A stretch of DNA of 64,000 bases from Candidatus Micrarchaeota archaeon (GTDB lineage Archaea; B1Sed10-29; B47-G15). Shown piece by piece: positions 1 to 64,000 of the stretch; position 1 is the first letter of the stretch; every line of letters starts with the position of its first letter. The notes below the pieces were generated by a model, which searched no databases, was not told where the DNA came from, and worked only from the letters and a program-made list of their open reading frames with translations. Where the stretch lies: the NCBI GenBank assembly GCA_003660975.1, contig QMVG01000001.1:64001-128000 (forward strand). Reading direction: 5' to 3'. A program made the position numbers and the translations under genes.

Positions 1-1467
1 AGAAGAAAGCCCTGCTTGACTGACGAGCAGGTAATAGAGCTGGCTAGGTATGGCAAGCAATTAGAAGAACACTACCAGCATGCGGAGGATATTGAATGGG
101 CCTTGGATGCTGACGAAAACAAATTATATATTATACAATGCAGGCCTGAAACCTTCTGGTCAGAAAGAAAAGGCACAGAAGCAAAAGTAATCACAAAAGC
201 AGAGGCAGTGCTAACTGGTTTGGCTGCTAGCCCTGGCGTTGGCATAGGAGCAGTCAAGAAGGTGATCGAGCTCAGAGATTTGAGCAAGGTTCAAAAAGGA
301 GATGTGCTGGTAACTAAAATGACCACTCCTGATATGGTGCCTGCGATGGAAAAAGCATCTGCTATAGTAACTGATGAGGGGGGAAGTACAAGTCATGCTG
401 CTATTGTCTCAAGAGAGCTCGGAATTCCCTGTGTTGTCGGGACTGGGGAAGCTACAAAGAAACTTAATGATGGAGAGATAATCACTGTTGACGGAAGTTC
501 TGGTAAAGTTTATTTGGGGAAGCTGGAAATAGAGGCAAGAGAAGAGGAGGACTACTCTAACTTACCTGAAACAAAAACCAAGATATACGTGAATTTAGGC
601 ATACCAGGCATTGCGGAGAAGATAGCTAAAAGGCCTGTTGACGGAGTAGGGCTCATGAGAGAAGAATTTATTCTTGCAACATACGTAAAAGAGCACCCCT
701 TGGCACTGATAGAGCAGGGAAGACAGCAGTTTTTCATAGATAAGCTGGCAGAGGGAATAGAGAAGGTAGTTAAGGCATTTAACCCGCGACCTGTGATCTT
801 GAGGTTCAGTGACTTCAAAACAAACGAATACAGAGAGCTGAAAGGCGGTGAGAAATTTGAACCGCATGAAGACAACCCCATGCTTGGGTGGAGAGGCTGT
901 TCAAGATATGTCTCTCCGAAATACAAAGATGCATTTGTGCTTGAACTGGAAGCTGTAAAAAAGGTAAGGGCAAAAGGTTACAAGAACCTTTGGGTCATGT
1001 TGCCATTTCCAAGAACAGTAAAAGAGGTTGTTGAAGTTGAGAAAATAATGGAAGAGCATGGACTGAAAAGAGGAGAAGACCTAAAGCTAATCCTGATGGC
1101 TGAGATTCCATCCAACATATTTTTAGCTGATAAGTTTAGCGAACATTGTGATGGCTTTTCAATAGGAAGTAATGACTTAACACAATTAATACTCGGTGTT
1201 GACAGAGATAGCGAAATACTTGGAAAGATGGGCTATTTTGACGAAAGGAATGAGGCAGTCCTAAGGGCAATTGAACACCTGATAAAAACAGCGCACGAAA
1301 AGGGAAAGATTGTAGGCATATGCGGACAGGCGCCGTCAAACTATCCAGATTTCGCGAGGTTCTTAGTGAAGTGTGGCATTGACAGCATTTCTGTAAATCC
1401 TGATGTAATCGCAAAGACGAGGAGGATAGTGGCAGAGGCAGAAAAAGAGTTAGGCAGAGGGCTCTAA
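1..1467 (+). CDS. ppsA: phosphoenolpyruvate synthase (5'-truncated by window edge)
   Basis: Frame open from base 1. Motifs DIEWA, IQCRPET, phospho-His GGSTSHAAIVSRELG, EDNPMLGWRG, FSIGSNDLTQ, GICGQAPS. Confidence 0.95.
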   Translation, partial: RRKPCLTDEQVIELARYGKQLEEHYQHAEDIEWALDADENKLYIIQCRPETFWSERKGTEAKVITKAEAVLTGLAASPGVGIGAVKKVIELRDLSKVQKGDVLVTKMTTPDMVPAMEKASAIVTDEGGSTSHAAIVSRELGIPCVVGTGEATKKLNDGEIITVDGSSGKVYLGKLEIEAREEEDYSNLPETKTKIYVNLGIPGIAEKIAKRPVDGVGLMREEFILATYVKEHPLALIEQGRQQFFIDKLAEGIEKVVKAFNPRPVILRFSDFKTNEYRELKGGEKFEPHEDNPMLGWRGCSRYVSPKYKDAFVLELEAVKKVRAKGYKNLWVMLPFPRTVKEVVEVEKIMEEHGLKRGEDLKLILMAEIPSNIFLADKFSEHCDGFSIGSNDLTQLILGVDRDSEILGKMGYFDERNEAVLRAIEHLIKTAHEKGKIVGICGQAPSNYPDFARFLVKCGIDSISVNPDVIAKTRRIVAEAEKELGRGL

Positions 1468-2178
1468 TATCTCTACTTTTATGTTTGGGTCTCCAGCTGC
1501 TACCCTCTGCTTGAACAAAGTAAGATTTGCTGTCAAACCTATGCTTCCGTAGTGCATCGGGATAACAATTTTAGGTTTTATCTCTACAGCTGCTTCAGCT
1601 GCCTCGGTCTCGTTCATTGTATATGTGCCTCCAACAGGCAGCAGAGCAATATCTATGTTTTGAAGTTTGGACATCTCTGGAATCTTATCAGTATCACCAG
1701 CTTGATAGATGTTAACCCCGTTAATGTTTATTACGAAGCCAAGCCAGCCATTTTCCTTGGGATGGAAATTTTTATCTATGTTGTATGCAGGCAGAGCTGT
1801 TATTGAAACCCCCATGATGTTCAAAGTATCCCCAGGTGCCATGAACCTTATATCTCCTCCAAGCTCTGTCAACTTGTCGGCACAGTCCTTTGTAGTCACT
1901 ATTACTGTGTTGTCTTTCTTCAGCTTCTTCACGCTCTCAGGATCACAGTGGTCATAGTGGCTATGTGTTATTAATATCAAGTCGGCCCTATCGTTATGGT
2001 CTGAGATGTTATACGGATCGGTGGCGATGGTCAGGTCTCCCGACTTTATAATGAAACTGGCATGGCCCAACCACTTGACCTCAACTCCTTCATATATCAT
2101 AGCAATTCCCTCCTCTTTTTCAAAGCAACCAGCAAAGATCAAAAAGGTAATGATGATTGCAATAGCAACACTTTTCAT
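1450..2178 (-). CDS. MBL-fold metallohydrolase (UlaG/Lactamase_B_3-like) with N-terminal lipoprotein-like signal
   Basis: WLGHAS, THSHYDH, AGDT, PVGG-YTM and IPMHYG motifs. Hydrophobic N-terminus ending in FAGC. Confidence 0.85.
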   Translation of the reverse strand: MKSVAIAIIITFLIFAGCFEKEEGIAMIYEGVEVKWLGHASFIIKSGDLTIATDPYNISDHNDRADLILITHSHYDHCDPESVKKLKKDNTVIVTTKDCADKLTELGGDIRFMAPGDTLNIMGVSITALPAYNIDKNFHPKENGWLGFVININGVNIYQAGDTDKIPEMSKLQNIDIALLPVGGTYTMNETEAAEAAVEIKPKIVIPMHYGSIGLTANLTLFKQRVAAGDPNIKVEILEPSA

Positions 2179-2266
2179 CTGTTATCTTATATGTCTTTTG
2201 ACTTATTTTTTAATTTCCCAAAAGCACTAGGTTTTTATAATGAGCATGTAATAAAAATACAAAGAA

Positions 2267-2339
2267 AGTCCCGTAGTCTAGTGGCCAAGGATTCGGGGCT
2301 CTGGACCCCGAGACGGCGGTTCGAATCCGCCCGGGACTA
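2267..2339 (+). tRNA. tRNA-Gln(CTG)
   Basis: Acceptor AGTCCCG/CGGGACT, anticodon arm CGGGG-CT-CTG-GA-CCCCG, T-loop TTCGAAT. Confidence 0.95.
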
Positions 2340-2341
2340 TT

Positions 2342-2469
2342 GTCCGTTGCGCCGGACCAACGCATGGGATCTTCGATCCCATATGCTGTGATTGGCTTTG
2401 AAAAAGCCGCGTGCGGCTTGCGGACATGGGATCTTCGATCGTCCGTTGCGCCGGACCAACGTATGGGAT
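2342..2469. repeat. GC-rich composite palindromic repeat behind tRNA-Gln
   Basis: GTCCGTTGCGCCGGACCAACGYATGGGAT at 2342-2370 and 2441-2469 (1 mismatch). CATGGGATCTTCGATC at 2363-2378 and 2425-2440. Several hairpins. Confidence 0.85.
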
Positions 2470-2475
2470 GAGAAT

Positions 2476-2991
2476 ATGAGAAGGAAAAAGAAATTTACGG
2501 TAAAGCCCTTAAAAGAATACGATGCGACAAGGAAGGAATTGGAAGCTTTTTTTAGAGGAGCCAGGTGGTTTGACAGCTTGAGCAAAGCTGAAAAAGAAAA
2601 GGTCTTGGACGAGGTTATGAGAGATCCAAAAAACAAATGGCTTATAGAGGAGATGAGAAAAGCAGTTATTGACAAGGCAGCTTTGAAGGAAGAGCTATTA
2701 AAAAAAGCAAAGGAAGAGGAAAAGGAATTTGCTAAAAATGAAAAAGCTGCAATGGAATTGGTGAAAAGGCTAGAAAAAGAGGAAGAGATTAGATATAGAA
2801 TAAAAAAAGACCCCTGGTTTTTAGAAAAGGAATTTGAAAATTCCATCATATATCAGCAATTAAACAGCAGGGGAAGGGAGAAATTTATAAAGTGGCTGGA
2901 GAAAAATCCACACAAAGTAATAGAATTAGAAGAGAAAAAGGCAGATATAGAGGATGTTGTTATTGATTTTCTAAAAGAAACAAACAAATGA
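2476..2991 (+). CDS. hypothetical Lys/Glu-rich helical protein
   Basis: ORF with genome-typical composition from ATG 2476. The upstream extension in the ORF track runs through the repeat. Confidence 0.7.
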   Translation: MRRKKKFTVKPLKEYDATRKELEAFFRGARWFDSLSKAEKEKVLDEVMRDPKNKWLIEEMRKAVIDKAALKEELLKKAKEEEKEFAKNEKAAMELVKRLEKEEEIRYRIKKDPWFLEKEFENSIIYQQLNSRGREKFIKWLEKNPHKVIELEEKKADIEDVVIDFLKETNK

Positions 2992-2992
2992 G

Positions 2993-3065
2993 GGGCCCGT
3001 GGTCTAGCGGTTAGGACACTGCCTTCACACGGCAGAGATCAAGGGTTCAAATCCCTTCGGGCCCA
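2993..3065 (+). tRNA. tRNA-Val(CAC)
   Basis: Acceptor GGGCCCG/CGGGCCC, anticodon arm CTGCC-TT-CAC-AC-GGCAG, T-loop TTCAAAT. Confidence 0.95.
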
Positions 3066-3066
3066 T

Positions 3067-3240
3067 TTTTGCAAGCTTTTTTCACAGTTATCACAGAAAA
3101 AAGCTTATTTTTGCTTAAGCTTTTTCCATAGTTTTCACAGAAAAAAGCTTAGGTCGAAGACCATGACCCCATGGCATTTATTTCGCTTAAGCCTTTAGCG
3201 TAGCGATAATAGAAAAGGCTTAAATTCCTTCGGGCCTATT
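3067..3240 (+). repeat. array of three ~42-bp palindromic units plus one hairpin, ending in a copy of the tRNA-Val 3' end
   Basis: Units at ~3067-3106, 3108-3150 and 3181-3221 (AAGCYTTT...AGAAAARGCTT). AAATTCCTTCGGGCCTATT (3222-3240) matches 3049-3067 with 2 mismatches. Confidence 0.85.
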
Positions 3241-3302
3241 GTCTGTTTTGTTGGAAAGATCAAGACATAGATTTTATATATCCACTGCTTCTAAATTAGA
3301 GC

Positions 3303-3761
3303 ATGGCAAAAGAGAACATAGTGGATGAATTAGACATAAAGATACTGAAAGAGTTGCGAAGGGATGGTAGGTTGTCATTTAGGCAGCTTGCTAATAGGTT
3401 AAATGTGGCAACAGGTACAATACAAAAAAGGATAAAGCGCATGGAGGACCTTGATATAATAAGGGGCTACCATGTTAGCATTGACTTTGAAAAGTTGGGT
3501 TACAAAATCACGGCTGTTGTGGGCGTGATAGGCAACCAGGAGAGCATCATAAAGCTGGAAGATAAGCTCAAAAAAATGAGCAACGTGATAGGGCTGTATG
3601 GTGTTACTGGAGAATACGACCTCCTTATTGCAGCTAAGTTCAAAACAATAACTGAATTAAATGACTTTATAAGGAAGCACTTTAATATTAAGGGAGTAGA
3701 CAAAACAGTAACTTTCATAGTGCTACAAACAGTCAAAGAGGAACGTGGTCTCTTTGAGTGA
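3303..3761 (+). CDS. Lrp/AsnC family transcriptional regulator
   Basis: DELDIKILKEL..DGR HTH and VTGEYDL RAM-domain motif. Confidence 0.93.
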   Translation: MAKENIVDELDIKILKELRRDGRLSFRQLANRLNVATGTIQKRIKRMEDLDIIRGYHVSIDFEKLGYKITAVVGVIGNQESIIKLEDKLKKMSNVIGLYGVTGEYDLLIAAKFKTITELNDFIRKHFNIKGVDKTVTFIVLQTVKEERGLFE

Positions 3762-3769
3762 GGGGTAAT

Positions 3770-5224
3770 ATGTTTAATTTCAGCATAGAGGATGCAAATG
3801 TTGTTATGAGGGTGTTTGGGCAGGTAATGATGTATTTTTCTCTTGCTTTTGTTTTTCCTCTGGCTGTGGCCTTGCTGTATGGAGAAGGATTGAAAGGAGT
3901 TTTTATGTATGCCCTTCCAGCTATGCTGTCTTTTTTTCTCGGCTTCTGCATTTACAAATGCATTAAAAGCAAAGTAGAGGTAAAGAGCATACATGCAATG
4001 ACTGCTATAACACTTATATGGATAGTCCTGCCTCTAATAGGTGCTCTGCCTCTCGCTTATTATGGTTTGGACTATGTAGATGCGTACTTTGAAAGCGTGT
4101 CTAGCCTAACCACTACAGGCCTAACAGTTATCAACTCGCCAGACGTTCTGCCAAAAAGCATCATATTCTGGAGAAGTTTTGAAGGTTGGATAGGAGGAGC
4201 AGGCATAGTGGTGCTCGCTCTGATAGGTATATTTCATTATGTCAGTGCAGCTCGGCTTATGGAGGCAGAGGGCAGGGAAGACAGGTTAAGACCTAGCATA
4301 CTGCATACTGTTAAGAGAATCTGGTGGATTTACGGCATATTGACAGGAATAGGTGTTATTCTTTTGCTCTCCTCCCACCTCTCTGTTTTTGATGCTGTGA
4401 ATTACTCTATGAGTGCCATAAGCACAACAGGCACACAAATGAAAAATGAGGGAATTATGGGGCTCAACAATTTAGGCATGGAAGTGGCCCTTATGGTAAT
4501 CATGGTAATGGGTGCGATGTCATTTGCGGTTCACCACAGATTCCTGAGCGGAGACATAAAAGCGTATTTCAAAGACGTTGAGGTGAAAACCTTTTTTGTT
4601 TTCGCTGTTCTAGGCATTCTACTACTTATTCCGTCATTTTCAAGCATAAGCTATTACGGAAATCAAGCCCTGAGACACGCCTCATTCTATACGATAAGTG
4701 CCCTCACAGCAGGGGGCTTTGAGTCCATGCCTAGAGGTTTGTTCAATGACTATAGCAAGTTAATACTCTCCATATTGATGTTCATAGGTGGAGCTGCTGG
4801 TTCAACTGCTGGAGGTATCAAATTAATAAGGGCATATGCCTTCCTTAAGATAATCTATTGGCGCATTAAGAGCATGACACTTCCAAGCAACGCTTATTTC
4901 CCAAAGAAAATAGCTGGTCAGGAAATTAATGAAAAGCAAATGGGTTTCATAACAACGTTTATAATATTGTATTTCATAGCTATAATAATAGGCAGCATTG
5001 TCATAATGCTGACTGTTCCAAATGCAAGTGCAATGGACGCTGTGTTTGAAGTCACCAGTGCACAAGGCAATGCAGGTATCAGCATTGGCATAACATCGGC
5101 AAACATATCCAAGATTGCTAAAATTAGCCTTTGTGCTAATATGATTGTGGGCAGGATAGAGATAATACCTTTGATGGCTGCTCTTGCATTTATACTGAAA
5201 ATCAAAGTAAGGAGGAATAGATGA
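3770..5224 (+). CDS. trkH: Trk potassium uptake membrane subunit
   Basis: Multi-TM protein with FESVSSLTTTG, GGAAGSTAGGIK, SAQGNAG and GRIEI motifs. Confidence 0.92.
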   Translation: MFNFSIEDANVVMRVFGQVMMYFSLAFVFPLAVALLYGEGLKGVFMYALPAMLSFFLGFCIYKCIKSKVEVKSIHAMTAITLIWIVLPLIGALPLAYYGLDYVDAYFESVSSLTTTGLTVINSPDVLPKSIIFWRSFEGWIGGAGIVVLALIGIFHYVSAARLMEAEGREDRLRPSILHTVKRIWWIYGILTGIGVILLLSSHLSVFDAVNYSMSAISTTGTQMKNEGIMGLNNLGMEVALMVIMVMGAMSFAVHHRFLSGDIKAYFKDVEVKTFFVFAVLGILLLIPSFSSISYYGNQALRHASFYTISALTAGGFESMPRGLFNDYSKLILSILMFIGGAAGSTAGGIKLIRAYAFLKIIYWRIKSMTLPSNAYFPKKIAGQEINEKQMGFITTFIILYFIAIIIGSIVIMLTVPNASAMDAVFEVTSAQGNAGISIGITSANISKIAKISLCANMIVGRIEIIPLMAALAFILKIKVRRNR

Positions 5225-5874
5225 TGTATATTATAATAATTGGTGCTGGAAAGGTTGGCTACCACCTGACAAAAATTCTATTAGAAGAGGGACATGATGT
5301 AGTAGTCGTTGACAAGGATGGTGATGTTTGTCATGAAATCGCCACTGAGCTGGAGTGTGTTACTATAAGGGGCGACGGCACTAAACCGAGAATTTTAGAG
5401 GAAGCAGGCATATATGAAGCAGATGCCATTGTTACATTAACTGGCTCTGATGAGACAAACTTAATCGCATCCTTGACAGCAAAGCAGATGGGCGCCAAGT
5501 ATGTAGCTACAAGATTGGGAGCACTGCATTACGATGAAGAGATACTAAAAAAGCTAGGTCTTGACCTTGTCATATATCCTGAAGCAGCTGCTGCAGGATA
5601 CATAGCAGAGCTGATTACCAAACCAGATGTTTTGGACCTGGCTTTCATAAGCAGGGGAGATGCTGAAATACTTGAGCTGGAAGTGAAACCAAAGTCGAAG
5701 ATTGCTGGCAAGGAGATCTCTGAAATAGAGCAACCCCAAGGCACAGCAATCATTGCGATAATTGAAAAGGGGCGGCTTGTAATACCAAAGCCTAGCAGAA
5801 AGATAAAGGCAGGAGACAAAGTATTAATACTGGCAAAAAAAGAAAAGGTCAAAGAAATAAAGAAGATGATATGA
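5221..5874 (+). CDS. trkA: Trk NAD-binding regulatory subunit
   Basis: IIGAGKVG Rossmann motif, GDGT, TrkA-C domain; adjacent to trkH. Confidence 0.93.
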   Translation: MMYIIIIGAGKVGYHLTKILLEEGHDVVVVDKDGDVCHEIATELECVTIRGDGTKPRILEEAGIYEADAIVTLTGSDETNLIASLTAKQMGAKYVATRLGALHYDEEILKKLGLDLVIYPEAAAAGYIAELITKPDVLDLAFISRGDAEILELEVKPKSKIAGKEISEIEQPQGTAIIAIIEKGRLVIPKPSRKIKAGDKVLILAKKEKVKEIKKMI

Positions 5875-5898
5875 AGCAAGAACAGGGTGGTAGAAGAA

Positions 5899-6351
5899 AT
5901 GACAGATAGAATTTTGTTTGATGCAAAAATAGGAAACTGGGTCTGTATAAAAAAAGGCATAATTGACCAAGACACAGAGGCAATGGAAGTGGCCCGCTTG
6001 CTGGCGAGCATTCATGACTCAATGGACAGAAAGATATGGGAGTTTGTGGGAAAAGAGATTAACACAGAGGAGTTAGATAAAATAGCTTATGAAATAACAG
6101 GTGCCACATACAACGAAAAGAAGAAAAGCTGGGAGCTTAAAGGAAGGAAAACTGAGCAGCAAATTGCCTCTGCCCTTGCAAAGCTAAACTCTCCTGCAAC
6201 CACAAGAAAAATAAATGTAAAGGGAAAGCAAGCCCTTGAAATAGCAAAAGCGTATTTAACAAGAAAAGTACTTACTTTGCTTGGTTTCAGGATAGAGCTG
6301 GACCCAAAGATAGTAGAGAAATATATAGAGGAAAAGTCAAAATTAGCATGA
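5899..6351 (+). CDS. conserved archaeal protein, DUF2666-like
   Basis: N-terminus (DRILFDAKIGNWVCIKK...EVARLLASI) resembles DUF2666 proteins as recalled; not searched. Confidence 0.6.
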   Translation: MTDRILFDAKIGNWVCIKKGIIDQDTEAMEVARLLASIHDSMDRKIWEFVGKEINTEELDKIAYEITGATYNEKKKSWELKGRKTEQQIASALAKLNSPATTRKINVKGKQALEIAKAYLTRKVLTLLGFRIELDPKIVEKYIEEKSKLA

Positions 6352-6356
6352 TTTTT

Positions 6357-6431
6357 GGGGCTATAGGGTAGTCTGGTCCATCCTCCCGGCTTTGGGAGCC
6401 GGGGACCCCAGTTCAAATCTGGGTAGCCCCA
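6357..6431 (+). tRNA. tRNA-Pro(TGG)
   Basis: Acceptor GGGGCTA/TAGCCCC, anticodon arm CCGGC-TT-TGG-GA-GCCGG. Confidence 0.95.
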
Positions 6432-6437
6432 TCATAA

Positions 6438-6522
6438 GCGGGGGTGCCGGAGCCTGGAAAACGGGCAGGACTTAAGATCCTGTGGCTTAGTGCCTACGAG
6501 GGTTCAAATCCCTTCCCCCGCA
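6438..6522 (+). tRNA. tRNA-Leu(TAA)
   Basis: Anticodon arm CAGGA-CT-TAA-GA-TCCTG, long variable arm, T-loop TTCAAAT. Confidence 0.95.
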
Positions 6523-6537
6523 TAGGCAGGAATTTTT

Positions 6538-7377
6538 ATGAAGCTTATCTACTCCAAGAAATGTGAGGAATATTGGTCTGAAGGCCACCCAGAATCACCT
6601 GATAGGACTAGGATAATCCACGAGCACTTGAAGGAAAAGGGCTTCAGTTTCACAGAGCCAAAGCAAGCAAGTGATAGAGACATCTTGAAAGCACATAGTA
6701 AGAGCTTGATAGAAAGCATAAAAAATAACAGTTTTTTTGACTATGACACGCCCAACATAGAAAATATTTATAACTATGCAAAACTATCGGCAGGGGCTGC
6801 TATCACAGCTGCGAAGCTCAGTAAGGATGAATTTGCTTTTTCTCTCATGAGACCACCAGGTCATCACGCTGGAAAGAACAGCCTTGGCGGTTTTTGTTAC
6901 CTAAACAATATCGCCATTGCTATAAAGGGCTTAGGGGAAAGGGCTGCAATACTGGATATAGACCTACACCACGGCAATGGAACGCAGGACATTTTTATGA
7001 GAGATAAAAATGTCTTGTATGTCTCCCTCCACAGGGGAGATATCTATCCTGGCACAGGCCATGAGAGCATTGAAAATTGTATCAATTACCCTTTTTACGA
7101 AAGAGTTGGAGAGAAGGAATACTTAAGAACAGTTGATGAAGCAATAAAAAAGATTAAGGAATTTAATGCTAAAGTAATAGGCATCTCCCTGGGCTTTGAC
7201 ACATATAAAAAGGAATTTCTGGCAGGTGACAGGGGCATGAACTTAGAGCTCTCAACATACAAGGAAATAGCAAAAAGGATAAAGCAATTGGAAATTCCAA
7301 GCTTTGCTGTATTGGAGGGAGGATACCATGAGGATCTCGGTCTTTGCGCAGAGAAGTTTTTGGAGGTTTGGGAATGA
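6538..7377 (+). CDS. Zn-dependent histone deacetylase/AcuC family deacetylase
   Basis: HPESPDR, RPPGHHA, GFCYLNN, DIDLHHGNGTQ, GFD and LEGGY motifs. Confidence 0.93.
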   Translation: MKLIYSKKCEEYWSEGHPESPDRTRIIHEHLKEKGFSFTEPKQASDRDILKAHSKSLIESIKNNSFFDYDTPNIENIYNYAKLSAGAAITAAKLSKDEFAFSLMRPPGHHAGKNSLGGFCYLNNIAIAIKGLGERAAILDIDLHHGNGTQDIFMRDKNVLYVSLHRGDIYPGTGHESIENCINYPFYERVGEKEYLRTVDEAIKKIKEFNAKVIGISLGFDTYKKEFLAGDRGMNLELSTYKEIAKRIKQLEIPSFAVLEGGYHEDLGLCAEKFLEVWE

Positions 7378-8027
7378 TTATAGTGTTTGAAGGTATAGAT
7401 GGCTCTGGAAAAAGCACCCAATTGAAGCTTTTAAAAAATAAGCTCGAATCAAATGGCAAAGAAGTAAAGGTTTACAAGTTTCCAACACACCAAAACAGCA
7501 GGATTGGGCAGATGATTGATAAATACCTAAGGGGAGAGATGGGAAGCATAAAGCAGATCCCGCCTGAACTGCCCAGCTTGTTGTATGCAGCTGATAGGTA
7601 TCAGTTTAAGTACTTGTTTGAAAAGGAGAGGAAAGATTACATAATACTGCTTGACAGATACTACATTTCAAATTTGGCTCACCAAGGAGGAAAGTTTAAA
7701 GGCAAGGAGAGAGAGGAAATGTTGGCGTGGTTGGAAAACCTTGATGCAAGGATGCCACAGCCTGATTTAGTGCTCATATTTGACATAAGCCCTGAAAAGG
7801 CGATTGAGTTAATTGAAAGGAAAAAAAGAAGAGAATATCTTAATGAGAAAAAGAAAGACATTCACGAAGAGGATATAGAACACCTTAGGAACACGAGGGA
7901 GACATATCTTGAACTGGCAAGCATGAAAGATTGGCCTGTTATAAATCTGCTTGATGAAAAGGGCAAGATAAAAAGCATTGAGGAAATTGCTGATGAAGTG
8001 TGGAAAATTGTTTCTGCGTACTTGTAA
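7374..8027 (+). CDS. tmk: thymidylate kinase
   Basis: FEGIDGSGKST P-loop, LLYAADR, LLDRY. SD GGAGG before ATG 7374. Confidence 0.92.
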   Translation: MIIVFEGIDGSGKSTQLKLLKNKLESNGKEVKVYKFPTHQNSRIGQMIDKYLRGEMGSIKQIPPELPSLLYAADRYQFKYLFEKERKDYIILLDRYYISNLAHQGGKFKGKEREEMLAWLENLDARMPQPDLVLIFDISPEKAIELIERKKRREYLNEKKKDIHEEDIEHLRNTRETYLELASMKDWPVINLLDEKGKIKSIEEIADEVWKIVSAYL

Positions 8028-8028
8028 T

Positions 8029-8102
8029 GCTTCGGTAGCTCAGCTTGGTAGAGCGCGTGCTTGGTAAGCACGAGGTCGCGGGTTCAAATCCCGTCCGAAG
8101 CT
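8029..8102 (+). tRNA. tRNA-Thr(GGT)
   Basis: Acceptor GCTTCGG/CCGAAGC, anticodon arm CGTGC-TT-GGT-AA-GCACG. Confidence 0.95.
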
Positions 8103-8141
8103 TTTTTAATATTATTGCACATTAGTATAGTGGTGAAAAAA

Positions 8142-8783
8142 ATGGCAAGGAAAATGGCAAGCAAAATAACTGTTAAGGTAAGTGAAAAAACATTCAGAAA
8201 ATTAAGGGCTGGCAGAAATATCTCAGAACAGGTAAGGGCTGCTTTGGAAAGGTTGAAAGAAATAGGGCCTGAAGAGCTTAAAAGAATGACAGAAGGCGCA
8301 GTGGGAAAGGAAAAGATAACTGTGAAGCTTCCTGAAGAAGAGTACGCCATGCTCAAGAGCCTTTCAGAGGAAACTGGAATGACTGTCTCAGCGATAGTCA
8401 GGGCGCTGTTAAATAAAAAAGAAGAAAGCACAGGCAGAAAAGAGGTTAAAGCAAGACATAAAAGAGGCAAAGAGGAGATATACGAGGAGATAATAGAAAA
8501 ACTCAATGAGCTAAAGCAATTAGAGGCTATTGAGAAAAGGAAAAAGGAAGGAAGGCCTGTTTTTGTTATAGAGGAGAAAAAGCAACCAAGCCTTGAAGAT
8601 TACAAGGCAGTTGAGAACAGCTTAAAAAAATGGGAGGAGTCACTGTCTAAAAAGAAAAGGCTGAGCAGGCGAGAAGAGCAAGTGCTTGAAATGCTGAGAG
8701 ACCCTGAAAAAAGAGCTGAGCTGGTAAGGCGCAATATAAAGGCAAGGTTAAGGGGAAGAAGTGGGAAGAAAATTGTTTACTGA
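8142..8783 (+). CDS. tandem ribbon-helix-helix (CopG-like) protein with charged C-terminal region
   Basis: Two KITVK-x-(S/P)E...S..VRA.L units. SD GGTGA before ATG 8142. Confidence 0.65.
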   Translation: MARKMASKITVKVSEKTFRKLRAGRNISEQVRAALERLKEIGPEELKRMTEGAVGKEKITVKLPEEEYAMLKSLSEETGMTVSAIVRALLNKKEESTGRKEVKARHKRGKEEIYEEIIEKLNELKQLEAIEKRKKEGRPVFVIEEKKQPSLEDYKAVENSLKKWEESLSKKKRLSRREEQVLEMLRDPEKRAELVRRNIKARLRGRSGKKIVY

Positions 8784-9518
8784 TTGATATAAGTATGGGA
8801 CCACGATATGCCCGCTTTTTAGGTCTCCGAATACTTTGCTCTTTTTCCCTCCCCAGTACCAATGGAAATAAGCGAGGTAATTGCATAGAAGAGCATCAAG
8901 CAGGTCCTCTTCATTCTTAAGAGACCTGCCAATTGCCTTGCTTTCTTTCAAAAGCTCTTTTGGGACAGTAAAGGGGGGCTCGCTGTCTGCCAAAGAGGCC
9001 AGTGCTTTTTTATACTTATCTAATTCCTTCCACCTATATTCATACGTCCTTCCCTTTCTGGCCTTATATTCAAGAATTTTATCCAAAGAAAACAGCTCAA
9101 CTATGGCAGGATGCGGAAAAACCTCAAAAAGGACTCTTGTTTTGGACCGTGGCTTAGCATATGGGTTTTCTTCAAATCCCTCTCTTTTTAATAACTTAAC
9201 TATTTCCTCTCCCCTAAGCTTGCCCTGGCCGTATTTTTTTAATATCTCTCTGTTCGCAGGATAGCAGCCAGCGTGTTTTGACCTGAAAAGCCTTGTGATA
9301 AGCTTGTCAACAGGTCGCGAGCCATTTGCATTGGGCACTGTGAGTGGAGCATCTATGGCAATCCAACATGCCTTGTTGCTTATTTCTTCCATTACGGTAT
9401 TAACAATCTCCTCATCTGACTTAACAAGAGCTAGCTTAACAACCTCTCCTCCTTTTGATATGCTTATACCTGTATTATTCCTCGGAGACCAAGCTAGGTC
9501 TATGCCCACAAAAAACAT
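8748..9518 (-). CDS. DUF429 family predicted RNase H-like nuclease
   Basis: FVGIDLAW, AIDAPL, FEVFPHPA and EDLLDALLC motifs. Confidence 0.85.
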   Translation of the reverse strand: MFFVGIDLAWSPRNNTGISISKGGEVVKLALVKSDEEIVNTVMEEISNKACWIAIDAPLTVPNANGSRPVDKLITRLFRSKHAGCYPANREILKKYGQGKLRGEEIVKLLKREGFEENPYAKPRSKTRVLFEVFPHPAIVELFSLDKILEYKARKGRTYEYRWKELDKYKKALASLADSEPPFTVPKELLKESKAIGRSLKNEEDLLDALLCNYLAYFHWYWGGKKSKVFGDLKSGHIVVPYLYQSVNNFLPTSSP

Positions 9519-9560
9519 AATAATATATTAACTAAGATAGAATAAAAATAAGCCTGTAAA

Positions 9561-9635
9561 GCCGGCGTAGCTTAGCCTGGTTAGAGCGCTAGACTCATAA
9601 TCTAGAGGTCGCTGGTTCAAATCCGGCCGCCGGCA
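9561..9635 (+). tRNA. tRNA-Met(CAT), probably elongator (Ile2 not excluded)
   Basis: Acceptor GCCGGCG/CGCCGGC, anticodon arm CTAGA-CT-CAT-AA-TCTAG. Lacks the initiator A1-U72 pair and GGG/CCC stem. Confidence 0.9.
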
Positions 9636-9643
9636 TATTATAT

Positions 9644-9691
9644 CTTTCTTGCAAAAGCCACTTTTGCTAGAAAGCTTTTTATATAAAAAGC
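9644..9691. promoter_or_regulatory. hairpin plus perfect 18-bp palindrome over a TATA box upstream of the surface cluster
   Basis: CTTTCT-T-GCAAAAG-CCA-CTTTTGC-T-AGAAAG (9644-9674), then GCTTTTTATATAAAAAGC (9674-9691). Confidence 0.55.
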
Positions 9692-9739
9692 CCATCTAAA
9701 AGAACAGAGGCAATAATTAATTGGGGTAGTGGGGGTGCT

Positions 9740-10687
9740 TTGTTGAAATCCGGAAAAATATTTATTATGCTTCTTCCAATCGTCTTATTATTTATGCTGC
9801 TTTTTTTGCTGCCAACGGTAATCTCTGACACTGCAACAGCCCGTGTAGACGTGGGCAACACTGCCCCAACAATAAGCAACGTTAAGTTAATCGACTGGGG
9901 AACAGCTGATGATAACCAGATAGGAGATAGCATGACAGGGCACGAATACAACTACAGAGTGGCATGCAATTTCACAGTTACTGACATTAATGGTGTTTCT
10001 GACATAAAGGTGCCAGAGGCCAATTTAACAATAACAGGGATATATGCAGCAGACGATGCTGACGTGCACTACTCAAACAACTCGTGCATATACAATTACA
10101 CATCTGGAACAAATGAACTGACTTTCTCCTGTTTGTTTAGAATTCAGTACTATGCTGATAATGGCACGTGGAAGTGCCACGTAGCTGTGCAGGACCAAGG
10201 GGGAAGCAGAGACAATGCAACAGACACTGCAAAGCTTGTAGCTCTTACTTCTGTTGTTGTAAACACAAGCTCACCTCCTTATGACGTGCTTGACTTCGGC
10301 TCCATGGCTGCTAACTCAAATAGCAGCTCTGCCAATTCACTCAAGATAATTAATATAGGAAACACCAATTTAGACATCCAGATTTCAGGCACAAATATGA
10401 CAAATACCACATTGTCTACACATTTCTTCGTTGAAAATATAACATACAACAGAACATATTATGTAGAAACAAAAAAAGGGAGCAAAACAGCAAATCCAAA
10501 CACGGTGCCTAGACGGCTTCAAGAATCCTCATATACCTGGGACATAAACATAAGAGACAGAGATGATGCAGATTCAGACTTTACCGTAGCCAACAAGACG
10601 GCTCAGTTTAGAATAATAATACCTGCTGGCCAGACAGCTGCACTTTACAGGAACACAATAACGGTAAATGGCCAATATGGTGGTTAA
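9740..10687 (+). CDS. secreted beta-rich glycoprotein, paralog A1 (WxL/pilin-like C-terminus)
   Basis: Signal peptide, 4 Cys, many NxS/T sequons, no C-terminal anchor, ends FRIIIPAGQTAALYRNTITVNG. Confidence 0.75.
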   Translation: MLKSGKIFIMLLPIVLLFMLLFLLPTVISDTATARVDVGNTAPTISNVKLIDWGTADDNQIGDSMTGHEYNYRVACNFTVTDINGVSDIKVPEANLTITGIYAADDADVHYSNNSCIYNYTSGTNELTFSCLFRIQYYADNGTWKCHVAVQDQGGSRDNATDTAKLVALTSVVVNTSSPPYDVLDFGSMAANSNSSSANSLKIINIGNTNLDIQISGTNMTNTTLSTHFFVENITYNRTYYVETKKGSKTANPNTVPRRLQESSYTWDINIRDRDDADSDFTVANKTAQFRIIIPAGQTAALYRNTITVNGQYGG

Positions 10688-10728
10688 GAATAAAAAACAT
10701 TAAATACATAGCTTAATATGTGAATACA

Positions 10729-12006
10729 ATGGATAGGTACACCCTCTTTGCTATACTCTTTTCGATAGCTTTGCTTAACAGTGCTTATTCTCTGGCGTCC
10801 AGCGTGAGCCCATCATCAATAATAATAAACAATGCTTTAAAAGGGGGCGAAATGTTTAGAGAGTTAAACGTGGGAAACCCAAACCCCATTAATGTAAATG
10901 TCTCGCTGCAAGTTAGAGGAGACATCCAAAATTTCGTGTTTTTGAATGAAACTGCTTTTGTCTTATCGCCAAGAGAAGTGAGGACAGTAAAGCTCACAAT
11001 AAAGCCATCAAAAGAGACGCCTATTGGATATTACAAAGGAGATGTGCTTGTATCAGTATCTGAAGCAGGTGCTGAAGGCCCTTCAGGCACTGGTTCTAAG
11101 ATAATGGTTGGTGTTGTTTCTCTCATTGAGGTAAACGTAACAGGTGAGGAGAGAAAAGCCATAGAAGTCCTATCAGCCAGAATAGAGAGAACAGAATGGC
11201 CGATTCCAACAACGCTGCGCTACAGGGTTCACAACACAGGAAACGTCTATGTTAAGCCATATCACGTGCTTAATATTTACAAGATAAGCCAGCTGACAGG
11301 AGTAAGAGGCAGGTTGGCAAAAACAATCAGCGCTGAAGGAGAAAGTGTTATGCCTGCAGAGTTCAAAAATATTATTGATATAGTCCCTGTCTCTGACCTG
11401 GAAGCAGACAGATATGATGTTAACCTAAAAATCTACACAGACAAGTTCTCATATGAAAGGGGAGAAAAGGCAGTGTATGATAAAAATATGAGCCTCTATA
11501 TCCTGCCAAAGGGCAGCTTGAGTATGTCTGGTGAAATAAGAGACACGTATTTGGAGTATTCAAAGGTTGGATACCCAGTCAAAGTAACTGCTGAATTTAT
11601 TAACACAGGAGATTACGCTATTTCTGTTCAGTTAATCGTTGACTTATATAAAGATGATATTCTCATGTCAAACCTGAAAAGCGAGGAGATTGATGCAAGC
11701 CCAGGAAAAGCCATAAACATAAGCTTGTATTACACTCCTTTACAGGCAGGAACATATGTACTTAAGATTAGGGCGAAATACTGGGTAAACACAGGCAGGG
11801 AGAGGATAGGAGCCAAAGAAACAGATATAATTGAAAGAAAGATTGAGGTAGAAGGAGAAGCTTTTCCTATTGTGTATGTGTCTATTGCTATAATTGTACT
11901 GCTGACATTGTCCTACTTGCTTGTAAGAAAAAAGACAAGCAAAAAAAGAGGGAAAATTGCGAAAACAAGGAAGAGAGGAAAATATTTAAATAAGAAAAAG
12001 ACATAA
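10729..12006 (+). CDS. membrane-anchored Ig-like protein, paralog B1 (DUF916/DUF3324- or chaperone-like)
   Basis: Signal peptide, SVSP.. start, NTGN/NTGD Ig-type motifs, C-terminal TM and basic tail. Confidence 0.7.
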   Translation: MDRYTLFAILFSIALLNSAYSLASSVSPSSIIINNALKGGEMFRELNVGNPNPINVNVSLQVRGDIQNFVFLNETAFVLSPREVRTVKLTIKPSKETPIGYYKGDVLVSVSEAGAEGPSGTGSKIMVGVVSLIEVNVTGEERKAIEVLSARIERTEWPIPTTLRYRVHNTGNVYVKPYHVLNIYKISQLTGVRGRLAKTISAEGESVMPAEFKNIIDIVPVSDLEADRYDVNLKIYTDKFSYERGEKAVYDKNMSLYILPKGSLSMSGEIRDTYLEYSKVGYPVKVTAEFINTGDYAISVQLIVDLYKDDILMSNLKSEEIDASPGKAINISLYYTPLQAGTYVLKIRAKYWVNTGRERIGAKETDIIERKIEVEGEAFPIVYVSIAIIVLLTLSYLLVRKKTSKKRGKIAKTRKRGKYLNKKKT

Positions 12007-12023
12007 GCAGATTAGGCGAGTTT

Positions 12024-12944
12024 ATGAGAGCAAGAGCTTTTATTATTACCCTGTTTCCTTTGATTCTGATATTGCTGCTTTTCATTCAACCTTTCTTAAG
12101 TGATGTGTTGACAGCCAAGGTCAGCATAGGCAATGCCAAGCCACAAGTCACGAACGTGCATGTTGATGAAGCGCATGCTACTTCTCCTGACAATACAATA
12201 CAGATTGCTGCGCATAATTACAGGAATGAAGTTTGGTGTAATTTCACTGTTACTGATAACAACGGCGTTTCAGACATAAAAACACCAAAGGCTAACCTTA
12301 CAAGGGTGGGAACAAGCCAGTACGCTGCTGATGACAGCGATGTGCACTATTCAAACAATTCGTGCACATATAATTACACGGTCAATGGCAACACGCTTGA
12401 ATTCAGATGTATCTTTTGGGTAAGCTACTGGGCAGATAACGGAACCTGGAGTTGTAATGTCTCTGTGCCAGACAGCCAGACTGTGAACAACTCAGAATAT
12501 GACAGAGCGAATCTCAGCGGAGTCATCGGAATAGAGGTAAATGAATCTGAGATCTCATACGGAACTCTTGCTGTTGGTCAAGACAGCCCAACCTCTGTAT
12601 CAACTACTATTTACAACACAGGAAATGTAATGATAGATGTAAGGGTGAATGGAACGCATATGAATGACACACCTGCCATGACTAACCTGCTTTATGTCGG
12701 AAATCAGACATACAATATCTCAATGTATCCAGGTGCATGGGGTGGCACTGGCTCTGCACAACTGACAAGAAGTCCTGTGACAGTCAGCAACTTCAACCTT
12801 GATGATAGAGAGAGTACTGATGGTGATAGCAACCCCTTCATCATAGTAAACAAGACCTTAGAATGGAAGATTAGAATCCCTTCAGGGCAGGCATCTGGCA
12901 GCTACTCTGGAAGTGTCCAGATAGATGGTGTTTATTCACCATAA
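12024..12944 (+). CDS. secreted beta-rich glycoprotein, paralog A2
   Basis: Clear paralog of 9740-10687 (CNFTVTD.NGVSDIK, ADD.DVHYSNNSC.YNYT, ADNGTW.C.V). Ends WKIRIPSGQASGSYSGSVQIDG. Confidence 0.75.
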   Translation: MRARAFIITLFPLILILLLFIQPFLSDVLTAKVSIGNAKPQVTNVHVDEAHATSPDNTIQIAAHNYRNEVWCNFTVTDNNGVSDIKTPKANLTRVGTSQYAADDSDVHYSNNSCTYNYTVNGNTLEFRCIFWVSYWADNGTWSCNVSVPDSQTVNNSEYDRANLSGVIGIEVNESEISYGTLAVGQDSPTSVSTTIYNTGNVMIDVRVNGTHMNDTPAMTNLLYVGNQTYNISMYPGAWGGTGSAQLTRSPVTVSNFNLDDRESTDGDSNPFIIVNKTLEWKIRIPSGQASGSYSGSVQIDGVYSP

Positions 12945-12980
12945 GTAAGCTTTTTATTAAATAGCTCCTAAAAGATAAGC

Positions 12981-14207
12981 ATGAAGATAAAAGTTATGCT
13001 TATTTCTGTGCTTCTTCTTGCATCTGCTTACGCTATAGGCATAAGCATAAGCCCTGTTGATCACACGATGCGAAATGTGTTAAAGGGCGAGAGAAGTTTT
13101 ATTGAGTATTATATAGGAAACCAAAACCCGTACAATATAACTGTTTCTGTTGAAGTAAGGGGAGAAATTGCAGATTTTTGTTATGCAAACCAAAGCCAGC
13201 TTGTGATAGCTCCAAAAGACATTGGCAAAGTGAAAATTATAATAAACCCGAGCAATGAGACTGCTTCTGGCCTATATAAAGGAGAGGTCTCTGTGGCAAT
13301 TAAAGAGATTGGAAAAGAAAAAAACAAAAGCGCTGGGAGTGGGGCCTCTATAAAGCTCGCAGCCACATCACGCCTTAACATTGAAATAACAGGTGAAGAA
13401 ATTAAAAGAATGGATTTTGCCGCAGGGATTCGCTTAAGCCAAACAGAGTTCCCATTACCTGCCTTGCTGGAATTTACAACAAAAAATACAGGCAATGTGA
13501 GGATCAAGCCATATATAATTTTAGAGGTATATAGCATAGACCCCTTTACCCTAGGTCCAGGGCGCTTGGTGAAAACATACAGTTTTGAAGCCGATATGAT
13601 AATGCCCCAGGAGGGAAAGAGAATAAGCAAAAAAATAGACATAAGCGACTTGCAGGCCAAAAACTATTCTTGCATTTTGAGGATTTATCCAGACATTATG
13701 TCATATAGGACAGGTGAAAAAGCTGCCATGGAGCTGTCGCTGTCTCTCATCATATACCCTAGGGGAACATTCAGCATCATAGGAAAGCTTAGCAATTTAG
13801 AGATAATTGCTTCTGATGTAGGCAACCCAATGAAGATAAGCGCTGATTTTGAAAATCTTGGAAAGCAAATACTGGATGCAAAACTGGTAGCAGAAATATA
13901 TTTCAACGATGTACTAAAAGCAGTTGTTGAAAGCAAAGCCCTTGAATCAAGGCCTGAAGAAAAGATCAAGCTCATTGCTTATTATACTCCTGACAAGGCA
14001 GGATTATTTAAGATAAAAGCATATGCATTGTATGGTATTAAGCAGAGCAATGTTGTTGAAAAAGAGGTTTACGTTGGCGGTAGGGAAAACATTATCTTCT
14101 ACACAGGTATTGTGCTGGCTTTGGCTGTAGTTTTTATATTTCTATATAAATTACTGGTAAAAAAAAGAGAGACAAGTAAAAAGAGCAGAAAGCCTAAAAA
14201 ACATTAA
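12981..14207 (+). CDS. membrane-anchored Ig-like protein, paralog B2
   Basis: Paralog of B1 (N.LKG, GN.NP.N..VS..VRG, ETxxGxYKG.V.V, TGEE, NTGNV..KPY, YYTP..AG). C-terminal TM and basic tail. Confidence 0.7.
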   Translation: MKIKVMLISVLLLASAYAIGISISPVDHTMRNVLKGERSFIEYYIGNQNPYNITVSVEVRGEIADFCYANQSQLVIAPKDIGKVKIIINPSNETASGLYKGEVSVAIKEIGKEKNKSAGSGASIKLAATSRLNIEITGEEIKRMDFAAGIRLSQTEFPLPALLEFTTKNTGNVRIKPYIILEVYSIDPFTLGPGRLVKTYSFEADMIMPQEGKRISKKIDISDLQAKNYSCILRIYPDIMSYRTGEKAAMELSLSLIIYPRGTFSIIGKLSNLEIIASDVGNPMKISADFENLGKQILDAKLVAEIYFNDVLKAVVESKALESRPEEKIKLIAYYTPDKAGLFKIKAYALYGIKQSNVVEKEVYVGGRENIIFYTGIVLALAVVFIFLYKLLVKKRETSKKSRKPKKH

Positions 14208-14223
14208 CTGTTTAAAAAGCACT

Positions 14224-16203
14224 ATGTATGAAAAAATTGTTTTCATATTTCTTTTTATTACAATTGCTTTTAGCACATCTTATGCCTCTGTTTTACCTTC
14301 ATATGTAGATATCTTGGCAAAGCCATATTGTACTATAGTGCAGAACCCTTCTGTGTTATACATTAATGGAAATCCAGGTAATGCCCGTTCAGGGATAATT
14401 ACCTTCTCTTCACATGGCCCGTGCTTAAACCCTTCTGTAATAAATTTAAGCACATCCAGTCCTGGTTGGGGCCCTATAACACTTAACCAGAGCAATCTAA
14501 CAATATCTGCTGGTGAGGAAAAAAATATCTCCTACTCATTTACTGTTCCAGATGTGGGCAATTGGATAGGTTATATCTATGGTAACGAAAGCAGACCTGG
14601 GGGAAACAGGACAAACACAACCATATATGTAACATCTACTGCACCATCGCCACCGTCAGGAGGCGGTGGAGGGGGCGGAGGAGCTGCTGCTCCCTCAAAA
14701 CCAAAGTATGCAGTAAAGATAGTCTCGATAATTCCTTCAACAGTCACTGTAAATTCAGGCGAAGCCTTCCAAACAGTTGTAAGTGTTGAGAACATTGGGA
14801 AGAAAAACTTAAGCTCACTCATTTTTAACATTCAAAACCTTCCATATGGTTGGGAAGGAGATAGCATAAATGTTGGAGACCTTGCTGTTGGTGAAAAAAA
14901 AGACTTTAAGGTTTATATAAGAAGTTATCCCACAGCAAAAGGAAACTATACGCTATTGTTCTATGTTGGTAATGATGAAGCAGAGGATACAGATGAAATG
15001 CACGTTATTGTCAAGGAAAGTAAAGTTCCAAATGTGCAGATAGAAATAAAAACAGACAAGGAAAAATATGTTGCCAATGAAAGTATGAAAATAAACATAA
15101 CGTTCAAAAACATTGCTGCTGTTGCTGTTGAGGATGGCAATATAACAGTAAGCTTTGCTGATGAAGTGATAAGACAACTAAAACACATAACACTGAGACA
15201 GGACGGGCAACTGTTTTTACCCATCACACACAAAGCAGGAGAGAGCGGTAGGAAGGAAATAAAAGCATGCATAGCGGATGAGACGAGCGGTTACAAAAGC
15301 TGTGCATTGAAAAGCATTGAAATTTTGGAAAATCCAATGCCAGTGATTTCCAAGCATGCATTGAAGGAGATAAACGGGACTGTGAGCAAGGTCATTGTAA
15401 CAATAACAATAAGTAATAAATGGAAAGCATTTAGAAATATCTCTGTTGTGGACAACATTCCGAAATCTCTGGCACATTCTGCTGATGAGATTCATTTCAT
15501 AACGACTTACAATAGCATAATAAATCCAGACCCCACTGTCCTGTGGCTTATAGATTCTTTGGAACCTTGGCAAACAGCAGTCATAGGTTATGAAATAAAA
15601 AGACCCACTGAAGAAATATTGGGGATAGAAAGCCTTCCTGCGGTGAATGTCTCTCTTTTTGACCCTGTTGAGGGCAGGAAAGTTTTCACAAATGCCACTG
15701 CGATAATATCTGTAGAGTATACTGGCATAGTCACTGTTTGCTATCCGAACAGGGACTTGCCATTGCTGATAATGAGCGTGATAATCCTACTAATACTATT
15801 GGGCTTGAAGGTTTTCAAGTTCCACACCTATTATGAATTAATAATTCCAATTCCATTATTTGTTTCAATTCTGCTTATTCTTATGAACACCTGTATGTTC
15901 TGGGCTTTCCTAATCGTATTGGTCGCGTCAGTTATATTCTTGGTCTACCAGATAATCCTCAAGTATGTAATGCACAAGGAAAAACCAGACGAAATTATAA
16001 GGAAATACAATGAATACATGGAAGCTGTTGGAAAACTGGAGAGATTAAGGAGAGAATATGAAGAGCAGATTCAAAGCGCGATAGAAGCTGTTAAGAAGGC
16101 CAAACAAAAGCAGATAGATGAAACGAGGATTAAAGCACTGCTGGAAAGTTCTGGCTTTACAAAGGACGAGATAGAAAGAATTTTAAGTGAAGCAAATAAA
16201 TAA
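14224..16203 (+). CDS. large cell-surface protein: signal peptide, Pro/Gly linker, CARDB/Ig-like domains, ~3 TM helices, cytoplasmic helical tail
   Basis: SPPSGGGGGGGG linker, VENIGK and ITFKN motifs, hydrophobic stretch near the C-terminus, IKALLESSGFTKDEIERIL tail. Confidence 0.75.
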   Translation: MYEKIVFIFLFITIAFSTSYASVLPSYVDILAKPYCTIVQNPSVLYINGNPGNARSGIITFSSHGPCLNPSVINLSTSSPGWGPITLNQSNLTISAGEEKNISYSFTVPDVGNWIGYIYGNESRPGGNRTNTTIYVTSTAPSPPSGGGGGGGGAAAPSKPKYAVKIVSIIPSTVTVNSGEAFQTVVSVENIGKKNLSSLIFNIQNLPYGWEGDSINVGDLAVGEKKDFKVYIRSYPTAKGNYTLLFYVGNDEAEDTDEMHVIVKESKVPNVQIEIKTDKEKYVANESMKINITFKNIAAVAVEDGNITVSFADEVIRQLKHITLRQDGQLFLPITHKAGESGRKEIKACIADETSGYKSCALKSIEILENPMPVISKHALKEINGTVSKVIVTITISNKWKAFRNISVVDNIPKSLAHSADEIHFITTYNSIINPDPTVLWLIDSLEPWQTAVIGYEIKRPTEEILGIESLPAVNVSLFDPVEGRKVFTNATAIISVEYTGIVTVCYPNRDLPLLIMSVIILLILLGLKVFKFHTYYELIIPIPLFVSILLILMNTCMFWAFLIVLVASVIFLVYQIILKYVMHKEKPDEIIRKYNEYMEAVGKLERLRREYEEQIQSAIEAVKKAKQKQIDETRIKALLESSGFTKDEIERILSEANK

Positions 16204-16232
16204 AAAGTTAAAAACAGAAAAGAATAGGACAT

Positions 16233-16304
16233 GCCTCAGTAGCACAGCGGTAGTGCGGCCGCCTTGTAAGCGGCAGGTCGAGGGTTCGAATCCCTCCTGA
16301 GGCT
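16233..16304 (+). tRNA. tRNA-Thr(TGT)
   Basis: Acceptor GCCTCAG/CTGAGGC, anticodon arm GCCGC-CT-TGT-AA-GCGGC. Confidence 0.95.
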
Positions 16305-16401
16305 TTTATGGCCGGAGGCCATAACTTTGAGGCTTCAGTTTCGCTTAAGCATTTACCATAGGCAATAACAGAAAAGGCTTAAATCTCTCCTGAGGCTTTT
16401 A
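16304..16401 (+). repeat. hairpin repeat plus 42-bp palindromic unit plus copy of the tRNA-Thr 3' end
   Basis: TTTTATGGCCGGAGGCCATAAC (16304-16325). Unit 16339-16380 is homologous to 3181-3221. AATCTCTCCTGAGGCTTTTA (16382-16401) matches 16289-16308 with 1 mismatch. Confidence 0.88.
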
Positions 16402-16538
16402 ACTATATCTATAAAGCCCCAAACCATAAATGGGCCTTTCAGCAGAGGTTCTGAGCTCTGATTGGACAAAACATGACTACAAAGCCAACAACCAAAAGGC
16501 TTTTAAATTACAATCTTTTTTAATATATGCATAGTATC

Positions 16539-16597
16539 CCCGTGTTTGCCTGGGGCAACCCGGGCAACCACGGGCTGTTTGGTGATTGGTATCAAAC
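16539..16597 (+). promoter_or_regulatory. structured 5' leader of the NYN gene (two hairpins)
   Basis: CCCGTG-T-TTGCC-TGGG-[GCAA]-CCCG-GGCAA-C-CACGGG. Then GTTTGGTG-[ATTGG]-TATCAAAC, which covers the SD and the ATC. Confidence 0.7.
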
Positions 16598-17235
16598 CAT
16601 CCGCAATCCTGTTGATAGACTCTTCTAATTTTTATCATTCACTCAAAGAACAGAATGACCTCCCTTTTGATGCAGAACAGTTTGCTTTGTTAGTTAAAGA
16701 GCTAAATAAAAAATTTGATCTAAAAAAAATTAATTTTTATGATGCTATGAAAAACCGTGCTAAGGACCCAATAGGTTACTCAAAACAACAACGCTTCCAT
16801 AGCCGTTTGAGGAAAGCAATTCCGAATATCGAGATAAAACACTTAAAACTGAGGTATGTTAGAAGCATAAGTAAAGAAGAGGCATTCAAAATCTCTAAAG
16901 AAATTGGGATTCCATCAAATCTCAAAGACAAGCTTTATTTATTCCTAAAGAAGCTTGGGGTAGTAAAACTTACTAGAGAAAAAGGTTTAGATGTTTTAAT
17001 AGTTATAGATGCTTTGGAAGCGCACAGAAGTGGAAAATATGACAATATAATCCTCTTATCTGGGGATTCTGACTTTGTTCCAGCAGTCAAATTCATGCAA
17101 AATGATGGAGCCAAAGTCATCAATTTACATGCTTATTCCGGTAGCTCGAATGAATTAAGGGAGACTTGCTCTAGTCACATACTCATAGACATTGACGCTA
17201 ATGGGAGTGTCAACCTGAAAAGCTACAAGACATAA
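16591..17235 (+). CDS. NYN domain (LabA/DUF88, PIN-fold) ribonuclease; start uncertain (ATC 16591 or GTG 16582)
   Basis: LIDSSNFYH, FYDA, REKGLDVLIVID and LLSGDSDFVPAV motifs. Confidence 0.9.
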   Translation: MKPSAILLIDSSNFYHSLKEQNDLPFDAEQFALLVKELNKKFDLKKINFYDAMKNRAKDPIGYSKQQRFHSRLRKAIPNIEIKHLKLRYVRSISKEEAFKISKEIGIPSNLKDKLYLFLKKLGVVKLTREKGLDVLIVIDALEAHRSGKYDNIILLSGDSDFVPAVKFMQNDGAKVINLHAYSGSSNELRETCSSHILIDIDANGSVNLKSYKT

Positions 17236-17299
17236 TTTTTTTAGTGAAAAAGTAAGAACCTTAAACATTGTACGCTTCATTTCCTAAAAACTATATATG

Positions 17300-17321
17300 T
17301 TTTATGGCCGAAGGCCATAAC
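17300..17321. repeat. second copy of the 22-bp hairpin repeat
   Basis: TTTTATGGCCGAAGGCCATAAC. Differs from 16304-16325 only in the loop. Confidence 0.9.
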
Positions 17322-17325
17322 CTGA

Positions 17326-19065
17326 TTACTCATCAGCCAGTGTTGACAAGTCGCCTGTTGGAAGACCGAGTTCTTTTGCTTTCAACACGCGCCTCATTAT
17401 TTTTCCTGACCTGGTCTTGGGCAGCTTGTCTATAAATTCTATTTCCTTTGGTGCTGCATGTGCTGCCATGTGGGTCTTAACAAATGCCATAAGTTCTTTT
17501 TTCAGCTCTTCGCTTGCCTCATAGCCCTTGTTTAAAACAACGAAAGCCTTTATTATTTCTCCTTTTATTGGGTCTGGCTTTCCTATAACACCTGCCTCGG
17601 CTACAGCAGGGTGCTCTATCAAGGCACTCTCAACCTCAAAAGGACCTACTCGCTCCCCAGCAGTATTTATGATATCATCAACCCTGCCCTGAAACCAAAA
17701 GTAGCCTTCTTCATCCATATACGCACTATCTCCAGAAACATACCAATCAGCTATGAAGTAGTTCTTAAAACGCTCTTCGTTGTTCCATATGGTTTTCATC
17801 ATACTTGGCCAACCTCTTTTCAAGGCCAGGTTTCCTATTGTTAAAGGGGGCAATTCATTTCCGCTGTCATCTATTATAGCTGCTTTTATCCCTGGGAATG
17901 GCTTTCCCATAGAGCCTGGCTTTATAGGCATTGATGGGTAATTGCAAATCATTTGTGAACCTGTTTCAGTCATCCACCACGTGTCGTGAATGGGCAATCC
18001 CCAGACCTTCATGGCCCACCTTATCACTTCTGGATTCAGAGGTTCTCCAACAGAATATATCAAACGCAGAGAGGAGAAATCATACTTAGCAACCTTTTCA
18101 TCTCCTGCGGCCATCAGCAACCTAAAGGCTGTTGGGGCGCTGTACCACACGGTTACTTTATATTTCTCTATTGTGCTATACCATGCATCAACGTTGAATC
18201 TTCCTCCACGTATGACAGAGCTAATTCCATTGAGCCATGGGCCATACATACCATAGGAAGTTCCTGTAACCCAGCCTGGGTCAGCAGTGCACCAGTAAAT
18301 ATCTTCATCATGTAAGTCCAAAACCCACTTTGCAGTTATGTAATGAGAAATCATCGCTCTCTGTGCATGTAAGACTCCTTTCGGTTTTCCAGTTGAACCA
18401 GAGGTATAATGCAAAATGAGAGGGTCTTCAAGATCAAGCCAAACAATGTTAAAATCATCAGGTGCATCTTCCATCTCTGCTTTATAGTTAATCTCATTGT
18501 CTTCTATCTCCTCTTCATCACCCACCATAAAAACATATCTCAAGTCAGGTAACTTTTCCCTGGGAATCCTCTTTCTCATTTTTGGGATGCTGATTATTGC
18601 AATTGCTCCTGCGTCGAGCATCCTGTCCTTCACTGCCTCCTCCATAAAAGCTTCAAAAAGAGGCATTGGTATTGCTCCTATCTTATGGATTCCCATAAAA
18701 GCAACATAGAGCTCGGGGCTGCGAGGCATAAAAACAGCAACCCTATCTCCCTTTTTTATTCCATACTTTTTCAACACATTTGCAAACTTGTTCGATAGGA
18801 GGGATAAATCTCTGAAGCTGTATGACTCTTCTCTCTTATCTGAAGTGTAGTAAAGGGCTATTTTGCTGCCATCCTTATTTGCGTGCTTGTCTATTGCTTC
18901 ATAAGCCATATTTACTTTTCCTGTCTTATACCATGAGAAATCTTTTTTAATTTCTTCCCAATCAAAGTCTTTATACGCTCTCTCATAGTCCTCCATATGT
19001 GGTTTCAGTCTAAGCATTTCCTCTGTCTTGAATATCTTCTCAACCTCGTGAGCAGCTTTTTCCAT
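17326..19065 (-). CDS. acsA: acetate--CoA ligase (AMP-forming acetyl-CoA synthetase)
   Basis: YTSGSTGKPKG, WCTADPGW, DTWWMTETG and PKTRSGKIMRR motifs. SD GGTGA before ATG 19065. Confidence 0.93.
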   Translation of the reverse strand: MEKAAHEVEKIFKTEEMLRLKPHMEDYERAYKDFDWEEIKKDFSWYKTGKVNMAYEAIDKHANKDGSKIALYYTSDKREESYSFRDLSLLSNKFANVLKKYGIKKGDRVAVFMPRSPELYVAFMGIHKIGAIPMPLFEAFMEEAVKDRMLDAGAIAIISIPKMRKRIPREKLPDLRYVFMVGDEEEIEDNEINYKAEMEDAPDDFNIVWLDLEDPLILHYTSGSTGKPKGVLHAQRAMISHYITAKWVLDLHDEDIYWCTADPGWVTGTSYGMYGPWLNGISSVIRGGRFNVDAWYSTIEKYKVTVWYSAPTAFRLLMAAGDEKVAKYDFSSLRLIYSVGEPLNPEVIRWAMKVWGLPIHDTWWMTETGSQMICNYPSMPIKPGSMGKPFPGIKAAIIDDSGNELPPLTIGNLALKRGWPSMMKTIWNNEERFKNYFIADWYVSGDSAYMDEEGYFWFQGRVDDIINTAGERVGPFEVESALIEHPAVAEAGVIGKPDPIKGEIIKAFVVLNKGYEASEELKKELMAFVKTHMAAHAAPKEIEFIDKLPKTRSGKIMRRVLKAKELGLPTGDLSTLADE

Positions 19066-19162
19066 CCCATCACCTTCAAAGTAATGTCTATATCTTGCCA
19101 ATTCCAAATATTTAAATATGTCATTTGAACAGTATATTAGAACGTTGAAAGAGGTTGATTTT

Positions 19163-19498
19163 ATGATAAGAATATATAAAATAAATGCTGATAGGAAATC
19201 AGAAGTAAAGAAAATTCTTGAAACACCTGACCACGTAGAAAATGGAAAGATGGTTATAAATGAATTTGCTAGGAATGGCTATGAGTTCAGAGATGCATCT
19301 GGTCTCGGCCTGAACGAAGACGCAGCGTATCTTTACATAGACGCAGACGAATCCTTCTTTGAAAGAAATGAAAAATTAATTATGCTTGAAGGCGTAAAGA
19401 AATTGGAAGGAGAGGAGTTCAACAAAATAAAGGACATATTTGAACAGCAGTCTAATAGTGTTGCTGCTGGTGTTGGAGCTATCTTTGGGGACATGTGA
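19163..19498 (+). CDS. hypothetical protein
   Basis: ORF with SD GAGGT before ATG 19163. No recognised motif. Confidence 0.7.
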   Translation: MIRIYKINADRKSEVKKILETPDHVENGKMVINEFARNGYEFRDASGLGLNEDAAYLYIDADESFFERNEKLIMLEGVKKLEGEEFNKIKDIFEQQSNSVAAGVGAIFGDM

Positions 19499-19573
19499 GG
19501 GCCCGTGGGCTAGTCTGGTCTATGCTTGGGGCTTCGGGAGTCCCAGACCTGAGTTCAAATCTCGGCGGGCCCA
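19499..19573 (+). tRNA. tRNA-Pro(CGG)
   Basis: Acceptor GGGCCCG/CGGGCCC, anticodon arm GGGGC-TT-CGG-GA-GTCCC. Confidence 0.92.
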
Positions 19574-19618
19574 TATCCCCAAAAGCATTTTTAAATAAAA
19601 AACGCTAAATAGAATAGC

Positions 19619-19711
19619 CCCGTGGTAGCATAGTGGTAGTGCGCCCGGCTGTAGTTCTCTGCCAAGTGAGCAGTCACCGGGAGATCGCCGGTTCAAATCC
19701 GGCCCACGGGA
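19619..19711 (+). tRNA. tRNA-Tyr(GTA) with canonical 37/38 intron (19655-19675)
   Basis: C1-G72 acceptor CCCGTGG/CCACGGG. BHB with central helix CTGT/GCAG and bulges AGT and TCA. Confidence 0.92.
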
Positions 19712-19713
19712 TT

Positions 19714-19786
19714 GCCCCGGTAGTCTAGTGGTCTAGGATTCGGCCCTGTCGAGGCCGAGACCCGGGTTCAAATCCCGGCTGGGGCG
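19714..19786 (+). tRNA. tRNA-Asp(GTC)
   Basis: Anticodon arm CGGCC-CT-GTC-GA-GGCCG, T-loop TTCAAAT. Confidence 0.95.
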
Positions 19787-19879
19787 TTTGTTTAAAACAT
19801 TAACCGATACGAATAAATATTAGAAAGGAGAAAAAATTTTAGATACCTGATTTTCTCATTTTGTTAGGAAGGGGTCACT

Positions 19880-20113
19880 TTGAAGGAAGAACTTATAATT
19901 GGGCATGAGCTCGTGCCTAAACACGAAATAATGAAAAAAGCAGAAGTAGAGCAATTGTTAAAAAAATACGGTTTAAGTATAGAGCAGTTGCCAAAAATCT
20001 TGGAAGACGACCCTGTTGTGAAGGCAATAGGAGCAAAAAAGGGTCAGGTATTGAGAATCATAAGAAAAAGCCCCACGGCAGGAGAAAGTATCTACTTTCG
20101 CGTTGTAATATAA
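19880..20113 (+). CDS. rpoH: RNA polymerase subunit H (Rpo5)
   Basis: HELVPKHEI, LPKI..DDP and SPTAG motifs. Confidence 0.95.
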   Translation: MKEELIIGHELVPKHEIMKKAEVEQLLKKYGLSIEQLPKILEDDPVVKAIGAKKGQVLRIIRKSPTAGESIYFRVVI

Positions 20114-20123
20114 GGGTGATAGT

Positions 20124-21596
20124 TTGTACTATTGGGATGTTGTTGACGCGTATTTCAAAGACAGAAGTATAGTAAAGCAGCATATAGACTCATACAACGA
20201 CTTTGTAAATAACAGGATTCATAACATACTGCAGGAAATAGGTGACATAGAAACAAATAAAGAAGGATGTATCTTAAGGCTTTATAAGCTAAGGTTGGAA
20301 AAATCAGTTGTCACAGAGGCAGATGGTTCTAAGAGACCTATACTTCCCCTAGAAGCAAGGTTAAGAAACCTTACATATTATGCCAGTGTCTTTGTCGATA
20401 TGGGCCTCATCGAGGATGGCGTTGAAAAAGACAGAGTGGAGGTTTACATAGGTAGGCTGCCAGTAATGGTAAAAAGTGACCTCTGCCATTTAAGCGGTAT
20501 GACAAGGGATGAATTGATAAAAGCAGGAGAGGACCCTGATGACCCTGGTGGGTACTTCATAATAAACGGTTCAGAGAGAGTATTAATTTCTGTTGAGGAC
20601 TTAGCGCCGAATAGGGTAATAATCTCAAAAGAGAAAAAGAGCGGTAAGGACCTTGTCATAGGAAGGATATTTTCAACACAAGGAGGCTTTAAGGCAAAGA
20701 TAGCTATAGAGAGAAACAGCCAAGGGCAGATATACATAAGTTTTCCTGCGAGCCCGAAAAACCTGAACCTATTTATAGTGTTGAAAGCACTAGGGCTTGA
20801 AACAACAGAAGATATGATAAATGCGCTCCACATAAGAAATGAGGAAGTCATAAATGATATTTTGTTAAACGTTGAGGGAATTGAGGAAGTTACGACAGAG
20901 GAGGCTCTCCAGTATATAGGAAAAAGGGTGGCTGCTGGGCAGCCAGAAGAATACAGACTAAACAGAGCAGAATACATTATTGAAAATTATCTTTTGCCGC
21001 ACATAGGTCTTGAGAAAACAGACAGGATAAAGAAAGCGTATTTCTTGATGAACATGCTTGAAAGGATAATCGCAGTGGCAAAAGGTTATAGAGACGAGGA
21101 AGACAGGGACCATTATGCCAACAAGAGGATAAAGATATCAGGCAATTTGATGGAGGAATTATTCAGATACGCAATGAACTACTTTGTCAAGGACATCAAG
21201 TATCAGGTAGAGAGAGCATATGCCAGAAACAGAAAATTGCAGATAAAAACGTTAGTAAGACCAGATGCACTGTCTGAGAGGATAAGGTTTTCAATGAGCA
21301 CTGGACAGTGGGTTGGAAGAAGGCAGGGTGTGTCTCAACTTTTAGACAGAATGAGCTATATGGCCACCATAAGCCACTTAAGAAGGGTAAACTCCTTGCT
21401 TTCAAAGACACATCCCCACTTTGAGGCCAGAGACTTACATCCAACACATTGGGGAAAGATATGCCCAAATGAGACACCAGAGGGACCTAGCTGCGGTCTT
21501 GTCAAAAACCTTGCAATGGGTTGCACTATTTCAGCAAGGAATATACCAGGTCTTGAGGAAGAACTGAAACAAATGGGAGTTACAATAAAAAGGTGA
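20124..21596 (+). CDS. rpoB2: RNA polymerase subunit B''
   Basis: GGYFIINGSERV, DRDHYANKR and ETPEGPSCGLVKNLA motifs. Confidence 0.96.
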   Translation: MYYWDVVDAYFKDRSIVKQHIDSYNDFVNNRIHNILQEIGDIETNKEGCILRLYKLRLEKSVVTEADGSKRPILPLEARLRNLTYYASVFVDMGLIEDGVEKDRVEVYIGRLPVMVKSDLCHLSGMTRDELIKAGEDPDDPGGYFIINGSERVLISVEDLAPNRVIISKEKKSGKDLVIGRIFSTQGGFKAKIAIERNSQGQIYISFPASPKNLNLFIVLKALGLETTEDMINALHIRNEEVINDILLNVEGIEEVTTEEALQYIGKRVAAGQPEEYRLNRAEYIIENYLLPHIGLEKTDRIKKAYFLMNMLERIIAVAKGYRDEEDRDHYANKRIKISGNLMEELFRYAMNYFVKDIKYQVERAYARNRKLQIKTLVRPDALSERIRFSMSTGQWVGRRQGVSQLLDRMSYMATISHLRRVNSLLSKTHPHFEARDLHPTHWGKICPNETPEGPSCGLVKNLAMGCTISARNIPGLEEELKQMGVTIKR

Positions 21597-21600
21597 AATT

Positions 21601-23415
21601 ATGCTTGGTACAAGTGTTTATCTAAACGGAAAATTAATTGGTTTTCACAATAATCCTAAAGATTTGGTTCAAACAATTAGAGACAGAAGAAGAAATGGCA
21701 AACTTCCTTATGAGGTGACGGTGGCATATTATGAGGATAGAAATGAGGTTTATATAAACGCTGATGAAGGGCGGGCACTAAGACCTCTGATAATCGTAGA
21801 AAAAGGCAAGCCAAAACTCACAAAGGAACACATAAAACTGCTCAAAGAGGGAAAATTAAGCTTTGATGACCTTGTAAAGAACGGCATAATAGAGTACCTT
21901 GATGCTGAGGAAGAGGAAAATGCATACATAGCGATAACAGAGGATGAGCTAACAGAGGAGCATACTCATCTGGAGATTCACCCAGCATTGATTTTGGGGG
22001 TTTGTTCAATAATTTCACCATATCCTGAACACAATTCAGCCCCAAGGGTTCCGATGACTTCTGCTATGATAAAGCAAAGCCTTGGTCTTTATGCGTTAAA
22101 TTACAGGCTGAGAACGGACACCCAGTCCCACATAATGTATTACCCTCATGTGCCAATAGTAAAAACAAAGTTCCACAAAATAGTTGGTGCTGAAGGCAAA
22201 CCTGCTGGGCAGAACTTCATAGTGGCAATTATGCCATACAGGGGGTATAACATAAACGATGCAATTGTTCTGAACAAGGCCAGTGTTGAGCGCGGCCTTG
22301 GAAGAACTGTTTACTTTAGAACATATGAAACCCAGGAAAGGAGATATCCAGGAGGACAGAAGGACAAATTTGAAAGGCCAAAACCAGAGATTTCAGGCTA
22401 TAGGGGTGATGAAGCTTACAGGTTCTTGGACGAAAATGGTATCATAGAGCCTGAATTTAAGGTTAATGGTGGTGATGTAGTAGTTGGGAAAACATCGCCT
22501 CCTAGGTTCCTTGAAGAAATTGGAGAGTTTGGAGGCATGATTGAAGAGAAGCGAAGAGAAAACAGCTTGGCAATAAAGCAGGGAGAGAGCGGATATGTTG
22601 ATCTTGTATTAATAACAGAAAGCGAAAGTGGAAATAGATTGGTAAAGGTAAGAACAAGAAAGGAAATGGTGCCTGAAATAGGGGACAAATTTGCTGCCAG
22701 GCATGGTCAAAAAGGAGTTGTTGGTTTACTAGTGCCTCAAGAAGACATGCCATTCAGCCAAAGTGGGATAATTCCTGACATGTGTATGAATCCGCATGCT
22801 ATTCCTTCTAGGATGACAGTTGGTTATTTATTAGAGGCTCTCGGAGCAAAGGTTGGAAGCCTTGCAGGCAGGCATATTGATGGCACTCCTTTTGACAATG
22901 AAAAGGAGAGAGACCTCAGAGAAGAGTTAAAAAGGTATGGTTTCAAACCAAACGGCACTGAAATATTATATGACGGTGTGACAGGAGAGAGAATAAAAGC
23001 AGAAATTTATGTTGGTGTGATTTACTATCAAAAATTGAAGCACTTGGTTTCAATGAAAATGCATGCAAGGGCAAGAGGACCAGTGCAGATTCTGACAAGG
23101 CAGCCAACAGAAGGACGTGCCAGGGAAGGAGGCTTAAGGTTTGGAGAAATGGAAAGAGATTGCCTGATAGGACATGGCACCTCTATGTTGCTGATGGAGA
23201 GGCTCCTAGAAGAGTCTGACAAGGTCACTGAAATGGTTTGCCCAAGATGTGGGATAATAGCAATAAATGACCAGATAAGAAAGAAAGCATACTGTCCAGT
23301 TTGCGGCTCTACAGAAGTTTATCCGATAGATATGAGCTATGCGTTTAAGCTCTTGTTAAATGAATTGATATCTATGGGCATACTTCCAAAGTTAAACCTA
23401 ACAGACAAAGTTTGA
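21601..23415 (+). CDS. rpoB1: RNA polymerase subunit B'
   Basis: GDKFAARHGQKG, NPHAIPSRMT and GGLRFGEMERD motifs. Confidence 0.96.
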   Translation: MLGTSVYLNGKLIGFHNNPKDLVQTIRDRRRNGKLPYEVTVAYYEDRNEVYINADEGRALRPLIIVEKGKPKLTKEHIKLLKEGKLSFDDLVKNGIIEYLDAEEEENAYIAITEDELTEEHTHLEIHPALILGVCSIISPYPEHNSAPRVPMTSAMIKQSLGLYALNYRLRTDTQSHIMYYPHVPIVKTKFHKIVGAEGKPAGQNFIVAIMPYRGYNINDAIVLNKASVERGLGRTVYFRTYETQERRYPGGQKDKFERPKPEISGYRGDEAYRFLDENGIIEPEFKVNGGDVVVGKTSPPRFLEEIGEFGGMIEEKRRENSLAIKQGESGYVDLVLITESESGNRLVKVRTRKEMVPEIGDKFAARHGQKGVVGLLVPQEDMPFSQSGIIPDMCMNPHAIPSRMTVGYLLEALGAKVGSLAGRHIDGTPFDNEKERDLREELKRYGFKPNGTEILYDGVTGERIKAEIYVGVIYYQKLKHLVSMKMHARARGPVQILTRQPTEGRAREGGLRFGEMERDCLIGHGTSMLLMERLLEESDKVTEMVCPRCGIIAINDQIRKKAYCPVCGSTEVYPIDMSYAFKLLLNELISMGILPKLNLTDKV

Positions 23416-23425
23416 GGAGAGTTAG

Positions 23426-27122
<3,697 letters not shown>

Positions 27123-27127
27123 TGCAT

Positions 27128-27436
27128 ATGGATGTTAATTCAGCAATAAAAAGGATATTAAAAACAGGAAAAGTAGTATACGGCTTTAATCAAAGCCTAA
27201 AGAAGATAGCGAATAAAAAAGTTAAATTGATGATAATCTCAAAAAATATACCTAAAGAGCTAAAAGATAAAATAGAGTATTACTGTAAAATAAGTGGTAC
27301 CAAAATATTCACATATCCAGGCAGCTCTCTGGAACTCGGAGAGGTATGTGGAAAGCCTTTTTTGGTAAGTAGCCTAGCAGTCCTCGATGAAGGAGATGTA
27401 GACATAACAGAACTGGTAAAGGAGAGCAAAACATGA
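27128..27436 (+). CDS. rpl30e: 50S ribosomal protein L30e
   Basis: KTGKVVYG, ELGEVCGKPF; synteny. Confidence 0.93.
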   Translation: MDVNSAIKRILKTGKVVYGFNQSLKKIANKKVKLMIISKNIPKELKDKIEYYCKISGTKIFTYPGSSLELGEVCGKPFLVSSLAVLDEGDVDITELVKESKT

Positions 27437-27846
27437 TAAAACTTTCAGCGACTGAACTCGAATACATTAACTTTTTTGAAAAGAAAACGAAGGCAGTAAT
27501 AAAAGATTGCATCCTGAACAGAGAAAATGGAGACATAACGATAATAACTAAAGAGGGAGATATAGGCCTTGTCATCGGAAAGAAAGGCAATGTTATCAAG
27601 CGTCTGAAAAAAGAATTGGGAAAGGAAATTCATGTGTATGAGTATTCTGATGACCCTGTTCAGCTTATAAAAAACCTCTTGTATCCAATAAATGTTGAAA
27701 AAGTTGAAATCAACGACAAGATAGCCACAGTGCATACGTCCCAAGAGGAAAGGAAAAGGGCAATAGGAAGAAATGGCAAAAAAATAAATATGGTAAAAGA
27801 GATAACAAGAAGATATTTTGATATTGAAGACATCAGAGTGGTTTAA
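27433..27846 (+). CDS. nusA: archaeal NusA (KH domains)
   Basis: IGKKG and AIGRNG KH motifs; synteny. Confidence 0.92.
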   Translation: MIKLSATELEYINFFEKKTKAVIKDCILNRENGDITIITKEGDIGLVIGKKGNVIKRLKKELGKEIHVYEYSDDPVQLIKNLLYPINVEKVEINDKIATVHTSQEERKRAIGRNGKKINMVKEITRRYFDIEDIRVV

Positions 27847-28275
27847 ATGCCTGGAGAGTTTGCTGCAAGGAAACTGAAAAGAGATAGGCAGAGGTTTCGC
27901 TGGAAAGACGTTCACTATGTCCAACAGATGAGAAGAAAATACAAAAAGCTTAAAGATCCCTTAGAGGGAGCACCGCAAGCAAAAGGGATAGTAATAGAAA
28001 AAGTTGGTAGGGAACAGAAACAGCCTCACTCTGGAATAATCAAATGTGTTAGAGTTCAGTTGGTGAAGAATGGCAAGGTTGTAACTGCCCACCTACCAAG
28101 AGACAAGGCAAAGGACTATGTTGACGAACATGATGAGGTCCTGATCGAGGGACTTGGAGGCTCTCAGAGGGGCGCTATAGGAAGCATGTGGGGAATTAAG
28201 TATAGAGTAGTCAGCGTAAATGGCATTAGCCTTGAACAGCTGCGCACAGGAAAGAAAGAAAAGCCGAGGAGATAA
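27847..28275 (+). CDS. rps12: 30S ribosomal protein uS12 (divergent)
   Basis: [26 protein letters not shown]; synteny. Confidence 0.95.
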
Positions 28276-28284
28276 GTGGTTTTC

Positions 28285-28881
28285 ATGGATAAGGTTTTTG
28301 GAAAATGGGATTCAAATGTAAAGGTGAATGACCCTGGTTTAAAGAGATATATAAACTTAGATCCTCGCTATGTTTACCACACACAAGGCAAGCAGGCAAG
28401 CATAAAATTTGGCAAAAGCAAAGTTCACATTGTTGAGCGCTTGGTGAACACACTAATGAGAGGCGGGACTGGAAGAAAAATAGGTGGGAAAATAATAAGA
28501 GATAGAAAAGGTTGCGGAAAAAAGGCGAAAATGTATAGGATAGTTGAGGAGGCCTTTGATGAAATATATAAAAGAACAAAGAAAAACCCTCTGCAATTAT
28601 TGGTTCAGGCAATCGAAAACGCAGCTCCAAGAGAGGAAACTACAAGAGTAAAGTACGGAGGGATAATAAATCTTATTCCTGTTGATATTTCTCCTCAAAG
28701 AAGGGTCGATCTGGCATTGAGGAATATTGGAAAGGCAGTTGCTATGCGCTCCTTTGACAGCAAGAAAAGCGCTAAGAATGCCCTTGTTGAGGAAATTATT
28801 TTGGCAAGCAACAATGATCCACAGTCCCATGCTGTCTCAAGAAAGATAGAAATAGAGAGAATGGCCAAGAGTTCAAGGTGA
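28285..28881 (+). CDS. rps7: 30S ribosomal protein uS7
   Basis: [15 protein letters not shown] and [10 protein letters not shown] motifs. Confidence 0.95.
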
Positions 28882-28886
28882 TTTTC

Positions 28887-31076
28887 GTGGGAAGAATTGA
28901 AAAGATGGCTGAAAAAGTTAGACAATTAATGGATAAACAGGAATCAATTAGGAATATAGGCATAGTGGCACACATTGACCATGGAAAAACAACAATGACG
29001 GATAACCTAATAGCTGGAGCAGGTCTAATGAGTGAAGACCTCGCAGGTAAAGAACTTGTTATGGATTCTTATGAGCTGGAAGCTGAGAGAGGAATAACAA
29101 TTATGGCTGCGAACATCAGCATGGTCTATAATCATGAAAACAAAGAGTATCTAATAAATCTTATAGATACTCCGGGACACGTTGACTTTGGAGGAGAGGT
29201 AACAAGAGCTATGAGGGCTGTTGATGGGGTTGTCGTTGTTGTCTGTGCTGTTGAAGGTGTCATGCCTCAGACAGAAACAGTATTAAAACAAGCCCTAAAA
29301 GAAAAAGTAAAGCCTATTTTATACATCAACAAGGTAGACAGGTTAATTAACGAACTGAAAGTTGATGAAAAACAGATGCAGGAAAGGTTTATTAAAATAA
29401 TAAATAGAGTGAATGAATTGATAGGTAGATACGCTCACCCAGAATTTAAAGAGAAATGGAAAGTGAAAGTTTCTGATGGAAGTGTGGTGTTTGGAAGTGC
29501 TTATAACAATTGGGCCATAAGTGTCCCTCTTATGCAGAAAACAGGTATAGGCTTCAAACAGATTTACGAGTATTCAAAGAATGAGCAGCAAAAGGAATTA
29601 GCAAAGAAGATACCTGGCTATCTGAGTGTCGTTGATGCTATAATAAAGCATTTGCCAAACCCCAAAGAAGCTCAGAGGTACAGAATACCCCACATATGGA
29701 AAGGAGATGCTAATTCAGACATAGGAAAGGATATGATAGAGTGCAATGCAGATGGAAAAACTGTCATTATGATAACAAGCATAGATGTTGACCCACATGC
29801 AGGAGAAATTGCTACTGGCAGAGTTTATTCTGGAAAAGTTAAAAAAGGCGATAAGCTATATTTGATAAACTCAGGAAGAGAGAATACAGTCCAGCAGGTT
29901 GCTATATACATGAACACAGGCAGAGTGCAAATGGAAGAGATACCTGCTGGCAATATAGCGGCAATAAGTGGTCTCAGAGACGCATATGCTGGTGAGACAG
30001 CAGCGGTAGAGAAAATAGAGCCTTTTGAATCAATAAAGCATTACTCTGAGCCAGTAATGACCAAGTCGATAGAGGCAAAGAATCCGAAGGATTTGCCACG
30101 ATTAATAGAGGTGCTGAGACAAGTAGCAAAAGAAGACCCCACCGTAAAAGTAGAAATAAACGAGGAAACCGGCGAGCACCTTGTTTCTGGCATGGGAGAG
30201 CTACATCTGGAGATTGTAGAACACATAATCCAGCACGATAAGGGTGTAGAAATAACAACAAGTAGGCCTATAGTGCTTTACAGGGAAACTGTAACAAAGC
30301 CGGGCAAGATGGTTGAAGGAAAATCCCCTAACAAGCACAATAAATTCTATTTAACTGCAGAACCTATGCCTGAGAATATTTACAAGGCCATAATTGAGGG
30401 AGAGATACCAGAAGGAAAGCCGAAAAATCCAAAGGAGTTGGCTCAAAAGCTCAGAGAATATGGAATAGATAAGGAAGAGGCCAAGAAGGTCTGGGACATA
30501 TACAACCACAACATGTTTATAGATGTCACAAAGGGCGTTCAGTACTTAAATGAAACAAAAGAATTAATAATACAGGCATTTGAAGAAGCTATGAGAGAAG
30601 GGCCATTAGCCCAAGAGAAATGCACAAAGGTTATAATAAAATTACACGATGCTAAGCTCCACGAAGACGCGGTACACAGAGGACCCTCTCAAGTTATACC
30701 TGCGGTGAAAAGGGCTATTTTGGCTGCTATGCTCTACGCTGATGCCCAATTAATGGAACCAAAACAAAAATTATTTATAAACGTTCCACAGGAATATATG
30801 AATGCTGTAACAAAACAGATACAGGGCATGAGAGGACAGATCCTGAACATGGAACAGGACGAGGACCACCTAACCATTGTGTCAAAAGTGCCCGTGTCCA
30901 AGACCTTTGGTTTTGCAGCAGAGATTAGGTCTGCAACACAAGGCAGGGCGATGTGGAGCACAGAATACGCAGGATATGAATTGCTACCAAGAGAATTGCA
31001 GGAGGAAACAATAAAACAAATAAGAGAGAGGAAAGGTCTTGGAAAGAGAAAAACAGCTGAGGGATTCCTTGAATAA
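28887..31076 (+). CDS. fusA: elongation factor EF-2
   Basis: [17 protein letters not shown], diphthamide His in EDAVHRG. GTG start after SD AGGTGA. Confidence 0.97.
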
Positions 31077-31102
31077 AATAATACTTATGGAGGTGTAATG
31101 CA

Positions 31103-32371
31103 ATGGCAGATAGGATACACATGAACCTTGTGTTCATAGGACACGTTGACCACGGAAAGTCAACTACAGTTGGTAGGCTCCTTTTGGATTCTGGAGCCAT
31201 AACAGATGCTCAACTTAGGAAGTTGAAGGAAGAGGCCGAGAAGCTCGGAAAACCTACGTTTGAGTTTGCCTTTGTCATGGACAAGCTAAAGGAGGAAAGA
31301 GAAAGAGGAGTTACAATAGACGTAATGCACAAAGACTTCAAAACGCAGAAGTATTATTTCACAATAATCGACGCACCAGGCCACAGAGACTTCGTGAAAA
31401 ACATGATTACAGGGACAAGCCAGGCAGATGCAGCAGTTTTGGTAGTGTCTGCTAAAGAAGGACAGCAGGAGCAAACAAAAGAACACGCTTTTCTCGCAAA
31501 GACATTGGGAGTAAAGCAGATGATAGTGACCATAAACAAAATGGACACGGTAGACTATGCCGAATCCAGATTTAACGAGGTTAAAAATGACGTATCAAAG
31601 CTTTTGAAAACAATCGGTTACAACATTGAGAAGGTCCCATTTGTCCCAATAAGCGCATACAAAGGAGACAACGTTGTAAAGAAATCAGAGAACATGGCAT
31701 GGTACAAGGGCAAAACACTTATAGAAACGCTTGATGACTTAGAACCGCCAGAGAAGCACACTGATAAGCCCCTTAGACTGCCTATACAGGATGTCTACAA
31801 TATTACTGGAGTGGGCATGGTTCCTGTAGGTAGAGTAGAAACAGGAGTACTAAAAACAGGGGACAAAGTGATAATAATGCCTTCAGGAGCGGTTGGTGAA
31901 GTAAAGAGCATTGAAATGCACCACCAACCAATGCAGCAAGCAGAACCAGGAGACAACATTGGCTTTAACCTTAAAGGCGTTGACAAAAAAGCAGTAAAGA
32001 GGGGAGATGTAGTGGGACATCCAGAGAACCCCCCAACAGTTGCGGAAGAATTCACAGCGCAAATAGTGGTGTTGAATCACCCAACTGCAATAACCGTTGG
32101 TTATCAGCCAGTTATTCACTGCCATACAGCACAGGTTGCTTGCAGTGTTACTGAGATAGTCAAGAAAATAGATCCAAAAACAGGACAAGCATTGGAGGAA
32201 AAGCCAGATTTCATAAAGACAGGGGATGTGGCAGTTGTAAAGTTCAAACCAACAAGGCCAATGGTAGTAGAGAGATCGCAGGACTTCCCACAGCTGGGAA
32301 GATTTGCAGTCAGGGATATGGGAAGAACGATTGCAGCAGGCATGGTGATAGATGTAAAGAAGAAGGCCTAA
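31103..32371 (+). CDS. tuf: elongation factor EF-1 alpha
   Basis: [21 protein letters not shown] and GRFAVRDMG motifs. Confidence 0.97.
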
Positions 32372-32408
32372 CCCCTCTTTCTCCCTTTTTCTCATTATGG
32401 TGAAAAGA

Positions 32409-32723
32409 ATGACGCAGATTGCGAGTATAAAGCTAATAAGCCCTGATTACAAGAAGTTAGAAGAAGTGTGCAATGAGATAAAATCAATAGCCTCAAAAAC
32501 GGGAGCCAAGGTATCAGGACCTATCCCTTTACCTACCAAAAAACTTGTTGTTCCAACTATGAAAAGCCCTTGCGGTGATGGTAGTGAGACGTATGAACAC
32601 TGGCAGATGAGAATCCACAAGAGGCTGATAAACATACAGGCTGATGAAAGGACACTTAGGCAAATAATGAGAGTTCAGGTGCCAGATCAAGTACACATAG
32701 AGATCGAATTGAGAAATGCGTAG
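32409..32723 (+). CDS. rps10: 30S ribosomal protein uS10
   Basis: [15 protein letters not shown] and MRIHKRLI motifs. Confidence 0.96.
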
Positions 32724-32777
32724 GCAAACGCTTTTTTATATCTCTTATTAATAATTTATACGCCTAGAAATATCTAT

Positions 32778-32859
32778 GCCGGGGTGGCAGAGTGGTAATG
32801 CGCACGCCTTGAGAGCGTGTGCCCTTCGGGGCATGTGGGTTCGAATCCCACCCCCGGCG
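32778..32859 (+). tRNA. tRNA-Ser(TGA)
   Basis: Anticodon arm CACGC-CT-TGA-GA-GCGTG, long variable arm, G73. Confidence 0.95.
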
Positions 32860-32894
32860 TAAGCTTTTTTATCTTCGCTTGTTATTACTTAGTT

Positions 32895-33596
32895 ATGTCA
32901 CTGAGAGCCAGAAAAAAACTTGAAGACATAGAAAAAAGAGAGAGGGGAAAGAAAAAGGAGGAATGGCTGAAAAGATGGAATGACTACAAAGCAGAGAAAA
33001 GGAAAAGCAAGGAAACAGAGATATTTCTAATAACTCATCCCTTGGCCCATTCTAGGCACTTTAGTAAAAAAGAGAAGGAAAGGATGCTAGAGGTATACAG
33101 ATATGACGTTGAGAGAGCTATGAGTAATGAAAATGCTATTGTTGTCATGCAAAATGTGCCACAGGAACTTAGGGAGGAGGTTAAAAGGCTTAGGTTTAGG
33201 GATAAATTTTTTACGTTGGATGAGATAAAAGAGGGCAAGGTAGCTGTTGGAAAAAACGCAAAGCTTATTGTAAGGGGAGAATATATGGACATATGTGCCT
33301 CAACAGAAGCAGGATTCATTGCTGCTAAATTTGGCCTAAAACCTGAAAATGTTAAGTTTGAGATAGATGAAGCTTATGTTGCAGATGATGTAAGGCACTA
33401 TGCAATACATTTGAACTCAAAACAAGCTTTCAACAATTTTCTAAAGGGGTTCCTGCTTGGAAAAAGGAGAATGAGTAAAAAAGAATTAGAAAGGTTAAAA
33501 AGCAACTGGGAGAGGATATTTGACATAGAACATGGGCTCCACAAGAAGAGATTATGGCTTGCCCATGAAAAGGCAAGGAGGAAAAGGAATGTTTGA
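32895..33596 (+). CDS. hypothetical basic protein, possible cysteine-hydrolase-like core
   Basis: ATG 32895 after tRNA-Ser. FLITHP and VRGEYMDICASTEA segments. Confidence 0.65.
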   Translation: MSLRARKKLEDIEKRERGKKKEEWLKRWNDYKAEKRKSKETEIFLITHPLAHSRHFSKKEKERMLEVYRYDVERAMSNENAIVVMQNVPQELREEVKRLRFRDKFFTLDEIKEGKVAVGKNAKLIVRGEYMDICASTEAGFIAAKFGLKPENVKFEIDEAYVADDVRHYAIHLNSKQAFNNFLKGFLLGKRRMSKKELERLKSNWERIFDIEHGLHKKRLWLAHEKARRKRNV

Positions 33597-33996
33597 AACC
33601 TTTGAGCATAAGGCAGACATTGGTGTTAGGGGCATTGGAAAGACAATTGAGGAGGCTTTTGAGGAAGCAGCTAAAGCCATGTTCTCAATAATGTTTGACA
33701 TAAATTGCATTGAAAAAAAGGAGAAAGTAACATTGAAATGCAATGGAGATGATTTAGAGATGTTGCTTGTTGAGTGGCTTAATACCTTGCTTGCTGAAGC
33801 AGACCTAAGAGGCCTTGCATTTTCTGAATTCAGGGCAAAGATAGAGCAGAACAGTTTAAAAGGTGAGGCATATGGTGAAAAGTTAAATGTAAAGAAACAC
33901 AAAGCAAAGACAGAGGTCAAAGCAGCCACGTATTCAAATCTCAAGGTTTATGAGGATAATGGAAGATGGATTGCTGAGTGTATCGTAGATGTATAG
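33589..33996 (+). CDS. archease
   Basis: FEHKADIG, EVKAATY and terminal IVDV; adjacent to rtcB. Confidence 0.94.
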   Translation: MFETFEHKADIGVRGIGKTIEEAFEEAAKAMFSIMFDINCIEKKEKVTLKCNGDDLEMLLVEWLNTLLAEADLRGLAFSEFRAKIEQNSLKGEAYGEKLNVKKHKAKTEVKAATYSNLKVYEDNGRWIAECIVDV

Positions 33997-35436
33997 GTGA
34001 AGACTGTGGACCCATCATTATTTAAAAAAATAAGTGAATATGAGTGGGAAATTGAAAAGCAGGGAGAGATGAACGTAAAGGCCAAAATATTTGCCTCAGA
34101 AAACTTGCTTCTGAAAATGGACGAAAAAGTAAAAGAGCAATTGATGAATGTAGCTTCCTTGCCTGGCATTGTAGAAGCTGCAATGGCAATGAGTGATGCC
34201 CATTGGGGTTATGGTTTTCCCATAGGCGGCGTGGCTGCGTTTGACGGAAATGAAGGGGGAGTGCTAAGTGTTGGAGGGGTTGGCTTTGATATAAACTGCG
34301 GTGTGAGGACCATGTCAACTAACTTATCAGTAGATGACATAAAAGGAAAAGAAGAGATTATTGCAGATGCTCTTTTCAAAAATGTTCCTGCTGGTTTGGG
34401 AAGTACTGGAAAAATTAAGCTAAATCTCTATGGCATTGATGAGGTGCTCAGAGGAGGAGCAGAGTGGGCTGTTGATAAGGGTTATGGGATCCCGGAAGAT
34501 TTGAATTTCATTGAAGAGAATGGAAAAATGGAAAACGCTGACCCCTCAAAGGTCTCGGATATGGCAAAAAAGAGGCAATTTAAAGAAGTTGGAACCTTGG
34601 GAAGCGGCAACCATTACCTAGAGGTTCAGGTTGTAGATAAGATATATGATGAAAAACTGGCTAAAAAACTTGGATTTTTTGAAGGGAAGGTCATGGTATC
34701 ATTCCACACAGGGTCAAGGGCATTGGGGCATCAAATAGGCATGGATTACTTGAAAATATTGGCCCATGCCTCCAAGAAATATGGGATAAAAATTAGAGAT
34801 AGGGAGCTTGTCTGTGCTCCTATCAGCTCAAAGGAAGGTCAAGATTACTTTGCTGCTGTAAACGCAGGTATGAATTGTGCATTCGCTAATAGACAGGTGA
34901 TAGCACATCTTGTTAGGGAAAGTATAGAAAGCATAATACCACACGCAGAAGTAAAAACATTCTACGAAATAGGACATAACACCTGCAAGGTTGAAAAGCA
35001 TGTAATAGATGGTAAGGAAAGAAGCTTGTATGTTCACAGGAAGGGAGCTACCAGGGCTTTTGGTCCTAAAAGAAAAGAAATTCCAAAGGAATACAGGGAC
35101 ATGGGTCAACCTGTCTTAATAGGGGGAAGTATGGGCACATATTCATATATACTGCTTGGCACAGAATTGGGTATGAAAAAGGCATTTGGTAGTGCGTGTC
35201 ATGGTGCTGGAAGGAGCAAATCAAGAAGGCAGGCAAAAAGAGAACAGCGCGGTGAAGAGGTCATAAGAAAACTAAAGGAAAGAGGCATTGTTGTAAGATA
35301 TCATTCTGCTTCAGGTGTCGCGGAAGAGGCTCCTGAGGCATATAAAGATGTTGTTGAAGTTGTTGATAGCATAGCAAACGCAGGCCTTGCAAAGAAGTTA
35401 GTAAGGTTGAGGCCAATAATAAATGTGAAAGGATAA
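33997..35436 (+). CDS. rtcB: RNA-splicing ligase RtcB
   Basis: DAHWGYGFPIG, GFDINCG, GTLGSGNHY, HRKGAT and HGAGR motifs. Confidence 0.96.
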   Translation: MKTVDPSLFKKISEYEWEIEKQGEMNVKAKIFASENLLLKMDEKVKEQLMNVASLPGIVEAAMAMSDAHWGYGFPIGGVAAFDGNEGGVLSVGGVGFDINCGVRTMSTNLSVDDIKGKEEIIADALFKNVPAGLGSTGKIKLNLYGIDEVLRGGAEWAVDKGYGIPEDLNFIEENGKMENADPSKVSDMAKKRQFKEVGTLGSGNHYLEVQVVDKIYDEKLAKKLGFFEGKVMVSFHTGSRALGHQIGMDYLKILAHASKKYGIKIRDRELVCAPISSKEGQDYFAAVNAGMNCAFANRQVIAHLVRESIESIIPHAEVKTFYEIGHNTCKVEKHVIDGKERSLYVHRKGATRAFGPKRKEIPKEYRDMGQPVLIGGSMGTYSYILLGTELGMKKAFGSACHGAGRSKSRRQAKREQRGEEVIRKLKERGIVVRYHSASGVAEEAPEAYKDVVEVVDSIANAGLAKKLVRLRPIINVKG

Positions 35437-35472
35437 AAAGAAATCTTTATAAATAATACAGTACAAAATACT

Positions 35473-35527
35473 AGGCGAGTTATTATTTTTGTGACTCCTT
35501 TTGTCCGGCGTTGGGGGCCAAAGGCCT
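35473..35527 (+). promoter_or_regulatory. putative structured leader (three-way junction) of the rpl3 operon
   Basis: AGGC/GCCT closes hairpins GAGTTAT/GTGACTC and CTTTTGTCC/GGGCCAAAG. TATA-like TTTATAAA about 25 nt upstream. Confidence 0.5.
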
Positions 35528-35565
35528 TTCTTGTTCAATGTTATTGATTTTCAATGTGATAAACA

Positions 35566-36555
35566 ATGGGAAAACGTAGTGGACCTAGAAGGGGAAGCTT
35601 GGCTTTCTACCCACGAAAGCGGGCTTCAAGGATTTACCCTACTGTTAAGACAGTAAAAGCAGATGGTGAGACAAAGCTTCCTGTTTTTGCTGGATACAAA
35701 GCAGGTATGACGCATATCATTGCTCTGGACACCTATCAGAATTCTCCAACATATGGCCATAAAATAAGCATACCTGTAACTATTGTTGAAACTCCTCCTT
35801 TAAGAATATTCGGTATAAGGCTTTACAAAAGCAATGATTATGGTGCTCTTAATTGCATTGGAGAATTACTTAGTGAGAAATTAGAAAAGGACCTTGGGAG
35901 AAAGATAACGCTTCCGAAAAAATATGACATTAAAAAAAGAGAGGAAGAAATAACAAAGGAGTTGAACGATGCTAAAAGCATCAGAGTCATGGTGCATACA
36001 CAACCAAGAAAGATAGGGCTCAAGAAAAAACCAGAGCTTTTTGAGATCCCTTTGCTTGGGAATACAATAGATGAGATGTGGAAATTCGCTAGAGAAATGC
36101 TTGGAAAAGATGTGGATATTTCTTCTGTGTTCAATGAGGGTGATTTTGTTGATGTTGTAGCTGTCACAAAAGGCAAGGGAACACAAGGCCCTGTGAAGAG
36201 GTTTGGCATCAAAATACAACCAAGAAAGAACAAGGGACATAGGAGATTCCCTGGAGCTATAGGGGCGTGGACTCCTTCCAGAGTTCTCTGGACGGTTCCG
36301 ATGCAAGGTCAGATGGGCTTCCAAAGGAGAACTGAGCTGAATAAGAGAATACTGAAAATCGGAGATAAGCCTGAAGAGATAAATCCAAAAGGAGGCATCC
36401 CGCACTATGGTCTTATAAGAGCTTCGTATGTTTTATTGCAAGGCAGTATCCCAGGCCCCAAAAAACGCTTGGTTGTGTTCAGAAAAGCAATAAGGCAAAA
36501 TAAAGAAAAGCCTATGCCCTCAATACTTGAAATCTCTTTGGAACCTAAGCAGTGA
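35566..36555 (+). CDS. rpl3: 50S ribosomal protein uL3
   Basis: PRRGSL, GYKAGMTH and TKGKGTQGPVKRFG motifs. Confidence 0.96.
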   Translation: MGKRSGPRRGSLAFYPRKRASRIYPTVKTVKADGETKLPVFAGYKAGMTHIIALDTYQNSPTYGHKISIPVTIVETPPLRIFGIRLYKSNDYGALNCIGELLSEKLEKDLGRKITLPKKYDIKKREEEITKELNDAKSIRVMVHTQPRKIGLKKKPELFEIPLLGNTIDEMWKFAREMLGKDVDISSVFNEGDFVDVVAVTKGKGTQGPVKRFGIKIQPRKNKGHRRFPGAIGAWTPSRVLWTVPMQGQMGFQRRTELNKRILKIGDKPEEINPKGGIPHYGLIRASYVLLQGSIPGPKKRLVVFRKAIRQNKEKPMPSILEISLEPKQ

Positions 36556-36560
36556 TCTTT

Positions 36561-37367
36561 ATGAAAGCGAAAGTTTACTCATTGGACGGCCAGGTAAAAA
36601 AGGAGATAGAACTCCCTAAGGTATTTAATGAGAGTGTTAGGGATGATCTCATAAGAAGAGCTGTCCATGCTTTGCAGACTCACAGGCTCCAGCCCAAAGG
36701 CAGCTATCCCTTAGCAGGTCTGCAAACATCTGCAGAGTACATCGGCAGAAGGAGGGCGTTTAGGTCTGGGGCGACGAGAGGCATTTCGCGATTGCCTAGA
36801 GAAAAGTTAGGCGGAGGAGGTCTTGGAGAGGTTAAAAGAGTGCCCCATGCTAAGGGAGGAAGGAGGGCCCATCCACCTAAGGTAGAGCGCATCATCTATG
36901 AAAAAATAAACAAAAAAGAGCGAAAAAAGGCCTTGGCTTCTGCCGTTGCAGCAACTGGAAAGTTGGAACTTGTTAAGGAAAGGGGGCATAAGGTAGACGA
37001 AAAGAAGGGACTGCCACTGATTATAGAAAGCGGGATTGAAACTGTGAAGAAAAGTAAAGATGCGCTGAATGTTTTGCTTGCTTTGGGTTTGGCCAAAGAA
37101 CTTGAAAGAGCCTCAGAGAAAAAAATAAGAGCAGGAAAAGGCAAAACAAGAGGTAGAAAGTATAAGAGAAGGAAAGGGGTTTTGGTCGTCTTGAGCAATA
37201 AAGAAGCGCTGAAAGCCTTTAGGAATATCCAAGGTGTTGATGCTGAACTTGTTGAGAACTTGAATGTGGAATTGCTTGCCCCTGGCGGACAAGCTGGGAG
37301 ATTGACAGTTTTCAGTGAGAATGCTCTTAAAAAGTTAGATAAGGTCTGTGGTTTAAATGGTAGTTGA
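36561..37367 (+). CDS. rpl4: 50S ribosomal protein uL4
   Basis: GGRRAHPP, RAGKGK and LAPGG motifs. Confidence 0.95.
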   Translation: MKAKVYSLDGQVKKEIELPKVFNESVRDDLIRRAVHALQTHRLQPKGSYPLAGLQTSAEYIGRRRAFRSGATRGISRLPREKLGGGGLGEVKRVPHAKGGRRAHPPKVERIIYEKINKKERKKALASAVAATGKLELVKERGHKVDEKKGLPLIIESGIETVKKSKDALNVLLALGLAKELERASEKKIRAGKGKTRGRKYKRRKGVLVVLSNKEALKAFRNIQGVDAELVENLNVELLAPGGQAGRLTVFSENALKKLDKVCGLNGS

Positions 37368-37605
37368 GTATCCTTTGTTAACAGAAAAGGCAGTTGCTTT
37401 AATCGAAAAAGAGAATAAAATAGTGTTTATAGTAAATGACAAAGCGGCAAAGAGAGAAATCAAAGATGAAATTGAAAGACTGTATGATGTGAAGGTAGAG
37501 AGAGTTAATGTATTGAAAAGTATAAAAGGAAGGAAAAAAGCATATGTGAAACTTGCTGAGCCATACAAGGCTTCTGATTTAGCAACTAAATTAAAGATTA
37601 TATAA
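37357..37605 (+). CDS. rpl23: 50S ribosomal protein uL23
   Basis: PLLTEKA and KKAYVKL motifs. Confidence 0.95.
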   Translation: MVVEYPLLTEKAVALIEKENKIVFIVNDKAAKREIKDEIERLYDVKVERVNVLKSIKGRKKAYVKLAEPYKASDLATKLKII

Positions 37606-37614
37606 GTGGTGTGC

Positions 37615-38325
37615 ATGGGAAAGCCGTTAATATCGCAAAGAAGAGGCAAAGGAAGTATCTCGTTTAGGGCACCTTCTCACCGCTTCAAAGTAGATTTGAA
37701 ATACAGAGATTATGATGATAAAACGATGAGGGCAGAGATAGTTAATTTTATAGACGATCCTGGCAGAACGGCGATACTGGCACTTGCCCAGTATGAGGAC
37801 GGAGAAAGAAGGGCATTGCTTGCTCCAGAAGGGATGGTAATAGGGCAAATTATAGAGGACGGCCCATCTGCTAAAGCAGAAATAGGCAATGTAATGCCTT
37901 TGATGCAGATTCCTGAAGGCTTTCCTGTGTTCAATATAGAAAGAAGTCCTGGAGATGGCGGGGCACTTGTCAGAAGCTCTGGTGCCTGCGCATTCATAAT
38001 AAGCAAAGATAAGAAAACAGCAACGATAAAACTGCCTTCTGGCAAAACAACCAGAGTTAACCTTAAATGCAGGGCCACTATTGGTTGTGCCTCCGGAGGT
38101 GGGAGGTTAGAAAAACCACTGCTCAAAGCAGGAAAAGGCCATTTCAAAAACAAAGCAAGAGGCCATTGGTATCCAACAGTGAGGGGCGTTCATATGAACC
38201 CTGTTGACCACCCATTTGGCGGAAAGCAGCACCACGGAGCAAAAACCAAGAAAGGGAAGGGTGGCGCTCCAGGTCAGCATGTTGGTAGTTTTGGGGCCAA
38301 GAGAACTGGTCGTAAGAAGAGGTAA
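37615..38325 (+). CDS. rpl2: 50S ribosomal protein uL2
   Basis: QRRGKGS, DPGRTA and VRGVHMNPVDHPFGG motifs. Confidence 0.96.
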   Translation: MGKPLISQRRGKGSISFRAPSHRFKVDLKYRDYDDKTMRAEIVNFIDDPGRTAILALAQYEDGERRALLAPEGMVIGQIIEDGPSAKAEIGNVMPLMQIPEGFPVFNIERSPGDGGALVRSSGACAFIISKDKKTATIKLPSGKTTRVNLKCRATIGCASGGGRLEKPLLKAGKGHFKNKARGHWYPTVRGVHMNPVDHPFGGKQHHGAKTKKGKGGAPGQHVGSFGAKRTGRKKR

Positions 38326-38329
38326 TTGA

Positions 38330-38722
38330 ATGGCAAAGCAATTTACATACAAAGGCAAAACAATAGAAGAACTGAAACAGATGTCCTTAGATGATTTTGT
38401 AAAGCTATTACCAAGTGATCAGAGAAGAAGTTTCAGGAGAGCCAACTTTACAGAAAAATACAAAAAATTAATGAAAAAGATAGAAAAGAATAAGGGCAAG
38501 GACAAGCCAGTAAGAACCCATTATAGAGACATCATAATCACTCCTGAGATGGTCGGGGCTAAACTGGGCATTCACAATGGAAAGGAATGGGTTGTTGTTC
38601 AGATAACAGAGAAAATGCTTGGCCATAGGTTGGGGGAATTTGCGATTACGCGAAAGAGAGTCATACACTCTGGTCCTGGTATAGGAGCTACGAGAGGCAC
38701 CAAATTTGTCTCTGTAAAGTAA
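38330..38722 (+). CDS. rps19: 30S ribosomal protein uS19
   Basis: RTHYRD and MLGHRLGEF motifs. Confidence 0.95.
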   Translation: MAKQFTYKGKTIEELKQMSLDDFVKLLPSDQRRSFRRANFTEKYKKLMKKIEKNKGKDKPVRTHYRDIIITPEMVGAKLGIHNGKEWVVVQITEKMLGHRLGEFAITRKRVIHSGPGIGATRGTKFVSVK

Positions 38723-38731
38723 GGTGAAGAT

Positions 38732-39166
38732 ATGGCGTACTCATATCAAGGCGATTGGGAAAAAACAGGCAAGGCGATGCTTAGGGACGCCAATGTATCT
38801 TGGAAAGATTGCAATGAAGTGTGCTACGCCATTAGGAATAAAAATGTAGACAAAGCTTTGAAATACCTGGATCGCGTTTTAAAAAAGCAGGACTTTATTC
38901 CATATAGGAGGTATCACAAGAAAAAGCCCCATAGAAAAGGAGGAACTCCTGGTGGATGGCCTATTAAGGCAGTAAAGCTTGTAAAGTCTGTTTTGGAAAA
39001 TGCGAAAGCAAATGCAGAAAATAAGGGCTTGGATGCTAACAAGCTGAAAATAGTTCATTCAACAGCCTACAAAACCATAACTCTTGAAAGGACCAAGCCA
39101 AAAGGCAAGGCGATTGCCCACAATATAGACCTGGCAACAATAGAGATAGTAGTTAAAGAGGTTTGA
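38732..39166 (+). CDS. rpl22: 50S ribosomal protein uL22
   Basis: NAKANAENKGLD; synteny. Confidence 0.93.
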   Translation: MAYSYQGDWEKTGKAMLRDANVSWKDCNEVCYAIRNKNVDKALKYLDRVLKKQDFIPYRRYHKKKPHRKGGTPGGWPIKAVKLVKSVLENAKANAENKGLDANKLKIVHSTAYKTITLERTKPKGKAIAHNIDLATIEIVVKEV

Positions 39167-39168
39167 TT

Positions 39169-39849
39169 ATGATAGAGAAAAATTTCATCAGTGACAGTAT
39201 CAAAAGAGAAAAGGCGAAGGATTTTATAAGGAAAGAAATGGCAAAAGCAGGCATTGTTGATGTGCATATACAAAGGACCACCTTAAACACAAGAATAATA
39301 ATATCAGCCGAGAGACCAGGTATAATAATAGGAAGAAAAGGTAGGGGAATCCTTGAACTAACACAGACTATTGAAAGGGACCTAGGAATTCAAAACCCAC
39401 AAATAGAGCTTGTGGATATTGGAAACCCAGATCTAGAACCGAATGTAATAGCCATGTGGATAGCCAGGATGCTTGAGAGAGGGTATAAGGCAAAAAAAGT
39501 AATGCAGAGGGCACTTTACAGAATCAAAAAAGCGAATGCCATGGGAGCAGAAATAATAATAAGAGGCACTATGCACAAGGGAATAAAATCTAGGCAGGAA
39601 AGAGTGGTGTTCGGTTACCTTAAAAAAGCCGGTAATGATACTAAGCACGTAAAAGAAGCCAAAACCCAGGCAAAACTAAAACAAGGCGTACTTGGAATAA
39701 CTGTTAGAATCGTGCCTCCTGACGTTATATTTGCTGATAAAATTAATATCGCGGAAATAATAAGAAAGGGAGAAGAAAATAAAACGGAGGATAAAAATGG
39801 CAATAATCAGGAAGAAAGAACTGAGAAGCATGGGGAAAGCAGAGCTTAA
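39169..39849 (+). CDS. rps3: 30S ribosomal protein uS3
   Basis: RPGIIIGRKG and GVLGITVRI motifs. Confidence 0.94.
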   Translation: MIEKNFISDSIKREKAKDFIRKEMAKAGIVDVHIQRTTLNTRIIISAERPGIIIGRKGRGILELTQTIERDLGIQNPQIELVDIGNPDLEPNVIAMWIARMLERGYKAKKVMQRALYRIKKANAMGAEIIIRGTMHKGIKSRQERVVFGYLKKAGNDTKHVKEAKTQAKLKQGVLGITVRIVPPDVIFADKINIAEIIRKGEENKTEDKNGNNQEERTEKHGESRA

Positions 39850-40003
39850 GGAGAAACTTGAGCAATTAAGAGCAGAGCTCAGAAGAGAAAAAGGAGCAGT
39901 TGCTAGCGGGACAAAGGCAGAGAATCCGGGAAGGATAAAAGAAATAAAAAGAACAATCGCTAGAATATTAACAATCCTTCGTGAAAGAGGTGCTGAAGAG
40001 TAG
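39797..40003 (+). CDS. rpl29: 50S ribosomal protein uL29
   Basis: ENPGRIKEIKRTIARILT motif. Confidence 0.94.
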   Translation: MAIIRKKELRSMGKAELKEKLEQLRAELRREKGAVASGTKAENPGRIKEIKRTIARILTILRERGAEE

Positions 40004-40309
40004 ATGGGTGAAATTTGTCCTGTATGTGGCCTTCCAAAGGAACTTTGCGTTTGCAAAGAGATAACTAAAGAAAGCGCTAAAATAAAGATAAGCACTGAGA
40101 GAAAGAAGTTCAAAAAGTACATGACGATAATAGAGGGCTTTGATGATGGAGCAGATATCACTGCAATAGGCAGAGAGTTCAAGAAGAAACTTGCGTGTGG
40201 AGGCACAATAAAAAATAAGCGCATTGAACTACAAGGAGACCATAGGGAAAAAGTAAAACAAATGCTACTAGAAATGGGTTATGATGAAAAACAAATCGAA
40301 GTGTACTGA
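40004..40309 (+). CDS. translation initiation factor aIF1 (SUI1/YciH)
   Basis: CGLPKELC, LACGGT and IELQGDH motifs. Confidence 0.94.
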   Translation: MGEICPVCGLPKELCVCKEITKESAKIKISTERKKFKKYMTIIEGFDDGADITAIGREFKKKLACGGTIKNKRIELQGDHREKVKQMLLEMGYDEKQIEVY

Positions 40310-40592
40310 AGCAGAAATATTGATGGGAGAGCTCATAGGAAGACAAGTTCAAATAATAAAGAGTTGCCAACGTAACCTAATAGGTAAACAGGGAAAAATC
40401 GTTGATGAAACAATGAAGCTGTTAACAATAAGAGATGGCAGGAAAGAAATTAAAGTTCCAAAAAGCGTTTGTGTCTTTCGTTTTCAATGCTCTGAAGGGA
40501 GCATTGATATTGATGGAAGAAAACTAGCGTATAGGCCTGAGGAAAGGATAAAGAAGCACTGGAGGAAGTTTAATGGAAAAATGCACAGATAA
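40281..40592 (+). CDS. rnp1: ribonuclease P protein component 1 (Rpp29)
   Basis: ELIG, GKIVDET, VPK and RPEERIK motifs; synteny. Confidence 0.9.
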
Positions 40593-40869
40593 GAACTGCC
40601 CCTTTCATGGGAAGCTAAAGGTAAGGGGCGCAAGCATAGAGGGGGTTGTGGTTAGCGATAAAGCTAAAAACACTGTTACTGTGGAAAGGGAATATCTGCA
40701 ATACATACCGAAATATGAGAGGTATGAAAGAAGAAAAACCAAGGTTCATGCTCACAAACCTGCTTGTATGAAGGTTAAGGTTGGAGATAGAGTCATAATA
40801 AGAGAGTGCAGGAAAATAAGCAAAACAAAGTCGTTTGTAGTAACTAAAGTCTTGGGTGAAAAGAAATGA
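40573..40869 (+). CDS. rps17: 30S ribosomal protein uS17
   Basis: CPFHG, PKYERY and ECRKISKTK motifs. Confidence 0.95.
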
Positions 40870-41264
40870 GAGCAATACAAGCTCATATGACTGGCGGTTT
40901 AAGTATTGGTTCAAAAGTGAAGTGCGTGGACAATTCAGGAGTTAAAGAACTGAAAATCATTGCCAAAGAGGGATACAAAGGCAGAAGGAGGAGAAGGCCT
41001 GATATTGGTGTTGCTGACGTCTTTGTCGCATCAGTCATAAAAGGCAAGGTAAGGATGAGAAAGAAAAAGGTGCGGGCTGTCATCGTTAGGCAGAGAAAAG
41101 AGTATAGAAGGGCAAGTGGAGAGCGTGTTAAGTTTGAGGATAATGCTGCAGTTCTCATCAATGAAAAAAACGAACCAGTGGCAAGTGAAATAAAAGGAGC
41201 AATTGCTAGGGAAGTTGCTCAGCGCTTCCCAAGGATTGCTACGATTGCTAAAATTGTTGTGTGA
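40866..41264 (+). CDS. rpl14: 50S ribosomal protein uL14
   Basis: CVDNSG and FEDNAAV motifs. Confidence 0.95.
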
Positions 41265-41269
41265 TGTTT

Positions 41270-41623
41270 ATGGTGATTAGCAGAAAGCCAAGAAAAAAGA
41301 GGCAGGCAGTTGCCAATGCAAAAATGCATTTGAGAAGGAAATTAATAAAGTGCACGCTAAGCAAGGAATTGAGGGAAAAATATAACAGGAGGAACATAAC
41401 TCCAAGAAAAGGGGATGAAGTAAAGGTCATGAGAGGGAAATATAAAGGTAAGACAGGAAAGGTTATCAAGGTAAGTTATTCACTGGGCAAGGTTGGGATT
41501 GATTCAATAACGAGAAAAAGAAAAAACGGCAAGGAAGTTCCTATATTATTGCAGCCATCCAATCTGATGATAACTTCTCTTGATGAAAGTGACAAAAGAA
41601 GGAGAGTAATGTTGAAGAAGTGA
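41270..41623 (+). CDS. rpl24: 50S ribosomal protein uL24
   Basis: RKGDEVKVMRG KOW motif and PSNLMI. Confidence 0.94.
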   Translation: MVISRKPRKKRQAVANAKMHLRRKLIKCTLSKELREKYNRRNITPRKGDEVKVMRGKYKGKTGKVIKVSYSLGKVGIDSITRKRKNGKEVPILLQPSNLMITSLDESDKRRRVMLKK

Positions 41624-41627
41624 TAGA

Positions 41628-42350
41628 ATGGCGAGAATGGGAGAGAAAAAACAGTTGAAAAAATTGGCAAGTCCGGTATCCTGGCCTATTCAAAGGAAAG
41701 ATAAAAAGTGGACTGTTAAGCCATCTGCTGGGGCATATCCAGCAAAAGAAGCGATCCCCATAAAAGTAGTTATACAGGACATATTAAAACTGGCTGACAG
41801 GAGTAAGGAAGCTGTCTCCATTCTTAAAAAAGGCATGGTTTTGGTTGACGGTAAGCCTGCAAAGGACAAAAAACTGCCTGTTGGGCTTATGAGTATAATT
41901 AGCATCCCAAAACTCGGAAAGCATTACAGAATATTTTACACCGAAAAAGGAAAGATAACACTCAATGAGATCAAAGAAAAAGAAGCTAGTAGCAAACTGT
42001 GCAAGATAAAGAACAAACACAAGATTAAAGGAGGAAAAATACAGCTAACTCTTCATGACGGTAGAAACATTATTGTTAAAAGCAACGATTACAAGACAGG
42101 CGATGTTCTGGAAATAGAGGTGCCTAGTCAAAAAATAAAGAAACATTATGCTCTCAAAAAGGGCAATCTGGCTTTAATCACAGGTGGAAAGCACTCTGGA
42201 GAGATAGGAAGAATAGAGGAGATTCAAAAAGGCACTATAAACAGAGAGCCTACAGTTGTGATAAAAACCAAGGAAGAGACACTAATTACTCCAAAGCGCT
42301 ATGTTTTTGTTATAGGAGAGGAAAAACCTGTAATAAGCTTGGGTAGATAG
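41628..42350 (+). CDS. rps4e: 30S ribosomal protein eS4
   Basis: KLCKI, LHDGRN and ITGGKH motifs. Confidence 0.94.
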   Translation: MARMGEKKQLKKLASPVSWPIQRKDKKWTVKPSAGAYPAKEAIPIKVVIQDILKLADRSKEAVSILKKGMVLVDGKPAKDKKLPVGLMSIISIPKLGKHYRIFYTEKGKITLNEIKEKEASSKLCKIKNKHKIKGGKIQLTLHDGRNIIVKSNDYKTGDVLEIEVPSQKIKKHYALKKGNLALITGGKHSGEIGRIEEIQKGTINREPTVVIKTKEETLITPKRYVFVIGEEKPVISLGR

Positions 42351-42352
42351 AT

Positions 42353-42844
42353 ATGATAAGCATTGAGAAGGTCACTGTGAATATGGGTGTAGGAGCATCT
42401 GGAGAGAGGCTGGAACAGGCGAAAAAACTGCTAGAAAATATTACTGGTCAAAAGCCCTTGGAGACTGTAACGCAGAAGAGGATTCCAAAGTGGGGAGTAA
42501 GAAAGAATATGAAAATAGGTGTAAAGGTTACATTGAGGGGCAAGAAAGCTTCAGATTTTCTGAACAAGGCATTGGATGCTGTTGGAAGAAAGATAAGCAA
42601 AAGAAGCTTTGACAAGGAGGGAAACTTCGCCTTTGGAATTAAGGAATACATTGATCTGCCTGGAGTTAAATATAATCCAGACATAGGAATGTTCGGTTTT
42701 GATGTTTGTGTCACGCTTAAAAAATGGGGATACAGGTTAAAGGAAAGGAAAAGGGAGAGAAAGAAAGTACCTAGAAAGCACAGAATATCAAAAGAGGAGG
42801 CCATCAGTTTCGTTAAAGAAAAACTTGGCGTGGAGGTAGTTTGA
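42353..42844 (+). CDS. rpl5: 50S ribosomal protein uL5
   Basis: [11 protein letters not shown] and [12 protein letters not shown] motifs. Confidence 0.95.
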
Positions 42845-43017
42845 TGGAAAAAAAGAAAATAGAGAAGAAGTACAAGTGGCCCAAAAGAGGGGAAGAAGAT
42901 AGAGTGTGTCAGTTCTGTGGTAGGAAGGATGGCTTGATAAGAAAGTATGGTCTTAATATGTGCAGACAGTGTTTCAGAGAAAAGGCAAGCAAGCTTGGAT
43001 TTAAAAAATACAATTAG
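42844..43017 (+). CDS. rps14: 30S ribosomal protein uS14 (57 aa; absent from the ORF track)
   Basis: Translated by hand: ...[36 protein letters not shown]. Confidence 0.95.
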
Positions 43018-43025
43018 GTGTTCGT

Positions 43026-43409
43026 ATGGACAATTTAGCAAACGCTTTGATAAACATAAAAAATGCAGAAGCAATAGGAAAAAAAGAGTGTATAATAAAG
43101 CCAGCTTCAAAAATAATAAGGGAAATATTAAAGATAATGCAAGCTGAAAATTACATTGGAAACTTTGAATATATCGAAGATGGAAAAGCAGGCATTTACA
43201 AGGTGTCCTTAATAGGAAAGATAAATGACTGCAAAGCAATAAAGCCCAGGTATTCCGTATCTGTTGATGAAATAAGAAAATGGGAAAGAAGGTACCTGCC
43301 TGCACGTGGCTTAGGCATTCTAATTATAAGCACACCAAAGGGCATAATGACCCATAAGGAAGCTTTCCAGCTAAAAACGGGTGGTAAGTTATTGGCTTAT
43401 GTTTATTAG
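43026..43409 (+). CDS. rps8: 30S ribosomal protein uS8
   Basis: IKPRY, LPA, STPKG and GGKLLAYVY motifs. Confidence 0.95.
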
Positions 43410-43418
43410 AGTGATATT

Positions 43419-43946
43419 ATGGTTTACGAAATTGAAATACCAGAAGGCACAGAAATTGAAGTAAAAGGGAATTTGGTAAGAGTAAAAGGGCCAAAAGGAG
43501 AGTTGGAGAAAGCCATGGATTTAAAGTTTATAAAAATAAAAAAAGAAGGGCAAAAATTACAGGTTGAAGAAACACAGAAAAGAGCAAAAGCAATGGCAGG
43601 CACTGTGGCTGCCCACATTAAAAATTTAATAAAGGGGGTAAATAGCGGCTTTGCATATAAGCTAAAGGTATGTTATTCTCACTTCCCAATAACTGTGACC
43701 GTTGAAGGAGATAAAGTTGTAATAAAGAACTTCCTAGGAGAGAGAGCTCCGAGGTTTGCTAAAATCCTTGATGGTGTGACTGTTGAGGTAAAAGGCCAAG
43801 AGATCACAGTTTCATCAATTGATATTGAAAAAGCAGGCCAAACAGCTGCCAATATTGAACAGGCAGCAAGGGTGAAGGGAAGAGACATAAGAGTCTTCCA
43901 AGATGGCATTTACATAACCGAAAAACCAAATAAGGTGAAAAAATGA
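43419..43946 (+). CDS. rpl6: 50S ribosomal protein uL6
   Basis: YSHFP, NFLGE and RVFQDGIY motifs. Confidence 0.95.
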
Positions 43947-44296
43947 AAAAGAAAAAGCCGACATTCAAAAGGCAGGGCGCCCACAGGAAGAAAAGAGTTG
44001 CTAAAAAAGGGTGGAGAAAACCAAGAGGCATTTATTCCCATCAGAGAGATTCATACAAATTTGCTGGAGCAAAGCCAAAGGTTGGCTACAAAAATGATAG
44101 AGACTCTCGTGCTATTCACCCTTCTGGGTTAAAGGAGATACTTGTCCATAATGTTAAAGAGCTAAAAGTTGCTGAACCGAATAAAAACATAATAAGAATA
44201 GCATCCACAGTTGGTAAGAAGAAAAGGAGAGAGATAGTGGAAGCTGCTGAAAAAATGAAACTCAGGGTGATAAATCCAGGCGTTGAGAAAAAGTGA
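43943..44296 (+). CDS. rpl32e: 50S ribosomal protein eL32
   Basis: WRKPRG and HPSG motifs. Confidence 0.94.
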
Positions 44297-44301
44297 TGTT
44301 T

Positions 44302-44739
44302 ATGGAGCTCAAAAAGGTTAAAGAACTGGCTGCCAAGGTCCTGAAAGTAGGAAAAGACAAGATAATAATAGTTGACAAAGAAAAAGCAGCTCAAGCGATG
44401 ACAAGGGAGGACATAAGGGCATTGGTAAAGCAAGGAGCGATAAAAAAGAGAAAAGCAAATGAAGAAAGTAGAGGAAGGGCAAGAAAATTGATGGAGCAAA
44501 AAAAGAAAGGCCTCAGAAAAGGCAAGGGTAGCAGGAAGGGAACAAAAAAAGCGAAGATAGGTGAAAAAACAGAGTGGTTGACCAAGGTAAGGGCATTGAG
44601 GAAGAAACTAAAAGAGATAAAACCGAAGCTAAAGGAAGGCAACTACAGAAGGTTATACAGGATGATTAAAGGAGGATACTTCCGAAGCAAAGCCCATCTC
44701 ATGCTATACGTGAAAGAGAAAGAATTAATAAAGAAGTGA
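44302..44739 (+). CDS. rpl19e: 50S ribosomal protein eL19
   Basis: TREDIR, SRGRAR, GSRKG and YRRLY motifs. Confidence 0.94.
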   Translation: MELKKVKELAAKVLKVGKDKIIIVDKEKAAQAMTREDIRALVKQGAIKKRKANEESRGRARKLMEQKKKGLRKGKGSRKGTKKAKIGEKTEWLTKVRALRKKLKEIKPKLKEGNYRRLYRMIKGGYFRSKAHLMLYVKEKELIKK

Positions 44740-44743
44740 TAAA

Positions 44744-45256
44744 ATGGCACACAAAACAATATACAAACTCAGAAGGAGAAGGCGCAGAGAGGGAAAGACC
44801 AATTACAGAAAGAGATTGGCATTGATAAAATCAAAAAAGCCGAGGTTGGTGGCAAGGGTACTAAGCAGGTCAGTAGTAGCGCAGATTGTAAGCTACAGAC
44901 CAGAGGGAGACGCAACCATTGTTAATACAACTTCGTTGGAATTAAAAAATTATGGGTGGAATGGACATAATGGAAATATAGCTGCAGCGTATCTGACTGG
45001 CTTTCTTTGCGGAAAGAAGGCATTGAAAAAAGGAATCAAAGAAGCCATTCTAGACATAGGGCTTCATACACCTGTGAAAGGCTCAAAAGTATTTGCTGTG
45101 TTAAAGGGCGCTGTTGATGCTGGCTTAAAGATCCCACATGATGAAAAAACACTACCTAGCGATGAAACTGTAAGAGGAAAGACCATAGAAAAATATAGAG
45201 GAAAAAGTTTGAATGTTGACAGTGTTATTAAGGAAATAGAAAACAAGGTGAAATAA
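44744..45256 (+). CDS. rpl18: 50S ribosomal protein uL18
   Basis: [15 protein letters not shown] and LDIGL motifs. Confidence 0.95.
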
Positions 45257-45900
45257 TGGCTACACAAGGCAAAGCGAATGTTGATGAGAAAGAAGAATGG
45301 ATTCCAAAAACTGAATTGGGCAGAAAGGTAAAAAACGGAGAGATAACAAGCATAGAACAGATATACCAACAGGACAAAGCGATACTGGAGCCAGAGATAA
45401 TAGATACTTTACTGCCTGATTTGAAAGATGAAATACTAGACATAAAAATGGTGCAGAGGACCACAGATTCCGGGAGAAAAGGAAGATTTAGAGTGGTGGC
45501 TGCTGTTGGCAACAAAGATGGTTATGTTGGCGTTGGAATAGGAAAAGCTACAGAGATAAGAAGCGCTATTGGAAGAGCTATCAGAAATGCAAAGAAAAAT
45601 ATAATTCATATACGCAGAGGTTGTGGAAGCTGGGAATGTGGCTGTGGGGAGAATCACTCCATTCCGTTTAAAGTTTCAGCTAAATATGGCTCTACGAGTA
45701 TAGAGCTGATGCCTGCTCCAAAAGGCACTGGCTTGGTAGCAGGACGAACTGCTAAGAAAGTTTTGGAACTGGCAGGAGTAAGGGATGCCTGGTCAAAAAG
45801 CAGAGGGCATACATCCACAAGGTTCAACTTTGCTTTTGCTACATTGAAGGCACTAGAGAAGACAAGAAGAAAGAGATTTGAAAGGGTGAAAGAATTATGA
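45256..45900 (+). CDS. rps5: 30S ribosomal protein uS5
   Basis: [18 protein letters not shown] and PAPKGTGL motifs. Confidence 0.96.
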
Positions 45901-46349
45901 AGGTGGCAGTAAGAGTTAGAAGCGGCATAGGTATGAAGCCAGACGCCAGGAAGACCCTTGAATCTCTTAAATTAAAAACTGTTAACAACTGTATAATTGT
46001 AAATGAAAAGAAAATCCACAGCAACATGCTTCAAAAAGTAAAAGACTACATCACTTGGGGTGAGATTGAGAAAGAAACGCTGAAGAAAGTTCTGCTCAAA
46101 TGGGCCAGAACGCTCAAGGGCAAAAAGCTTGATGAGCAATATTTTAAGGAAATTAAAATGAGTATAGATGACATAGTAGATAAATTGTTTAAAGATGAGG
46201 TTTCAATGAAAGACCTGGGTCTTAAAGTCCCAATACGGCTGCATCCTCCAAGAAAAGGCTACGAAGGGATTAAAAGACCTTTTACTATGAAAGGGGCGCT
46301 CGGTTATAGAGGAAAGGCAATGGATGAGCTAATAAAAAGAATGATATGA
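45897..46349 (+). CDS. rpl30: 50S ribosomal protein uL30
   Basis: [16 protein letters not shown] and LGYRG motifs. Confidence 0.95.
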
Positions 46350-46357
46350 GTGGTATT

Positions 46358-46771
46358 ATGGTATTGAGGCATAAAAGAAAGATAACAAAAAAGAGGGGAA
46401 TGAGAACACCAGGTACTGGAAATACTAAGAATAAGAGAGGGAAAGGAAGCAGAATGGGCAACCCGCACAAAAAAAGCAAAGGAGGGGGCTCTAGGAATTT
46501 CTTACACCTGGTAAAGTATATGCCTGAAAAACTACATAAAAGAGGCTTTAAGAGACCAAACAGAAAAAAATACAAAGCGATAAACCTATCAGAATTAGAG
46601 AAGATGGGAGAGACTGAGATAAACCTATTGGCATTAGGATACCATAAAGTATTGGGAAAAGGAAAAATCACAAAGCCTTTAAAGATAAAAGCACTTATGT
46701 TTAGTAAAACGGCCAAAGACAAAATCGAAAAGGCAGGAGGACAGGCCATAGAAATTGGTGGTAATAAATGA
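46358..46771 (+). CDS. rpl15: 50S ribosomal protein uL15
   Basis: RGKGSRMG, KVLGKG and KIEKAGG motifs. Confidence 0.92.
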   Translation: MVLRHKRKITKKRGMRTPGTGNTKNKRGKGSRMGNPHKKSKGGGSRNFLHLVKYMPEKLHKRGFKRPNRKKYKAINLSELEKMGETEINLLALGYHKVLGKGKITKPLKIKALMFSKTAKDKIEKAGGQAIEIGGNK

Positions 46772-48147
46772 ATGTAATGGCATTTAAGGGACTTGTCAAC
46801 ATTCTTCCAGAGGTTGAGGTCCCGAAAGTGAAGCCACCGCTGAAAAAACGCCTGCTATGGACCTTTGCCACTCTTTTAATCTTTGCTTCTCTAACACTCG
46901 TAGAACCAATAGGTATGACAAGAGCAGCGCAACAAGCAGGCTTCCTGCAAAACATACAACTCATAACTGCTTCAAACATGGGAACACTTGCAACATTAGG
47001 TATAGGGCCTATTGTTATGGCTTCTATCATTCTACAGCTTTTGAATGGAGCAGGACTTTTGCAATTTAACAGAAATGACCCAAAAGAGAGGGAAGTTTTC
47101 CAAGGCCTTCAAAAATTCGTTGCAATTCTTTTCAGCTTTTTTGAAGCAACAGTTTACGTGATTAGTGGTTTTATCCCCAGTATCCCTGGTTTTTGGCCAA
47201 TGTTTTTCCTTATACTGCAGCTCGCATTAGGTGGCATAATTGTAATGTTCCTTGATGAAGTGGTGTCAAAGTATGGTATAGGCTCTGGTGTTGGCTTATT
47301 TATCGCTGCTGGAGTCAGCTTCAGAATATTTTGGAGAGCCTTCGCGTGGGTTCAGCAGTCTGGTCAGTTTGTTGGACTTGTGCCACAGCTTCTACAAGGG
47401 TTCTTAAATGGAAACATACCTGAAAGCGCCCTCTTTCCTCTAATATCCACTATTATTGTTTTCCTCATTGTCGTCTATGCAGAGTCAACCAAGATTGAAA
47501 TCCCCCTGACCTTTGGGAGAATAAGAGGCTTCGGAGCAAGATATCCTTTAAAGTTTTTCTACGTGAGCAACATCCCGGTAATATTCTCAGCAGCGCTTTT
47601 TGCTAATGTGCAACTCTGGGGCATAGCATTCCAGAACATAGGCATCCCTATCTTTGGAACCTTTGTTGGTAATCAGCCAACACCAGGAGGTCTTGCTTAT
47701 TATTTACAAGCGCCTTATGGACTTTTAGCTACTCCCACTCAGATAGGCATTACACTGGGCAATGTAGACCTTATTCTTAGAATCATCATATTTTCAGTCG
47801 CCATGATTATCATGTGTGTTGTCTTTGGTAAATTTTGGGTTGAGATGAGTGGCATGGGGGCAAAGCAGGTAGCTCAGCAAATGCAGAGCGTTGGGCTCCA
47901 TGTCCCTGGTTTTAGAAGAGATCCAAGAGTGTTGGAACAGGTCTTTAACAGATATATTCCAACGCTGACAGTTGTTGGCAGCGCCTCTGTTGGCATTCTG
48001 GCTGTCCTGGCTGACTTAACTGGGGCTCTTGGAACTGGAACAGGAATACTGCTTACTGTTGGCATCCTCTACAGAATGTATGAGGAACTAGCAGCTCAAG
48101 AGGCATTTGAGATGATGCCTGCTCTAAGGACTATACTTGGTGGTTAA
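46768..48147 (+). CDS. secY: preprotein translocase SecY
   Basis: LGIGPIVMASI, GIGSGVGLFI, PGFRRDP and GTGILL motifs. Confidence 0.96.
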   Translation: MNVMAFKGLVNILPEVEVPKVKPPLKKRLLWTFATLLIFASLTLVEPIGMTRAAQQAGFLQNIQLITASNMGTLATLGIGPIVMASIILQLLNGAGLLQFNRNDPKEREVFQGLQKFVAILFSFFEATVYVISGFIPSIPGFWPMFFLILQLALGGIIVMFLDEVVSKYGIGSGVGLFIAAGVSFRIFWRAFAWVQQSGQFVGLVPQLLQGFLNGNIPESALFPLISTIIVFLIVVYAESTKIEIPLTFGRIRGFGARYPLKFFYVSNIPVIFSAALFANVQLWGIAFQNIGIPIFGTFVGNQPTPGGLAYYLQAPYGLLATPTQIGITLGNVDLILRIIIFSVAMIIMCVVFGKFWVEMSGMGAKQVAQQMQSVGLHVPGFRRDPRVLEQVFNRYIPTLTVVGSASVGILAVLADLTGALGTGTGILLTVGILYRMYEELAAQEAFEMMPALRTILGG

Positions 48148-48720
48148 ATGACTATACACATTATTGTCGGAGTGCCTGGGGCTGGAAAGAGCTTCGTGCT
48201 TGGAAAAGCTCTAGAAGGGCATGAGGGAAAGTACAAGGTGCTAACATTTGGCACTTTGATGCTTGAAATGGCAAAAGAAATGGGCCTCGCAGATGACAGA
48301 GATAAATTGAGATATTTGCCAAAAGAGAAAGTAGATGAAATGAGGTTAAAAATCGCTGAGAAAATTGCTGCAGAAGAAAAGGATGTAATTCTTGACACAC
48401 ACGCAAGCATGAAAACACCGCAGGGATATGCTCCAGGCCTTCCGTTTGAGGTGCTGGAAAAGTTAAAACCAAAAACAATAATAATTATAGAGGGAAGAGC
48501 AGAAGAGATAATGGAGAGAAGGAAAACAGACCAAGAGAAAGGATTGAGAAATAGAGCTGATTTCGGGAATGAAAAAGACATAGAAGAGTGGCAGAGGATA
48601 AACAGAGCCTTTGTTGCTGCTTACTGTGCAAAAGCTGGGAGTAATTTGGTCATTATCTTAAATGAACAGGGGAACGCAGATGAAGCTGCCAAAAAATTGA
48701 GGGAGGTATTAGATATATGA
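48148..48720 (+). CDS. adkA: archaeal adenylate kinase
   Basis: GVPGAGKS, DTH and GYAPGLP motifs. Confidence 0.92.
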   Translation: MTIHIIVGVPGAGKSFVLGKALEGHEGKYKVLTFGTLMLEMAKEMGLADDRDKLRYLPKEKVDEMRLKIAEKIAAEEKDVILDTHASMKTPQGYAPGLPFEVLEKLKPKTIIIIEGRAEEIMERRKTDQEKGLRNRADFGNEKDIEEWQRINRAFVAAYCAKAGSNLVIILNEQGNADEAAKKLREVLDI

Positions 48721-49148
48721 ATCCTATTGCTTTTGAGGTTATAGTCATTGCTTTTATTGTTTCTGTGCTTACAAGCACAATAAGCAAGATATTGGTGGAT
48801 CAAAAGAAAGTAAAACAAATCCAAAAGCAAATCAAAGAATTCCAGAAAAGATACAAGGATGCTCAGCAGAGGAAGGATAAGGAATTGCTTAAAAAATTGG
48901 AAAAGGAACAAGTAGAGATAATGAAACTATCAAAGGACTTATTTGTAATGAATTTTAAACCCACCCTTATCACGATAATACCTATAATTCTTTTATTCTG
49001 GTTCTTGAACAATAGATATACAAATGCAGGTGTGGTAGCCCACCTGCCATTGCTGGGCATTCCATTGTCGTGGTTTTGGCTATATATTATAGTAGCCATA
49101 GGTGTGGGGATGCTATTTGAGCTGGTATACAGAATAATTAAAAGGTGA
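48717..49148 (+). CDS. EMC3/TMCO1 (DUF106, Oxa1-superfamily) membrane protein
   Basis: TM, coiled coil, FKP, two further TMs; conserved position after adk. Confidence 0.85.
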   Translation: MNPIAFEVIVIAFIVSVLTSTISKILVDQKKVKQIQKQIKEFQKRYKDAQQRKDKELLKKLEKEQVEIMKLSKDLFVMNFKPTLITIIPIILLFWFLNNRYTNAGVVAHLPLLGIPLSWFWLYIIVAIGVGMLFELVYRIIKR

Positions 49149-49153
49149 GGGTG

Positions 49154-49465
49154 ATGACCAAACCAAGCCTTAGGAACAAGCGACTGAGTAAAAAAGTTCG
49201 CAGAACGCCTGGTGGGAAGTTAAAGTCTACCCACAAGAGAAGAAAAGGGAAATACGCAAGCTGTAAAATCTGCGGTGCTAGAATACAGGGAGTAAGGTTG
49301 GACAAAGGAAAACTAAGAGGCAGTGGGAGAGTGTTTTCAAAAGAGCTATGCCATGATTGTAGCTCTAAGGTAATAGAGTATAGGACAATGCTGGAGAACA
49401 AAGCAATAGAGCAATCAGAGATTCCAATGAAGTATATCAAATATGTAGGTGTTGGTCAGAAATGA
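49154..49465 (+). CDS. rpl34e: 50S ribosomal protein eL34
   Basis: RTPGG, CKICG and LCHDC motifs. Confidence 0.9.
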   Translation: MTKPSLRNKRLSKKVRRTPGGKLKSTHKRRKGKYASCKICGARIQGVRLDKGKLRGSGRVFSKELCHDCSSKVIEYRTMLENKAIEQSEIPMKYIKYVGVGQK

Positions 49466-50028
49466 TAGTCACAGTTTCCGGACTGCCCGGAGCAGGTAGC
49501 ACTTCTCTGGCACGGGACCTTTCTAAAGTCTTTAACTGGAAACTGATAACCATGGGAGAGATGTTTAAACAGATGGCCAAAGAAAAAGGTCTGAGCTCTG
49601 GGCAGGAAGGTTCTGCTACGCTGCTTCTTGAAAAACAGAAAAAAAACAAAAGCTTTGAACGCTTTCATAGAGAATTTGACAAAATGCAAAAGAAAGCTGC
49701 TAGGAGATATAAGAACTGCATAATTAACGGAAAGTTAAGTGCTTTCGTGATAAAAGATGCAGATGTCAGGATATTCCTAAAAGCAAATGAGAGGATAAGA
49801 GCAAAAAGGATTGCAAAGAGAGAGGGGGTATCGTACAGAAAAGCATTGAGAGACATTAGAAGAAGGGAAAAAATAGAAAGAAGAGAATGGAAGAGGATTT
49901 ACAATGTAGATTATGCCGCTGACCTTTACGCTTATGATTTGGTAATGGATACTTCGTATCATAAAATAAAGGACAGCACAGACATTGCGGTTATTTTTAT
50001 AAAAGCAATAAGGAGGAGTAAAAAATGA
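49462..50028 (+). CDS. cmk: cytidylate kinase (archaeal type)
   Basis: VSGLPGAGSTS, RAKRIAKRE and YDLVMDT motifs. Confidence 0.88.
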   Translation: MIVTVSGLPGAGSTSLARDLSKVFNWKLITMGEMFKQMAKEKGLSSGQEGSATLLLEKQKKNKSFERFHREFDKMQKKAARRYKNCIINGKLSAFVIKDADVRIFLKANERIRAKRIAKREGVSYRKALRDIRRREKIERREWKRIYNVDYAADLYAYDLVMDTSYHKIKDSTDIAVIFIKAIRRSKK

Positions 50029-50249
50029 CGCTGTTTGAAAAAGGAAGGGTTTGTGTAGTCAACAAGGGAAGTGATGCAGGAAAGACAGTAGTTGTAAAGG
50101 AGAAAATAGACGAACACTTTGTTGTAATTGTTGGGGATAAAGTAAAGGAGAGAAGAATCAATATAAAACACCTGACACCTACTGCAAAAACCGTAAAAGA
50201 GATCCCACAGGCAAAGAAAGCCATTAAGAAGGAAAAGGCTAAAAAATGA
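50025..50249 (+). CDS. rpl14e: 50S ribosomal protein eL14
   Basis: GRVCV..KGSDAGK and NIKHL.PT motifs. Confidence 0.9.
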   Translation: MTLFEKGRVCVVNKGSDAGKTVVVKEKIDEHFVVIVGDKVKERRINIKHLTPTAKTVKEIPQAKKAIKKEKAKK

Positions 50250-51106
50250 AGCTGGAAAGCGGTTTGATTCTGGTTGACAAAGCAAAAGGCCCAACAAGCC
50301 AACAGCTTAGTTTATGGCTAAAGGACATATTAAAGAAGAAAGTGTGCCATGTCGGAACATTAGACCCGTTTGCTTCAGGCATACTTCCGATCCTTTTTGG
50401 CAAAGGAATAAAGCTGCAGGAGTACATGCAAAAGCACAGGAAGGAGTATCATTTCATTGTGGAGATGGAAAGACCTATACCTCGTGCAGACCTGGAGAGC
50501 GTTTTGAAAGAGTTTGAAGGCAAAATTTACCAGAAACCACCGAAAATTAGCGCAGTTGCAAAGCGCCTGCGCACAAGAAAAATATACTATCTGGAATTGC
50601 TTGAGCTTGAAGGTAGATACGCATTGCTGAAAATGGGCTGCCAACACGGCACATATGTGAGGAAGTTGGTTGATGACCTGTCAATAATCTTAGGTCTGCC
50701 AATGAGATTACTTGAATTGAGAAGGACAAAAGTAGAGCAGTTTTCAGAAAAAGACGCTGTAATACTGCAAAAAGTGGTTGATGCGATAAAGCTTTTTAAT
50801 GATGGCTTTGAAGATGCCATAAAAGGAGTCGTTAAACCTTTGTCAGAGGGGGTAAAGCACCTCCCATCTGTTAGTGTTAAGGAAAGTGCTATTAAAAGTA
50901 TAACAAATGGCATGCCTATAGCAGCGCCTGCTATTGAATCCATGAAAGGAGACATAAGAAAAGGCAGGCCTGTTGCTGTATTCTCAGGTAATGATTTGAT
51001 AGCAATGGGAATTGCTTTAAAGGACAGGGAAGAAATAAGTGCCTTAAAAAAAGGCCTTGTCGTGAAAACTGATAAGGTTCTGGTTGAAAGAAAGATTTAT
51101 AAATAA
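50246..51106 (+). CDS. cbf5: pseudouridine synthase Cbf5/TruB with PUA domain
   Basis: HVGTLDP, YQKPP.ISAV, GTYVRKL and ELRRT motifs. Confidence 0.92.
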   Translation: MKLESGLILVDKAKGPTSQQLSLWLKDILKKKVCHVGTLDPFASGILPILFGKGIKLQEYMQKHRKEYHFIVEMERPIPRADLESVLKEFEGKIYQKPPKISAVAKRLRTRKIYYLELLELEGRYALLKMGCQHGTYVRKLVDDLSIILGLPMRLLELRRTKVEQFSEKDAVILQKVVDAIKLFNDGFEDAIKGVVKPLSEGVKHLPSVSVKESAIKSITNGMPIAAPAIESMKGDIRKGRPVAVFSGNDLIAMGIALKDREEISALKKGLVVKTDKVLVERKIYK

Positions 51107-51144
51107 CATAAATCAGAATAGAAGCAATTGTTTTTGAGAAAAAA

Positions 51145-51175
51145 CTAGGCGAGCCGTAAAGGCCATGACCTCTAG
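51145..51175 (+). promoter_or_regulatory. putative kink-turn in the rps13 operon leader
   Basis: C-stem GCC/GGC, 3-nt bulge CAT, tandem G.A/A.G pairs, outer stem CTAG/CTAG. Confidence 0.5.
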
Positions 51176-51204
51176 CCAATGAATCTCATTTGTCTGGTGA
51201 AACA

Positions 51205-51717
51205 ATGGCAGAATTTAGAGGCCGGTTAAGGATTGTAGGCAAAGATGTAGATGGCAATTTGCCTCTTCCGAAGGCATTAGCAAAGATAACTGGAATAGGA
51301 AGCAATCTAGCTGACAGCATTTCAATAGTCGCTTCCAATGTGATGAAGATAAACAAATTGGAAAAAATAGGCAATCTTACAGACGAGCAGGTTGAGATTT
51401 TAGAAAAAATCATTACAAACCCACTTGAATATGGTATCCCTGAATGGGCACTTAACAGAAGAAAGGACCCATTCACAAATGAGACCAAACACCTGGTAGA
51501 AGTTGACTACAAGCTTCAGAAAAAAGTAGACTCTGAACATGAAAAGGAGATAAGGTCATATAGGGGAATAAGGTACATGTTTAACTTACCTGTCAGAGGA
51601 CAAAGGACAAAAACGACCCACGGGCAGAAAGGTAAAACTATTGGAGTAAGCAGAAAGAAACAACAGCCGGCTAAGAAAAAGAAGCAGCAATCAGGAGGGA
51701 CAAAGAAAAAGAAGTGA
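51205..51717 (+). CDS. rps13: 30S ribosomal protein uS13
   Basis: IPEWALNRRKD, SYRGIR and LPVRGQRT motifs. Confidence 0.95.
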   Translation: MAEFRGRLRIVGKDVDGNLPLPKALAKITGIGSNLADSISIVASNVMKINKLEKIGNLTDEQVEILEKIITNPLEYGIPEWALNRRKDPFTNETKHLVEVDYKLQKKVDSEHEKEIRSYRGIRYMFNLPVRGQRTKTTHGQKGKTIGVSRKKQQPAKKKKQQSGGTKKKK

Positions 51718-51722
51718 TGTGA

Positions 51723-52367
51723 ATGGGAGACCCTAGAAGATTTAGGAAGAAATATGAAAGCCCAAAACACCCATGGGAGAAAAGCAGGATTGAGGAAGAG
51801 AACAAAATAAGAAAGGAATATGCTTTAAAAAGCAAAAAGGAAATTTGGCGGGCGAAGACAATTATAAAAAAGTACAGACATCAAGCCAGGCAATTGGTGG
51901 GGTTGCCAGCAAATGAAAGGGCTGAAAAAGAGAAGAAGCTTATTGAGAAACTACAAAAGATTGGTTTGCTCGGAAGCTCTGCAACACTTGACGATATTCT
52001 TTCACTTAAGGTTGAGGATTTGTTAGAAAGAAGGTTGCAAACAATTGTATGGAAAAAGGGGCTTGCTAGAACAGCGAAACAGGCGAGGCAGTTTATAGTG
52101 CACGGCCACATTGCTGTAAATGGAAGGAAAGTAACTGTTCCTGGGATGATAATAGACACAGAGCTTGAAAAGAAAGTCACATGGTACAAAAAACCAATAA
52201 TAACAGAAACTGCGAAAATAGAAACAATCGAACCAAGCGAGACGATAGAGAAGATAGCCGAGGAAGCTGGAGAAACTGAGCAAGAGAAAGAAGCAGCAGA
52301 GGAAATCTTAAAGACTTCTGGAAAAAGCGAAACTATAAAACACATTGCAAAAGAAGGTGGGAAGTAA
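51723..52367 (+). CDS. rps4: 30S ribosomal protein uS4
   Basis: MGDP, LERRLQT and [10 protein letters not shown] motifs. Confidence 0.95.
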
Positions 52368-52750
52368 TGGAACACTGGGGCATAGCACATGTTTATTCAT
52401 CAAAGAACAATACTATAATTACTGTTACTGATCTCACTGGAGCCGAAACCATAGCCAAGTGTTCTGGCGGTATGGTAGTGGACAGCGACAGAAAAGAGGG
52501 CAGCCCGTACGCCGCGATGATGGCTGCTCAGAGGGTTGCGGAGATATGCAAAAGCAAGGGAATTGTAGGCCTTCATATTTATGTGCGGGCTCCTGGAGGA
52601 CATAAGAGCAAGATACCTGGCCAGGGGGCTCAGGCAGCGATAAGAGCTCTCGCCAGAAGCGGTTTAAGGATAGGTAGAATTGAAGATGTAACTCCAATAC
52701 CACATGACACCACCAGAAAACCAGGGGGTAAGAGAGGTAGAAGATTATGA
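52367..52750 (+). CDS. rps11: 30S ribosomal protein uS11
   Basis: [15 protein letters not shown] and [10 protein letters not shown] motifs. Confidence 0.96.
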
Positions 52751-53532
52751 AGATAGAGATACTGGAGTCAAAAGGCAATACGATGAGGTTTATACTAAGC
52801 AACGCGCCTCTATCACTTGCTAATGCACTAAGAAAAACCCTTTTAACTGAAATTCCTTGTTTAGCTATCCACGAAGTAGACATATTTGAAAACAGCTCTG
52901 TGGTCTTTGACGAGTACATTGCTCATAGGTTGGGGCAGATACCACTAATAACTCCAAAAACATATATACAAAGCCCGAGAGAGGTTATTTTTTCTTTGGA
53001 GGCAGAAGGCCCGAAAATGGTTTACACGAAGGACTTAAAAAGCTCTGACCCAAAGGTGAAGCCAGTTTATGACAACATGCCTCTTATCCAGTTAGGCAGG
53101 GGGCAGAGAATCCGTTTGGAAGCAAAAGCAGTAATAGGTAGAGCAAAAGACCATGCAAAATGGCAGGCATGCATTGTTCATTATATAATGAAACCAGAAA
53201 TAAAGATAAGGCAGAGCAAGATAAAAGACCCTAAGATCTGTGCACAAGCTTGCCCGAGAAAAATATTGAAAGTGTCAAAGGGCAAATTAGAGGTGACTGA
53301 TGAAACAAAGTGCATCTCCTGCATGGAGTGCGTAAAAGCTTGTGGAGAGGATGCTATAGAGGTAAAGCACAGCAACAAGGACTTCATATTCACTGTTGAA
53401 TCGTTTGGGAATATGAAGGTAAAAGAGCTGCTCAATGAAGCATTCAATGTGCTGAGCCAAAAGCTTGATGACTTCAGCAAAGAATTAAAGTCATGCGGGG
53501 ATGCCGGAGCCAGGTCAAACGGGCAAGGTTGA
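52747..53532 (+). CDS. rpoD: RNA polymerase subunit D (Rpo3) with ferredoxin-like Fe-S domain; 3' end overlaps tRNA-Leu
   Basis: [30 protein letters not shown] and [11 protein letters not shown] motifs. Confidence 0.94.
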
Positions 53533-53580
53533 GGGCCTTGTGGCTTAGTGCCTGCGCGCGTTCAAATCGCGTTCCCCGCA
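53495..53580 (+). tRNA. tRNA-Leu(GAG)
   Basis: Acceptor GCGGGGA/TCCCCGC, anticodon arm CAAGG-TT-GAG-GG-CCTTG, variable arm as in tRNA-Leu(TAA). Confidence 0.94.
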
Positions 53581-53599
53581 TCAACTTTGGTGGTATGAA

Positions 53600-53938
53600 A
53601 TGAAAAGAGGTACGACAAATCCGATCAAGAAAGCGCTTATAGTTGAACTGGAAAGGAGCAAAAGACCTGTATGGAAGGTCATAGCTGAAAAGCTGAGAAA
53701 ACCTAGGAGAAAATCCATAAAAGTAAATCTATGGAAAGTAAATAAGCTTACATCAGATGGAGACACAGTGATAATACCTGGAAAGGTGTTAGGAATGGGA
53801 GAGGTAGAACACAACGTTACAGTTGCTGCATTTTCCTTCTCAGAGTCAGCCAGAAAAAAATTAGGCAAAAAGGCAATAACAATAGCCGAATTGCTTAAGA
53901 AAAATCCGGAGGGAAAGAACATTAAAATAATACAGTGA
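53600..53938 (+). CDS. rpl18e: 50S ribosomal protein eL18
   Basis: TNP, VNL.K, PGKVLG and FSFS motifs. Confidence 0.94.
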   Translation: MKRGTTNPIKKALIVELERSKRPVWKVIAEKLRKPRRKSIKVNLWKVNKLTSDGDTVIIPGKVLGMGEVEHNVTVAAFSFSESARKKLGKKAITIAELLKKNPEGKNIKIIQ

Positions 53939-53943
53939 TGCTC

Positions 53944-54372
53944 ATGAAAGTAATTGATGCTGAAAACGCCGTGCTTGGAAGATTATCCACATATGTTGCT
54001 AAAGAAGTGCTGAAAGGAGAGGAGATAAGAATAGTAAATGCTGAGAAAGCGATAGTAACAGGCACAGACAAGAAGAGCATTTTGGAAAGGTATAAACACA
54101 AGATGAATCTGAGAAATATCGCCAACCCGAGAAAAAGCCCTAAATTCTCAAGAAGGCCGGACATATTGGTAAGAAAAACTGTATGGGGAATGCTCCCTCA
54201 CAATAAAAGAGGCAGAGAAGCCTACAAAAGAGTGAAAGTTTACTTAAAAGTGCCAAAAGAATTGGAGAAAAGTGAAAAGAAAAAGATTGCACAGTTTAAA
54301 GAGAAAGAAAGAAAGGTAAGAAAAATGACTGTTCTTGAAATTTGCAAGGAACTTGGATGGAGGCCTGCATAA
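53944..54372 (+). CDS. rpl13: 50S ribosomal protein uL13
   Basis: VLGRLST, NAEKA and GMLP motifs. Confidence 0.94.
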   Translation: MKVIDAENAVLGRLSTYVAKEVLKGEEIRIVNAEKAIVTGTDKKSILERYKHKMNLRNIANPRKSPKFSRRPDILVRKTVWGMLPHNKRGREAYKRVKVYLKVPKELEKSEKKKIAQFKEKERKVRKMTVLEICKELGWRPA

Positions 54373-54797
54373 TGCCAAAGAAGATGAAAGTTGTAATCAC
54401 AAAAGGAAGGAAAAAGATGGCGATGGCAAGAGCCAGGGTAAAGAAAGGCTTGAGTTCAATAAAAATAAATGGTAAGTCCTTGGATGTTATAGAACCAAAA
54501 CTAGCAAGGCTTGTCATAGAAGAGCCATTGATAATTGCAAAAGAGCTTCTTGGAGAAAAGGTCTTAGACTCGCTGGACATAGATGTTAATGTGAGTGGTG
54601 GAGGGGTAATGGGCCAAGCATATGCAGTTAGGACTGCCATAGGAAAGGCCTTAGTCCAGTGGACAGGCAGCGAAGATTTAAAGAAAAAATATTTAGAATA
54701 TGACAGAACGCTTATAATTGATGATGTTCGTGTAAAAGAACCAAAGAAGTACCTTAGGAAAGGTGCTAGGGCAAAACCAACCAAATCATATAGGTGA
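54372..54797 (+). CDS. rps9: 30S ribosomal protein uS9
   Basis: GRKK, VSGGGVMGQA, YDRTL and terminal KSYR. Confidence 0.95.
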   Translation: MPKKMKVVITKGRKKMAMARARVKKGLSSIKINGKSLDVIEPKLARLVIEEPLIIAKELLGEKVLDSLDIDVNVSGGGVMGQAYAVRTAIGKALVQWTGSEDLKKKYLEYDRTLIIDDVRVKEPKKYLRKGARAKPTKSYR

Positions 54798-54801
54798 GAA
54801 C

Positions 54802-54996
54802 ATGTTAATACCAATACGTTGCTTTTCGTGTGGAAGACCGATTGCCCAACACTGGGAAGTATATAAAAGTAGGATTGAAAAGGGCGAAGATCCTGGCAAG
54901 GTACTTGATGACCTTGGAGTGCACAGTTACTGTTGTAGAAGGATGTTCATAGGACATAGAGATATAATGCCGAAGCTCCTAGATTATAGCATATAA
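54802..54996 (+). CDS. rpoN: RNA polymerase subunit N (Rpo10)
   Basis: MLIPIRCFSCG and YCCRRM motifs. Confidence 0.96.
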   Translation: MLIPIRCFSCGRPIAQHWEVYKSRIEKGEDPGKVLDDLGVHSYCCRRMFIGHRDIMPKLLDYSI

Positions 54997-55111
54997 GGGG
55001 CCATAGGGTAGCCTGGTCCATCCCCCCAGCTTGGGGTGCTGGTAACCCGAGTTCAAAAAGAGGGGCCCCACTCAGGAGAGAGGACCTCTCTTGAAAATCT
55101 CGGTGGCCCCA
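54997..55111 (+). tRNA. tRNA-Pro(GGG) with non-canonical 40-nt intron at 59/60 (55058-55097)
   Basis: Anticodon arm CCAGC-TT-GGG-GT-GCTGG. Strict BHB in the T-arm; removing the intron restores CCGAG-TTCAAAT-CTCGG. Confidence 0.92.
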
Positions 55112-55125
55112 TCACGTGATAACTT

Positions 55126-56361
55126 ATGAAGATTGACAAGATAGAGCTTAAGCCTGCATACGACTCCAGAGGAAGACTTACTGTTGAGGCGGTCGTCTAC
55201 TCTGGTAAAAAATCTGCTTCTGCAAAAAGCCCGCACGGCACCAGCAGTGGCAGCTACGAAGTGGAACACCTCCCAGAAGGGGAAATAAGCATAGCAGAGG
55301 CAAAGCGAGCTTTACTTCCACAATTACTGAACAGAGAATTCCAAAAGCAGAGCGATATTGACGAAGCAATGAAGAAAATTGATGGGAGCCAGAACTTGTC
55401 TAGGTTTGGAGGTGCAGTCATACTAGCTATCTCCCTCGCTGCAGCAAAGTTGGCAGCAAAATTGGAAAAAAAGCAGTTGTTTGAGTACCTCAGTGACTCT
55501 GAGCAATATGCGATGCCATACCCTCTTGGCAAGTGTATAGGTGGTGGGGTTCATGGCAGAAAAAATTCTCCAGAGATACAGGAATTTCTCGTGCTGCCTC
55601 TTGGAGCAAAGAACATAAGGGAAGCTATAAGTATCAACAATGACGTTCATAAGAAGACGCTTGAAGAGATATTGAAAAGGTATCCAAAATTTGACAAAAA
55701 GCTTGATTTTGAGGGTGGTTGGAATCCCCCCATTAGCAATGAAGAGGCCCTTGATGTACTAACAGCCGCTGTTGAGCAGATTTCGGATGAAAGAAATGCG
55801 GACATTAGAATTGGCATTGATATGGCAGCTAGTGAATATTTCAATGGCAGGTATTATGTATACAAAAGAGAGAAACAAGAATTTAATAAAAAGGAGCAGT
55901 TTGAGTATGTAAGCAAGCTGATAAAGGATTACAAGCTGTTTTATGTTGAGGACCCTTTTGAGGAGAATGACTTCAAAAATCATGCAAAACTGTCAAGGAA
56001 ATTTAGAAATACTTTAATAGTGGGAGATGACCTGTTTACAACAAACAGCAAGAGATTAAGAGAAGGCATAAAGGAAAAGGCTTGCAATGGCATCATAATA
56101 AAACCAAACCAAATAGGCACTGTTACTGACACATACAAAACAGTTAAACTGGCAAAAAAACATTCATATGTTCCTGTCATATCACATAGGTCTGGTGAAA
56201 CCGATGATGCTAGTATATCTCACATGGCAGTTGCTTGGAATATCCCAATAATCAAAATAGGGATTTTAGGAAGAGAAAGGATTGTCAAATTAAAAGAATT
56301 GGTGGAGATTGATAGATACCTTAAAAAGGTGGGGATGAATAATATTTACTTAAAAAATTGA
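55126..56361 (+). CDS. eno: enolase
   Basis: DSRG, IQEF, EDPF, VGDDL, KPNQIGT and SHRSGET motifs. Confidence 0.93.
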   Translation: MKIDKIELKPAYDSRGRLTVEAVVYSGKKSASAKSPHGTSSGSYEVEHLPEGEISIAEAKRALLPQLLNREFQKQSDIDEAMKKIDGSQNLSRFGGAVILAISLAAAKLAAKLEKKQLFEYLSDSEQYAMPYPLGKCIGGGVHGRKNSPEIQEFLVLPLGAKNIREAISINNDVHKKTLEEILKRYPKFDKKLDFEGGWNPPISNEEALDVLTAAVEQISDERNADIRIGIDMAASEYFNGRYYVYKREKQEFNKKEQFEYVSKLIKDYKLFYVEDPFEENDFKNHAKLSRKFRNTLIVGDDLFTTNSKRLREGIKEKACNGIIIKPNQIGTVTDTYKTVKLAKKHSYVPVISHRSGETDDASISHMAVAWNIPIIKIGILGRERIVKLKELVEIDRYLKKVGMNNIYLKN

Positions 56362-56402
56362 AGGCCCCTCTTGCTTTTTGAAGGGGTAGAGAGGTGAAAA
56401 AT

Positions 56403-57050
56403 ATGGTTGAAAAAAACGAAGAACTCTTGGTGCCGGTAGAAAAGTACCTGGAAACAGGTGCACATATTGGCAGCAAATATCGCTCTGGTGATATGAAGAA
56501 GTTTATTTACAAGTGCAGAAACGACGGTCTCTGTGTGCTGGACATAACAACACTTGACAGAAGGATAAGAATAGCTGCTAATTTCATATCTCAGTACCCG
56601 CCAGAGAAGGTCTTGGTTGTTGCTGGGAGAACCTATGCACAGAAACCTGCCAAAAAGTTCTCAGAGCTTGTTGGCACGAAATGTGTTGTAGGGAGGTTTG
56701 TTCCAGGAACATTAACAAACCCAAACAACGAAAATTTTATTGAACCAGAGCTTGTTTTCGTTGGAGACCCTCCAGTAGACAGGCAGGCAATAAAAGAAGC
56801 AGTCAAAGCAAGAGTGCCCGTAATAAGCCTATGTGATACAAGCAACAGCTTAAAAAACATAGATCTGGTAATTCCAATGAACAATAAAGGAAAGAAAGCA
56901 CTGGCTTTAGTTTATTGGTTGCTTGCCAGAGAGGTTTTGCTAAAAAGAGGGAATATAAAAAGCTATAAAGAGTTTAATTATAAGATAGAGGACTTTATGT
57001 CTGGATATGAGGATAGAGGTGAGAAGAAGGTCAGAGGGCGTAGAAAATGA
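56403..57050 (+). CDS. rps2: 30S ribosomal protein uS2
   Basis: GAHIG, GRFVPGTLTNP and IPMNNKG motifs. Confidence 0.95.
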   Translation: MVEKNEELLVPVEKYLETGAHIGSKYRSGDMKKFIYKCRNDGLCVLDITTLDRRIRIAANFISQYPPEKVLVVAGRTYAQKPAKKFSELVGTKCVVGRFVPGTLTNPNNENFIEPELVFVGDPPVDRQAIKEAVKARVPVISLCDTSNSLKNIDLVIPMNNKGKKALALVYWLLAREVLLKRGNIKSYKEFNYKIEDFMSGYEDRGEKKVRGRRK

Positions 57051-57847
57051 AACGCTTTCCAGCTGTAGCAGGCCAGTTTTATCCCCATGATGCTGCTGAG
57101 CTGGAGGCTTTTGTAAGGAAAGTGATGGAGCAGGCGTTTGTAGAAGCACGGGAGAGACCAGTAGCTCTTATATCTCCACATGCAGGTTATATCTACTCTG
57201 GACAGACTGCAGCATATTCATATAAATTGCTCTCTGCGTTTGATTTTAAAAACGCCATAATTATATCCCCAAACCATACAGGGCTTGGAGTTCCTGTTTC
57301 TATATTTCCAGAGGGAGAGTGGATAACCCCCTTGGGAAGCCTGAAGGTAAATGAGGAGATAGCAAAGAAAATCGCTTCCTCATTTAAGGCAGATGTGGAA
57401 GCACACCTTATGGAGCATGCCGTTGAGGTTCAGCTTCCATTCCTGCAGGCCATCAGGAAAGATGTAAAAATAGTCCCAATTACAGTAATGGACCAATCTC
57501 TTGATACAATGAAAGAATTGGGAAAAGTGCTTGCCAGTTGCCTAAACCCGAAAACAGATATTGTGATAGCAAGCACTGACTTCTCGCATTATATCCCTGA
57601 TGATGAGGCCAGAGAAAGGGACTCAAAAGCAATATCAGCGATAGAGAGGCTTGATGAAGACTTACTCTATGAATACCTGAAAAAATATGATATTTCTATG
57701 TGTGGCTATGGTGGCGTTGCAGCAGCAATGCTTTATGCAAAGGAGAAGAACGCCAAAAAGGCCAAGTTGCTTTATTACGACACATCTGCAACTGCTTCGG
57801 GGGATAAATCAGCTGTTGTGGGATACGCTGCCATGTATATGTATTAG
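57047..57847 (+). CDS. MEMO1 / AmmeMemoRadiSam protein B
   Basis: PAVAGQFYP, PHAGYIYSG, EHAVEVQLPFLQ, STDFSHY and SMCGYG motifs. Confidence 0.92.
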   Translation: MKRFPAVAGQFYPHDAAELEAFVRKVMEQAFVEARERPVALISPHAGYIYSGQTAAYSYKLLSAFDFKNAIIISPNHTGLGVPVSIFPEGEWITPLGSLKVNEEIAKKIASSFKADVEAHLMEHAVEVQLPFLQAIRKDVKIVPITVMDQSLDTMKELGKVLASCLNPKTDIVIASTDFSHYIPDDEARERDSKAISAIERLDEDLLYEYLKKYDISMCGYGGVAAAMLYAKEKNAKKAKLLYYDTSATASGDKSAVVGYAAMYMY

Positions 57848-57875
57848 AAGAGCTATGGCTAAAAAGGGATGTAAA

Positions 57876-59072
57876 ATGAAGGACATAATATTAAAGCACG
57901 CACTAAGAAATGCCGTGCTGCACGGGGGTAAGGCCAATGTCAACGCTGTTCTCAATAAGGTCTTGGGAGAGCTTGAAAAAAAAGACATAGCACAGGTAGG
58001 CAAGCAAGTGAAAAAGGTTGTTGAAGAAGTAAACAGAATGTCTGTTAAAGAGCAAAGGGAAAAACTTTTGGAGATGTGGCCCAATGCTCTTGAGAAGAAG
58101 GTTGAGGATAAGAAAGCTTTGAAACCGCTCCCAGGAGACACGAGCCATGTTGTGCTCAGGATAGCTCCAAATCCAAACGCTCCTCTTCATCTCGGAGCAT
58201 CAAGGGGCGTAGTGATAAATGGAGAATATGCAAAGCTTTACAATGGGAAATTTATCTTAAGGCTTGATGACACAGACCCCTCTATAAAAAAACCGCTGCC
58301 TGAAGCATATGAATGGATTCCAGAAGATGTCAGGTGGCTCGGCTATAACGATTTTGAACTTGTTATAGCAAGCGATAGGATGGAGATATATTATGAATAT
58401 GCAGAGAAGCTTATTGATATTGGGGGAGCATATACCTGTACCTGCCCAAGAGAGCGCTTTGCTGAGTATAAGAGAAAAGGCATTGAATGCCCTTGCAGAA
58501 AGAAAGAAAAAGAGCAGGTAATAAAAGAATGGAAAGACATGCTTGCAGGGAAATATAAAGAAGGGGAGATTGTGCTAAGAGTAAAAACAGACATGAAGCA
58601 TAAAAATCCAGGCCTGCGGGATTGGGTTGCATTTAGAATAAAGAAAGGTGAACATCCGAGGCAGGGAAACAAGTACATTGTGTGGCCTATGCTTGATTTT
58701 CAGTCAGCGATAGATGACCACTTACTAGGAATAAGCCATATCATAAGGGGAAAGGACCTAATGCACTCAACATTTAAGCAGAAATTGCTCTATGAAAAAT
58801 TTGGATGGACGTATCCGACAACCTTGTATTGGGGAAGAGTCAAGATTCACGAATTCGGCAAAGTCTCTAGTTCTGAAATAAGAAAAGGCATTGAAGAGGG
58901 AAAATATAGTGGCTGGGATGACCCACGCTTGCCCACATTGAGAGCGCTAAGAAAGAGAGGCATAAAAGCAGAGGCCATAAGGGAATTCTGGCTTGATATA
59001 GGTCTCAGCGAGAGGGACATATCAGCGTCAATGCAGATACTTGAAGCTATAAACCGAAAATATAATAAATGA
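57876..59072 (+). CDS. gltX: glutamate--tRNA ligase, lacking C-terminal anticodon-binding domains
   Basis: RIAPNPN..LHLG, LRLDDTDP, DDHLLGISHIIRGKD and GWDDPRLPTL motifs. 398 aa from ATG 57876. Confidence 0.9.
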   Translation: MKDIILKHALRNAVLHGGKANVNAVLNKVLGELEKKDIAQVGKQVKKVVEEVNRMSVKEQREKLLEMWPNALEKKVEDKKALKPLPGDTSHVVLRIAPNPNAPLHLGASRGVVINGEYAKLYNGKFILRLDDTDPSIKKPLPEAYEWIPEDVRWLGYNDFELVIASDRMEIYYEYAEKLIDIGGAYTCTCPRERFAEYKRKGIECPCRKKEKEQVIKEWKDMLAGKYKEGEIVLRVKTDMKHKNPGLRDWVAFRIKKGEHPRQGNKYIVWPMLDFQSAIDDHLLGISHIIRGKDLMHSTFKQKLLYEKFGWTYPTTLYWGRVKIHEFGKVSSSEIRKGIEEGKYSGWDDPRLPTLRALRKRGIKAEAIREFWLDIGLSERDISASMQILEAINRKYNK

Positions 59073-59112
59073 ATATGTAGAGAATATATGCAAAGCTCAT
59101 TCTTATGAATGA

Positions 59113-59141
59113 GAATATGCCAATGAAACGGAGGTGTATTC
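59113..59141 (+). promoter_or_regulatory. kink-loop over the SD of rpl7ae
   Basis: Stem GAATATGCC/GGTGTATTC closing AAT-GA-AACG-GA; contains GGAGGTG. Confidence 0.7.
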
Positions 59142-59144
59142 GAC

Positions 59145-59534
59145 ATGACGGCAGTATATGTTAAGTTTGAAGTTCCAAAAGAGATGCAAAATAAAGTTTA
59201 CGAGGCTGTTGAAAAAGCACGAGATACGGGAAAAATAAGAAAAGGTGTCAATGAAACTACAAAAGCGATTGAAAGAGGCACAGCTAAATTAGTTGTCATA
59301 GCTGGTGATGTTGAACCACCAGAGATTGTTGCACATCTGCCTCTGCTTAGTGAGGAAAAAAAGGTTGATTACATCTATGTTGACAGTAAGAAGGAGTTAG
59401 GCATGGCCTGCGGCCTTCCTGTTGCCACATCTGCAATGGCGATTGTTGAGGCAGGGGATGCAAAAGAACTAATTAAAGAGATAAACAAATTTCTGAGCAG
59501 CGTGAGAAAACAGGGTGAGAAGAGTGGAGAATGA
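59145..59534 (+). CDS. rpl7ae: 50S ribosomal protein L7Ae (eL8)
   Basis: [13 protein letters not shown] and [12 protein letters not shown] motifs. Confidence 0.96.
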
Positions 59535-59733
59535 GGGCGTTGCCGCGCAAGTTGTTGAGATAATAGGAAAAACAGGAGTATATGGAGAGATACATCAGGT
59601 AATGGTTAAACTTTTGGAGGGCAGAGACAAGGGAAGAATTATGAGAAGGAATGTAAAAGGTTCTGTTAGGGTTGGTGATGTCCTAATATTACTTAACCCA
59701 GAAACAGAAGCAAAACCAATAAAGGCGAGGTAA
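59524..59733 (+). CDS. rps28e: 30S ribosomal protein eS28
   Basis: GKTGVYGE and [11 protein letters not shown] motifs. Confidence 0.93.
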
Positions 59734-59737
59734 TCAC

Positions 59738-59920
59738 ATGGTCAAGTGTAGCTTTTGTGGAAAGGAGATTCCAAAAGGTACTGGAAAGATATACGTTCTA
59801 AAAGATGGAACTGCATATTATTATTGTTCTTCGAAATGCGAAAGGAATCACTTGAAATTGAAAAGAAAACCTGCGAAAACGACATGGGTAAAGAAAGCTA
59901 AAAAGGAGGGCAAAGAGTGA
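59738..59920 (+). CDS. rpl24e: 50S ribosomal protein eL24
   Basis: CSFCG, GTG and CSSKC motifs. Confidence 0.94.
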   Translation: MVKCSFCGKEIPKGTGKIYVLKDGTAYYYCSSKCERNHLKLKRKPAKTTWVKKAKKEGKE

Positions 59921-60510
59921 TTGAAAGAACCTTCGTGCTCATAAAACCAGACGCAGTGCAAAGAGGAATTGTTGGCCAAATAATAGAGCGCTTTGAAAGG
60001 GTTGGTTTAAGGATAGCTGCCCTAAAACTTGTATGGCCTACAAAAGAGATAGTTGATGAACACTATCCAAATGTAGAACAGTGGTTGAGAAGCGTTGGTG
60101 AAAAAGCATTAAAAGGTTACGAAAAACAGGGAAAGAAAGTTGAAGAAGACCCAATAGAAATAGGTAAGAGGGTTAAGAGGATGCTTTTGGATTACTTGAC
60201 ATCTGGACCTGTTATTGCAATGGTGCTTGAAGGAAATCACGCTGTAAAGCTTGTAAGGAAGATAGTTGGCCCAACAGAGCCTCTTGAGGCTCCTCCTGGC
60301 ACAATAAGAGGAGATTTTACAAAGGACAGTTACGTCAGTGCTGACACGCTTGGCCGTTCTGTGAGGAATATTATTCATGCGTCTGACTCAAGGAAAGAGG
60401 CAGAAAGAGAGATAAGAATTTGGTTTTCAGAGAGCGAGATAATAGATTATGAAAGACCAGATATTTACGTCATACTCGGCAAAGATTATAAAAAGTTGAA
60501 AAAAGAATAG
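59917..60510 (+). CDS. ndk: nucleoside diphosphate kinase
   Basis: ERTFVLIKPDAV, PGTIRGDF and NIIHASDS motifs. Confidence 0.95.
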   Translation: MIERTFVLIKPDAVQRGIVGQIIERFERVGLRIAALKLVWPTKEIVDEHYPNVEQWLRSVGEKALKGYEKQGKKVEEDPIEIGKRVKRMLLDYLTSGPVIAMVLEGNHAVKLVRKIVGPTEPLEAPPGTIRGDFTKDSYVSADTLGRSVRNIIHASDSRKEAEREIRIWFSESEIIDYERPDIYVILGKDYKKLKKE

Positions 60511-60578
60511 AATATTAGTAAAAAGGCCCTCGGCCAAAACTGAGGGAACTAATTTTTCCCTCTCAAACAGGTGTAGAT

Positions 60579-62324
60579 ATGCCTATAAGAAGCCCAATAA
60601 TATGTGTCTTGGGACATGTAGACCATGGAAAAACCATGATATTGGATAGGATTAGAGGCACTGCCATAACTGCAAAAGAGGCAGGAGGCATAACCCAGCA
60701 CGTGGGGGCTTCGTTTATACCAAAGGCTGTTATTGAAAGTAAGTGCAAGGACCTATTAGAACAGTATAAGTTCAAGCTGAGAATACCTGGCCTGCTTTTT
60801 ATAGACACGCCGGGCCATGAAGCTTTTACCACATTAAGGAAAAGAGGCGGAAGCATTGCAGATTTGGCTGTTTTGGTCATAGACATAAGCCAAGGCATAC
60901 AACCTCAAACAATAGAAAGCATAGATATCCTCCGTTCCTATAAGACTCCCTTTGTAGTCGCTGCCAATAAGATTGACTTAATAGATGGATGGGAAGCCCA
61001 CGAAAATGCCTGCTTTATGAAAAGTTTCCAAAAGCAAAGGGATTTTGTGAAGGAAAACCTTGACAAAAAGATTTACGAAATAATCGGGCAGCTTGGAGAA
61101 AGGAATTTTGACTCAGAGAGGTTTGACAGGGTGAAGGATGTCACGAAGGAGGTGCTCATAATCCCAGTAAGTGCGAAGACAGGTGAAGGTATAAAAGAGC
61201 TGTTGATGTTCCTGGCTGCCTTGTCTCAAAAATTCATAAAAGACAGATTAGAGATATCACCTGAATCTGCCGCAAAAGGCACTGTTCTTGAGATAAAGGA
61301 AGTGAAAGGCCTTGGAACAACAGCTGATGCTATAATATACGATGGGTGCATAAGGGAAGGAGACACGGTGGCCATGGCCTCGATTGATGATGTCGTGATC
61401 ACAAAGATAAGGGCATTGCTTGAACCAGCACCCCTTGAAGAAATAAGAGACAGTAGCAGAAAATTTAAGCGTGTGGCAATGGTTGTGGCTGCTGCGGGTG
61501 TTAAGATTGCTGCGCCAAATCTTGAAAAGGTGGTTGCAGGCAGTCCTTTAAGAGTCGTAAAGGAGAATATAGATGAGATTGTTGACGAAATAAGAAAGGA
61601 GATTTCTTCAGTGATTGTGAATGAGGAGGGCGAGGGAGTAATTGCAAGAGCAGATACACTAGGCAGCCTGGAGGCCATGATAAATCTGTTTTCAAAGGAA
61701 GGAATCCCCATATCAAGTGCCAATATAGGAATGCTCACTAAACTTGACTTAACGAAGGCAGAAACGATGAGGCAAAAAAACAGATACTTGGGTGTCCTTT
61801 TTGCTTTTAACGTGGCTGTACCCCGTGAGATAGAAGAAGAGGCAAAAAAACAGGGCATTAAAATCTTCTGCTCTGATGTTATTTATAAATTAATAGAGGA
61901 CTATAAAGAGTGGTTGAAAGAGGAGAGAGAGAAAGAAAAGATGGAGAGACTAAAAAAATATATACTGCCTGCGAAGATTAAAGTATTGCCTGGCTTTATA
62001 TTCAGAGCAAGTAAGCCAGCTATTGTCGGTATCGAAGTGCTTGAAGGCACGATAAGGCCCCAGTATCCCCTCATGAACGCAGAGGGAAAGGAGATAGGAG
62101 TTATACGGGCAATCCAGGAAAAAAATCAGAGCATAAGCATGGCTGAGAAAGGAGATAAAGTAGCAGTATCTATTGACGGTGCTGTTGTAGGCAGAAATCT
62201 TTATGAAAATGATGTTCTTTTCACGTCTGTCCCGGTAAAACAGCTCTATGAGCTGAGGGATAAGATAGGAAACAAAGATCTTATTGACGAAATAATCAGA
62301 ATTCAAGAGGTGAAGAAACGATGA
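60579..62324 (+). CDS. infB: translation initiation factor aIF5B (IF-2)
   Basis: LGHVDHGKT, EAGGITQHVGA, DTPGHEAF and ADTLGSLEA motifs. Confidence 0.96.
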   Translation: MPIRSPIICVLGHVDHGKTMILDRIRGTAITAKEAGGITQHVGASFIPKAVIESKCKDLLEQYKFKLRIPGLLFIDTPGHEAFTTLRKRGGSIADLAVLVIDISQGIQPQTIESIDILRSYKTPFVVAANKIDLIDGWEAHENACFMKSFQKQRDFVKENLDKKIYEIIGQLGERNFDSERFDRVKDVTKEVLIIPVSAKTGEGIKELLMFLAALSQKFIKDRLEISPESAAKGTVLEIKEVKGLGTTADAIIYDGCIREGDTVAMASIDDVVITKIRALLEPAPLEEIRDSSRKFKRVAMVVAAAGVKIAAPNLEKVVAGSPLRVVKENIDEIVDEIRKEISSVIVNEEGEGVIARADTLGSLEAMINLFSKEGIPISSANIGMLTKLDLTKAETMRQKNRYLGVLFAFNVAVPREIEEEAKKQGIKIFCSDVIYKLIEDYKEWLKEEREKEKMERLKKYILPAKIKVLPGFIFRASKPAIVGIEVLEGTIRPQYPLMNAEGKEIGVIRAIQEKNQSISMAEKGDKVAVSIDGAVVGRNLYENDVLFTSVPVKQLYELRDKIGNKDLIDEIIRIQEVKKR

Positions 62325-62710
62325 AAGTAGTGATAGCAGACCCCAAAAGTGGAAAATCTTATCAAATTGAGATCGATGAAAACAAGGCAAAGCCAATATA
62401 TGGTATGAAAATAGGCGACGAATTAGATGGGGCTTTACTGGGCCTCACAGGATACAAACTGGAAATAACAGGAGGCAGTGACAAAGATGGCTTTCCAATG
62501 AGGAGAGGATTTCATGGCAGTGGAAGAAAGAGCTTGCTTATATCAGCAGGGCCGGGTATTAGAGCCAAAGGTAAAAAATTAAAGAAGACCGTGAGGGGAG
62601 AAAAGGTAGCAGAAGACATTGCTCAATTGAATGTCAAGGTAAAGACATATGGAAGCAAAGATATAAAAGAGCTGCTTGGCATAGAAGAGAAAAAGGAGAG
62701 TAAAGAATGA
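62321..62710 (+). CDS. rps6e: 30S ribosomal protein eS6
   Basis: ITGGSDKDGFPM, VRG and QLN motifs. Confidence 0.95.
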   Translation: MKVVIADPKSGKSYQIEIDENKAKPIYGMKIGDELDGALLGLTGYKLEITGGSDKDGFPMRRGFHGSGRKSLLISAGPGIRAKGKKLKKTVRGEKVAEDIAQLNVKVKTYGSKDIKELLGIEEKKESKE

Positions 62711-63906
62711 AAGCTGTTCAATCTGAAATAAATATAGGTGTCGTTGGGCACGTGGACCACGGAAAAACTAGCTTAGTCAAGAGCATAACTGGCGAGTGGG
62801 CAGATAGACATAGCGAGGAAATAAAAAGAGGCATTACCATACGCCTTGGTTATGCAGATGCAGACATCTATGAATGCAAAGTCAAAGGCAAAAAACAGTA
62901 TATTCTTAGCAATAAATGTCCTGATGGAAGCAAAGCCACATTTGTCAGGCGGATAAGCTTTGTTGATTGCCCTGGTCATGAAAATCTGATGTCTGTAACA
63001 CTGTCTGGCGCTTCTCTCATGGATGCAGCAATACTTGTTATAGCAGCGAACGAGGAATGTCCAAGGCCCCAAACACAGGAGCACTTGTCTGCTCTGGAGA
63101 TAGCAGGAATAAAGCACATTATAGTAGTCCAAAACAAAATAGACCTGGTTGATAAAAAAGAAGCCATGCAGAATTACAGGCAAATAAAGCAATTCGTGAA
63201 GGGCACAATAGCAGAAAACGCAGCAATAATTCCTGTGAGTGCAAATTACAATGTCAACATAGATGCAGTTATTGACGCAATTCAAAGGTATTTTCCAACA
63301 CCAAAGAGAGACGCAAGTAAAGCGCTTAGAATGTACGTGGCAAGGTCTTTTGACGTTAACAGGCCAAAATCAAACATAGAAGAGCTAGTCGGTGGCGTGC
63401 TCGGAGGAACAATAGCGCAAGGGGTGCTGAAAATTGGTGATGAAATAGAAATAAAGCCAGGCATAAAGCTTGGTGATGAATACAAAGCATTAAAAACAAA
63501 GGTTGTCAGCTTGTCTGCAAGCAAAGGAAAACTGACAGAGGCCAAGCCAGGAGGCCTTATAGGAGTGGCCACTACATTGGACCCAGCTCTAACAAAGAGT
63601 GACAACCTAGTTGGCAATGTTGTTGGCAAAATAGGAGAACTGCCAGATGTCTTATATGACATAAATGTGGAGGTTCATTTCCTTGATAGGGTTGTTGAGA
63701 AGATTGAAAAGAAAATTGAAGAGAACGAAGTGGTCGTGGTAAATGCCGGAACCACCACAACAGTTGGCACTGTGCTGCAGAAAAAAGGGAATGAAGCGAG
63801 AATAAGGCTGAAAAAGCCGCTGTGCATTGAAAAGGGGCATAAGGTTGCCATATCTCAGCGTTTCCGAAACAGATGGTCGTTAACAAGCTATGGAGTAATA
63901 AAATGA
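62707..63906 (+). CDS. eif2g: translation initiation factor aIF2 gamma
   Basis: GHVDHGKT, HSEEIKRGITIRLGY, DCPGHE and QNKID motifs. Confidence 0.96.
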   Translation: MKAVQSEINIGVVGHVDHGKTSLVKSITGEWADRHSEEIKRGITIRLGYADADIYECKVKGKKQYILSNKCPDGSKATFVRRISFVDCPGHENLMSVTLSGASLMDAAILVIAANEECPRPQTQEHLSALEIAGIKHIIVVQNKIDLVDKKEAMQNYRQIKQFVKGTIAENAAIIPVSANYNVNIDAVIDAIQRYFPTPKRDASKALRMYVARSFDVNRPKSNIEELVGGVLGGTIAQGVLKIGDEIEIKPGIKLGDEYKALKTKVVSLSASKGKLTEAKPGGLIGVATTLDPALTKSDNLVGNVVGKIGELPDVLYDINVEVHFLDRVVEKIEKKIEENEVVVVNAGTTTTVGTVLQKKGNEARIRLKKPLCIEKGHKVAISQRFRNRWSLTSYGVIK

Positions 63907-64000
63907 AGGTAATATTAGATAGTAATTGTTTAATGATGCTAACAGAATTCAAAATAAATATATATGATGAAATAAAAAAACTAATACCAGATGCAGAATT
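63903..64000 (+). CDS. PIN-domain protein (Fcf1/Utp24-like), 3'-truncated by window edge
   Basis: MKVILDSNCLMM.. start; conserved position after eif2g. Confidence 0.75.
   Translation, partial: MKVILDSNCLMMLTEFKINIYDEIKKLIPDAE

Follow-up and report, generated by a model that had tools for sequence, protein, structure and literature searches.

Short hairpin units lying directly behind tRNA genes form a family of repeats in the genome of an archaeon to which the analysed window, a stretch of 64,000 nucleotides (64 kb), belongs. At six tRNAs, a composite of about 75 nt that includes such a unit (the A element) follows the intact gene and is itself followed by a 16-20-nt copy of a tRNA 3′ end, which runs from A58 to 0-4 nt beyond the gene end. 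The reading tentatively preferred here, with a little less than even confidence, is that the A element is a non-autonomous DNA element which inserts into loops of tRNA genes and duplicates its target. Two of the loci lie in the window, behind tRNA-Val(CAC) and tRNA-Thr(TGT), and their features are collected in Table 1. The original prediction had noticed tail-copying units at these two places, and the observation itself is confirmed: the coordinates and the junction (...GGCTTA/AAT) were right to within 1-2 nt, and the family proves to be larger than stated, with 21 units in 10 loci.

Table 1. Features of the two tRNA loci of the window (positions counted from its first nucleotide)
Feature	Position	Strand	Basis and remarks
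tRNA-Val(CAC), intact	2993..3065	+	ARAGORN; T-arm AAGGG-TTCAAAT-CCCTT; target segment, A58 to trailer, 3050-3067
B-type hairpin unit 1, TTTTTGC-AAGCTTTTTT...AAAAAAGCTTA, T5-6 runs on the tRNA sense strand	3066..3107	+	repeat search; unit-HMM C1:67066-67107, E 6.6e-10
B-type hairpin unit 2	3108..3151	+	repeat search; unit-HMM C1:67108-67151, E 4.1e-13
Left palindrome P, shortened form GGTCGAAGACCAT	3152..3164	+	comparison with Ala-TGC, Thr-TGT and Leu loci
Spacer with T-stem/T-loop-like block, degenerate ATGGC-ATTTA (consensus GGGGC-TTYA)	3165..3180	+	A-element alignment
A-type hairpin unit, TTTCGC-TTAAGCCTTT...AAAGGCTTA	3181..3222	+	repeat search; unit-HMM C1:67181-67222, E 2.7e-11
Copy of tRNA-Val(CAC), A58-A73 + TT, 18 nt, 2 C-to-T differences	3223..3240	+	repeats 3050-3067; repeat search and tail search
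tRNA-Thr(TGT), intact	16233..16304	+	ARAGORN; target segment 16289-16308
Palindrome P, ATGGCCGGAGGCCAT	16308..16322	+	sequence; hairpin in fold
Spacer with T-stem/T-loop-like GAGGC-TTCAG	16323..16338	+	alignment and fold
A-type hairpin unit	16339..16381	+	unit-HMM C1:80338-80381, E 1.7e-10
Copy of tRNA-Thr(TGT), A58-T73 + TTTA, 20 nt, 1 mismatch	16382..16401	+	repeats 16289-16308; repeat search

In the 1.33-Mb assembly of the window's genome (G000), which is 89.7% complete, a search with the unit HMM retrieves 21 copies of the hairpin unit (42-44 nt), 19 of them full and two partial. All 21 sit 3′ of tRNAs, and at E<0.01 none is found anywhere in the assembly outside these 10 loci, as had been anticipated for a multi-copy family tied to tRNA 3′ flanks. 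Relative to the tRNA, 20 units share one orientation and a single unit is inverted. The exact unit pattern occurs 15 times in G000 and not at all in 30 other genomes of the same phylum; the reversed control pattern has no occurrence in G000. A loose AATCYCT scan of the genome and a loose unit regular expression gave nothing informative.

The units belong to two types. On the sense strand of the tRNA, a B unit has two runs of five or six T (TTTTTGC and GCTTTTT(T)), so that an oligo-T run of at least 5 nt stands straight after the gene, whereas A units have no such run. B units are arranged in tandem with a period of 44 nt and have no tRNA copy attached. At the Val-CAC locus the two B units are 91% alike, and the A unit shares 60% identity with B unit 1 in an ungapped comparison, the stem register being the same. 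The A unit is the right-hand part of the A element, which is present at eight loci and consists of a palindrome with a GAA loop, a T-stem-like block (GGGGC-TTYA) and the hairpin unit. At the other loci the palindrome has the full form TTATGGTCGAAGACCATAA, with a C-GAA-G triloop. Its arms vary (ATGGTC/GACCAT, ATGGCC/GGCCAT, GGGACC/GGTCCC), as do those of the unit stem (AAGCC/GGCTT or AAGCT/AGCTT), and the palindromes of the composite are apparently maintained via paired changes. Seven A elements are collinear, with a mean column identity of 82%, which indicates that the composite of about 75 nt arose once and then propagated. It is this composite, and not the 42-nt unit alone as first proposed, that would be the mobile unit. 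Its right end (...GGCTTA) invariably abuts T-loop position 57/58. Some loci depart from the common layout: the element at Ile-GAT is truncated, and an intron-bearing tRNA-Leu (C4:577-680) has an A element and no tRNA copy.

The A element has internal hairpins only. Its left and right ends are not complementary, and neither the repeat search of the window nor the reading of the A-element alignment reveals terminal inverted repeats. No parent element was found, every HMM match being itself a short copy, and the elements match no Rfam family (7 loci, E up to 1), RF00391 included. In the RNAfold centroids of Ala-TGC and Leu-CAA and in the MFE fold of Thr-TGT, the T-stem-like block pairs with the T-stem/acceptor copy further downstream, enclosing the unit hairpin; this pairing is absent from the fold of the Val-CAC locus. 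The left palindrome was considered as a relic of the cognate anticodon arm and rejected, as its stems mismatch the neighbouring tRNAs. The spacer is not the 5′ acceptor strand of a minihelix either, since it is not complementary to the copies and the folds pair only GGGG with CCCTC. An intron that joins tRNA positions 1-57 to the downstream copy was likewise discarded, given the poor junction pairing and the T-runs inside at the Val loci.

The tRNA copies were collected by searching with the 3′-terminal 16 nt of all 48 tRNAs called by ARAGORN, with at most 2 mismatches, within 3 kb on either side and on both strands. On archaeal contigs this yields seven same-strand downstream matches at six tRNAs, all within 180 nt, and no upstream or reverse-strand match. 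The tail copies beside tRNAs exceed chance. Each of the six tRNAs with a composite and a copy has the copy start at A58, as looked for in following up the earlier claim of further cognate 3′ duplications. Copy lengths are 19 nt for Ala, 19-20 for Thr, 19 for Leu-CAA, 18 for Leu-CAG, 18 for Val-CAC and 16 for Val-GAC; the duplication thus measures 19 ±1 nt where the locus is clean (four loci) and 16-18 nt behind the two tRNA-Val genes, with T-rich trailers blurring the 3′ border. For six of the seven copies the adjoining tRNA is the best or tied-best match among 44 tRNAs, in agreement with the original prediction that it is the target, not the element, that determines what is duplicated. The seventh, at Leu-CAG, has 1 mismatch to its neighbour and is identical to Leu-CAA.

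The choice of target is associated with the T-arm, as had also been proposed. Units are present at 9 of the 11 tRNAs whose T-arm contains AATCCCT and at none of the 33 others (Fisher p = 8e-8, for a grouping made post hoc). The consensus of the hit tRNAs, GRGGG-TTCRAAT-CCCTY, is the only T-arm with units. The two unit-free AATCCCT tRNAs are in tight operons: 4 nt separate tRNA-Leu(TAA) from the preceding tRNA-Pro, and a gene starts about 15 nt downstream of it; tRNA-Ala(GGC) lies in the rRNA operon.

According to the preferred reading, the insert would lie between two copies of the target segment, with the tRNA left whole and an orphan 3′ fragment behind. Two staggered breaks may be made, in the T-loop and at the base of the acceptor stem, perhaps while the cloverleaf is extruded, after which the hairpin DNA would be joined and the gaps filled in. 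Breaks so placed would give a repeat with the loop at one border and the gene end at the opposite border. B units would most likely multiply by slippage and may be kept because their T5-6 runs are predicted to end tRNA transcription. The arrays had been ascribed to repeated insertion; the B units, devoid of a tRNA copy, look instead like slippage products. A weak point of the insertion reading is the variation of repeat length from 16 to 20 nt.

Empty sites were looked for, as suggested earlier: relatives, viral, genome and metagenome contigs and reads yielded none, and no presence/absence allele of the A element. Mobility is therefore inferred from distribution, and a target-site duplication looks the same as an integrase-type att repeat. 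With one A element as query, BLAST against 60 relatives (none of the same genus or family) gave one weak match (E 0.009). The A-unit pattern has no match in viral contigs, nor has the strict A pattern in the genome contig collection. A pattern scan of metagenomes gave 56 loci, of which L039 alone matches the A-element HMM, the other 55 being taken as chance. L039 belongs to a near-identical strain (99.4% identity with G000 over 1870 nt). At one tRNA 3′ boundary G000 has a palindrome remnant and two units (115 nt) where L039 has a different 366 nt. The tRNA-Thr(CGT) genes of the two differ at only two places, T-loop positions 57 and 59, beside this replaced flank, which hints at T-loop recombination and not at simple insertion. 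Four read sets (X3, X4, X5, X7) represent related strains at low depth. Their length variants at the Val-CAC locus, each on a single low-depth contig with 80% likeness, are an 8-nt TTTTTGCT insertion after 3107 (X5), a 49-nt skip 3072->3122 (X4) and a 108-nt skip 3068->3177 (X3 and X7); their source may be the paralogous Ala or Val-GAC loci, or they may reflect errors of assembly.

It is unlikely, at about one chance among several, that the A element is a minimal, CIME-like, att-flanked remnant of an integrative plasmid or virus with a T-loop crossover, in which the repeat would be the attL/attR identity block and an integrase whose gene lies elsewhere would act in trans to move or exchange the remnant. 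As far as the available text of PMC1762012 goes, a repeat starting in the T-loop is a hallmark of tyrosine integrases crossing over there, and in mycobacteriophage Ms6 the core has 26 bases and the 7-base T-loop is the likely exchange site. The PYG1 island of Pyrococcus yayanosii has 44-bp repeats, according to the accessible part of PMC9897764. The A element resembles these att remnants in its direct repeat from the tRNA interior to the 3′ end, just beyond the gene, and in the intact upstream gene with a downstream orphan 3′ fragment. Furthermore, the T-arm, which all targets have in common, forms by nature an inverted repeat with a 7-bp spacer, the right end of the element (GGCTTAAAT) is similar to GGTTCAAAT, and within tRNA-Thr(CGT) G000 and L039 differ only in the T-loop, beside a replaced flank. 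Three Xer-like recombinase genes exist; Phage_integrase (PF00589) matches occur on contigs C22, C124 and C14 and on no others, and PF16795 has no match.

However, the A element measures 75 nt and not kilobases, it contains no integrase, and one collinear insert stands at six tRNAs with differing cognate repeats. An att element has the same repeat at every copy, whereas here five different cognate repeats flank the one element; five different acceptor strands exclude a single fixed attP as their source, which would moreover leave a working tRNA at only one target, the rest being chimeric. No integrase gene adjoins any unit copy, no tRNA-like att sequence was found on the three recombinase contigs, none of the three recombinases reaches the NCBIfam equivalog cut-off, and C22 (53% G+C) is probably foreign. 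A double-stranded circle of about 95 bp is too stiff to be a likely intermediate.

Other enzymes were sought in G000. As stated in the original prediction, the window holds no enzyme gene: the recombinase genes are on the three contigs named above, and a single Cas1 (PF01867) match is on C4 (C4:60385-61227), directly after an array of 37-nt repeats and near a Cas12f-like gene. The solo Cas1 and the Y1 transposase suggested as drivers were not found: the only Cas1 of the assembly belongs to the CRISPR locus, and PF01797 (Y1, HUH) has no match in G000. The Xer-like genes, also among the suggested checks, are not accompanied by unit copies. The CRISPR Cas1-Cas2 pair was rejected as inserter, as its 37-nt repeat does not fit a duplication of about 19 nt and the inserted sequence is always the same. 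Casposons of Methanosarcina are described, in the part of PMC4779613 that is available, at tRNA-Leu genes, with 3′-distal insertion, target-site duplications of 14-35 bp, tandem insertions and solo remnants. The G000 loci are similar to them in the association with the 3′-distal part of a tRNA gene, in a putative target-site duplication and in the tandem and solo forms; casposons differ in having terminal inverted repeats and solo Cas1, neither of which was found here. REP/BIME sequences and the IS200/IS605-derived PATEs are likewise short, multi-copy, hairpin-forming, non-coding and intergenic, but no Y1/RAYT gene was found in G000, and its family is tRNA-restricted with long duplications, whereas PATE and REP-RAYT insertion involves no duplication. 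The lack of terminal inverted repeats and of a parent element sets the A element apart from a MITE.

A non-mobile origin is also improbable. The units would then be terminator/insulator or RNA-processing cassettes, spread by slippage, unequal exchange and gene conversion between tRNA loci with a common T-arm, and the tail copies would be by-products, as in RtT repeats. RtT repeats (RF00391) stand behind E. coli tyrT, and each unit contains the last ~19 nt of the tRNA; they are confined to one operon. The likeness of repeat units 3′ of a tRNA gene that hold its last ~19 nt is evident, but there is no sequence or Rfam match, and the G000 family occupies ten tRNA loci. The two sense-strand T5-6 runs of each B unit, the orientation shared by 20 of 21 units and the 44-nt tandem period all fit such cassettes. 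So does the mosaic nature of the loci: the Ala element is Val/Ile-like on the left and Leu-like on the right, Leu-CAG has a copy of the Leu-CAA type, and some loci hold inverted segments that break at the GCTTAAGC palindrome. Element variants also group by tRNA type, the Leu variants together and likewise the Val ones. This clustering fits co-duplication or gene conversion as well. On the other side, A-type units have no T5 run, and gene conversion needs two-sided homology, whereas the common block is only about 10 nt long. Slippage leaves unexplained how an identical 75-nt insert came between cognate copies at tRNAs on four contigs. The absence of the unit family from the 30 same-phylum genomes and its presence in other phyla fit horizontal spread better than inheritance of a functional module. 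If this ordinary explanation were true, the units would still be a tRNA-specific repeat family undescribed within the literature searched, where no description of a tRNA-specific hairpin repeat family was found.

Seventeen MAGs that carry the labels of other DPANN lineages contain units with the same stem, on 36 contigs in all; there the units are intron cores inside tRNA genes or stand beside copies of tRNA 5′ ends. The intron-core role is absent from the original prediction. The G000 profile retrieves none of the 71 look-alike loci (genome contigs), which are without profile-level homology to it, and for this reason the probable kinship rests on the stem and the T-run flank; the latter is present in 29 of the 36 archaeal matches against 1 of 35 other matches. 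Excision of a segment starting at the look-alike unit gives an ARAGORN tRNA across the junction at 11 of 15 loci and at none of 30 control places. The introns with such cores are found in three different loops (D-, anticodon and T-loop), and the T-loop halves (TTCAA/TTGAA, TTCGAA) seem, by eye only, able to pair at the intron ends. Sequence comparison indicates that the look-alike units can move within tRNA genes. One MAG has two different tRNAs (L120 and L125) in which a 100-nt intron stretch is 97% identical while the exons are not alignable, and another pair (L115 and L131) has 96 nt in common at 100%. On three archaeal MAG contigs (L136, L169, L170), a look-alike unit and a tail lie between two copies of the tRNA's first 13 nt. 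The G000 units do not qualify as introns: all 21 are downstream of complete tRNAs and none is inside a gene.

Transposed non-canonical tRNA introns have been described in Thermoproteales (Fujishima et al. 2010, as cited in the consulted portions of PMC3239211 and PMC4090602). Like them, the look-alike DPANN units are near-identical short inserts at loops of different tRNAs; the G000 units differ in lying outside genes, in the opposite orientation and with a duplicated tRNA end. In ARMAN-2, tRNA-Pro(GGG) has T-loop introns, as reported in a section of PMC3239211, and G000 tRNA-Pro(GGG) has a T-loop insertion too, of about 40 nt. The mechanism of Thermoproteales intron "transposition" is called unknown in the accessible text of PMC4090602, and an excerpt of a 2026 census of Asgard tRNA introns (bioRxiv 10.64898/2026.10.13.758758) says that "how they arrive remains open". 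The origin of archaeal non-canonical tRNA introns and gene fragments is the open question that the hairpin units address, and they may show how tRNA genes become interrupted. A conceivable but speculative answer, put forward with low confidence, is that the GCTTAAGC-stem unit is a DPANN-wide mobile palindrome which enters tRNA genes at loops. In the A-rich orientation it would survive as a new non-canonical D-, anticodon or T-loop intron; in the T-rich orientation, or where staggered breaks reach the gene end, an intact gene, an orphan tRNA end and a terminator would result. Archaeal tRNA introns and tRNA-gene fragments would thereby have a route of arrival, and insertion would probably be driven by a structure-specific nuclease or recombinase of the host rather than by a transposase belonging to the unit. 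One small DNA module would then be seen in three states, namely trailer arrays, an insert between duplicated tRNA ends and an intron core in other DPANN lineages. The family offers a concrete sequence that can be traced through populations and genomes, as well as a defined substrate for experiments, and it confuses tRNA and intron annotation in small archaeal genomes.

An RNA-mediated origin, in which the composite would derive from a T-loop tRNA intron and the tail copy from a primary transcript (A58 to the oligo-U terminator), fixed by reverse splicing or by template switching with reverse transcription, is very unlikely: the repeat does end 0-4 T beyond the gene, as a primary transcript would be expected to, the unit sits in a pseudo T-arm at 57/58, a site of real introns, and both the tRNA-Pro(GGG) insertion and the T-loop introns of other MAGs agree with it, but no reverse transcriptase (PF00078) is matched in the 89.7% complete assembly, the G000 orientation would terminate transcription if the unit lay inside a gene, and the 5′ duplications of L136, L169 and L170 begin at tRNA position 1 and not at the transcript start. 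The earlier argument that a genomic trailer in place of CCA points to a DNA-level origin is not decisive, as a primary transcript could also be the source of the copy.

Further tRNA-end look-alikes are present on contigs C44 and C75, and a match at C1:119096 is tRNA-Pro(GGG) itself. An unrelated 150-nt insert behind tRNA-Phe of G007 likewise ends in a 16-nt copy starting at A58.

The hairpin units and the tRNA 3′-end copy originally predicted behind tRNA-Val and tRNA-Thr(TGT) are borne out by the window sequence, ARAGORN, and repeat search. The repeated structure, here called the A element, is a composite of ~75 nt made of a GAA-triloop palindrome, a spacer with a GGGGC-TTYA block, and one hairpin unit of 42-44 nt (the A unit), followed by the copy. 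B units are hairpins of the same kind with T5-6 runs and no tRNA copy; their arrays probably expand through slippage, and they probably serve as oligo-T terminators.

Coordinates of the repeat loci (window positions unless a contig is named; C1 and C2, contigs of the Candidatus Micrarchaeota assembly; G005, a relative of the same order)
Feature	Position	Detail	Basis
tRNA-Val(CAC)	2993-3065		window sequence, ARAGORN
B hairpin unit 1 behind tRNA-Val(CAC)	3066-3107		window sequence, repeat search
B hairpin unit 2 behind tRNA-Val(CAC)	3108-3151		window sequence, repeat search
Truncated palindrome, Val-CAC locus	3152-3164		window sequence
Spacer, Val-CAC locus	3165-3180		window sequence
A hairpin unit, Val-CAC locus	3181-3222		window sequence, repeat search
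Copy of tRNA-Val(CAC) A58-A73 + TT	3223-3240	18 nt, 2 mismatches	repeat search
tRNA-Thr(TGT)	16233-16304		ARAGORN
Palindrome, Thr-TGT locus	16308-16322		window sequence
A unit, Thr-TGT locus	16339-16381		window sequence
Copy of 16289-16308 (tRNA-Thr(TGT) end)	16382-16401	20 nt, 1 mismatch	repeat search
"Type C" repeats	2340-2470; C1:147710-147840; C2:4260-4391; C2:3160-3228
G005 tRNA arrays	G005:C1:1-2460 (L100/L112); G005:C1:35409-38481 (L097)

For every tRNA of the assembly (G000), the 16 nt at the 3′ end served as query for a search of 3 kb on either side and on both strands. Seven same-strand downstream copies were obtained at six tRNAs, Leu-CAG, Val-CAC, Thr-TGT, Val-GAC, Leu-CAA (two copies), and Ala-TGC, and no upstream or reverse-strand copy occurred in that range on the archaeal contigs. 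Every copy starts at A58, immediately 3′ of the unit end ...GGCTTA, and stops 0-4 nt beyond the discriminator, giving lengths of 19 nt (Ala, Leu-CAA), 19-20 nt (Thr), 18 nt (Leu-CAG, Val-CAC), and 16 nt (Val-GAC). When compared with 44 tRNAs, six of the seven copies have their best or tied-best match in the neighbouring tRNA; at Leu-CAG, the copy differs from its own neighbour by one base and is identical to Leu-CAA. The A element is collinear at all six tRNAs in a flank comparison, and the aligned 75-nt insert common to every locus has a mean column identity of 82%. Since the copies are cognate and the insert is alike throughout, the duplicated part follows the target and not the element, as had been proposed. 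At the Leu-CAA (L006, C4:56350-56900) and Leu-CAG (L001, C1:55700-56400) loci, inverted 11-nt copies of the T-stem/acceptor strand also form foldbacks with a direct copy, and one B unit is inverted, with breakpoints within the GCTTAAGC palindrome.

The assembly, in which the window corresponds to C1:64001-128000, comprises 1.33 Mb in 130 contigs and is 89.7% complete. Its main contigs have ~41% G+C and tRNAs of archaeal type that do not encode CCA, and many small ones have 52-65% G+C or CCA-bearing tRNAs. C6, C22, C96, C108, C109, and other small contigs lie at 50-65% G+C, with CCA-encoding tRNAs on C6, C108, and C109; such contigs are probably foreign to the archaeal genome. The genome-wide profile scan suggested by the original prediction retrieved 21 units, all downstream of tRNAs in 10 loci, with none elsewhere in the assembly at E<0.01, and 20 of them share the orientation of their tRNA. 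The T-arm 3′ side AATCCCT is present in 11 of the 44 ARAGORN tRNAs on the main contigs; units accompany 9 of these 11 vs none of the other 33 (Fisher p = 8e-8, with a post hoc grouping). Of the 11, only Leu-TAA, squeezed in between tRNA-Pro and the start of a gene, and Ala-GGC, part of the rRNA operon, have none. An A element without tRNA copy follows an intron-bearing tRNA-Leu (C4:577-680), that of the Ile-GAT locus is truncated, and tRNA-Thr(CGT), which ARAGORN mis-types as Ser-AGA, is followed by a degenerate palindrome and three units.

Paired changes keep the left palindrome of the A element, which has a C-GAA-G triloop, intact (ATGGTC/GACCAT, ATGGCC/GGCCAT, GGGACC/GGTCCC), and the subfamilies likewise differ in both arms of the unit stem (AAGCC..GGCTT vs AAGCT..AGCTT). 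The GGGGC-TTYA block 5′ of the A unit recalls the 5′ strand of a T-stem together with half of a T-loop. Computed folds (centroids for Ala-TGC and Leu-CAA, MFE for Thr-TGT) enclose the unit hairpin between this block and the downstream T-stem/acceptor copy, which base-pair with each other; the orphan fragment thus resembles a T-arm that carries the unit at 57/58. Judged by sequence, the block is element-borne, as it mismatches the local T-arm at ~28% of positions (manual count), whereas the copies at the same four loci have a single mismatch over 74 nt. No Rfam family matched the composite. A lone GAA-triloop palindrome (TTATGGCCGAAGGCCATAA) lies at 17302-17320 between two convergent ORFs, with no tRNA nearby. 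Another repeat family, "type C," occurs behind tRNA-Gln(CTG), Gln(TTG), Val(TAC), and Glu(CTC); its hairpin GTCCG..CGGAC resembles the Val-TAC acceptor stem, TTC/GAA-triloop palindromes (ATGGGATCTTCGATCCCAT) accompany it, and a variant (TTGCAACG..GGCGATCTTCGATCGCC) lies 3′ of the tRNA copies at both Leu loci.

The favoured explanation is an insertion element aimed at tRNA loops, whose insertion duplicates the stretch from loop to gene end. A tyrosine integrase with T-loop crossover keeps real weight, as a repeat border in the T-loop is a hallmark of such enzymes (PMC1762012), and a near-identical strain represented by a metagenome contig (L039; 99.4% over 1870 nt, 96.6% over 656 nt) differs from G000 in the T-loop of tRNA-Thr(CGT). 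The only two differences in this tRNA are at positions 57 and 59 (TTCGACT in L039, TTCAAAT in G000). Downstream, between the tRNA trailer and the start of the last unit, a palindrome remnant and two units (115 nt) in G000 correspond to 366 other nt in L039 (1871-2236), which include a ~93-codon ORF, apparently for a small membrane protein. These differences show that tRNA 3′ flanks are exchanged between strains, possibly with the crossover in the T-loop. However, a single fixed attP is incompatible with five cognate repeats around one insert. Nor can slippage account for one 75-nt insert recurring at tRNAs of four different contigs. Both points favour the insertion element.

Three Xer-like tyrosine recombinase genes of G000 are present on small contigs (C22, C124, C14), none attaining an equivalog cut-off and none with an adjoining unit or a tRNA-like site nearby. 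Searches for an SSV-type integrase, a Y1 transposase, and a reverse transcriptase gave no hit, although at 89.7% completeness of the assembly such a gene may have been missed. The only Cas1 lies directly 3′ of a 37-nt-repeat array, near a Cas12f-like gene and 3.6 kb from the Leu-CAA locus; the whole stretch (L080, C4:55000-74999, at 2115-7246), located 0.4-5 kb downstream of that locus, includes the Cas12f-like gene, the CRISPR array, cas1, and two short ORFs. Casposons are described in PMC4779613 as inserting into tRNA-Leu with 14-35-bp duplications and inverted termini, whereas a repeat search of the composite revealed no terminal inverted repeats. Kilobase islands are given as the source of partial tRNA copies in PMC9897764. 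No published description of the hairpin family was found, supplements and subscription journals being outside the literature coverage.

BLAST against 60 relatives, none of the same genus or family, gave one weak match only, and the exact unit pattern occurs 15 times in G000 vs none in 30 genomes of the phylum (reversed control, 0). In G007, which belongs to a different family of the order, an unrelated hairpin-rich insert of 150 nt and a 16-nt copy starting at A58 lie behind tRNA-Phe; this was the one real case among 55 tRNAs in 30 loci. The dense tRNA arrays of G005 also contain partial tRNA matches, which cover positions 8-63 or 9-63 of the Rfam model.

A looser pattern for both unit types matched 71 loci in a genome-contig collection. 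By record title, 36 belong to 17 DPANN MAGs (mostly Candidatus Aenigmatarchaeota, one Nanohaloarchaea, and several "uncultured archaeon"), and the 35 others are taken as chance matches. A T-run plus G directly 5′ of the stem, also seen in G000 units and not demanded by the pattern, occurs in 29 of the 36 vs 1 of the 35. In tRNA sense, the look-alike unit reads TAAGCC..GGCTTAAGC-CAAAA and lies within tRNA genes; excising a segment from the unit start onwards yields an ARAGORN tRNA across the junction in 11 of the 15 loci tested vs 0 of 30 random control places, with junctions in the T-loop, D-loop, or anticodon loop. The sense strand carries the A-rich unit in all gene-internal cases and the T-rich one in G000, where units lie outside genes. 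Two different tRNAs of one MAG (L120/L125) have a 100-nt stretch of T-loop intron in common at 97% identity although their exons do not align; in another MAG, a 96-nt stretch is identical (100%) between two class II tRNAs (L115/L131). The unit is directly 3′ of the tRNA end in L134 and L167, and in L136, L169, and L170 it stands with a tail between duplicates of the first 13 nt of the tRNA, a 5′ mirror image of the G000 arrangement. As the G000 profile retrieved none of the look-alike units, their kinship rests on stem, flank, size, and tRNA association and is plausible but not proven. Because a loop and the gene's outer edge bound the repeats in both the 3′ and the 5′ case, insertion might, speculatively, proceed by staggered breaks on a structured, cloverleaf-like target rather than by a fixed ruler. 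On four contigs of Candidatus Aenigmatarchaeota MAGs (L116, L119, L133, L160), some look-alike units, taken in the T-rich orientation, stop 0-3 nt short of an ATG and have TATA-like strings (TTTATAT) in their loops; they may double as promoters of leaderless genes.

As regards tRNA introns, published work links intron gain in Caldiarchaeum to a 1.8-kb recombinase-bearing element (PMC3293823) and leaves the arrival route open in Asgard archaea (bioRxiv 10.64898/2026.10.13.758758). For ARMAN-2, PMC3239211 gives 56% of tRNA genes as disrupted, with T-loop introns in tRNA-Pro(GGG). Likewise, an apparent tRNA-Pro(GGG) at window 54997-55111 (C1:118997-119111) has a ~40-nt T-loop insertion at about 55056-55095; it was missed by ARAGORN and has no Rfam match at E<=0.01, and its acceptor, anticodon, and T stems pair by eye. 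The intron of tRNA-Thr(CGT) (L005, C4:52850-53350, about 130-175) contains ATGATGA ... CTGA, reminiscent of guide-sRNA C and D boxes.

Follow-up and report, generated by a model that had tools for sequence, protein, structure and literature searches.

Stem-loops that mediate autoregulation are known from several RNase mRNAs, such as the leaders of the E. coli genes rnc, rne, and pnp, and the 3′UTR stem-loop of the mRNA for Regnase-1, an NYN/PIN-like protein. NYN proteins are known as RNases. Among mobile DNA, tRNA-targeting integrative elements and the integrase-less, att-flanked islets known as CIMEs are characterized by repeats of stable-RNA 3′ ends that bracket the foreign segment. In toxin-antitoxin (TA) systems of type III such as toxIN, cptIN, and tenpIN, the available text of three reports describes an RNA that is encoded directly upstream of an endoribonuclease gene and co-transcribed with it (PMC8860590, PMC5086642, PMC3401426). 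HEC-09, an NYN candidate defense gene, gave no defense against the phages tested, according to the available text of the report in which it appears (bioRxiv 10.1101/2024.01.29.577857).

Here, we describe an NYN gene with a structured RNA leader in a 64,000-nt stretch of DNA (hereafter the window) from an archaeal genome of 1.33 Mb (G000; 43% G+C, 89.7% complete); relatives of the gene are labelled Micrarchaeota. The region from ~16326 to 17299 is best explained as a self-contained single-gene cassette that consists of a promoter, a 5′ hairpin, a Shine-Dalgarno (SD)-like GGTGAT, and the NYN gene. We could not find this promoter-hairpin-NYN unit described in print; a literature search on NYN proteins, archaea, mobile elements, RNA motifs, and type III TA systems returned no description of either the leader or the cassette.

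The hairpin (16539–16574, plus strand) had been noticed in a first-pass annotation made from the sequence alone, and folding recovered exactly this span with 15 pairs, including the G-U pair (16551/16562) and the GCAA loop reported there, as well as a U-C mismatch (16545/16568). For the 141-nt leader, the folding energy is −39.5 kcal/mol (z = −3.4), which none of 200 shuffles equaled. The same annotation had suggested aligning the upstream regions of homologous genes, and this alignment revealed a conserved leader. For NYN orthologues that are 39–70% identical by protein search, with their DNA retrieved from genome and metagenome collections through an alignment query, a single hairpin per locus was present in 46 of 46 distinct regions, the window included (43 found by script, two of which were mis-delimited, and three added by eye). 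These loci derive from Micrarchaeota, Iainarchaeota, and their kin. The hairpin alignment comprises 44 of the 46 regions; the hairpins of L115 and L050 recur unchanged in L038 and L049, which were therefore left out.

In the consensus, the 5′ half reads as a YATTGCWTC box, CCCGNG, one mismatched base, UUGC, and a variable stem-loop that is often UUCG alone, followed in the 3′ half by GCAA, one mismatched base, CNCGGG, and CU. This amounts to a 6-bp helix P1, a 1×1 mismatch, the UUGC/GCAA helix P2, and a variable apical stem-loop, the stem of which is hypervariable across the 44 sequences. The GNRA loop of the window is not conserved among the orthologue leaders; their loops are variable, with UUCG the most frequent. 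Across the ten core pairs, 97.5% of the cells of the alignment are paired, with compensatory changes on both sides in six of the ten and as many as five pair types in one, and the covariation score was attained by 0 of 500 shuffles. Sliding the partners by 1–3 columns lowered pairing to 17–47% of cells. The position of the internal mismatch is never Watson-Crick in any of the 44 sequences (G-A in 21, U-C in 15, and other combinations in 8).

Folding favors the sense over the antisense strand in 42 of the 44 sequences, with two ties, and G-U pairs number 54 on the sense versus 5 on the antisense strand. This strand asymmetry, combined with the covariation, identifies an RNA structure rather than a DNA palindrome, and the asymmetry rules out an operator as well. 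A genome-wide repeat or terminator is likewise ruled out, since the hairpin is unique in the window and occurs only once more in G000, as a CRISPR spacer. The hairpin is a conserved sense-strand RNA motif that covaries. In a scan against Rfam 15, only tRNAs reached the gathering score and no family fell on the hairpin; permissive filters applied to 16300–16660 likewise gave no match there. No conserved element was seen by eye downstream of the NYN stop codon.

The motif and the gene occur together. A covariance model of the leader (R1), which scores the hairpin of the window at 58 bits (E 4.3e-9), was run over 31 genomes of the class and matched only the four genomes that have an orthologue, each time just upstream of the gene, plus one CRISPR spacer; the other 27 genomes gave no match at E ≤ 0.01. 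Within the order, the orthologue is present in 4 of 18 genomes. G000 has one NYN orthologue and one leader, and a single metagenome-assembled genome carries two divergent copies (L027 and L046). R1 also matched upstream of a second NYN clade with 29–33% identity, at 10 loci with E ≤ 0.05, two of which (L131 and L128) appear to duplicate others (L062 and L058, respectively). A blind rule, namely a CCY...RGG hairpin closed by six pairs within 110 nt upstream, recovered 40 of 44 close and 23 of 34 distant loci, compared to 24 of 356 control windows. The distant loci belong to Pacearchaeota, Nanoarchaeota, Woesearchaeota, Bathyarchaeota, some bacteria, and one viral contig, and at several of them, bacterial homologues among them, a second, terminator-like hairpin was seen by eye before the gene. 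No close NYN homologue was found on viral contigs, where the best was 33% identical with a different leader, and R1 gave no match on the 13 best viral loci. The proposal in the first-pass annotation that a structured RNA is tied to the NYN gene is supported by covariation, sense-strand specificity, and co-occurrence with the gene.

The position of the hairpin within the transcript can be estimated from the promoter. A TATA-like sequence had been reported ~30 nt before the hairpin, and TTTTAAAT was found at 16501–16508, 30 nt before it, where it follows a purine-rich stretch to form an archaeal BRE/TATA promoter (16496–16508, plus strand). In 34 of 39 loci, such a TATA-like word after purines begins 35–39 nt ahead of the hairpin's first paired base. 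The usual archaeal distance between TATA and transcription start, together with G16534, the G of an ATTG/ATAG box that is invariant in 44 of 44 sequences, would place the start of transcription at ~16532–16534 on the plus strand. As the BRE/TATA lies ~37 nt upstream, the hairpin is probably only ~5 nt away from the 5′ end of the mRNA.

The open reading frame that follows (16591–17235 on the plus strand, counted from ATC) encodes an NYN domain of the LabA-like type (PF01936; 64 bits, with the curated cut-off at 24.2; E 2.9e-17), in agreement with the earlier identification, and its structure model (pLDDT 92) has as best fold matches VPA0982 of Vibrio parahaemolyticus (PDB 2qip; E 1.2e-8, target TM 0.78) and the NYN domain of MARF1 (PDB 6fdl; probability 1.00). 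No function is assigned to 2qip. Residues D54, D137, D162, and D164 are invariant in the orthologue alignment, as is D12, the first Asp of the ID.SN motif, in all of the 17 rows that extend far enough; we take these conserved acidic residues to be catalytic and metal-binding. The predicted PIN-like fold and the acidic residues of an NYN nuclease are intact. The archaeal protein differs from 2qip and 6fdl in an insert of ~50 residues (~83–133), modelled as a beta-hairpin and two helices. Of the PADLOC candidates, HEC-09 (2.9e-9) and NYN (4.3e-8) were matched. We rejected a role as a protein-only substitute for RNase P, since G000 has an RNase P RNA of the archaeal type (162 bits).

Several features of the surroundings suggest insertion. 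A tRNA-Thr(TGT) gene (16233–16304, plus strand; ARAGORN, and Rfam tRNA at 73.6 bits) lies directly 5′ of the cassette, and at its 3′ end begins the left copy of a 22-nt direct repeat (16304–16325), itself a small palindrome. The right copy (17300–17321; 21/22 identical) lies just past the end of a converging acetyl-CoA synthetase gene. These two copies, which bracket the unit, are the only ones in the window and in the 1.33-Mb genome. A repeat search and an alignment of the repeat further revealed, 93 nt after the tRNA-Thr 3′ half (T-arm and acceptor), a degenerate repeat of it (16355–16401, plus strand), and the same +93-nt arrangement is found in L035. In L025 and L035, tRNA-Thr(TGT) lies ~1 kb upstream, and in L022 the stop is followed 28 nt later by a tRNA on the opposite strand. 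Flanking direct repeats of at least 15 nt were found in 11 of the 30 loci whose flanks each extend to at least 300 nt versus 43 of 1000 random G000 positions, an ~8-fold enrichment among loci that are not all independent, because L118 and L121 share one repeat. Repeats of at least 20 nt occur in 6 of the 30 loci and at 25 of 1000 random positions, and 19 of the 30 loci have no flanking repeat of at least 15 nt.

The flanking repeats duplicate host sequence. There is overlap between the right-hand copy and an annotated 5S rRNA 3′ end at both L023 and L121, and the 16-nt word of L121 also flanks the NYN gene in L118, where an intact 5S gene follows 2 kb further on. In L034, the right copy of an 83-nt repeat (3204–3286) overlaps the start of an Nre-family open reading frame at 3238. 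Repeat lengths range from 15 to 83 nt, the distance from the left repeat to the hairpin varies from ~68 to ~500 nt, and the cassette ends do not lie at a fixed distance from the gene. Between the repeats, NYN is the sole gene, and no transposase, recombinase, or integrase was found. Given these variable lengths and distances and the absence of a recombinase inside, the unit is not an insertion sequence in the usual sense. We found no empty site; of 17 further genomes in the order, only 2 have the acetyl-CoA synthetase gene, and synteny could not be compared.

A Pfam search of 133 neighboring open reading frames at 28 loci revealed no neighbor common to the loci. The neighbors range from topoisomerase VI, ribosomal proteins, RadA, and ProRS to genes of defense or TA type (AbiEii in L104, PIN/ParE in L123, and Fic in L118) and of mobile type (an IS200 TnpA in L105 and, outside the unit, an integrase fragment in L036). 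In L040, the NYN gene separates E1-beta from E2 in a 2-oxoacid dehydrogenase cluster.

The only other match of R1 in G000 is spacer 10 (59954–59993; 36 bits, E 1.8e-4) of a CRISPR array with 15 repeats and 14 spacers on contig C4 (59238–60336), which has a cas1-like open reading frame downstream and the C-terminal part of a zinc-finger open reading frame upstream. The spacer contains the clade-specific CATAGTAT box, 18/20 identical to 16530–16549, and keeps both the U-C mismatch and UUGC/GCAA; its apical part is much shorter, so that it does not match the leader of the chromosome itself. No protospacer for it was found in G000, the collected loci, or the viral contigs. The spacer hints, short of proof, that a related leader arrived on foreign DNA, and it could also derive from the chromosome of a related strain. 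The first-pass annotation had seen the gene as a toxin or defense nuclease, and its behavior as a selfish or accessory unit is supported by the lack of conserved neighbors, the flanking repeats, and the spacer variant.

That the sequence is conserved, the mismatch obligatory, and the link to the gene strict argues for a specific protein-binding site, of which the NYN protein itself would be the most economical partner. The explanation that we favor, with a confidence only slightly above even, is that the NYN nuclease acts, by binding or cutting, on the 5′ hairpin of the mRNA that encodes it, either as autoregulation or in an antidote-like manner, and that it does so on a relocating or horizontally acquired unit. 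The hairpin would be the specific RNA ligand of the protein encoded downstream, whose binding to, or cleavage of, the mRNA 5′ end would keep the synthesis or activity of the nuclease low. Relocation or acquisition of the cassette is suggested by the apparent insertion scars beside tRNA and 5S genes, by its place inside an operon, and by a CRISPR spacer directed at a variant leader. The single copy per genome and the divergence of the orthologues also fit an old, vertically inherited gene in fast-rearranging genomes. A bolder version, which we regard as possible but doubtful, would have the cassette represent a recombinase-less element of RNA plus nuclease, found in archaea and bacteria and recognized by CRISPR, that inserts by stable-RNA genes and inside operons, leaves host duplications of variable length, and relies on the hairpin as the partner that keeps the nuclease harmless to its carrier.

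The strongest competitor, which we nevertheless consider unlikely, is an addiction module resembling type III TA, in which the leader RNA, alone or within the mRNA, would neutralize a toxic NYN RNase, and the pair, as the last survivor of decayed integrated elements, would persist because losing it kills the cell. In common with the favored explanation, it involves the binding of RNA by the protein. The tight coupling of nuclease and RNA speaks for it, as do the patchy, non-syntenic distribution, sometimes beside TA, defense, or mobile genes, and the att-like duplications that adjoin tRNA and 5S genes. At the distant bacterial loci, the first hairpin and the terminator-like one after it resemble, by eye, a layout of RNA, terminator, and toxin, and PADLOC lists both HEC-09 and NYN as candidates. 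Membership in type III TA, which the first-pass annotation had invoked, is not supported, given the lack of a tandem repeat array and the NYN fold of the protein. Tandem Repeats Finder reported at the leader only a 2.4-copy, 9-nt feature inside the hairpin arm, and the search for a toxin of the ToxN, AbiQ, CptN, or TenpN type gave NYN as the only Pfam domain and NYN proteins as the fold matches. In addition, T-runs follow the hairpin in some archaeal loci only, and HEC-09 was without effect in the one published phage test cited above, as far as the available text of that report goes.

Still less probable, in our judgment, is an ordinary chromosomal RNA-processing nuclease whose hairpin stabilizes the mRNA or tunes translation independently of NYN, with the repeats and the spacer being incidental. 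5′-Terminal stem-loops are a known means of mRNA stabilization, the gene occurs in one copy per genome with its closest relatives in the same taxonomic order, and most of the 30 loci lack clear flanking repeats. However, a plain stabilizer needs neither an invariant UUGC/GCAA, nor a permanent mismatch, nor conservation into bacterial homologues, and the occurrence in only 4 of 18 genomes of the order, the enriched repeats, and the spacer match all count against a gene of this kind.

We give very little weight to a role of the hairpin in mobility itself, as a recognition or guide element with which the NYN protein would move or retain the cassette, a reading modelled on the RNA-nuclease pairs of IS200/IS605 (TnpB with omega RNA) and on IS110 (bridge RNA). 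The RNA and nuclease travel together with no other gene in the unit, the apical stem is hypervariable, and the insertions adjoin structured RNA genes or palindromes, all of which speak for it. However, the variable part is self-paired and therefore not free to guide, the apical sequence by eye has no match to the flanking repeats, the element is present as a single copy per genome, and NYN proteins are known as RNases.

The translation start of the NYN gene was another subject of the first-pass annotation. The 16S rRNA 3′ end of the genome reads GATCACCTCC, and its anti-SD is matched by the SD-like GGTGAT (16581–16586, plus strand). The statement that no in-frame ATG precedes the first Asp was confirmed, and the proposed start at ATC 16591 has both the usual SD spacing and alignment with the ATGs of most orthologues in its favor. 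Elsewhere in the window, GGTG(A) is common ~5 nt upstream of gene starts (range 5–8 nt), and ATC 16591 lies 6 nt after GGTG and 4 nt after GGTGAT. At 33 of 46 loci, an ATG occurs within one codon of the aligned position, often preceded by GTGAT or GTGTT at 3–4 nt. The annotation had overlooked the in-frame TTG 16579 and GTG 16582, so that the candidate start codons span 16579–16593 on the plus strand. As these two are canonical, AUC is not required. Gene callers place the start at TTG 16546, within the hairpin.

ATC is retained in all four of the closest loci with DNA. Among close loci, L023 has a GTG in frame and L006 an in-frame ATG just past the hairpin; L022 is the only one of the four closest without a canonical in-frame start after the hairpin, as is also the case for L125 and L115/L038, and in all of these the conserved UUG inside the hairpin is in frame. 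Contigs of two sequencing runs (X1 and X2), which may be the source of this DNA, are identical to it over 15600–18100, the ATC included. The use of AUC 16591 as a start in the clade of the window is plausible but unproven. Under the favored explanation of a nuclease acting on its own 5′ hairpin, a near-cognate AUC start in this clade would add a second brake, with GUG 16582 as the alternative. The further suggestion of a second hairpin (16577–16597) that pairs the SD with AUC and silences translation until an RNA switch opens it is scarcely credible, since the 9-bp helix that can be drawn there (−5.4 kcal/mol) is weak (z = −1.0; matched in stability by 27 of 200 shuffles), RNAalifold on six relatives gave 0 conserved pairs, and the spacer between the conserved hairpin and the start codon varies from 9 to 27 nt across the 46 loci and in sequence.

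As a ligand of the NYN protein, the hairpin would be the first specific prokaryotic RNA partner for the large and functionally blank LabA-like NYN family (PF01936), and in a system that is simple to study. The locus also adds a widespread cis-RNA motif that is absent from Rfam. If the cassette relocates without a recombinase of its own, it would represent an unrecognized route by which small genes spread in the reduced genomes of DPANN and CPR, and the CRISPR spacer would be the first sign that hosts treat the cassette as an invader. The possible AUC start offers a testable case of near-cognate initiation in archaea.

Compared to known systems, the cassette resembles integrative elements and CIMEs in the repeats that copy a stable-RNA 3′ end in the window, L023, L121, and L118, but it has no integrase inside, carries as cargo one gene of ~0.65 kb, and is flanked by repeats of 15–83 nt that also copy the ends of protein genes. 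Unlike insertion sequences and transposons, it shows neither a target-site duplication of fixed length nor multiple near-identical copies per genome. With type III TA, in so far as the available text of the reports describes these systems, it shares an RNA element 5′ of a nuclease gene and the character of selfish, patchy, defense-linked units, and it differs in having a single hairpin rather than a tandem array of ~36-nt repeats, as well as an NYN fold and an archaeal host. Like HEC-09 and the NYN candidate of PADLOC, as far as they are described in the available text, it encodes a stand-alone NYN nuclease in variable regions, with the HMM match covering residues 131–203. Only this C-terminal half matches, whereas HEC-09 has an extra N-terminal domain resembling a helix-turn-helix, and the available HEC-09 text mentions no leader RNA.

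The RNase mRNAs with autoregulatory stem-loops share with the locus a nuclease message that carries a conserved hairpin, here close to the translation start, and Regnase-1 provides a precedent for the recognition of stem-loops by an NYN-type RNase. In contrast to rnc, rne, pnp, and Regnase-1, the hairpin described here has its own signature, would be located at the extreme 5′ end of an archaeal mRNA, and belongs to a leader that reaches distant bacterial homologues and travels with its gene as a cassette.

Upstream of the NYN unit, the promoter, leader hairpin and NYN nuclease gene proposed to relocate as a cassette, a repeat search and alignment revealed a second copy of the tRNA-Thr(TGT) 3′ end at exactly +93 nt, both in the window (16289–16308 and 16382–16401) and in L035, a locus that carries a NYN homologue (1372–1391 and 1465–1484). 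The downstream copy in the window reaches through the T-arm, which leaves two readings: a tandem tRNA that has decayed, or a half copy of the att type. In the sequencing runs X1 and X2, which contain assembled contigs carrying window positions 15600–18100, a contig from a second organism (~52 kb, ~50 kb in X2; depth ~55) aligns to 16279–16390 of the window. The tRNA 3′ end and the next ~90 nt match with 15 differences and divergence sets in from 16390, so that the tRNA-proximal segment is common to both organisms, whereas the sequence beyond it is not.

Other loci with NYN homologues hold further candidate insertion sites. Two copies of a 16-nt word bracket the NYN unit in L118, and the same word overlaps the 3′ end of the 5S rRNA gene in L121. 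A Fic-domain gene (3276–4514) lies in L118 between the NYN unit and an intact 5S rRNA gene, an arrangement that could have arisen by serial insertions at one site. The region just past the NYN stop codon in L115 and L038 may be another insertion hot spot. These near-identical loci have in common the NYN gene and ~15 nt past its stop, after which they diverge completely; beyond this point, L038 resembles an opposite-strand tRNA T-arm by eye, with no call by ARAGORN. The 16S rRNA gene of the genome from which the window derives (G000) is found in two pieces at two contig ends (C5:73100–73914 and C3:116603–117234), split at model position 829/830, which reflects either an assembly break or an insertion within the gene.

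Elsewhere in the window, a large ORF of 659 aa (14224–16203) encodes a run of eight glycines and transmembrane-like stretches at the C-terminus, and shows only weak similarity to CARDB; together with the ORF at 12981–14207, it looks like a surface-protein pair. Outside the window, the CRISPR array of the same genome (C4:59238–60336; 15 repeats, 14 spacers) is flanked by a putative Cas12f-like gene and cas1. Apart from spacer 10, a variant of the NYN leader, none of the spacers (0/13) matched the G000 genome or the collected loci above chance-level words.

Many distant NYN homologues, bacterial and viral ones among them, are preceded by a two-hairpin leader (L054, L056, L063, L067, L068, L129, L130, L180, L181 and L192). 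Judged by eye, hairpin 1 of these leaders is similar to the archaeal NYN-leader motif, and hairpin 2 resembles an intrinsic terminator in that its stem is GC-rich and a T-run comes directly after it.
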